From NCBI GenBank assembly GCA_045863395.1, contig BTVJ01000071.1:1-36636 (forward strand): 36,636 bases of DNA, read 5' to 3'. The notes below the pieces were generated by a model. That model was not told the DNA's origin and made no database searches. It saw only the letters and a program-made list of their open reading frames with translations. A program made the translations under genes and the position numbers. Positions 1-36,636 of this stretch are shown piece after piece (position 1 is the first letter of the stretch; every line of letters begins with the position of its first letter). This DNA is from Myxococcales bacterium (GTDB lineage Bacteria > Myxococcota_A > UBA9042 > JABWCM01 > BTVJ01).

Positions 1-1
1 A

Positions 2-418
<417 letters not shown>

Positions 419-421
419 TCA

Positions 422-450
422 CTACTACCGGAGAATCCGCCCGCACGCAA
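422..450 (-). promoter_or_regulatory. Putative sigma70 promoter for alaS
   Basis: Minus strand TTGCGT (450-445), 17 nt, TAGTAG (427-422), about 110 nt upstream of the alaS ATG. Confidence 0.4.
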
Positions 451-501
451 CGCGAAGTCTCGGCCAAGGTCTCCCGCGCGGACGGAGCGAGGCGGCGCCA
501 G

Positions 502-1539
<1,038 letters not shown>

Positions 1540-1577
1540 TCGCTGAGCTCTCCCTGGTTGGTTTTGCAGTCGGCACA

Positions 1578-1605
1578 TCTGAACAGATGTTCAAATCTCT
1601 GTCAA
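1578..1605 (-). promoter_or_regulatory. recA promoter -35 (TTGACA) with adjacent LexA/SOS box
   Basis: Minus-strand TTGACA at 1605-1600. Palindrome GAAC-AGAT-GTTC at 1581-1592 (minus strand TTGAACATCTGTTCAGA) lies where the -35/-10 spacer would be. Confidence 0.75.
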
Positions 1606-1621
1606 CGGCCAAGCGCGACGA

Positions 1622-2311
1622 CTAGCCCTCATCCTCACCGCGGACCGCTTCAAGCTGGCGGCGCGCCCGGTCGTCGAGAGCTGGGCTGCGCTCGGCGCGG
1701 TGGGGCGCGGGGGCGGCGAACCGCTCGACGGCCATCGGATCAGGCATGCGCAGCGGGGCGTGCCGGCTGACGCGGAACGACGCTCCCCCGCCCGCGTCGC
1801 GCACGAACAAGCCGACGTGGGGGACGTGGAGGACGCCAAAGCCCTCCTCGGAGAGGGTGTCCAGGGCGGAGCGCACCAGGGCGGGCAGCTCAACCGGTGG
1901 AAACAGGGCTACCGCGATGTGGGGAGGGCAGGCAGGGGGAGGCTCCTCGAAGCCCAACGAGGCCACGGCCTCCGTGACCCTCTGCTGCAGCTCGGCCAGG
2001 CGGCCTGTGGGGTCGATCAGCCCCGCCCAGAGCGCCGTCGACGCCCGAGGGTCCGGGCCCAGACCCAGGCCACGGACCCCGAGATCAAACGGGGCGAGGC
2101 CCTCGGCGCGCTCCATGATCGCGTCAGCCACCGCCTCCAGGACCTCCTCGTCGACTCCCGGCAGCCTGTGTAGGAGCACGTGCAGGTCGAGGGGCGAGAC
2201 CCAGCGCACTCCAGGCACGCGATCTCCGAGCGCCGGGGCGATGTTGCGGACCGCCACGAGGAGGGCGTTCGCGATGTCGACGGACACCTCGATCCCCACG
2301 AAGGCGTCCAC
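1622..2311 (-). CDS. thpR: RNA 2',3'-cyclic phosphodiesterase (2H phosphoesterase, LigT-like), degenerate HxT motifs
   Basis: From GTG at 2311: (M)DAFVGIEV..., VRWVSPLDLHVLL, ...LWAGL..., PPHIAVA. Conserved cinA-thpR-recA synteny. The ORF-track start at 2686 overlaps cinA and is rejected. Confidence 0.8.
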   Translation of the reverse strand: MDAFVGIEVSVDIANALLVAVRNIAPALGDRVPGVRWVSPLDLHVLLHRLPGVDEEVLEAVADAIMERAEGLAPFDLGVRGLGLGPDPRASTALWAGLIDPTGRLAELQQRVTEAVASLGFEEPPPACPPHIAVALFPPVELPALVRSALDTLSEEGFGVLHVPHVGLFVRDAGGGASFRVSRHAPLRMPDPMAVERFAAPAPHRAERSPALDDRARRQLEAVRGEDEG

Positions 2312-2342
2312 CCGCCGGGCAACCGCCCCAGCCCTCTGGGTC

Positions 2343-3566
2343 TCAGATCCGCTCAAGGGACCTCCGGACCATGTCGAGGGCGGTCCACGCCGCCAGGGTC
2401 TGCACCCAGCTCCGGTCTCCGGGGAACCGGCGCGCCAGGTGCACGACGGGCTCATCTCCGACGGAGAGGGCGAGGTGGACGGAGCCGACGGGCTTGGCAG
2501 GGGTCGCGCCTCCCGGACCGGCGATGCCCGTGATCGCCAGGCCGACGGCGGCTCCCGACACCGCCCGAACTCCGGCGACCATCTCCCGCGCCACCGCCTC
2601 GCTGACCGCGCCGTGCTCGGCCAGCGTCGCCGCGCGCACGCCGAGGATGGCCACCTTCGCGGCGTTGGCGTAGGTGACCGCGCCAAGCAGGAAGGTGTCG
2701 CTGCTCCCTGGCACCCGCGTGACGAGATGCGACAGGAGACCGCCAGTGCACGACTCGGCCACGGCGAGGGTCAGACCGCGCCTGCGCAGCAACTCACCGA
2801 CCACCGCGGCGAGGGTCGCGTCTCCCTCCCCATAGACGTGCGGACCAAGCCGCTGACGGATGGCTGCGACGGCATGCTCCAGCGCCTCCCCCGGCGCCTC
2901 TGGCCCCCGCACGACCGGCGTGACCAGGATCTCGGGGAACGAGGCTCGGTACTGGATGAAGACGCCGGGGAGGGGCACCTCCTGGAGGGCAGCGCCGACG
3001 GCGCTCTCCGTCATGCCGAAGGTGCGCAGGGTGCGCCAGCGGACCTCGCTCGATGATGGCGCCAGCCGCGGCATGATCTGCGTCTCCGCGATGTGCAACA
3101 GCTCGTGCGGGACACCGGGCAGGCACACGACCGTAGCGCTGCCTCGGGTCAGCAGGAAGGCCGGCGCGGTCCCTACAGGGTTGGGGAGGATCTCCGCAGA
3201 ATCTGGAAAATATGCCTGCTTTTCGTTATTTGCGACAAATGGAAGTCCGCGATCGGCGAATCGCTGCTTGATCCTGTCCAGCGACGGCTGATGCAGCACC
3301 AGGGGTACGCCCATCCACCGGGCGACGGCCTCGGTGGTCAGATCGTCGGTGGTCGGCCCGAGGCCACCCGACACCAGCACGAGGTCGGAGCGCCCCGTGG
3401 CGAGGGCGATGGCCTCGACGATGGCGTCGACCTCGTCCGGGACGGTCTGGCGCCGATGGACACGCACCCCTCGCAGCACGAGCATCTGAGACAGGCGCGC
3501 CGCGTTGGTGTCCACGACGTCGCCGGCCAGCAGCTCGTTGCCGATGCTCACGACCTCGACCTTCAT
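2343..3566 (-). CDS. cinA: Competence/damage-inducible protein A (MoCF-biosynthesis-like domain + NMN deamidase domain)
   Basis: IGNELLAGDVVDTNA, SGGLGPTTDDLT, LPGVPHEL, AVAESCTGG, HGAVSEAVAREM, ITGIAGPGG. Confidence 0.97.
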   Translation of the reverse strand: MKVEVVSIGNELLAGDVVDTNAARLSQMLVLRGVRVHRRQTVPDEVDAIVEAIALATGRSDLVLVSGGLGPTTDDLTTEAVARWMGVPLVLHQPSLDRIKQRFADRGLPFVANNEKQAYFPDSAEILPNPVGTAPAFLLTRGSATVVCLPGVPHELLHIAETQIMPRLAPSSSEVRWRTLRTFGMTESAVGAALQEVPLPGVFIQYRASFPEILVTPVVRGPEAPGEALEHAVAAIRQRLGPHVYGEGDATLAAVVGELLRRRGLTLAVAESCTGGLLSHLVTRVPGSSDTFLLGAVTYANAAKVAILGVRAATLAEHGAVSEAVAREMVAGVRAVSGAAVGLAITGIAGPGGATPAKPVGSVHLALSVGDEPVVHLARRFPGDRSWVQTLAAWTALDMVRRSLERI

Positions 3567-3573
3567 GGGACCT

Positions 3574-4335
3574 TCACTTGCGGGTCTTCTTGGGGGCCTT
3601 GGCGCGGATCTCCTCCAGCGCCTCCTTCAGCCCCTCTGGCGCCTCGGTGATCGTGAGGCTGAAGCGCTGGCGGATCTCGGTAGGGTTGCGCCCCTCGCGA
3701 AGGTAGCGCTCCTCCATGGCGGCGACATCGACGTCGTCGTCGAGCACCTCCATGGACTCCAGGTCCGCCGCAGCCATGAACCACGCAGTCTCGCTGAAGT
3801 GCTTGCTCTGCGCGGGGGTGTCTCCGGGCAGCTCTGCGGTGTCCGCCTGGTGGATGGCTGGCACGGCGGGCATCGCCGTGACGGTGGGTGTCACATCGGG
3901 AGACGCCTCCGCCGCCGTCACGGCCGGCGCGGCCGCGCGCTTCGAGGTCCGGGTGAGCTTCCCCGGAGCCGGGGCGGTGGTGGCGGGCGGGACCGACACG
4001 CTCGCAGAGGCGGAGGGCCCCGCCAGGGGTGACGCCGTGATCATCGTCGGCGCGTCCGGACCCGCGGCCGCGGCGTGCCTGGGCGAGCCCGAGGGCTCCG
4101 CTCCGGGGGCGGGCGTGACCGGCGCCACCGGAAGGACCGGGTCTCGGGGGAGCGCTTGCCGCGTCGCCTCCTGAACCACCCGGGTCGCCTGCCCGACGGG
4201 GCGAGCCGAGGCGCGTGGGGCGGCCGCGCGGCTGCGCGGAGGTGGCGCCTTCTCCGCATGCAGGATCGCGCCATCCATCGGGCAGAAGTTGGCCTGATCC
4301 GGCCACTCGCGCTGGCAGTTGGGGCACGTTCGCAT
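3574..4335 (-). CDS. Hypothetical protein: N-terminal Zn-ribbon, Pro/Ala/Thr-rich linker, acidic C-terminal domain
   Basis: ATG at 4335 after an AGGAGGA RBS. MRTCPNCQREWPDQANFCPMDG (CxxC...FCPxDG ribbon typical of myxobacterial proteins). Fits exactly between yitJ and cinA. Confidence 0.8.
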   Translation of the reverse strand: MRTCPNCQREWPDQANFCPMDGAILHAEKAPPPRSRAAAPRASARPVGQATRVVQEATRQALPRDPVLPVAPVTPAPGAEPSGSPRHAAAAGPDAPTMITASPLAGPSASASVSVPPATTAPAPGKLTRTSKRAAAPAVTAAEASPDVTPTVTAMPAVPAIHQADTAELPGDTPAQSKHFSETAWFMAAADLESMEVLDDDVDVAAMEERYLREGRNPTEIRQRFSLTITEAPEGLKEALEEIRAKAPKKTRK

Positions 4336-4361
4336 GGGCGTCCTCCTGGGCGCGGAACCTA

Positions 4362-6212
4362 CTACAACACCTGACAGACGTCGATGGCCATCTCGAAGCG
4401 GTTGAACGGGGGCATCAGATACGCCCCCTGCACCAACTGCCGGGCCTCCAGCAGGAACTCCCGGGCGATGCGCACACCCTCCAGAGGCCCATGGGCAGCG
4501 CCGTGCATGCGCGCGCGGATGCCTTCGGGGACCATCATGCCTGGGACCTCGTTGTGGATGAACTCGGCGTGCCGGGCGTTGCGCAGCGGAAGGATCCCCA
4601 CGAGCGTCGGGATCGGCGGCTCCACCGCCGTCATCCACCGCTCCAGCACGCGGATGTCATAGATGGGCTGGGTCATTGTGAACTGGGCGCCCACCTCCAG
4701 CTTGCGCTGGAAGCGCTCGCGCTCCAGCCCCAGATCCACCGCGGTGGGGTTGGAGGCGACGCCCACGAAGAACGAGGTGTTGTAGTCGATCTTCTTGCCG
4801 GCCAGGTCCACGCCGGAGTTGAGCCGCTGGATGAGCGTGACCAGCCCGATGGAGTCCAGGTCGAAGACCCCAGTCGCGTCCGGGTAGTCTCCAAGGACGG
4901 GCGGGTCCCCCGTCACGGCGAGCACGTTGCGGATGCCCAGGGCGTACATGCTCATGGACTCCGACTGGAGGCCCAAGAGGTTGCGGTCGCGGCACGAGAG
5001 GTGGAGCACCAGCTCCATGTCCACCGCCTGCCTGATGAGGACACCGAGGGCCAGCGGGCTCATCCGCGCCCGAGCCATGGGGCTGTCCGCAATGTTGATG
5101 GCGTCGATGCCGTTCGCCTTGCAGAGCTCGGCGCCCTTGATCAGCGCACCGGGATCCACGCCGCGCGGAGGGTCGAGCTCCACGCTCACGACGAAGTGGC
5201 CGTCTTGGAGCTTCGCGCGGAGGGACGACGCGATGGGGCGCCCCGGCTCAGGCGTCACCACGTGCCCGGTGTCCGCCTCCCGCACCGCCGCCAGCACTCG
5301 GCTGCCCTGGGTCGGGTCCGCAGCCACGACGCCCGCCACCCGCTCCCGGATGGCCGCCACGTGCTCGGGCCCCGTGCCGCAGCATCCGCCGACCATCCGC
5401 ACCCCCGCCTGCGCGAAGTCGCGGGCGTAGCCACCCATGTACTCGGGCGAAGACAGGTACAGGTAGCGTCCACCCACCAGCTCGGGCATACCCGCGTTCG
5501 GCTGAACGCAGATGCGCACCCCGGGGACGTGCAGCATGCGCTCCACCACCTCGACGAGGGGGCGCGGGCCGACGGAGCAGTTGGCGCCGACCACGTCGGC
5601 GCCGAACTGCATCAGAGCGCGGGCGACCTCCTCCGGCTTGTTGCCGTACAGCGTCTTCCCTTCGTCCGTGAACGTCATCAGGGCGACGATGGCCAGATCC
5701 GCCGTCACCTGGCGGACGGCCTCCAGGGCGATGACCATCTCCGCTTGATCGGTGAACGTCTCCAGGATGAGCAGGTCCACCCCGGCGCTCACGAGCGACG
5801 TGGCCTGCTCGTGGAACGCGGCGTGCGCCTGCTCCCGGGTCACGCGGCCAATTGGGGCCAAGGGGCGGCCCAGCGGACCAACGGAGCCCGCCACGAGGAC
5901 CGGGCGCCCACAGGCGGCAACGGCCGACCGCGCGATGGCGACGCCGGCGCGGTTGAGCTCGTCGACCCGCCCCTCGAGACCCCACTGGGCAAGCCGTATC
6001 CGGTTGCCAGCAAAGGTATTGGTCTCGATCACGTCCGCGCCTGCGGCCAGGTACTCGTCGTGGACCTGCCGCACCAGGGCCGGCTGCGCCACGTTGATCT
6101 CGTCGAAGCACCGCTCGAAGGGGATCCCCAGGTCGTAGAGGCGGGTCCCCATGCCGCCGTCGCACACCAGGACGCGCTCGTCGAGGAGCGCCACCAGCTC
6201 TTGCCGATTCAT
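4362..6212 (-). CDS. yitJ: Bifunctional homocysteine S-methyltransferase / methylenetetrahydrofolate reductase (YitJ-like)
   Basis: HMT domain DGGMGT, AGADVIETNTF, GANCSVGP, PNAGMP, GGCCGTGPEH. MTHFR domain VSVELDPPRG, NIADSPMARARMS, HLSCRDRN, AVTGDPP, TQPIYD, HNEVPGM, YLMPPF. Confidence 0.95.
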   Translation of the reverse strand: MNRQELVALLDERVLVCDGGMGTRLYDLGIPFERCFDEINVAQPALVRQVHDEYLAAGADVIETNTFAGNRIRLAQWGLEGRVDELNRAGVAIARSAVAACGRPVLVAGSVGPLGRPLAPIGRVTREQAHAAFHEQATSLVSAGVDLLILETFTDQAEMVIALEAVRQVTADLAIVALMTFTDEGKTLYGNKPEEVARALMQFGADVVGANCSVGPRPLVEVVERMLHVPGVRICVQPNAGMPELVGGRYLYLSSPEYMGGYARDFAQAGVRMVGGCCGTGPEHVAAIRERVAGVVAADPTQGSRVLAAVREADTGHVVTPEPGRPIASSLRAKLQDGHFVVSVELDPPRGVDPGALIKGAELCKANGIDAINIADSPMARARMSPLALGVLIRQAVDMELVLHLSCRDRNLLGLQSESMSMYALGIRNVLAVTGDPPVLGDYPDATGVFDLDSIGLVTLIQRLNSGVDLAGKKIDYNTSFFVGVASNPTAVDLGLERERFQRKLEVGAQFTMTQPIYDIRVLERWMTAVEPPIPTLVGILPLRNARHAEFIHNEVPGMMVPEGIRARMHGAAHGPLEGVRIAREFLLEARQLVQGAYLMPPFNRFEMAIDVCQVL

Positions 6213-6505
6213 CCAGCTCCCTCGCGACCCACCGGGTCGCTCTCACGTGGTCCCCCTGACTGGCCGTCGCCGCGCAGGGAAGCGCGCATGGCCGCCCGGG
6301 CAGCAAGCAGCCCGGCAAGGATCCCGTCTTCGTAGTTGAAGTGGGGGTCGGAGGCAAGCGCCGGCAGGTCGTGGGGCTGGTCAGCGTCGTCGGACGTGGC
6401 GTGCGGGACGAGGCGCCGTGCGACCGCGAGGCGCTTGGACTCCTGGGCCCGTATCGCGGCGTCGAGCGTCGCCTCCAGGAGTCGGGGCAGGTCGCGCCCT
6501 CTCAC
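6209..6505 (-). CDS. Small hypothetical protein (~98 aa)
   Basis: GTG at 6505, 6 nt after the upstream stop. Protein-like core ARRLVPHATSDDADQPHDLPALASDPHFNYEDGILAGLLAARAAMRA. Its stop overlaps the yitJ start (ATGA coupling). Confidence 0.7.
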   Translation of the reverse strand: MRGRDLPRLLEATLDAAIRAQESKRLAVARRLVPHATSDDADQPHDLPALASDPHFNYEDGILAGLLAARAAMRASLRGDGQSGGPRESDPVGREGAG

Positions 6506-6510
6506 CCCGG

Positions 6511-9500
6511 TCAGGGCGCGCAGCCCTGGATCACACGGAAATCGTCCACGAAGATGCCGAGGCCCGAGTTCCCCAACCCGTCGTCGCTGTCGAAGGTGAA
6601 GCGGACACGGATCTCCTGCCCAGCCCAGTTGTCCAGAGGGACTGTCACGTGGGTCCATGTCCCATAGGCTGGCGCTTCCTCCCCAAGCTCCGACTTGGCC
6701 CACACGACCGTCTCCTGGTCATCGGCCCCGACGACCGCGATCTCGTAGCGGTCCAGCGAGGGCAGGAAGGGGGACCACGGCTCCACGTCCACCCAGGTCC
6801 ACAGGTCCAGAGTCGCGTCGGCGTCTGCCTTGAGGGTCAGCGGGCCGCTGGTGGCGAGGCCGTAGACCCGCTTGCCCGCGTCGTTGTAGCTCCCCGTAGA
6901 CGGAGCACCGAAGTACAACGCAAACTTCCCGCTGTGGGACTGGGCCGAGCCCACCTGCCACTTCACTGGCGCCGCCGCCGACCCGGTACACTCGGCCCCC
7001 GGGTCACCGCTGGCACACTGGAAAGCATCGACGGTGAAGGCGCCGAGGCTGCCCTGGACGCCCACGTCGAACGTCTCCAGCGCGGCCTCGGACGGGACAC
7101 AGCAGGCGCCCTCGTTGCTCTGCGTCGCCGCGCACTTGCCCGCGGCGCAGTACTCGATGGTGCACGGGTCACCGTCGTCCTGGCAGTCGTTGTCATTGAA
7201 GCAGGCAGGAGCCGTCCCGCAGACGACGGACAGAGACAGCTCGTCGATGAGGGCGCCGAGCCACGCATTGTCGGTCCCGTCGAAGGAGTCGAACTCGAAC
7301 TGGAGGCGCACGGTCTTGCCCTTCACCGCGGACAGGTTGACATCGACGGCCTTCCAATCGCCTGCCGTCGTCCCCTTGACCGCGGAGGAGTCCCACAGCG
7401 GCACGGAGGCTCCGTCGAGCGGGATGGCGGTCAGGGTAAGGCGATCGATGGGGAAGACGTCGAACCACGGGTTCTCATCGAACTCCGTCGAGAGCTTGAG
7501 CCAGAAGGAGAGGACGCTGGTTCCGCCGCTCGGAACTGCAATCTCGGGCGAGATCGCGACGCCCTGGACCGCGCTGCTGCCCGCCGCATACGTCAGGGTC
7601 GCAGGGTTGCCAAAGTAGAGGGCCCCGGCGCCTGCGTGGGCGGTGGACTCGCCCTGGAGGAAGGACCAGCCGACGGCCCCGTCGCCGAAGAAGGCCCACT
7701 CGCCGAAGTCGTTCTCGAAGCCGTCGATGACCGTGGACTTCGCGAAGCAACACGAGGAGACGCCGCTGTCCACGGAGCTGCAGGCGTTGGCGCTGCAGGT
7801 GTCGATGGTGCAGGGGTTGCCGTCATCGCAGTCCGCGGACGTGGCGCAGCACGCCTCGCCGGCAGCGGCCTTGGTGCACAGGCCACCGGTGCAGTCCACG
7901 ACCTCGCACTCGCTGGCCGGCGGGTCGCAGTCCGCCACGGTCTGGCAGATCTTGGCGCCGCACGTGGTCTGGACCAGGAGCTGATCGATGTGGACGCCCC
8001 CATGAGAGTTGCTCGACGAGTCGCCTGCGTCGAAGGTGAACCGCAGCTTCACGGTCTTGCCCTTGAACGCGGTCAGGTTCAGGGTCACCGGCTTGTAGAT
8101 GGGGGCGCCGGGCTTCGCGGTGGTGCCGCCGATGGCGTAGGAGTCCCAGAAGTACGGCGACGCGCTCCCAGGGGCAGCAGTGAAGGGCAGCAGCGCCCCG
8201 GTGGCTGCGTCCAGCACGTCCACGATCAGGATGTCGTAGTAGACCGGATCCTTATAGGCTGGGGGGTCGCCGGCGTTCCACTCGGTGCTCAGGTAGAGCT
8301 GGAAGGAGGCGATGGCGGCCTGGGCAGTCGCGGGGATGGCGATGGGCGCAGACGAGACCGAACCCTTCGGGGTCTTGCCAGGGTCGTCGTAGGTCCCGGT
8401 GGCGTCGTTGCCGAACCACAAGCTCCACGCGCCAGAGAACGGGTTGCTGTTGGATGTGTGCCACTTGGAGGCGCCGGTGCCCGTGGCGCTCCAGCCTCCC
8501 GGGAGCACGGCGGCCTCGAAGCCGGTCTTCGAGAGCTCCGCTGCCTTGCAGCACCCGGCGATGACGGTGTTCGTGCACGCCCCCGCCTTGCAGGCGTCCG
8601 TCGTGCAGTCGTCGCCGTCGTTGCACTCGGCGGCCGTCCCACCCGGACACATCTTGCAGGCCTTGTCGGGCTCCCAGAAGCACACTCCACCGCTCGTGTT
8701 GGACAATTTGGTGCAGCCCTGCTGGACGCAGGCCTCGGCGGACTTGCAGGCGTTGTCGTTGGTGCAGGTCTTGGCGCCGCAGCCGCTGGCGATACGTACG
8801 TTGTCGAGGTAGATGCCCTCGGGGAGCTTGCCACGCAGGAACCAGGACGGGAGGAACTCCTCGCTGCCCGCGAAGCTGAACTGGAGGCGGACGGTCTTGC
8901 CCGCCCACGCGCTCAAGTCCGCGGCGATGAACGCGAACTGTCCGTCGGTGCTCTTGAGGTAGACCGGGGTCCCGGGCCCACCGGGCTCCTCGATGATCAG
9001 CTTCTTGTTCAGCGCCGCGCTGTTCCACAGCACCGACTTGGTGACGCCGTCGTCGACGTAGACGGTGAGGGCGTCGACGAAGGTCTCGAAGCCAGGGTTG
9101 TAGCAGGTGAGCGGGCCTCCGGGCTTGCACTCGGGGAGCGTTGGGTCGTCCAGCGCCTCGGTCTCCGACCAGATGCGCCATGACAGGTGGTACACACCGC
9201 CGGCCGGGAGCACGATGTCGGGGGACTGAAGTGTGCCCGACACGACCTCGTTGTCGGCGAGCAGCTCGTCCGTCGGGACGCAGGACGCGCTGAGCGCGCC
9301 GCCGTAGTAGGTCTTGCAGGCAGCATTGCCGAAGTACCAGGACCAGCTCCCGTCGTAGGCCTTGGTGTTCGTGAGGGACCAGGTGACCGACGCCACGTTG
9401 TCCGTGTCGATGACCGTGAAGCCCTGCGCTGCGCCGCCCTCGAAGCCCGCGTCCAGGTAGCTGCCCGTGTCTTCACAGCAGGCGGGGTCGGACACATAGG

Positions 9501-10038
9501 CGCAGACCCCGCCCTTCGTCGGACAGGAGTCGGTGGTGCAGGCGTTGCCGTCGTTGCAGTCCGCCGCGGTCACGCAGCAGGTCGGGGCTGGGAGCGTCTG
9601 CTTGACGCACTTGCCATCTACACACGCAGCCTCGTCGCAGTCTCCCAGGACGCCGACCTTGCCCGCGCAGTCGGCCGCGGCCTCACACTCGGGCTTCGTG
9701 CCGGCGTCCGTGGACGTGTCCTCGGGCTCGGTGACGTCATTGCCCGCGTCGGGAGAGGGCCCCGTGTCGGTGGCGCCGTCCGGCTCGGTGGTGCCCGTGT
9801 CCTGCTCCGCGTCGTCGCCGGCATCAGGGAGGCCACCCGTGTCCGTGGACGTGTCGTCGACCCCGCTGACGTCGGCGGCGTCAGACTCGCCTGCGTCCTT
9901 GCCGGGGAGGTTACCCAGCCCCCCCGGGCCCTCGTCGTCGGCACAGGCGCCGAGCCCGAGCAGCAGAGCCAACAGGCCGGCAAGGGCCAGCGTTCTCCAG
10001 CCAGGAGAGACAGCGCGGAGTCGAAGCATCCCCGTCAT
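6511..10038 (-). CDS. Large Cys-rich lipoprotein with four repeated MAM/jelly-roll-like beta domains separated by Dictyostelium-type Cys repeats
   Basis: Signal peptide and lipobox LLGLGA-C, then an acidic D/T/G linker. Repeats CNDGNACTTDSC, CNDGDDCTTDAC, CDDGNPCTIDTC, CQDDGDPCTIEYC. Four domains with the pattern FE/FD...W...AxxGxxSLxFG...DL/NLxxxxGKTVRLxFxF...GxxIDxxxV. Start could be 10038 or 10029. Confidence 0.85.
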   Translation of the reverse strand: MTGMLRLRAVSPGWRTLALAGLLALLLGLGACADDEGPGGLGNLPGKDAGESDAADVSGVDDTSTDTGGLPDAGDDAEQDTGTTEPDGATDTGPSPDAGNDVTEPEDTSTDAGTKPECEAAADCAGKVGVLGDCDEAACVDGKCVKQTLPAPTCCVTAADCNDGNACTTDSCPTKGGVCAYVSDPACCEDTGSYLDAGFEGGAAQGFTVIDTDNVASVTWSLTNTKAYDGSWSWYFGNAACKTYYGGALSASCVPTDELLADNEVVSGTLQSPDIVLPAGGVYHLSWRIWSETEALDDPTLPECKPGGPLTCYNPGFETFVDALTVYVDDGVTKSVLWNSAALNKKLIIEEPGGPGTPVYLKSTDGQFAFIAADLSAWAGKTVRLQFSFAGSEEFLPSWFLRGKLPEGIYLDNVRIASGCGAKTCTNDNACKSAEACVQQGCTKLSNTSGGVCFWEPDKACKMCPGGTAAECNDGDDCTTDACKAGACTNTVIAGCCKAAELSKTGFEAAVLPGGWSATGTGASKWHTSNSNPFSGAWSLWFGNDATGTYDDPGKTPKGSVSSAPIAIPATAQAAIASFQLYLSTEWNAGDPPAYKDPVYYDILIVDVLDAATGALLPFTAAPGSASPYFWDSYAIGGTTAKPGAPIYKPVTLNLTAFKGKTVKLRFTFDAGDSSSNSHGGVHIDQLLVQTTCGAKICQTVADCDPPASECEVVDCTGGLCTKAAAGEACCATSADCDDGNPCTIDTCSANACSSVDSGVSSCCFAKSTVIDGFENDFGEWAFFGDGAVGWSFLQGESTAHAGAGALYFGNPATLTYAAGSSAVQGVAISPEIAVPSGGTSVLSFWLKLSTEFDENPWFDVFPIDRLTLTAIPLDGASVPLWDSSAVKGTTAGDWKAVDVNLSAVKGKTVRLQFEFDSFDGTDNAWLGALIDELSLSVVCGTAPACFNDNDCQDDGDPCTIEYCAAGKCAATQSNEGACCVPSEAALETFDVGVQGSLGAFTVDAFQCASGDPGAECTGSAAAPVKWQVGSAQSHSGKFALYFGAPSTGSYNDAGKRVYGLATSGPLTLKADADATLDLWTWVDVEPWSPFLPSLDRYEIAVVGADDQETVVWAKSELGEEAPAYGTWTHVTVPLDNWAGQEIRVRFTFDSDDGLGNSGLGIFVDDFRVIQGCAP

Positions 10039-10131
10039 GGTGCACCATTCTTGATGGAAGTTGTCCGGCGCGCCTCGTGCGACATGTGGGCCGCGCAGGG
10101 TCCGGGCAAGCTCGTTCACGCGACTGGGACA

Positions 10132-10160
10132 TTCCTAGCAAGGGGGGCGGGAAATTGCAA
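10132..10160 (-). promoter_or_regulatory. Putative sigma70 promoter for the large lipoprotein operon
   Basis: Minus strand TTGCAA (10160-10155), 17 nt ending in TGC, TAGGAA (10137-10132). Same TGC-TAG pattern as the atp and ArsA-like promoters in this window. Confidence 0.45.
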
Positions 10161-10286
10161 GGTAGCTTGCCTGCTGCGGAATGGACGCTCCGTCCGTGGG
10201 TGGCCTGACAGCCTCACGAATGGGCCCTGCCGTTTGACAGCCTCTTCGGCCTGTGGCAGGTGTGGCAGGCCCAGCGAGGGAGATCC

Positions 10287-10559
10287 ATGGAGCAGCTCCA
10301 CTACGCCATCCACCCCCAGGTCGCCTTCCGTGAGGTCGAGGGGGAGATGTTCATCGTCACCCCCGACAACCGCTTCCACAACCTGGTGGACCCGGTCTCC
10401 GTCAGCATCTGGCGCGCCTGTGACGGCACCCCGCGCACCGAGGCGGACCTCACCGCCATGGTGGTCGCCACCTTCCGCGTGGACGAGGCGACCGCGCGCG
10501 CCGACCTGGCCGCCTTCCTCGCCAACGCGGTCAAGCTGCACCTGCTCGTGGCATCGTGA
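10287..10559 (+). CDS. PqqD-family protein (RiPP recognition element)
   Basis: 90 aa from ATG 10287 after a GAGGGAG RBS. IHPQVAFREVEGEMFIV...FHNLVDPVSVSIWRACDG...LTAMVVATFRVDEATARADLAAFLANAVKLHLL has the three-strand plus three-helix PqqD pattern. Confidence 0.85.
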   Translation: MEQLHYAIHPQVAFREVEGEMFIVTPDNRFHNLVDPVSVSIWRACDGTPRTEADLTAMVVATFRVDEATARADLAAFLANAVKLHLLVAS

Positions 10560-11221
10560 GGCTGCTGGCTGCCGGGCTGCTGGTCGGCGTGATCGGGGCG
10601 GTGGCCGTGGCTCATGCCCAGGCGACGTGCCCGGCCGTTCCATTCGAGGGGATGTGCGACGGAGCCATCGTCCGCTGGTGCGACGGCGGAGCGGATCAGG
10701 CGCTGGACTGCGCCGCGAGCAGCCTCTGCTGCGGGTGGGCAGGCGCGCAGGGCTACGGCTGCCTCCCCTGCGGACCCTGCGCGGATGCGTGCGCCGCCGA
10801 AGAGACGGGGTGTAGCCTGGAGGGCAGCCACGCGTGGTCCTGCGCGGCGGGCCCGGGCGGATGCCGCGACCGCGCCTGGACCCCGTGCCAGGGGACGACG
10901 TGCAAGGCCGGCGCGTGTGGAGCCCCCGCGCCAGGAACCGGGGGCGTGGCGTGCCCCACGTCCTGTGACGAGGGCACCCAGGGCTGCGCCAACACGACGA
11001 CCGCCTGGGTCTGCGAGCGCCCCGCCCCGGGCGCATGTCTGCGAAAGGCAACGTCGGTCTGCACCGTCGGGGAGGCGTGCTTCGAGGGGACCTGCCAGCC
11101 CACGGTCGCGGCGAAGGAGGACACGCCGGCGGAGGAGGGCTGCGGCGCGGGCGGCCCGACGGCCGGCTGGGCGCTCGCCGCTATGGCGCTGATGCTGGCC
11201 GCCAGACGGGGTGCACGTTGA
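10556..11221 (+). CDS. Secreted Cys-rich protein with C-terminal MYXO-CTERM-like sorting signal
   Basis: Signal peptide ending AHA-Q, 25 Cys in 221 aa, tail EEGCGAGGPTAGWALAAMALMLAARR (GC + hydrophobic helix + RR). GTG start overlaps the PqqD stop (GTGA). Confidence 0.8.
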   Translation: MRLLAAGLLVGVIGAVAVAHAQATCPAVPFEGMCDGAIVRWCDGGADQALDCAASSLCCGWAGAQGYGCLPCGPCADACAAEETGCSLEGSHAWSCAAGPGGCRDRAWTPCQGTTCKAGACGAPAPGTGGVACPTSCDEGTQGCANTTTAWVCERPAPGACLRKATSVCTVGEACFEGTCQPTVAAKEDTPAEEGCGAGGPTAGWALAAMALMLAARRGAR

Positions 11222-13226
11222 GGCGGTCCGCGCGCTGCCGCGCCTGCTCCGCCGTCACCCCCTCCAGGATCAGGAACCGCCAGCTCACGGGCACGCTCGT
11301 CGGTGAGGTTTCATCCCGGAACGTGACCGTCTGCGCGCCCCGGTCGAGGACCGCGGCCAGGTGCAGCGTCCGCATGTCCTTGATCAGGAAGCGGTCGGGC
11401 CCGAGGCCCAGCAGGCCATTGGCCAACGGGATGCCGATGGTGCTCCAGGTGAAGGCGTCGAGGGGGTAGCTCCGGACCTCGCTCTCCAGCAGGGCCGGAG
11501 AGGTGACCACGTGGTCGTGGGTGAAGGGCATGACGACCTTCACGTCCCGCCCCGGGTCCGCGATCTCCGGTGTGAAGGTGACGGTCAGCCACGCTCCGTC
11601 CGGCGCCTCCTGCCACTGCTCCGTGACGGCCCAGCCCTTGCCCTCCCCCTCGATCCCGAACAGCGGATCCACGTCCGCGCCGGGCGCCTCCTCGACGGTC
11701 AGCGGCTCCACGAGCCCCGTCGCCAGGTCCACCTGCTGGCCGGGCGGCAGGCCCGCGGCGATGATCTGCTCCGCGATGGCCAGGGCCGCCGCGCTGTGGG
11801 TCAGGCTGTACTGGACCTCGCCGTTCCACGGGTTCCAGCCGGTCGCGTCGCTGACCTCCCCGAGCAGCAGCTCCCGCCAGCCTTGGGCGAGCAGCTCCGT
11901 CGGCGGGGCGGCGACGGCGTTCGCGCCCGCGACCTCCGCAGCCAGCAGCGCGTGGCGCGCGCGCACGTTGGCGCGGAGCACCTCGTTGTCTCGCTCGGAG
12001 GCGCCCCAGACCCCGGCCCCGCCCATCCACCGGTAGACGTTCTGTGTGTCTTTGGGCTGCCAGCAGCCGTCGAGGACGGGCGGCAGCTCGGGGACGTCGA
12101 TGCCCGCATCCAGGACGGCCTGGCGCCACGCCCCGAGGCTCGCGATCTTCCAGCCCTGGGCCTCCAGATCGAGGAGCTTCTTCTCGAACTTGTCGTAGCT
12201 CGGCTGGTGGAACACGAACAGGCTCGACAGGTAGGGGTCGAGGTCGTTGGTCATGAGCAGCTCGCCGTCGTCCACGAAGGTCCACATGGAGCGCAGGCCG
12301 GTCGCCGGGTCCTCGGTGGAGCGGCCGCTGATGACCACGTGCCTCCCGCCCATGGCGTACATGGGCGCCACCGGCCCGTCGCCGTGCTGATAGCTCCAGA
12401 GGTTCTTGGGCAGAAGCGCGATATCGTAGCCATACTCGGCCATCAGCGGCGCCATGCCCTCGCCAAACTGGCCCTCCTGGGTGAAGATCGCCCTGGATCT
12501 CTGGATTCCGGCCTTCTCGAACACCGCCTCGTTCATGGCCAGGGAGCGCTCCATGGACTCGCGGTGCCCGGCGATGAAGAGCTGGTCCGAGTAGTGGAAG
12601 CTGACGAGGTCCACCTGGCCTGCCTCGACCAGCGCCTTGGTCAAGGCGAAGGTCTCCGGGTGGCGCTCCATGATGACCTCGAGCATGTAGCCCTGCATCT
12701 CGATGCTGAGGGTCCACGTGGGGTGCGCCGCGAGCAGGTCGAGGACCGGGCGGTAGGACTCGACGATGATCTGGTCCTCCATCTCCTGCTCGTCGAGCTC
12801 GCTGAAGCCCTCGGGGCGCGTCAGGAGGCCGCCCAGGGACGCGATGATCCCCTCGGACCCGCCGGCGACGTACTGGATGTTGAAGTGGAGCAGCGACAGG
12901 GCGTAGTGGGGCAGGTCTGGAGGCGCTGCCACGTCCTGGGCGTCGGCCGCGCCTGAGTCCCCGGTGTCTGGGGTCTCGCCGTCACCGGGGCCAGCCGCGT
13001 CAGGGAATGGGTGGGCGGCGTCACCGGCTGCGTCCGTCAGGGGGACATCAGTGGACGCGACGTCCGCGACAGGGGCGGCATCCACGCTCCCAGCATCCCC
13101 ACCCGCGACGTCCGATGGCGTCCCGGAGTCCGCGCCGCCGGCCTCGGTCCCCGGCTCCTCGCCGCACGCGGCTACGAACGCCAGCGCCACGACCCAGCCA
13201 AACGCACGCGCTCCTACCCGCCGCAT
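11181..13226 (-). CDS. Lipoprotein with GH57-like (NodB/GH57/GH38 superfamily) catalytic domain
   Basis: Lipobox FVAA-C and acidic linker. LLHFNIQY, IVESYRPVLDLL, SIEMQGYMLE...HPE, GQVDLVSFHYSDQLF, FTQEGQ and ELLLGEVSDATGW resemble the GH57 conserved regions (HxHQP, SYxP, G.VE...Y.H, WLPE, AExSDxxW). Confidence 0.7.
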   Translation of the reverse strand: MRRVGARAFGWVVALAFVAACGEEPGTEAGGADSGTPSDVAGGDAGSVDAAPVADVASTDVPLTDAAGDAAHPFPDAAGPGDGETPDTGDSGAADAQDVAAPPDLPHYALSLLHFNIQYVAGGSEGIIASLGGLLTRPEGFSELDEQEMEDQIIVESYRPVLDLLAAHPTWTLSIEMQGYMLEVIMERHPETFALTKALVEAGQVDLVSFHYSDQLFIAGHRESMERSLAMNEAVFEKAGIQRSRAIFTQEGQFGEGMAPLMAEYGYDIALLPKNLWSYQHGDGPVAPMYAMGGRHVVISGRSTEDPATGLRSMWTFVDDGELLMTNDLDPYLSSLFVFHQPSYDKFEKKLLDLEAQGWKIASLGAWRQAVLDAGIDVPELPPVLDGCWQPKDTQNVYRWMGGAGVWGASERDNEVLRANVRARHALLAAEVAGANAVAAPPTELLAQGWRELLLGEVSDATGWNPWNGEVQYSLTHSAAALAIAEQIIAAGLPPGQQVDLATGLVEPLTVEEAPGADVDPLFGIEGEGKGWAVTEQWQEAPDGAWLTVTFTPEIADPGRDVKVVMPFTHDHVVTSPALLESEVRSYPLDAFTWSTIGIPLANGLLGLGPDRFLIKDMRTLHLAAVLDRGAQTVTFRDETSPTSVPVSWRFLILEGVTAEQARQRADRLNVHPVWRPASAP

Positions 13227-13242
13227 CTCGCACCCTCCGATG

Positions 13243-14274
13243 TCACAGGCGGACGTCGACCCACGCCTGGTCCCGAAGCTCCTTCACCCACTGGAGATAG
13301 ACCTTGATCTTCTGCGCCCGGACCAGGCGGTCGTAGACGCGGTCGCGGATCTCTTCCAGATCCTCGATGGCCTTCTGGTCGCGCTCGGTGACCATCAGCA
13401 CCTCGTAGCCGGACTCGGTGCGCACGACCGGCCCCACCTGGCCGGGCTGGAGCTTGAACAGGGCCCGCTCCAGCGCCTCGTCCCGCATGGTCCCCCGCGC
13501 CACCCAGTACAGGTCGCCTCCCGACAGGCGCGTGGAGTCGTCCTCGCTGTACTTGCGGGCCAGGTCGCCGAAGCGCTCCGGCGCCGCGTCCGCCCACTGC
13601 TGGAGCTGCACCGCCACGCGCCTCACGTCCTCCGCCTCGTCGGCGGTCGCAGTGGGCGAGACCCGGAGGAGGATGCGGCTCGCCCGCACGCGCTCGATGA
13701 GCTTTCCGCCGTGATACTCGGCGTCCAGAACCCGCTGGACCTCGCTGTCGCCAACCGTGACCCGGGAGCCGACCTTGATCGACACCACGCGAGCCTTCAG
13801 CAGCTCCTTTCGCGAGATCTCGCGGTATTCCTGGAGCGTGTAGCCGAGCTTGCCCACGCTCTCTTCGAGAGCCGCCTGGTCGAAGCCCGCTGCCCGGGTG
13901 GCGTCGGCGATGTAGGCGTCCACCTCCCGGTCGCTCACGGTGAGCTGCAGCGCGCGGGCCGCCTCCAGCACCAGGATCTCGTCGATGAGCGCCTCCAGGG
14001 ACTCGGCGCGCAGGCGCTCCTCCGTGGCGGCGTCCATCACGGGCGCCTTGTCCCCCTGTGACGCCAGCACCTTGTTGACGGCGGCCGCCCGGTTCAGGTC
14101 GTGGAGGGTGACGATCTCTTCGTTGACGAACGCGACGATGCGGTCGAAGAGCGCGTAGCCTTCTGGAAGCGGTGCGATCTGGTGGAGCACGGGTGCGGGG
14201 CGCTCGGCCGCGGTGGCCGGACCACAGACGAGCAGTGCAAGCGCGATGGCGATGGAGGCACGATCAGTGCTCAT
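13243..14274 (-). CDS. surA: SurA-like periplasmic chaperone / parvulin PPIase
   Basis: Signal peptide, DRIVAFVNEEIVTLHDL (SurA N-domain), LEALIDEILV, VRASRILL, FGDLARKYSED..TRLSGGDLYW, GQVGPVVRTESGY, WVKELRDQAWVDV. mfd-PPIase-surA order. Confidence 0.85.
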   Translation of the reverse strand: MSTDRASIAIALALLVCGPATAAERPAPVLHQIAPLPEGYALFDRIVAFVNEEIVTLHDLNRAAAVNKVLASQGDKAPVMDAATEERLRAESLEALIDEILVLEAARALQLTVSDREVDAYIADATRAAGFDQAALEESVGKLGYTLQEYREISRKELLKARVVSIKVGSRVTVGDSEVQRVLDAEYHGGKLIERVRASRILLRVSPTATADEAEDVRRVAVQLQQWADAAPERFGDLARKYSEDDSTRLSGGDLYWVARGTMRDEALERALFKLQPGQVGPVVRTESGYEVLMVTERDQKAIEDLEEIRDRVYDRLVRAQKIKVYLQWVKELRDQAWVDVRL

Positions 14275-15382
14275 GGCCACCCTTCGCCTTCTCCCGGACC
14301 CGATCGAGCTGCCGCTTCATCTCGTCCTGGGCGTCACCGCCGGGCGGGAGCTGCGGGAGCTGGTCGTGCATGTCCGGGTTCTTGATCAGGGCGAGCTTCT
14401 CCTCGTGGACGACCACCTTCGCCTTTGCGCGCAGCCCCGCCAGGTAGCGCTCTCTCGCGGCCTCCTTCTCGTCCCTGAACAGCTTGTTCTGGATCTGGCG
14501 CTTGACCTCGTCGTAGGACTTCTCCACCCGCGGGCGGCGGTTGGTCAGCATGAGGATCCACGCCTTGCCGTCGACCTCGACGAGGCCGCTCGTGTCGTTG
14601 ATCTTCTCCAGGGCGAAGGCCGCCTCTGCCACGGGCACCGGGACCGTGCCCTCCCCCTCGTCGCGGGTGCCCTCGCGGGTGAAGAAGCCGAGATCCCCGT
14701 TCTGCGTCCCGTAGGGGCTCGCCACGCTCTTGTTCTTGATGAAGTCGTTGAAGGTCTGGCGCCTGCGGCGAGGGTTCTCCTCAAGCGCCTTGGCGAGCTG
14801 GGCCGCCACGGCCTCTCCCGCCGCCCGGTCGGCGAGGATGACCGCGCTCGCCCGCACCTGCTCGGGCTTGTGGTACTGGTCGGGGTTCTGGTCGTAGTAC
14901 GCCCGCATGGCCTCCTCGCTGATGTCGGTCAGCTTGACCAGCTCGGAGATGTCGTCCTTGACGAGCTTCTTGATCATCGCCTGCTTCATGGCGAAGACCA
15001 CGTCCGGGTCCTTGTCGTAGCCCTTCGCCCGGGCCTCGAGCGCCAGCAGCTCGAACTCCACCAGGTTGTCCAGGAACTCCTTCTTCTTCTCGATGGCGTT
15101 GTAGCGGATGCGGACGTAGGACGGCTGCTCGTTGAGCCGATCCTCCAGCTCGCCCAGCGTGATCTTGACGTCCCCGAGGGTCGCGACCACCACCGCGCGG
15201 TCCTCCTCGGACAGCTTCGACACGGCGACCTGGTCGGCGGGGTGGCCGAGGTGGCCCGGGGCCGGCACGTTGGCCTGGGCCGCGACGCCCTTGACCGACT
15301 CGGGGGACGGCTTCTCGGGCTTGGCGCCGTTGCACGCCGCGAGCGCCAGCGCGATGGAGGCTATGAACAGGGTCCGGGTCAT
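14264..15382 (-). CDS. PpiC-type peptidyl-prolyl cis-trans isomerase, lipoprotein (PrsA-like)
   Basis: ATG at 15382, MTRTLFIASIALALAA-C lipobox. VVATLGDVKITLGE, FLDNLVEFELLALEARAKG, PEQVRASAVI, NGDLGFFTR, YLAGLRAKAKV. Confidence 0.88.
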   Translation of the reverse strand: MTRTLFIASIALALAACNGAKPEKPSPESVKGVAAQANVPAPGHLGHPADQVAVSKLSEEDRAVVVATLGDVKITLGELEDRLNEQPSYVRIRYNAIEKKKEFLDNLVEFELLALEARAKGYDKDPDVVFAMKQAMIKKLVKDDISELVKLTDISEEAMRAYYDQNPDQYHKPEQVRASAVILADRAAGEAVAAQLAKALEENPRRRRQTFNDFIKNKSVASPYGTQNGDLGFFTREGTRDEGEGTVPVPVAEAAFALEKINDTSGLVEVDGKAWILMLTNRRPRVEKSYDEVKRQIQNKLFRDEKEAARERYLAGLRAKAKVVVHEEKLALIKNPDMHDQLPQLPPGGDAQDEMKRQLDRVREKAKGGHEH

Positions 15383-15427
15383 GCTCGCTCCGGGTCCGAG
15401 GGGGGGCCGCCGTCGGGGCGACCCGTC

Positions 15428-15456
15428 CATCTACCATGGGGTGGGCCCGGCGGCAA
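15428..15456 (-). promoter_or_regulatory. Putative sigma70 promoter for the PPIase-surA genes
   Basis: Minus strand TTGCCG (15456-15451), 17 nt, TAGATG (15433-15428), with a TG dinucleotide upstream of the -10. Confidence 0.4.
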
Positions 15457-15481
15457 GGCCGCGCTCGGCGCCCCGCGGCGG

Positions 15482-18400
15482 TCAGACGGACACGCCCCGC
15501 GACTCCGCGAAGTTGGCAAGCTCGCCGAGCGCCTGGTCCACGGTGTCCAGCGGCCGCCCCGCCTCCGCCGGGCTCACCCCGCGGGCGATGCCGCTCGCGT
15601 CCTTGAGGAGCCGCCACCGGGAGCCCGGGCGACCGACGAAGGCGAGCAGCGCGTCCGTCGGGATGGGCCCCTGAGGGTGCGGCCGCAGCACGATGGCGGC
15701 CTCGGTCAGGTCCACCTTGTCCAGGCCCAGGCGACGCGCGCGCAGGCGGAGGCCCGTGAGGGCCGCGAGGGCGACCACCTCATCGGGCGCCCGACCGCAG
15801 CGGTCGGCGATCTCCCGCAGCGCATCGTCCGCCTCGCCGCTCGTCCGCGCGCCGGCGAAGCGCTTGTAGAAGGCGAGCCGCTGGCCGACGTCCGGGCAGT
15901 AGGCCTCGGGGATGTACGCAGGCACGGGGACCCGCAGCTCCGTGTCGATGCGCACCACCGGGGCCTCTCCCCGGATGGAGCGCACCGCCTCGTCCAGCAT
16001 CTCCAGGTAGAGCTCGTAGCCCACCGCGTCGATCTGGCCGTGCTGCTCCGCGCCGAGCAGGTTGCCAGCGCCCCGGATCTCCAGATCGTGGCTCGCGATC
16101 TGGAAGCCCGCGCCCAGCTCCGAGCACCGCTGGAGCGCCGCGATGCGCCGCGCCGCGTCCGGCCGCAGCCTGGATGGCTCGGGGATCAGCAGCCAGGCAT
16201 AGGCGCGCTGGTGGCCCCGCCCGATGCGCCCGCGGATCTGATAGAGCTCCGCCAGCCCCAGCATGTCCGCCCTGTCCACGATGAGGGTGTTGGCGTTGGG
16301 GATGTCGAGCCCGCTCTCGATGATGGTCGTGCAGACCAGCACCTGGACCTCCCCGCTGACGAAGCGCCGCATGACCTTCTCGAGGGCGCCCTTGTGCATC
16401 TGGCCGTGGGCCACCGCCACCCGCGCGCCCGGCACCAGGCGCTCCACCGTCTCCGCCCGGACCCCGATGCTCTCGACCCGGTTGTGGAGCAGGTAGACCT
16501 GGCCGCCCCGCGCCAGCTCCCGCTCGATGGCCTGGCGCACCACGTCGTCCGTGTCGCGCTCCACGATGGTGCGAATGGCGAGGCGATCCCGTGGCGGCGT
16601 CGCGATGATGCTCAGGTCGCGGATGCCGCTCATCGCCATGTGGAGGGTGCGGGGGATCGGGGTCGCCGTCAGGGTCAGCACGTCCACCTGCGTCCGGAGC
16701 TGCTTGATGCGCTCCTTGTCCTTGACGCCGAAGCGGTGCTCCTCGTCGATGACGAGGAGCCCGAGATCGCGGAACCTCACGTCCTTCTGGAGGAGGCGGT
16801 GGGTGCCGATCACCACGTCCACCTGGCCCTTGGCGACCCGGTCGAGCACCGCGCGCTGCTCGCCCGCCGTCTTGAAGCGGGACAGGCTCTCCACGATGAC
16901 CGGGTGGGCCCGGAAGCGCCCCTCGAAGGTGACGAGGTGCTGCTCGGCGAGGACGGTCGTCGGCACCAGGACCGCCGCCTGCTTGCCGTCGAGGGCCGCC
17001 TTGAACGCGGCGCGCACCGCGACCTCCGTCTTGCCGTAGCCCACGTCCCCGCAGACCAGGCGGTCCATGGGGCGCTCCGCCTGCATGTCGGCGAGGACGT
17101 CCTCGATGGCCTTCTCCTGGTGCGGCGTCTCCTCGTAGGGGAAGGTGGCCTCGAAGGCGCGGAACGCCTCGTCCGGGGGCGAGAACGCGTGGCCCGACTT
17201 CGCAGCCCGCGCCGCGTACAGGCGCACCAGCTCCCCCGCCATGGCCATGACGTCCTTGCGGACCCTGGCCTTCGTTCGCTCCCAGCTCGTGCCGCCCAGC
17301 CGGTCGAGCGGCGGCGCGTCCCCGTCGCCGCCCACGTAGCGGGAGACGAGATCCAGGCGCTGCACCGGCAGGTAGAGCTTGTGGTCGTCCTTGTAGACGA
17401 GCAGCAGGAAGTCGCCCGGGATGCCCTCGATGACCAGGCGCTGGAGCCCGTCGTAGCGCCCGATGCCGTGATCCGTGTGGACGACCAGGTCACCCGGCTC
17501 GAGCTCCTGGAACGAGGAGATCAGCGCCGCAGGATCCGCCGTCGGCCGCCGCTGGGTGGCGGGGACCCGGGCACCCAGGATCTCAGAGGCGTCGAGCACG
17601 GCCACGCCCAGCGCCGCGGAGCGGAAGCCCTCCCCCACCGTGCCGGTGTGGAGCTGCACGGGGCTCCGGCGGTCCGGAGACGCCAGGTCGTCCAGGCGAA
17701 GGGGGCGGTCGACCACGGAGGCGCGGACCCCGTAGGGCCGCAGCATGGCCTGCAGGCGCTGGGCGCCCCCGATGGTGTGGCAGGTGACCGCGATGGCCAG
17801 CCCCGAGCGACGCCACGCCGCGAAGCGCCGGACGAGCGGGGCGAGCGCCTGGTCCTGCCCCCGCGCCGCCTCCAGCTCCGCCGTTACGTCGCGGTTGGAC
17901 TGGGGCCGCACCCGCACCACGTCCCCGGCGCCCACCACCACGCGCTCCAGGCGCAGGCGCGGCCTGCGCTCCAGGACGGCGGCCAGATCGCCGGGTGTGG
18001 CCGTCCACAGCTCCGGCGGCAGCACCAGGCGCTCCCTGCGGCGGGCGGCCTCGTGCTCGATGGCGAACCGCTCCCGCAGCTCGTCGACGCGGCCGTGGAC
18101 CGCGGCGCCGTCGTCGATGACGACCAGGGCGTCGGAGGGGAGGTGCTCCGCGAGGCCCACCAGGCGATCGTGAAAGGCCGGCGTGAGCGCCAGGACGGAC
18201 GGCCCCACCGATCCGCTCGCCACGTCGTCGAGCACCGCGCGGAGCTGGGACGAGCGGAAGCCCAGGTCGTCGGCGAGGCGACGGATCCCGGCGCGAGCCC
18301 GCGCGACCGCCTCGGCGGACAGGGGCACCTCGCTGGCGGCGGGCAGGACGACACGCTCCACCTCGGCGCCCGATCGCTGGGTCTCCGGATCGAAGAGCCG

Positions 18401-19021
18401 AAGCTGATCGACCTCGTCGCCAAAGAGGTCGACGCGCACCGGGGACGGGGTGAGGGTCGAGAACACGTCCAGGATGCCGCCCCGGACGGCGAACGTGCCG
18501 GGGTCCTCCACGAGGGGGACGCGCACGTAGCCCGCCTCGACCAGGCGCTCGATGAAGCGGTCCCGGTCGAGGGTCTGCCCCCGGACGATCTCGAGCCGCT
18601 GCGCCTCGAGGGAGGCCGGCGGCGGGACCCGCAGGGCGAGGACCGCCGCGGGGACCACGGCGAGGCGCACCCCCTGCCCCTCGCGCAGGCGATGGAGCCC
18701 CGCCAGGCGCTCCATGGTGGCAAAGCGATTCGGGGCGATCTCCTGGTAGGGGGAGACGTCGGCGGGCTCCAGGAGCACCACGCCCGCCCCGTCGACCCAG
18801 CTCGACAGGGCCGCATGGAGCATGCGCGCGCGGTCGAGGCTCGCGGTGACGACCACGAACGGCCGGCCCAGGCGGCGCTGGAGCGCGCAGAGCAGGAACG
18901 GGGCAAAGCCGCCCTCGGCGCCACCGACGACCACGTCGGCCTCAGGGTCCCCGAGCCGCCCCTCGATGGCGGCCAGCCCGGCGCCCGTGTCCAGCAGCTC
19001 CTCGATGTCGTCCTTGAACAT
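15482..19021 (-). CDS. mfd: Transcription-repair coupling factor
   Basis: UvrB-homology GTFAVRGGILDVF, CarD/RID GDLVVHTDHGIGRY, helicase motifs CGDVGYGKTEVA, IDEEHRFG, LTATPIPRT, QIRGRIGR, TRG DLEIRGAGNLLG, and C-terminal TRCF domain. Start at ATG 19021 (MFKDDIEELL). Confidence 0.98.
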   Translation of the reverse strand: MFKDDIEELLDTGAGLAAIEGRLGDPEADVVVGGAEGGFAPFLLCALQRRLGRPFVVVTASLDRARMLHAALSSWVDGAGVVLLEPADVSPYQEIAPNRFATMERLAGLHRLREGQGVRLAVVPAAVLALRVPPPASLEAQRLEIVRGQTLDRDRFIERLVEAGYVRVPLVEDPGTFAVRGGILDVFSTLTPSPVRVDLFGDEVDQLRLFDPETQRSGAEVERVVLPAASEVPLSAEAVARARAGIRRLADDLGFRSSQLRAVLDDVASGSVGPSVLALTPAFHDRLVGLAEHLPSDALVVIDDGAAVHGRVDELRERFAIEHEAARRRERLVLPPELWTATPGDLAAVLERRPRLRLERVVVGAGDVVRVRPQSNRDVTAELEAARGQDQALAPLVRRFAAWRRSGLAIAVTCHTIGGAQRLQAMLRPYGVRASVVDRPLRLDDLASPDRRSPVQLHTGTVGEGFRSAALGVAVLDASEILGARVPATQRRPTADPAALISSFQELEPGDLVVHTDHGIGRYDGLQRLVIEGIPGDFLLLVYKDDHKLYLPVQRLDLVSRYVGGDGDAPPLDRLGGTSWERTKARVRKDVMAMAGELVRLYAARAAKSGHAFSPPDEAFRAFEATFPYEETPHQEKAIEDVLADMQAERPMDRLVCGDVGYGKTEVAVRAAFKAALDGKQAAVLVPTTVLAEQHLVTFEGRFRAHPVIVESLSRFKTAGEQRAVLDRVAKGQVDVVIGTHRLLQKDVRFRDLGLLVIDEEHRFGVKDKERIKQLRTQVDVLTLTATPIPRTLHMAMSGIRDLSIIATPPRDRLAIRTIVERDTDDVVRQAIERELARGGQVYLLHNRVESIGVRAETVERLVPGARVAVAHGQMHKGALEKVMRRFVSGEVQVLVCTTIIESGLDIPNANTLIVDRADMLGLAELYQIRGRIGRGHQRAYAWLLIPEPSRLRPDAARRIAALQRCSELGAGFQIASHDLEIRGAGNLLGAEQHGQIDAVGYELYLEMLDEAVRSIRGEAPVVRIDTELRVPVPAYIPEAYCPDVGQRLAFYKRFAGARTSGEADDALREIADRCGRAPDEVVALAALTGLRLRARRLGLDKVDLTEAAIVLRPHPQGPIPTDALLAFVGRPGSRWRLLKDASGIARGVSPAEAGRPLDTVDQALGELANFAESRGVSV

Positions 19022-19094
19022 GGGACTCCGCCATGGCGGTTGGCTTCCCGCGCCCGGCTCGCTACCATAGCGCCCACTGATGGCCGGATCACGC

Positions 19095-20069
19095 GTGATC
19101 GACCCCTTGGAGCCCATCCTGCGCTGCGCGTGTGGCGCGGCGCTGCGCTCGCCGCCCGCAGCGACGACGGCGGTGCGCTGCCCGGTGTGCGCCCGCGTGA
19201 TCCGCCTGGCGCGCCGCACGGACGAGACGCCCTTGCCCATCATCGAGGACGCCTGGCCGGTGGATGACGCCCCGCCGCCGGGACCAGCCCCCTCGGCCCC
19301 GCGCCCGGAGCTGCTGGACCTTCCGGACGTCGCGTCCGACGAGTGGCCGCTGGACCCCCGGGCGCCGGCCCCCGAGGACCGCGACCCCTGGGAGCTGCCC
19401 CCCACCGCAGAGCCCGGCGTCGCTGCGAGCCTGCTCGTACCCATGACCCGCCGCCGCGTCGATCCGATCCTCCTGTGGGGGAGCGTGGCGGCCGTGGGCC
19501 TCCTGCTCGGTGTGGCCGCTTACGTCCTCGGGCACGCCCACGGCGTGTCGGACGCCATGGCGGAGCTGGGCACGCCGCCGCTCCGGGTCGCGCCGGAGCG
19601 CCCGGACCCCGGGGCGACGACCCCCACCGAGCGCGAGCTGTTCCGCCTGTGCCGGCTGCTCGACGAGACGCGCCCGACCTTCGACGACCCCCTGGAGGAG
19701 ACCACGGCCGCGGGGCGCCGACGCCTCGAGGAGTGGCTCGCGCCCTGGCGGGCGGGCTGGCAGGGACCGCTCGGGCAGGCGATCCGGGCCCTGGACCTGA
19801 AGCTCGACTGGGTGTGCGTCGTGGCGGGCTACGAGCCGGGGCGCGGCTTCCTGTGCCAGAGCGACGGGGCGCGCTTCCGTCTGAACGCCTATGGCCTCGG
19901 CGCCCGGTACTGGATGGGCCAGGAGGCGATCCGGTCCGGCGACCGCATCGAGCTCCACGGGGTGCGCAAGGCCCTGGAGGCCGCGGAGGGGGTGTCGCTG
20001 CAGCTCGACGCCCGGTGCGAGGCCACGGTCGTCATCGAGCGCGGCGACCTGGTGCGGCTGGTCAGGTAG
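19095..20069 (+). CDS. Hypothetical bitopic membrane protein with N-terminal Zn-finger
   Basis: LRCACGAAL...VRCPVCARVI (CxC...CxxC), Pro/Asp-rich linker, one TM helix (ILLWGSVAAVGLLLGVAAYVLG), C-terminal extracytoplasmic domain. Fills the gap between mfd and the M16 genes. Start 19080 or 19095. Confidence 0.7.
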   Translation: MIDPLEPILRCACGAALRSPPAATTAVRCPVCARVIRLARRTDETPLPIIEDAWPVDDAPPPGPAPSAPRPELLDLPDVASDEWPLDPRAPAPEDRDPWELPPTAEPGVAASLLVPMTRRRVDPILLWGSVAAVGLLLGVAAYVLGHAHGVSDAMAELGTPPLRVAPERPDPGATTPTERELFRLCRLLDETRPTFDDPLEETTAAGRRRLEEWLAPWRAGWQGPLGQAIRALDLKLDWVCVVAGYEPGRGFLCQSDGARFRLNAYGLGARYWMGQEAIRSGDRIELHGVRKALEAAEGVSLQLDARCEATVVIERGDLVRLVR

Positions 20070-20080
20070 GGATCCCCGCA

Positions 20081-21370
20081 TCAGGCGGGATCGGACCACT
20101 CCGCGTCGTAGGGGACGGTCCGCACACTGCGAACGCCGGGAAGCGCCGCGATGGCGTCGCGCAGGGGCTCCGCCGTGCAGACGACGGCCAGGGCCAGGTG
20201 GTCCGGGTGCAGGTGGGTTCGCAGCGCACGGTTTACCTCGTCGCGGGTGAGCGAGGAGACCCGCTCCACCCAGGTGTCGAGGAAGTCGGCGGGGCGACCG
20301 AGCAGCTCGATCTGAGCGAGCTGCCACATGCGCCGCGCCGGCGTCTCCACCTGGAAGGGGAAGCCGTTGACGAGGAAGCTCTTGGTGAAGGCGAGCTCGT
20401 CGTCGGTCACGCCGTGCTCGACCAGGTCCCCGAAGAGCTGCTGCCCGAGCGCCAGGGCAGGCACCGTGTCCTCCGCCGCAGGGTAGTAGGACATCACGAC
20501 TCCGCCGGTCCGCCGGTCCGTGAACAGCCGGCTGTAGGCGCCGTAGCTCCACCCCCGCTTCTCGCGGATCTCCTGCATGAGGCGCGACGTGAAGGTCCCC
20601 CCGAAGATCGTGTTGCCGACCATCAGCGGGAAGTAGTCCGGGTCCCCGGCGGCGATGCACGGGTGCCCCCAGCGGACCTGCGTCTGGGAGCGCTCCGGCT
20701 TGTCGACCAGCAGGACCCGCACACCGGCGCCGTGACCGAGCCCGCCGAGCGGCGGCTCGGCGGGCACCGGCCCATCGAGGGACCCCAGGTGCTCGTGGAG
20801 CAGCGCGTCCAGGTGGGGTCGCGTCACGTCCCCTGCGGCGGCGATCAGCACGTTCGGGGCCGCGACGTGCCGCTGCGAGAAGGCGGCGACGTCGCCCTGG
20901 CGAATGGCCCCGACGGTGCTCTCGGTGCCCTTCACGGGGCGCCCGAAGGGGTGCGGCCCCCACATATGCCGAGCGAACAGGTCGCCGCACAAGTCGGCGT
21001 CCGAGTCCCGCACCTGCTCCAGCTCGGCCTGGGTGAGCCGCACGAGCAGGCCGAGCTCGTCCGGGTCCATGGCCGGCTCGCGCAGCGCCTCGCCGAGCAG
21101 CGCCACGAAGCGGTCCAGGTTGCGGCTGAGCACCTCGCCCTCGAGGACGACGCTCTCCCGCCCCACGGACACGTCCAGCTCGGCGCCCATGGCGTCGAGC
21201 GCCTCGTCGAACTGCTCGCGGGTCCGCCGCTTGGTGCCGCGGACCAGCATCTGCGAGGCCAGGTACGCCGTCCCCTCCGCGCCGGCCGGATCGTGCAGGG
21301 CGCCGCTGCGGAGCACGACGTTCAGATGGACCCACCCCACGGCGTGGCTCTCGACCAGGATAGTCTTCAT
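20081..21370 (-). CDS. M16B family peptidase, non-catalytic subunit
   Basis: ATG at 21370 overlaps the upstream stop. SGALHDPAGAEGTAYLASQMLVRGT lacks HxxEH. GGTFTSRLMQEIREKRGWSYG contains the R/Y pair. Confidence 0.92.
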   Translation of the reverse strand: MKTILVESHAVGWVHLNVVLRSGALHDPAGAEGTAYLASQMLVRGTKRRTREQFDEALDAMGAELDVSVGRESVVLEGEVLSRNLDRFVALLGEALREPAMDPDELGLLVRLTQAELEQVRDSDADLCGDLFARHMWGPHPFGRPVKGTESTVGAIRQGDVAAFSQRHVAAPNVLIAAAGDVTRPHLDALLHEHLGSLDGPVPAEPPLGGLGHGAGVRVLLVDKPERSQTQVRWGHPCIAAGDPDYFPLMVGNTIFGGTFTSRLMQEIREKRGWSYGAYSRLFTDRRTGGVVMSYYPAAEDTVPALALGQQLFGDLVEHGVTDDELAFTKSFLVNGFPFQVETPARRMWQLAQIELLGRPADFLDTWVERVSSLTRDEVNRALRTHLHPDHLALAVVCTAEPLRDAIAALPGVRSVRTVPYDAEWSDPA

Positions 21371-22665
21371 GCCTCCTCCTCGGGGCGGGCGATGAGCGTG
21401 GTCCGGCGTTCGTCCCGGAAGATGCGCCGCGCCACCCGCAGCACGTCGTCCGCCGTGACGGCCTGCAGGCGGTCCATGGAGTCGAGGGCGGCCTTGAAGG
21501 ACCCGACCGTCGCCTCGTAGAGCCCGAGGAGGTGCGCCTTGCTGTCGACGGAGAGCAGGTTGCGAACCACCTGCACCTCCACCTTGGTGCGCGCCCGCTC
21601 CAGCTCCTCGGGTCCCACGACCTCGGCGCACACCCGCGCCAGCTCCTCGTCGATGATCGCCTCCGCCTCCTCGGCGGCGACCTCGGGCTTCATGGTGACA
21701 TCGATCTGGAGCAGCCCTGGCCAGGCGAAGCCGGACAGCCACCCCGACGCCCCGCTGGCGACCTCCGCGTCGTAGACCAGGCGCTTGGAGAGGCGCGCGG
21801 CGTCCGAGTTGAGCAGCACCTCCGAGAGCACCTCGGCCGCGTAGAGGTCAGGGTCGTCGAGGGCGACGGACTCCCAGGCGCAGATCAGGCGATCACCGGA
21901 CAGGGGCAAGGTGATCTCCGCCCGGTGAGGGCCCGGCGGGAGCGGCGGATTCGGGCGGGGCGGCGGCACCTCTTGCGGAGGGATGTGCCCGTAGTGGCGC
22001 TCGATGGACTCCATGACGGCTGCGGGATCCACGTCGCCGACCACGATGATCGTGGCGTTGTTGGGGGCGTACCAGGTGCGGTAGAAGTCCAGGCAGTCCT
22101 GAAGCCCGATGGCGCGGATGTCCTCCATCCACCCGATGGTCGGCCACCCGTAGGGGTGGTCCTTCCCGAAGGCCATCGCGTAGAGCACCTCGTAGGCCTT
22201 GCCGTCCGGGTCGTTGTCCACGCGCAGCTTGCGCTCGTTGATCACCACCTCGCGCTCGGTCTCGAGCTGGTGGGTGCCGAGGACCATGTTCTCCATACGG
22301 TCGGCCTCCAGGCGCGCCACCAGATCGAGCCGCGTGGCCGGGAGCTTCTCGTGGTAGTAGGTCCAGTCCACCCAGGTCGCGGCGTTGGTCTGGCCGCCGT
22401 TCAGCTCCATGGTGCGGTCGAACTCGCCCTCCTTGAGCGACGTCGTCTCCTTGAACATCAGGTGCTCGAAGAGGTGCGCCATGCCGGTGCGCCCGGGGCG
22501 CTCATGGCGGGACCCGACCCGGAACCAGGTGTGCCAGGCAAAGATCGGGGCGTGGTGGTCCTCGTGGATCAGCACGGTCAGCCCGTTGGGCAGGCTCCAC
22601 CGCTGAATGGGCGGCGCGTCGCGCAGCGGCGCGAAGGGGACGGTCTCGACGAGGGTGGCGGACAT
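21367..22665 (-). CDS. M16B family zinc peptidase, catalytic subunit
   Basis: LPNGLTVL, VGSRHERPGRTGMAHLFEHLMF (inverted zincin HxxEH), NAATWVDWT, EREVVINER, YAPNNATIIVVGD. Confidence 0.95.
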   Translation of the reverse strand: MSATLVETVPFAPLRDAPPIQRWSLPNGLTVLIHEDHHAPIFAWHTWFRVGSRHERPGRTGMAHLFEHLMFKETTSLKEGEFDRTMELNGGQTNAATWVDWTYYHEKLPATRLDLVARLEADRMENMVLGTHQLETEREVVINERKLRVDNDPDGKAYEVLYAMAFGKDHPYGWPTIGWMEDIRAIGLQDCLDFYRTWYAPNNATIIVVGDVDPAAVMESIERHYGHIPPQEVPPPRPNPPLPPGPHRAEITLPLSGDRLICAWESVALDDPDLYAAEVLSEVLLNSDAARLSKRLVYDAEVASGASGWLSGFAWPGLLQIDVTMKPEVAAEEAEAIIDEELARVCAEVVGPEELERARTKVEVQVVRNLLSVDSKAHLLGLYEATVGSFKAALDSMDRLQAVTADDVLRVARRIFRDERRTTLIARPEEEA

Positions 22666-22679
22666 GGGGCTCCTGTCTA

Positions 22680-22704
22680 CCTCAGTGGGGGCCTCAGTGG
22701 GGGC
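22680..22704. repeat. 12-bp tandem duplication CTCAGTGGGGGC x2
   Basis: Exact copies at 22681-22692 and 22693-22704, just upstream of the M16 start codon. Confidence 0.8.
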
Positions 22705-22734
22705 AGGAGGGGAGTATCACGAGGGGGCGGTGGC

Positions 22735-22881
22735 TCACAAGCGAGCGGGCCATGGAGCGGCAGTGGCGTTGGTCGCGCCGAGCGTCCGGCTGACCCCTCG
22801 GGCCCGCCCCCGGCCCCGGCGCAGCGCCCCTTGGCGCCCCGCCGGCTTGCTACGGGATTCGGGTCGAGCGATCCGTTGCAT
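22735..22881 (-). CDS. Putative 48-aa Arg/Gly-rich small protein
   Basis: GGAGG RBS 8 nt before ATG 22881. MQRIARPESRSKPAGRQGALRRGRGRARGVSRTLGATNATAAPWPARL*. Lies directly downstream of a consensus sigma54 promoter. No recognisable homology. Confidence 0.35.
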   Translation of the reverse strand: MQRIARPESRSKPAGRQGALRRGRGRARGVSRTLGATNATAAPWPARL

Positions 22882-22963
22882 GGTTCCATCCTCCAGGTTT
22901 CTTGGCTCCAGAGGACGGGCTCGAGCGGGCCAGCCGGCCGCTCGGCGCGACGGGTCCCAGTTC

Positions 22964-22980
22964 AGCAACGACCGTGCCAA
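22964..22980 (-). promoter_or_regulatory. Sigma54 (-24/-12) promoter
   Basis: Minus strand TTGGCACGGTCGTTGCT matches TGGCAC-N5-TTGC(W) exactly, in an intergenic region. Confidence 0.7.
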
Positions 22981-23076
22981 GCCGATCAGGGTCGCGCCGA
23001 ACCTTGGCCTGATGCGGGTGGGAGTCCGAACGAGCACGACGGGCGCGTGGAGACAAACGCCACAGCCTGTAGACAT

Positions 23077-24033
23077 TCAGCCACGCTGGGCGCGCTGTAT
23101 CTCCGTGTCCACGTGGGACGCGATGCGGCTGATGGCGTCGAAGCGAAAGTCCTCGGTGAAGACGTAGGGCACCTGGATGGTGGGGAGCGGAAAGTGTGCC
23201 CGGATGCGCTGGAGGTACTCGTCCTGCATGCTGCGGCGCTGCATCATGTCGCGGGCGCACCGGACGACGCCGTCGACCAGCGGGTCGATGCCCCGCACGG
23301 ACGAACGAAACGTCTGGAGGACCTCCGCCTCCCGCGGATCCAGGACCTCCGGCCAGAGCGCGTTCACGAAGAGGAAGCCCGTCGGGATCTTGAGCACCTC
23401 GCGGGTCTGGCGCAGCAGATCGAGGCTCTCGGTGAAGGGCATCTCCTCGGCGAGGGTCACGATGTTCAGGACGGTCTGGTGCGGGTCCATCAGCATGTCG
23501 CGGATCGCTCGCGTGTCATCGGCGAGCGGCCCCTTGTCCACCACGTCGAGGATCACGTGGGGCAGGCGGAACAGGGACACCCCGTGGCCGGTGGCCGGGG
23601 CATCGACGACGATCATGTCCCAGACCGGCTCCCCGGTGCGATCACGCTCCTGCTCCAGAAACCAGGCCTTGCCGATGAGCAGGAGCTCGTTCATGCCCGG
23701 GATCATCTTGAGGAGCTTGCGCATCAGCTCGTTCTCGAAGACCAGGTTGTAGGCCGCCTTGAACTTGAGCTTCATCAGGCCGTACTCGCGCAGCGCGTCG
23801 TCCGGCGTGATGTTGATGCTGAAGATGTCCTCGTGGATCTCGCGGGGCGCGTAGCCCGACGGGGACTTGCCGAAGAGCAGGGGCGCCTTCTCGCGGGTGT
23901 TGAGCTCGGCGATGAGCACCCGCTTGCCACGACGCGAGGCGGCCAGCGCGATGGCCGCGCTGACGGTGGACTTGCCCACCCCGCCCTTGCCCGCCACAAT
24001 GACGAAGCGCTTGTCGTAGAAGTCGGGGTGCAC
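23077..24033 (-). CDS. ArsA/Get3-family (bacterial anion-transporting-like) P-loop ATPase
   Basis: From GTG 24033: RFVIVAGKGGVGKSTVSAA (deviant Walker A), IPGMNELLLIGK, WDMIVVDAPATGHG (switch II), IVTLAEEMPFTES, FVNAL. Single ATPase domain. Confidence 0.9.
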   Translation of the reverse strand: MHPDFYDKRFVIVAGKGGVGKSTVSAAIALAASRRGKRVLIAELNTREKAPLLFGKSPSGYAPREIHEDIFSINITPDDALREYGLMKLKFKAAYNLVFENELMRKLLKMIPGMNELLLIGKAWFLEQERDRTGEPVWDMIVVDAPATGHGVSLFRLPHVILDVVDKGPLADDTRAIRDMLMDPHQTVLNIVTLAEEMPFTESLDLLRQTREVLKIPTGFLFVNALWPEVLDPREAEVLQTFRSSVRGIDPLVDGVVRCARDMMQRRSMQDEYLQRIRAHFPLPTIQVPYVFTEDFRFDAISRIASHVDTEIQRAQRG

Positions 24034-24082
24034 CGCGGCTCCTGTGCCCAAAGGCCGCACCAGACCCGCGCGGCGGCTCGCG

Positions 24083-24110
24083 AATCTAGCAGCGGACCCG
24101 TGGATGTCAA
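24083..24110 (-). promoter_or_regulatory. Putative sigma70 promoter for the ArsA-like ATPase
   Basis: Minus strand TTGACA (24110-24105), 16 nt ending in TGC, TAGATT (24088-24083), about 50 nt upstream of the GTG start. Confidence 0.6.
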
Positions 24111-24133
24111 CCAGCGGGCCCCGGGAGGTCATG

Positions 24134-26047
24134 GTGAGAAGCGTAGGGGTCAGAGCAGCGCTGGCGGTGGCGGCAGCCGCGGGGTGCGCAGGCGATGGGG
24201 CGGGCAGCGCCCCGATGGACGTGGGGGCGCAGGTGGACACCCAGGCGGGAGGCGACTCCCTCGGGCCACAGGACGCAGGCCTGGCCGACGGCGCCGGTGG
24301 CTCCGACGGGTCGGGACAGGACGCCGACGGCTTCCAGCCGCAGCCGTCGGGGGGCGATCCCCTGGTCGAGACCGCCAGGGCGCTTCCCGGCGACCCGATC
24401 TCCGATCTCGTGGTGAGGGGCGACGTGGTCCTGGCCTGCACGCCGTCGGGGGTCGAGGCGCGGGACGCGACCACGCTCGCCCTGACCGGCGCCCTGCCCC
24501 TGCCCGCGGGGTGCCGGCGCCTCGCGGACCTCGGCGGGGCGGCAGCAGTGATCACGAGGGCTGGCGGCCTCGTGCCCCTGAAGGTCGCGGACGGCGCCGT
24601 CACGCAGGACGGCGTGGCCTACGAGCCCGGCCCGACGCTGCTCTCGGCGGCTCAGGTGGGCACGTCGCTGGTGGCCACAGCGGGCGCGCAGGGGCTGGTG
24701 CTCGTCGAGGGAGCCGCCGCCACCCCGCTGTGGGAGGTAGCCGGCGCGCGGGACGTCGCGGCCCGGGGCGGGCTGGCGCTGGTCACCGCCGGCGGGAGCC
24801 TCGTCGTCGTGAGGGTGGAGCCGGGGCCCGTGGAGGGCCTGGCCGTCCTCCCGCTGACGGACGTCTACGGCGAGCCCTCCCGGTCCGCGTGGCGCGTCGA
24901 TGCTTCGGGGCCCCTGGTCGCCGTCACCGGCACCCACGGCGTCGCCCTCGTCGACCTCACCGACCCGTCCAAGCCCACCCAGGTCGGCGTGATCCCCCTG
25001 TCGGGCGCACCGGTGTCCACCACGTCACTGGGGCCGCTGCTCGCGGTGGCGGCCTGGGGCGCCGTCGAGGCGTGGGACGTCTCGGACCCTGCGGCGCCCG
25101 CCCGCGTCGGCGTCGAGGAGGTCCGCCTGCCGCCGCCTGCGCTCCCCGTCGCTCACTTCGCCACGGTGCGGGCCCACGCGGGCGCCCTGGTGGCTGCGGG
25201 GCCGGCTGCGGCCATCCGCCTCACCGTCGACGCGGCGAAGACAGGGCCGGACATCGCGCTGCCGAACGCGAGCGTCCTCTTCGCCGGCATCGAGCCAGGC
25301 TCCCAGGCCAGCGGCGGCTTCCTGCTGTCCAACGACGGCACGGAGCCCCTGGTCATCGGGAGCATCTCCATCGCCGATCCGGCCTTCACCGTGACCATCG
25401 ACCCGGACTTCGCGGGCCCCGTCGAGGACTACGACCCGCGCCCGGCGATGGTGATAGGCCCGGGCGAGAAGGGCTTCATCGACGTCGCGTTCGACGCAGC
25501 CACCGCCGTCGAGGTCGCGTCCACGCTGACCATCCTGTCCAACGACCCGGACGAGGGCGCGCTCGTCGTTCCCGCCGTCGGCAACATGAGGCGCCTCCAG
25601 GCGGGCGACCCGGCGCCTGACGTGATGCTCCCGGCCCTGGACGGCTCGCTGCGGTCCCTCTCCGATCAGAAGGGCAAGGTGGTCTACGTCAAGGTGTTCA
25701 GCGGGTTGTGACCGACCTGCGCACTGGAGTTGCCAGTGATCGAGTCCGACTACCTGCCGACCTGGGGTCCCCAGGGCTTCGCGCCCTTCGTTGTCCACAC
25801 CGGGACCGACCTGGCCTTCGCCTCGTTCCTCGAGGCCGACAAGGGTCTGAGCTTCTCCATGCTCCTGGACGCGGATGGGACGATCTTCGACCGAATGTCA
25901 CAGACAGACCCATTCACGCTCCCTTTCCCGCTCGCTTACCTCGTGGATCGGGCCGGAACCATCCGTCACGTCTACGCGGGCTACGTGGATGGAGAGATCT
26001 CGCCGGCAGCCCTCGCCGCGGACGTCGAGGCGCTGCTCGCCGAGTGA
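24134..26047 (+). CDS. Candidate selenoprotein: lipoprotein with LVIVD-like beta-propeller, ASH/choice-of-anchor-D-like Ig domain and C-terminal thioredoxin-fold (TlpA/AhpC-TSA-like) domain carrying UxxC
   Basis: GGAGG RBS, lipobox AAAG-C. Blades such as GVALVDLTDPSKPTQVG and VEAWDVSDPAAPARVG. Ig-like FLLSNDGTEPLVIGSISI...LTILSNDPDE. Then GDPAPDVMLPALDGSLRSLSDQKGKVVYVKVFSGL-TGA-PTCALELP...FSMLLDADG...FPLAYLVDRAGTIRHVYAG. ORFs 24044..25711 and 25730..26047 are in the same frame, with the TGA at 25709-25711. Confidence 0.85.
25712..25746 (+). promoter_or_regulatory. Putative bacterial SECIS element
   Basis: CACTGG (25722-25727) / loop AGTTG / CCAGTG (25733-25738) forms a perfect stem. The loop begins 16 nt after the UGA and has GU at loop positions 2-3. 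Confidence 0.7.
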
Positions 26048-26195
26048 AGACGGGAGGCTCCTGTGGAGCCCCTGTGGACGCGCGGTGGCAAAGCTGTGGC
26101 TCGAGCCCCACGCCCCATCGTCCAGACTCACGCAGAAACGGTGCCTTCGGGTGCGCGCCGCGCCCCGTGGACAGGTGTGGGCCAAAGCACTAGAT

Positions 26196-26243
26196 TTTCC
26201 ACATCTTGTGTTGCGAGCCCCCAGGATGCACAAGATGTTGACG
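26196..26243 (+). promoter_or_regulatory. Tandem NrdR boxes upstream of nrdJ
   Basis: tttCcAcATcTTGtgt (26196-26211) and gcaCaAgATgTTGacg (26228-26243) resemble acaCwAtATaTwGtgt and are 32 bp apart, directly upstream of an RNR gene. Confidence 0.75.
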
Positions 26244-26401
26244 AGGAACTTGCTTGACGGGCCCCCGGACAGCCTGCATAACTGCCGGGCGTCGAGGACG
26301 CCCGCCATACATGGCACACAACAAAGACGGATCCAACGGGCGCCGCTCCCCTGCCGGGTGATGCGCGCGCCGACCCAGCGAGAAGCGGGGAGCGACACAC
26401 G

Positions 26402-29400
26402 ATGAACCACGACCTGTTCGGAACGCACACGCAGGAGCCTGCACCCCAGGCGCCCACCCCCCAGGCAGAGGCGCGGCCCCACACCACTGCCGGCGACGCC
26501 GCGAAGCCGCAGAAGCCGGCCCGCAAGGCGCGGGGCCGCAAGAAGGGGGTCGAGGGGGGCCTCCGCATCCCCCGGCGCTTCACGCGGGCGGGGGTCAACC
26601 CGCTGGACGAGGTGCGCTACGAGCGCCGCACGTCCCGCATCACCAACCCGGACGGCAGCGTCGTGTTCGAGATGAACGACGCGGAGATCCCCGCCGACTG
26701 GAGCCAGCTCGCCACGGACATCATGGTGTCCAAGTACTTCCGCAAGGCGGGCGTCCCGCAGACGGACGACCGCGGCCAGCTCGCGCGCGACGAGAACGGC
26801 GCGCCGGTGCTCGGCCCCGAGCGCAGCGTGCGCCAGGTCATCGGGCGCCTCGTCGGGTGCTGGCGCCGCTGGGGCGAGGAGCACGGCTACTTCCGCGCGA
26901 CGGAGGACGCCGACGCCTTCGAGGCGGAGCTGGCCTACATGCTGGTCACCCAGATGGCGGCGCCCAACTCGCCCCAGTGGTTCAACACGGGCCTGCACGA
27001 GGCCTACGGCCTGACCGGCCCCGCGCAAGGCCACTACTACGTGGATCCGGCGACGGGCGACGTCCGCGAGAGCACCGACGCCTACACGCACCCCCAGCCC
27101 CACGCCTGCTTCATCCAGTCGGTGCGCGACGACCTGGTCGGCGACGGCGGCATCATGGACCTGTGGACCCGCGAGGCGCGCCTGTTCAAGTACGGCAGCG
27201 GCACGGGGACCAACTTCTCCAACATCCGCGGCGAGGGCGAGCCCCTGTCCGGCGGTGGGGTCTCCAGCGGCCTGATGAGCTTCTTGAAGATCGGCGACCG
27301 GGCGGCCGCGGCGATCAAGTCCGGCGGCACCACGCGCCGCGCGGCCAAGATGGTCTGCCTCGACCTGGATCACCCGGACATCGTCGAGTTCGTGAACTGG
27401 AAGGTGAAGGAAGAGAAGAAGGTCGCCGCGCTCATCGAGGCCGGCTACTCCCACGACTTCAACGGAGACGCCTACCAGACCGTCAGCGGCCAGAACTCCA
27501 ACAACTCGGTGCGCGTCCCCGCCCGCTTCCTGGAGCGGGTCGACGCGAAGGGCACCTGGGACCTCACGCGGCGCACCGACGGCAAGGTGGCGAAGACCCT
27601 GGACGCGAACGACCTCTGGCAGCAGATCTGCCACGCGGCCTGGGCGTGCGCGGACCCGGGGGTCCAGTTCGACGACACGATCAACGACTGGCACACCTGC
27701 CCGGGCGACGGCCGCATCCGCGCGTCCAACCCGTGCAGCGAGTACATGTTCCTCGACGACACGGCCTGCAACCTGGCGAGCATCAACCTGCTGCGCTTCT
27801 TCGACGACGCGTCGGCGCGCTTCGACCTGGACGGCCTGGCCCACGCCTGCCGCCTGTGGACCGTCGTGCTCGAGATCAGCGTGCTGATGGCCCAGTACCC
27901 GTCGCCGACCATCGCGCGCATGTCCTACGAGTACCGGACCCTCGGGCTCGGCTACGCCAACCTGGGCACCGTGCTCATGCGCATGGGGATCCCCTACGAC
28001 AGCGGCAAGGCGCGCGCCATCTCTGGCGCCGTGACGGCAGTGATGTGCGGCGAGTCCTACGCGGCGAGCGCCGAGCTGGCCGCCGAGCTCGGGCCCTTCC
28101 CGCGCTTCGAGGCGAACCGGGAGGCGATGCTCCGCGTGATCCGCAACCACCGGCGCGCCGCCTGGAATGCGCCCCCGTCGGACTACGAGGGGTTGTCCAT
28201 CCCCCCAGTGGGCGTCGACCCGGGGCTCTGCCCGAGGGACCTGCTCGCGGCGGCGCGAGCCGCATGGGACCGGGCGCTGGCGCTGGGCGAGGAGCACGGC
28301 TACCGCAACGCCCAGACCACGGTCATCGCGCCGACTGGCACCATCGGCCTCCTGATGGACTGCGACACGACCGGGGTCGAGCCGGACTTCGCGCTGGTCA
28401 AGTTCAAGAAGCTGGCAGGCGGAGGCTACTTCAAGATCATCAACAAGAGCGTGGGGCCGGCGCTGCACAACCTGGGCTACTCGGAGAGCCAGGTCGAGGA
28501 CATCGTGCGGTACGTGCGAGGGTCGCTGACCCTGGACGGGGCGCCCCACGTCAACCGGGAGGCGCTTCTGTCGAGGGGGCTCCTGCCGAGCGACGTGGCG
28601 CGCATCGAGGCCGCCCTGCCGACGGTCTTCGAGCTGGGCTTCGCCTTCGCCCCACAGGCGCTGGGCGAGGCGGCCCTGAAGCGCCTCGGCCTGGACGCGG
28701 GGTGCCGCGACGTGCTCTCCGCGCTGGGGTTCACGGCGGAGCAGGTCGAGGAGGCCAACGAGCACGTGTGCGGCACGCTGACCATCGAGGGCGCGCCGCA
28801 CCTGCGGCAGGAGCACGTCGCGGTGTTCGACTGCGCCAACCGCTGCGGCACGAAGGGCAAGCGGTTCATCCACCACACGGGCCACATCCGCATGATGGCG
28901 GCGGCGCAGCCCTTCATCTCCGGGGCGATCAGCAAGACGATCAACATGCCCAACGAGGTGACGGAGGAGGACATCGCGGACGCCTACTGGATGAGCTGGA
29001 AGCTCGGCCTCAAGGCGACGGCGCTGTACCGGGACGGCAGCAAGAAGAGCCAGCCCCTGTCCGCCAAGGGCGACAAGAAGGAGAAGGCGGAGAAGGCCCC
29101 TGAGGAGGCCCCGAAGGCGGCGGCCGCTCCCGTCGCCGAGGCGCCGGCCTTCACGCCCGCCCCTGTCGCGGCCCCCGCGCCCTTCCGCCGGCCCATGCCG
29201 AAGAAGCGGCGCGGCTTCACCCAGGAGACCAAGGTCGGCGGGCAGAAGGTCTACGTGCGCACGGGCGAGTACGACGATGGGGCGCTCGGAGAGATCTTCA
29301 TCGACATGCACAAGGAGGGCGCCGCCTTCCGCAGCATGATGAACTGCTTCGCCATCGCCGTGTCCAAGGGGCTCCAGTACGGCGTACCGCTCGGTGAGTT

Positions 29401-29839
29401 CGTCGACACCTTCACCTTCACCCGCTTCGAGCCGCAAGGCCGCGTCGATCACCCGAACATCAAGTTCGCGACCTCCATCGTGGACTACGTGTTCCGGCTG
29501 CTCGGCATGGAGTACCTGGGCCGGACGGACATCGTGCAGGTCCCGCCGGAGGTGGTCGAGGAGGAGGCGCTCGCCCACCACGAGACCGTCCCGAGCGTGG
29601 TGCCCGCGGCGCCGAAGCCGGCCCCGAACGGCAACGGCAAGGCCAACGGCAATGGCAAGGCGAAGGCCGCCGGCCACGAGGGCGCGGTGCACGACCCGGC
29701 GCCCGCCTTCCAGCTCAGCGACCACCTGAGCACGATGATGGGCGACGCGCCCTTCTGCGACGTCTGCGGGCACATCACCGTGCGAAATGGCGCCTGCTAC
29801 AAGTGCCTCAACTGCGGCAACTCCATGGGGTGCTCATAG
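26402..29839 (+). CDS. nrdJ: Class II (adenosylcobalamin-dependent) ribonucleotide reductase with fused TSCPD domain and C-terminal Zn-ribbon
   Basis: [76 protein letters not shown]-type [18 protein letters not shown], and C-terminal CDVCG...[14 protein letters not shown]. Confidence 0.98.
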
Positions 29840-29926
29840 AGCTGTCAGCGAGCGGCTCTCGGCGGTCAGCACGGACCGGGCTTGAGCCCTGCCGGCTGAC
29901 CGCTGACGGCCGAGCGCTGACGGCTC
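29839..29926. repeat. Long imperfect inverted repeat (REP-like/terminator-like) built from GTCAGC/GCTGAC units
   Basis: GAGCTGTCAGCG (29839-29850) pairs with CGCTGACGGCTC (29915-29926). GGCGGTCAGC (29861-29870) pairs with GCTGACCGCT (29895-29904). Inner GGGCT-TG-AGCCC. Starts at the nrdJ stop codon. Confidence 0.7.
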
Positions 29927-29999
29927 CCTCCTGACGCATCGCGTCACCAAGGCGCGCGCCTCCCCCGTCTCCCCGGCCTCCCAAGCGCGTCGGAGGCGG

Positions 30000-30028
30000 T
30001 TGACACCGCCTGGGGCGTGTGCTAGCGA
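30000..30028 (+). promoter_or_regulatory. Putative sigma70 promoter of the atp operon
   Basis: TTGACA (30000-30005), 17 nt ending in TGC, TAGCGA (30023-30028), about 100 nt before atpF'. Confidence 0.6.
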
Positions 30029-30126
30029 TACGCGCGATTTTGGCCGGGACCCCTCTCGGGCACCGGCTTGTCGCGACCCGAACCACCCGAGCGCGAGCCC
30101 CTGCGAGGGGGCCGTCGAGCCAACTG

Positions 30127-30594
30127 ATGCAGACAGACGCCCTGATGCAGCTCCAGCAAGCCGGCCTCGTCGATGTGGACGCATCGATCTTCTTCCAGGC
30201 CGTCATCTTCCTCGTGACGGTGCTCACGCTGAACGCGCTGGTGTTCCGCCCGCTCCAGAAGGTGGTGGACCTCCGCTACGCCAAGATCCAGGGCACCATC
30301 GCCGAGGCGAAGCGCACTGAGAAGGACGCGGCGGACCGGGTGGCGCGGTGGGAGGCCCAGATCGTGGAGGCCCGGCGCCAGGGCACCGATCGCCAGCGCG
30401 AGATTCGGGACCGGGCGGCCGCCCGCGCCAGCGAGATCACCGCCGAGGGCAGCCGCACTGCCGAGTCGAAGCTCAATGAGATGATGCCGCGGCTGACGAA
30501 CGCCTACGAGTCCTCGCGCGTGACCCTGAAGAACCGTGCCGAGAGCCTGGCCGCGCTGATCGCGGATCGGGTCCTCGAGCCGCCGAAGCGCTGA
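30127..30594 (+). CDS. atpF: ATP synthase F0 subunit b'
   Basis: DVDASIFFQAVIFLVTVLTLNALVFRPLQKVVDLRYAKIQG, one TM helix plus coiled coil. First of two b paralogs. Confidence 0.9.
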   Translation: MQTDALMQLQQAGLVDVDASIFFQAVIFLVTVLTLNALVFRPLQKVVDLRYAKIQGTIAEAKRTEKDAADRVARWEAQIVEARRQGTDRQREIRDRAAARASEITAEGSRTAESKLNEMMPRLTNAYESSRVTLKNRAESLAALIADRVLEPPKR

Positions 30595-30605
30595 GGAGCC
30601 ACCCG

Positions 30606-31202
30606 ATGAACATCAGGAACCTGCTCTTCGCGCTCGCCCTGCTCACCCCGGCGACGGCCCTGGCCGCCGGCGGCCACGGGTTCGAGTGGTCCGTCCACGG
30701 CCTCTACATCATCGACTTCCTGGTGCTCCTCGCGATCATCGTGTGGTTCGCCCGCCGCCCCATGAGGGTCTGGCTGGAGGAGCGGGCAAAGCAGGTCCAG
30801 CACGAGATCGAGGAGGCCCGCAAGCTGCGCGTGGCCGCCGAGGAGCGCCTCACCGAGTACGAGAGGCGCCTGGCCGCCCTCGAGGTGGAGCAGAAGCGCA
30901 TCCTCGACGACTTCGTGACCGCAGGGGAGCGGGAGCGGGACCGGATCATCCGCGAGGCCGAGCAGACGGCGCGCAAGATGGTCGCCGACGCAGAGCGCCG
31001 CATCGGCCAGGAGGGCAAGCGCCTCCAGGAGGCGCTGGAGCACGAGGCCGTCGACCTGGCGGTCAGCATGAGCGAGGCCGTCATCCGCCAGCGGCTCAAG
31101 CCCGACGTCCAGCAGCGCATGATCACCGACTACATCGCGGGCCTCGAGTCCGGAGACGTGATGCGAGGCCGCTCCGGCAAGGACGTCTTCACCAACGCCT
31201 GA
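30606..31202 (+). CDS. atpF: ATP synthase F0 subunit b
   Basis: Signal-like N-terminus plus AAGGHG, IIDFLVLLAIIVWFARRPMRVWLEERAKQV, coiled coil, QQRMITDYI. Confidence 0.92.
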   Translation: MNIRNLLFALALLTPATALAAGGHGFEWSVHGLYIIDFLVLLAIIVWFARRPMRVWLEERAKQVQHEIEEARKLRVAAEERLTEYERRLAALEVEQKRILDDFVTAGERERDRIIREAEQTARKMVADAERRIGQEGKRLQEALEHEAVDLAVSMSEAVIRQRLKPDVQQRMITDYIAGLESGDVMRGRSGKDVFTNA

Positions 31203-31232
31203 TCCCGGGCCCGACCCAGAAGAGAGCCGAGC

Positions 31233-31778
31233 ATGTTGATCTCAGGCAAGCACGCGAAGCGGTACGCCCAGGCGTTGCTGGAGCTGTGCGACGAGGATCA
31301 GAGCCACGCGCGTATCCAGCGCGACCTGCAGAAGTTCGTGGGCGTCTACGAGGAGTCCGCGGACCTGCGAGGCTCCCTGGCGAACCCGAGCATCTCGCTG
31401 GAGGCCAAGAGGGCGATCATCGACGACCTGCTCAAGCGCCAGATCGCCAACCGCATCAGCCGCAACTTCCTGATGTTGCTGCTGGACCGCGGGCGCATCA
31501 CGCTCGTGCCCGAGATCGTCGCCGAGTTCGTCCACCGCATCGACCAGAAGGCCGGGCGCCTGCGCGCCGAGGTCACGAGCGCCGTGCCGCTCTCGTCCAT
31601 CGACTCCTCGCGCATCCAGCGCGCCCTGGAGCAGATGACGGGCAAGAAGGTCTCCGTGGAGGCGCGGGTGGACGCGGGGCTCATCGGCGGCGTCGTCACG
31701 CGCATCGGCCACGTGGTGCTCGACGGCAGCGTCAGGAATCAGATCGACACCATGCGGGAGCACCTGCTCCACCGCTGA
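31233..31778 (+). CDS. atpH: ATP synthase F1 subunit delta
   Basis: [54 protein letters not shown]. Confidence 0.97.
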
Positions 31779-31815
31779 ACTCCGGGGTCTCTCCCGAAAC
31801 CGAGGAAGTCGCTCG

Positions 31816-33330
<1,515 letters not shown>

Positions 33331-33373
33331 GTCCCCCACCCCGGGTGGAGGCCGCGGCGCGAGTGGAGCCCGA

Positions 33374-34252
33374 ATGGCGAACCTGAAGGACATCCGGAGG
33401 CGCATCACCTCCGTCAAGAACACGCGCCAGATCACGCGCGCCATGAAGATGGTGGCCGCGGCGAAGCTGCGCCGGTCGCAGGAGCGCATCCTCGAGGCGC
33501 GCCCCTACGCCTACCGCCTGCGGGACATGATCTGGGAGATCAGCCAACGCGCCGACCACGCCGATCACCCGCTCCTGGCCGTGAGGGCGCCCAAGAAGGT
33601 GCTCCTGCTCGTGCTGACGAGTGATCGCGGTCTGGCAGGCGCCTTCAACTCCAACATCAACAAGCGCACCGAGCTCTACCTCCGCGAGAACGTGGAGGTC
33701 CACGAGGAGATGCGCCTGTCGATCATCGGCCGCAAGGGGCGCGACTACTTCAAGCGCCGCTCCTGGCCCGTCGACCGCCTCTACATGGACGTCCTGACGG
33801 ACCCGACGCTGGAGAAGGCGGCCGCCATCGGCCGCGATCTCATCGTCGACTTCCAGGACAAGGGCCTCGACGCCGTCTACATGGTCTACAACGAGTTCAA
33901 GAACGCGATCACCCAGAAGGTGACCGTGGAGCAGCTCCTGCCGGTGGTGCCGGAGGACGCAGGCTCCCCGAGAGCTGAGGCGGCGGGCGGCGCCGACTTC
34001 ATCTATGAGCCCGACAAGCGGGCCATCCTCGACGCGTCGCTGCCGCTCCACATCAACGTGCAGATCTACCGAGCGATCCTCGAGTCCATCGCCAGCGAGA
34101 TGGGCGCCCGCATGTCGGCCATGGACGCGGCGACGCGCAACGCCGGCGAGCTGATCTCCAAGCTGACCCTCGAGTACAACCGCGTGCGTCAGGCGGCCAT
34201 CACGAAGGAGATGCTCGAGATCGTGGGCGGCGCCGAGGCGCTGAAGGGCTGA
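33374..34252 (+). CDS. atpG: ATP synthase F1 subunit gamma
   Basis: IRRRITSVKNTRQITRAMKMVAAAKL, TSDRGLAGAFN, SEMGARMSAMDAATRNA, RQAAITKE. Confidence 0.99.
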   Translation: MANLKDIRRRITSVKNTRQITRAMKMVAAAKLRRSQERILEARPYAYRLRDMIWEISQRADHADHPLLAVRAPKKVLLLVLTSDRGLAGAFNSNINKRTELYLRENVEVHEEMRLSIIGRKGRDYFKRRSWPVDRLYMDVLTDPTLEKAAAIGRDLIVDFQDKGLDAVYMVYNEFKNAITQKVTVEQLLPVVPEDAGSPRAEAAGGADFIYEPDKRAILDASLPLHINVQIYRAILESIASEMGARMSAMDAATRNAGELISKLTLEYNRVRQAAITKEMLEIVGGAEALKG

Positions 34253-34312
34253 CGAAGGGCGCGTTCATACGAAGACATCGACGCGGGCACGGCACCGCCG
34301 AAACCAGGGTGA

Positions 34313-35740
<1,428 letters not shown>

Positions 35741-35752
35741 GCAGGGGGCGTC

Positions 35753-36151
35753 ATGCGGATCCAGGTAGTCACGCCCCACGGCACGGTGCTGGACGAGGAC
35801 GTCCAGGAGGTCACCGTCCCCGGCGTGGTCGGCGAGCTCGGCATCCTCCCGGGCCACCTCCCGATCATCACCGCCCTCGACATCGGCGTGCTCTCCGTGC
35901 GCAGCGGCAGCGAGCGCCGCACCTACGCGGTCAACGGCGGCTTCCTGGAGATGGCCCAGGACAAGGTCATCGTCGTGACGGAGACCGCCGAGGAGGCGAG
36001 CACCATCGACGTCGCGCGCGCCGAGGCCGCCCGCAAGCGCGCCGAAGACGACCTCAAGCACCACGCCACCGGCAGCGCGGAGTACGAGACCGTGCGCCTC
36101 GCCCTCAAGCGGGCGGCGACGCGGCTCAAGGCGGCGCGCGCGGGGAAGTAA
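35753..36151 (+). CDS. atpC: ATP synthase F1 subunit epsilon
   Basis: VVTPHG, PGVVGELGILPGHLP, VNGGFLE, IDVARAEAARKRAE, ALKRAATRL. Confidence 0.98.
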   Translation: MRIQVVTPHGTVLDEDVQEVTVPGVVGELGILPGHLPIITALDIGVLSVRSGSERRTYAVNGGFLEMAQDKVIVVTETAEEASTIDVARAEAARKRAEDDLKHHATGSAEYETVRLALKRAATRLKAARAGK

Positions 36152-36184
36152 AGGGGCACGACGGCTCCCGTCCGTGCTGTCCTT
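36152..36184 (+). terminator. Hairpin immediately after atpC, possible terminator
   Basis: GCACG-ACGG-CTC-CCGT-C-CGTGC stem with flanking AAGG/CCTT. Only a weak U-tail. Confidence 0.35.
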
Positions 36185-36200
36185 CGCCGTCGAGGGACCC

Positions 36201-36586
36201 ATGCGCTGGAGCCACGAGCCCGACGAGCGACCCAAGAGAGGGCACCACTGGGATCGCTCCGAGGCAAGGTTCCACGAGCTGCCCGCCGGCGAGGTCGTGG
36301 GAAAGTGCCCCTCCACACTGTCGCTGGCGGACGCGCAGCTCCTCCTCGACGAGGCGGTCCGGTGGCAGGAGTCTCGCTGGCCGGGACCACACCCCTCGCG
36401 CCTGTATTCGGTGCATGAGGGCGTGCTCTACCGCGCCACACCCACGGTGCCCGGGCGCTCCTACCACGGCTTCCCCGAGCACCCGGACCGGTCTCCGCGA
36501 GCGCTTCGGGGTCAGCGCGGAGATCGTCGCCTGGCGGGCCCGTAACAGCGGGATCGACCTGTCCAGACCCGTGATGGACTGGCTAA
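36201..36586 (+). pseudogene. Hypothetical protein, probably frameshifted near 36505-36511
   Basis: GAGGGA RBS, ATG 36201. Protein-like PKRGHHW...VVGKCP...AQLLLDEAV...PSRLYSVHEGVLYRATPTVPGRSYHGFPE. The frame then decays to GQRGDRRLAGP*, while the +1 frame reads VSAEIVAWRARNSGIDLSRPVMDWLR. Confidence 0.5.
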
Positions 36587-36636
36587 GAGGGTGTATTCAA
36601 AATGGCCCGTCGCGAGCGCGTGGGCGCGCCCGCATG

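Follow-up and report, generated by a model that had tools for sequence, protein, structure and literature searches.

A Myxococcales gene interrupted by an in-frame UGA very likely encodes a selenoprotein joining a predicted propeller, Ig-like domain and thioredoxin domain

Does the TGA codon that separates two called open reading frames in this stretch of Myxococcales DNA end a gene, or is it read as selenocysteine (Sec) in the middle of one? Within the window (the whole 36,636-nucleotide stretch that was analysed), the frame running from 24134 to 26047 holds a single internal stop, TGA at 25709-25711, so that the two calls are one frame, as a preliminary description of this DNA had proposed. 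When read through, the codon becomes residue 526 of 637, close to where that description had placed a Sec residue in a protein of about 637 amino acids. Its context is VFSGL-U-PTCALELP, where U opens a U-P-T-C thioredoxin site. We argue here that the product is very likely a single selenoprotein of 637 residues, with a predicted lipid anchor followed by a propeller, an immunoglobulin (Ig)-like domain and a thioredoxin domain (Table 1).

Table 1. Features of the gene, numbered from the first letter of the window; residue numbers refer to the read-through protein.
Feature	Position	Strand	Details
Ribosome-binding site GGAGG	24124..24128	+	5 nt upstream of GTG; sequence seen, role putative
Whole gene	24134..26047	+	GTG start; 637 residues including Sec at 526; terminal TGA 26045-26047
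Predicted lipoprotein signal peptide	24134..24187	+	ends A-A-G-C; Cys18 (24185-24187) is the predicted lipid anchor
Disordered Gly/Asp/Ala-rich tether, residues 19-72	24188..24349	+	pLDDT <50 for 14-63
Predicted seven-bladed beta-propeller, residues 75-366, degenerate LVIVD type	24356..25231	+	pLDDT mostly >90
Conserved propeller cysteines C102, C127	24437..24514	+	C102 24437-24439, C127 24512-24514; 81/95 and 82/95 family rows
Ig-like domain, choice-of-anchor D / ASH / HYDIN type, residues 370-485	25241..25588	+	PF22544 E 8e-4 and NF012200 E 1.4e-4, both below cut-off; model
TlpA/ResA-type thioredoxin domain, residues 489-637	25598..26044	+	U526-P-T-C529, E532, F598-P599 cis-Pro-type loop
In-frame TGA, putative selenocysteine codon U526	25709..25711	+	34 TGA and 11 Cys codons among 46 aligned hits
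Bacterial SECIS hairpin CACTGG / AGTTG / CCAGTG	25722..25738	+	stem 25722-25727, loop 25728-25732, stem 25733-25738; pairing conserved and covarying

An in-frame ATG lies at 24131, upstream of the GTG start. The first 18 residues have, by inspection and pattern, the basic N-terminus, hydrophobic stretch and lipobox Cys of a bacterial lipoprotein; the Cys18 column is matched in aligned homologs and a lipobox-like pattern occurs in 53 of 67 complete members (pattern matches to the family), in keeping with the lipoprotein signal claimed earlier. No sigma-70-like site for the propeller-thioredoxin gene emerged from a promoter scan. Contigs from RNA libraries cover the gene and its neighbours alike and are thus no evidence of its transcription.

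The genome to which the window belongs (8.77 Mb, 70.9% G+C, 97% complete) contains the Sec machinery that the preliminary description had asked for: tRNA-Sec (78.4 bits), selA (567), selB (316) and selD (387) all score over their cut-offs, and selD carries an in-frame TGA of its own. Imagine that UGA were instead read as Cys or Trp, whether through a changed genetic code or through a SECIS-dependent Cys-inserting system such as exists in some deltaproteobacteria. The tolerance of Cys at this site in homologs, described below, would fit such a scenario. However, TGA is the main stop codon of this genome, closing 1911 of 2668 long coding-like frames, so that the code is not a changed one; moreover, ARAGORN finds one tRNA with a TCA anticodon and calls it SeC, and one selB is over cut-off. 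We therefore regard insertion of Cys or Trp as very improbable. As to further Sec genes, a looser scan of the genome returned 67 mostly spurious rows, and one candidate, C20:39749, turned out to be the ordinary stop of an ArsA-like gene.

What follows the TGA codon is more telling. In the accessible text of a 2026 catalogue (PMC13188914), the bacterial SECIS model is given as a loop of 3-9 nt, a stem of 4-16 bp, a G in the first two loop positions, a distance of 16-37 nt from the UGA and a minimum free energy (MFE) of at most -7.5 kcal/mol. The hairpin of the window, whose perfect stem had already been noticed, lies within all of these bounds (loop 5, stem 6, G at loop position 2, spacing 16 nt, MFE -12.8 kcal/mol). 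Its folding energy alone is unremarkable (z -1.81 over 39 nt, where 11 of 200 shuffles were as good, and z -0.78 over 52 nt), and the case for it consequently rests on homologs. Within the genome, a perfect 6-bp stem in the same register is found after 4 of 1910 TGA codons that end long coding-like frames and at 0.38% of random positions. The stem is also spelled in rare codons, as had been remarked: GCA, TTG and CCA make up 6.1%, 3.8% and 6.9% of the codons for their amino acids, and the six stem codons form the 10th rarest of 632 windows in the gene.

To compare homologs at the TGA codon we searched the window's genome together with 60 relatives (61 genomes, matches in 46) and examined 25 returned loci plus 20 regions picked for long or TGA-bearing matches, leaving out a weak TGA match in genome G021. 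Among 46 aligned hits, the codon at residue 526 is TGA in 34 and Cys in 11; the only other residue is Thr, in a peroxiredoxin-like hit. Without exception, the 34 TGA hits read U-x-x-C and stay open for a further 103-177 codons before ending in TAA, TAG or TGA. selA is present in each of the 15 genomes that hold a TGA member, and no TGA hit comes from the 13 genomes lacking a selA match, a co-occurrence that is a weak test given that selA is common (48 of 61 genomes) and that kin are not independent; a further 33 selA-positive genomes gave no TGA member with the query used. A search of the genome contigs with a single protein yielded 214 pattern matches, none of which was confirmed.

The same 34 TGA genes preserve the hairpin. 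Across the six stem pairs, 98% of 204 cells are paired, five of the six pairs vary on both sides, the covariation score is 0.766 compared with 0.19 in shuffles, registers slid along the alignment pair at 24.5-49.5%, and RNAalifold, unaided, predicts the same single helix. Because kinship among the rows inflates shuffle tests, we give more weight to two other observations. First, a perfect stem is present in 33 of the 34 TGA genes and in none of the 11 Cys-coded homologs. Second, we searched GTDB genomes with a 40-nt pattern whose sole fixed elements are Phe, TGA, Pro, Cys and a portion of the stem; among the matches listed, the pairs that this pattern leaves free are kept in 77/82 and 82/82 genes, and the next pair out in 24/82. 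A T-ending codon occurs at the stem in 81 of these 82 listed genes despite a median GC3 of 0.885. So clean a covarying SECIS would be useful for testing SelB recognition outside E. coli.

Could the TGA nonetheless be a true stop, or a sequencing error, with a 525-residue propeller and Ig protein as the product and the remainder decaying or separately started? Database annotation does end there (apart from the window's own record, seven of eight database relatives end exactly before the TGA codon), a TTG at 25730 opens a 105-residue frame, and codon adaptation is somewhat lower after the UGA than before it (0.67 versus 0.78). If the codon were simply a stop, however, we would not expect it to be conserved at about 26% median protein identity and to be replaced, in family members, by Cys only. 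Termination would also cut the fold before its catalytic site, the covarying hairpin would be left to follow a stop, the TTG frame would lack both active-site residues, and the TGA is identical in contigs from three public runs of three studies (assembled contigs rather than raw reads), the contigs of a fourth run falling outside this position. This reading thus has very little probability. In place of a genome without Sec genes, a different codon in the reads, homologs with a residue other than Cys or decay downstream of the TGA, which the preliminary description had named as grounds for giving up its proposal, we find Sec genes, an unchanged TGA, Cys in homologs and a downstream frame that stays open. 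Comparison of the genes makes it nearly certain, in our judgement, that residue 526 is Sec, which tRNA-Sec would insert after SelB has bound the hairpin.

Exchange between the two residues appears to have run from Sec to Cys at least in part. In a tree of 71 thioredoxin domains, the full-length Cys members L025 and L053 each sit inside a well-supported TGA group and apart from ordinary Cys TlpA domains, which suggests, with the root of the tree assumed, two separate Sec-to-Cys reversions. One genome, G033, encodes eight members, seven with TGA and one with Cys. Natural Cys versions stand alongside Sec versions in two genomes, and such pairs allow a direct comparison of Sec with Cys in an extracytoplasmic enzyme.

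How widely is this gene distributed, and why should it have been overlooked? The 40-nt pattern recurs in at least 124 stretches of GTDB genomes; the 80 loci listed hold 82 distinct genes, a few of which duplicate loci of the relatives above. Judged by profiles from our own alignment, 74 of the 82 listed genes have propeller, Ig and thioredoxin domains, three propeller and thioredoxin, three Ig and thioredoxin, and two a thioredoxin domain only (contig end). Many record titles name Myxococcota, others Acidobacteriota, Chloroflexota and Gemmatimonadota; titles naming Enterobacterales and Rickettsiales also occur and may be mislabelled. Named species carrying the family are Paraliomyxa miuraensis SMH-27-4 and Enhygromyxa salina, and selA and tRNA-Sec are present in all five genomes with named records that were tested.

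The P. miuraensis member illustrates what databases do with such genes. With this member as query, 720 of 8000 scored proteins pass E 1e-20; among its best 120 relatives, 94 break off immediately upstream of the codon and the other 26 run to full length, 23 of them showing CPxC and 3 being unparsed. Its own RefSeq form is truncated to 542 residues under the title 'alkyl hydroperoxide reductase' (WP_266214752.1), and the E. salina records have the truncated length too. A profile search of 1.84 billion representatives was swamped by giant proteins of LVIVD and Ig repeats, with one full-length match in the best 150; a metagenome scan gave four loci, of which L196 is a full member with the TGA; and NCBIfam of June 2026 has no model that reaches its cut-off on the family. 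As far as these records go, the family is multi-phylum and its members are cut short at the UGA. Recognizing them corrects a recurring error, namely that RefSeq and metagenome gene callers end genes just before the catalytic residue, with the consequence that what is a redox enzyme appears in databases under a hypothetical or LVIVD title. The list of bacterial selenoproteins would at the same time gain a large, multi-copy architecture that is predicted to be exported.

The domain layout given in the preliminary description is recovered by structure prediction. The AlphaFold model of the window protein, built on a 34-row alignment, has a mean pLDDT of 88.1 and a pTM of 0.85, with residues 1-63 at low confidence. 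Seven four-stranded blades occupy about residues 75-366 in it, the Ig sandwich follows at about 370-485, and the thioredoxin domain takes up the remainder to the C-terminus, so that the fold does continue after the TGA. The P. miuraensis member is modelled with the same layout (pLDDT 88.4, pTM 0.87). Two Pfam families match the thioredoxin domain above cut-off, PF00578 (AhpC-TSA) over residues 491-612 (E about 2e-13 (2.2e-13), 50.7 versus 26 bits) and PF08534 (Redoxin) over 489-620 (E 9.9e-13, 48.6 versus 26.6 bits), and Foldseek superposes the domain on ResA (2h1b) with a TM of 0.88 and an rmsd of 2.0. The Trp that precedes CxxC in many TlpA proteins is replaced, by Leu in the window protein and mostly by Phe in the family. 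Across 95 family rows with 26% median identity, F522, C529 and P599 are found in every row, E532 in 92 and W308 in 89, where the active-site columns are partly fixed by construction, many rows having been chosen by the pattern that fixes the active site.

The remaining domains are more diverged. LVIVD is matched below cut-off by one repeat of the window protein and above cut-off by the P. miuraensis member, with E 5.6e-23 in P0173; the Pfam Ig match of the window protein covers residues 370-474, also below cut-off, whereas ASH is above cut-off in P0006 and P0173 and likewise in the P. miuraensis member. The Ig domain has no conserved Cys in the 95 family rows. In several homologs (L050, L052, L054, L055) the tether is replaced by Cys-rich repeats. 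The two conserved propeller cysteines probably form a disulfide, a pairing read from strand order in the model. The propeller itself matches WDR61 (Z 30.1, rmsd 2.2 over 265 residues), yet many unrelated propellers tie at Z 26-30 and no function can therefore be drawn from the fold. NHLRC2 and SOQ1 are taken up below; their absence from the 50 fold matches listed carries no weight against either. The main subfamilies conserve charged and His residues in the propeller, most of which the window's clade no longer has, and this favours a part in binding or as a scaffold over a catalytic one.

What, then, might the protein do? The gene neighbourhood offers little guidance. The gene is isolated, flanked by a divergent ArsA-like ATPase on one side and a class II ribonucleotide reductase on the other, a pair of neighbours that recurs, among the loci compared, only in L023 and L107. 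Neighbour clustering over the compared loci, in which most large clusters are antisense frames of the gene itself, revealed no conserved neighbour pointing to a substrate or electron donor and no link to Cys-rich genes or to ccm/res genes. A lipoprotein gene lies after the family gene in five loci.

The disulfide reductase chemistry of TlpA, ResA and CcmG is well established, and E532, three residues after the second Cys, presumably corresponds to E80 of ResA. Among solved structures the best sequence matches are a Bacteroides thioredoxin-like protein (2ls5, E 1e-29) and ResA (E 2e-26). Taking all this together, we lean, by a modest margin over doubt, towards a tethered extracytoplasmic disulfide reductase of the ResA/TlpA type. 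Signal peptidase II would cleave the exported protein, which would be lipidated at Cys18 and held on its flexible tether. The Sec526 selenolate would then attack a substrate disulfide, Cys529 would resolve the mixed bond, and DsbD or CcdA would return electrons from the cytoplasm to the Sec site, a cycle to which we assign somewhat better than even chances. Candidate donors in the genome are a full-length DsbD, a protein joining DsbD_TM to thioredoxin and a CcdA-sized protein; should the selenoprotein lie on the outside of a cell with two membranes, it would be beyond the direct reach of DsbD. The propeller would select or hold the substrate and take no part in catalysis. Exported Cys-rich proteins are our leading guess for that substrate, and Cys-rich surface proteins are plausible in this role: of 3614 long coding-like frames in the genome, 235 carry 20 or more Cys residues and a Cys content of 4% or higher, with no link to the selenoprotein found.

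Placement of the domain in AhpC-TSA, a family that also holds peroxidases, speaks against a reductase of this type, as does the replacement of the Trp before CxxC. The same selenoprotein might instead reduce peroxides or sulfoxides and protect the envelope, either through a reactive Sec526 or by feeding electrons to the propeller cysteines as in SOQ1, which is reported to reduce methionine sulfoxide (10.1101/2024.11.01.621559, in the portion accessible). SOQ1 sets a precedent here, its thioredoxin domain matching the family profile at E 1.1e-8, and about 85% of rows retain C102 and C127. Against this, the second Cys is invariant in a UxxC site, where peroxiredoxins have TxxU, the scores of peroxiredoxins are far lower than that of ResA, the Ig domain contributes no conserved Cys, and the genome encodes a separate exported TxxU peroxiredoxin candidate. 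We consider this function unlikely.

Alternatively, and close to the earlier suggestion, the selenoprotein might fold Cys-rich surface proteins as a disulfide isomerase or oxidase. The abundance of Cys-rich frames fits, as do the Cys-rich N-terminal repeats of several members (43-51 Cys) and the presence of up to eight members per genome (G033), which suggests diverse substrates. Yet the closest solved relatives belong to the reductive branch (ResA, DsbE/CcmG, TlpA) and not to DsbA, DsbC or PDI, the neighbourhoods compared show no genetic link to Cys-rich genes, and members also occur in Chloroflexota and Acidobacteriota; folding of this kind seems to us, if anything, a shade more doubtful than peroxide or sulfoxide reduction. 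Equally speculative is a broader picture to which we give little credence, that of a paralog-rich, selenium-dependent redox machine on the surface of Myxococcota and other phyla, a rigid arm of propeller, Ig and thioredoxin domains whose propeller captures specific disulfide-rich targets, the cell's own Cys-rich proteins or foreign ones, while Sec edits their disulfides, possibly relayed via the propeller cysteines. If true, selenium supply would control surface-protein function.

How does the protein compare with known systems? The TlpA/ResA/CcmG (DsbE) group is alike in fold, sequence, xPxC site, downstream Glu, predicted membrane tether and cis-Pro-type loop, so that the window protein has the thioredoxin fold, CxxC-type site and loop of that group. 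The window protein differs in having Sec for the first Cys and some 410 extra residues of propeller and Ig domain, in showing no ccm/res link among the loci compared, and in falling short of the NCBIfam cut-offs for ResA (NF002854, 46/170 bits), DsbE (TIGR00385, 18/123) and TlpA (NF047696, 17/230). The PxxxTxxC/U motif of peroxiredoxins is absent, the site reading FSGL-UPTC.

NHLRC2 and SOQ1 also join a thioredoxin-like domain to a propeller and a third domain, and NHLRC2 forms a cleft between its first two domains (PMC6107167, accessible part). However, their domain order is the opposite of the propeller, Ig, thioredoxin order seen here, their repeats are NHL and not LVIVD (no NHL Pfam match was obtained in P0001 or P0173), they lack Sec, and only their thioredoxin part matches the family profile. 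They are an architectural analogy, not relatives beyond the thioredoxin domain. The DUF1573 selenoprotein (PF07610) has, in the accessible catalogue text, a UGC motif (PMC13188914), whereas Sec in the window protein sits in the thioredoxin domain as UxxC; the window's Ig domain scores weakly on PF07610, below cut-off. LVIVD, choice-of-anchor D and ASH surface proteins use the same modules, some as repeat-built giants that reach 7,635 residues, and in 149 of the 150 matches listed the best stretch ends before or at the start of the thioredoxin domain.

The preliminary description did not recognise the architecture, a view that needs qualifying for one part of the protein. We did not find the three-domain family described in the literature searched, which leaves subscription journals mostly outside; searches for selenoprotein with LVIVD returned nothing, and LVIVD with thioredoxin only unrelated papers. 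Neither the 119-entry catalogue table (PMC13188914) nor the fusion section of the 2008 GOS survey (PMC2398784), which names other fusions, includes a propeller, LVIVD or choice-of-anchor D fusion in the text accessible, and no mention of a propeller or LVIVD was found in the accessible parts of PMC9312934, deep-Sep (PMC12013277) or BSepDB (PMC13326102), whose deposited entries may hold members under a generic name. The BSepDB genome list, as far as accessible, includes P. miuraensis (PMC13326102).

The Sec domain, by contrast, belongs to a class already catalogued: the 2026 catalogue, in its accessible text, lists UxxC selenoproteins for PF00578 (Prx-like thiol:disulfide oxidoreductase), PF08534 (Redoxin) and cd02966 (thiol-disulfide isomerase-like) (PMC13188914). 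The window protein shares with the Prx-like and Redoxin entries the same Pfam domains above cut-off, the same UxxC site and a SECIS in the coding region, whereas those entries, in the text accessible, describe the domain alone and the window protein adds propeller, Ig and lipoprotein parts. Under the heading 'Prx-like 3', the accessible part of the GOS survey holds two reads with YFATWUPVC (PMC2398784), which by eye come close to L032 in its thioredoxin domain and to P0010 at its end; selenoprotein counts have thus probably included the domain since 2008, but not the protein around it. UxxC thioredoxin-fold selenoproteins being well known, the window protein brings no new chemistry. What appears to be novel, judging from sequence comparison, is the conserved combination of propeller, Ig domain and lipoprotein anchor into which a catalytic domain of the catalogued UxxC Redoxin/Prx-like class has been built.

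Further genes with an in-frame TGA point to selenocysteine use elsewhere in the genome to which the window belongs (G000; see table). SelD is itself a selenoprotein, with the motif G-U-A-A-K, and its in-frame UGA is followed by an 8-bp hairpin whose loop begins 15 nt past that codon. A lipoprotein carrying a Bcp/PrxQ-type peroxiredoxin domain (L194) has the motif P-x-x-x-T-x-G-U and a strong hairpin 3' of the TGA, and is likely an exported Sec peroxiredoxin. L193 is a candidate for a second exported UxxC thioredoxin-fold selenoprotein: its N-terminus is signal-like, its putative Sec site reads W-U-G-F-C, a hairpin lies 3' of the TGA and, by eye, it contains a dockerin-like repeat pair. The nearest NCBIfam model, NF053656 ('TUGYCR motif'), scores 64.7 bits against a cut-off of 100.

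G000 also encodes Cys-rich exported proteins; one example, in the window, is a 1202-residue protein combining Dictyostelium-type Cys repeats with an InhA-like MAM domain.

Features in the window and elsewhere in G000 (Cn, contigs of G000)
Feature	Location	Strand	TGA
Cys-repeat/MAM protein	window 6511-10119	-	
Sigma-70-like promoter, TTGACA-16-TAGATT, extended -10	window 24083-24110	-	
Sigma-70-like site, 5' of class II ribonucleotide reductase gene	window 26168-26196		
Class II ribonucleotide reductase gene	window 26402-29839		
L193	C161:3309-4181	+	C161:3846
L194	C2:289547-290449	+	C2:290114
selD (L018)	C21		in-frame

Among loci with homologs of the window's selenoprotein gene, a conserved lipoprotein-like frame, possibly encoding a partner, lies close to the family gene in five from different phyla (L091, where it is immediately 3', L100, L121, L123 and L126). 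Four loci (L089, L134, L145 and L049) hold two family genes within a few kilobases, with TGA in both.

Within the window gene itself, a second rare-codon patch (25889-25915; residues 586-594; CGA ATG TCA CAG ACA GAC CCA) corresponds to a low-confidence loop of the predicted structure, ahead of the cis-Pro-type motif. The sigma-70-like promoter in the ~100-bp gap preceding this gene faces the divergent ArsA-like ATPase gene. On the other side, 5' of the ribonucleotide reductase gene, CACTAGATTTTC, CACATCTTGTG and CACAAGATGTTG (26188-26240, +) overlap the sigma-70-like site; they look similar to NrdR boxes.
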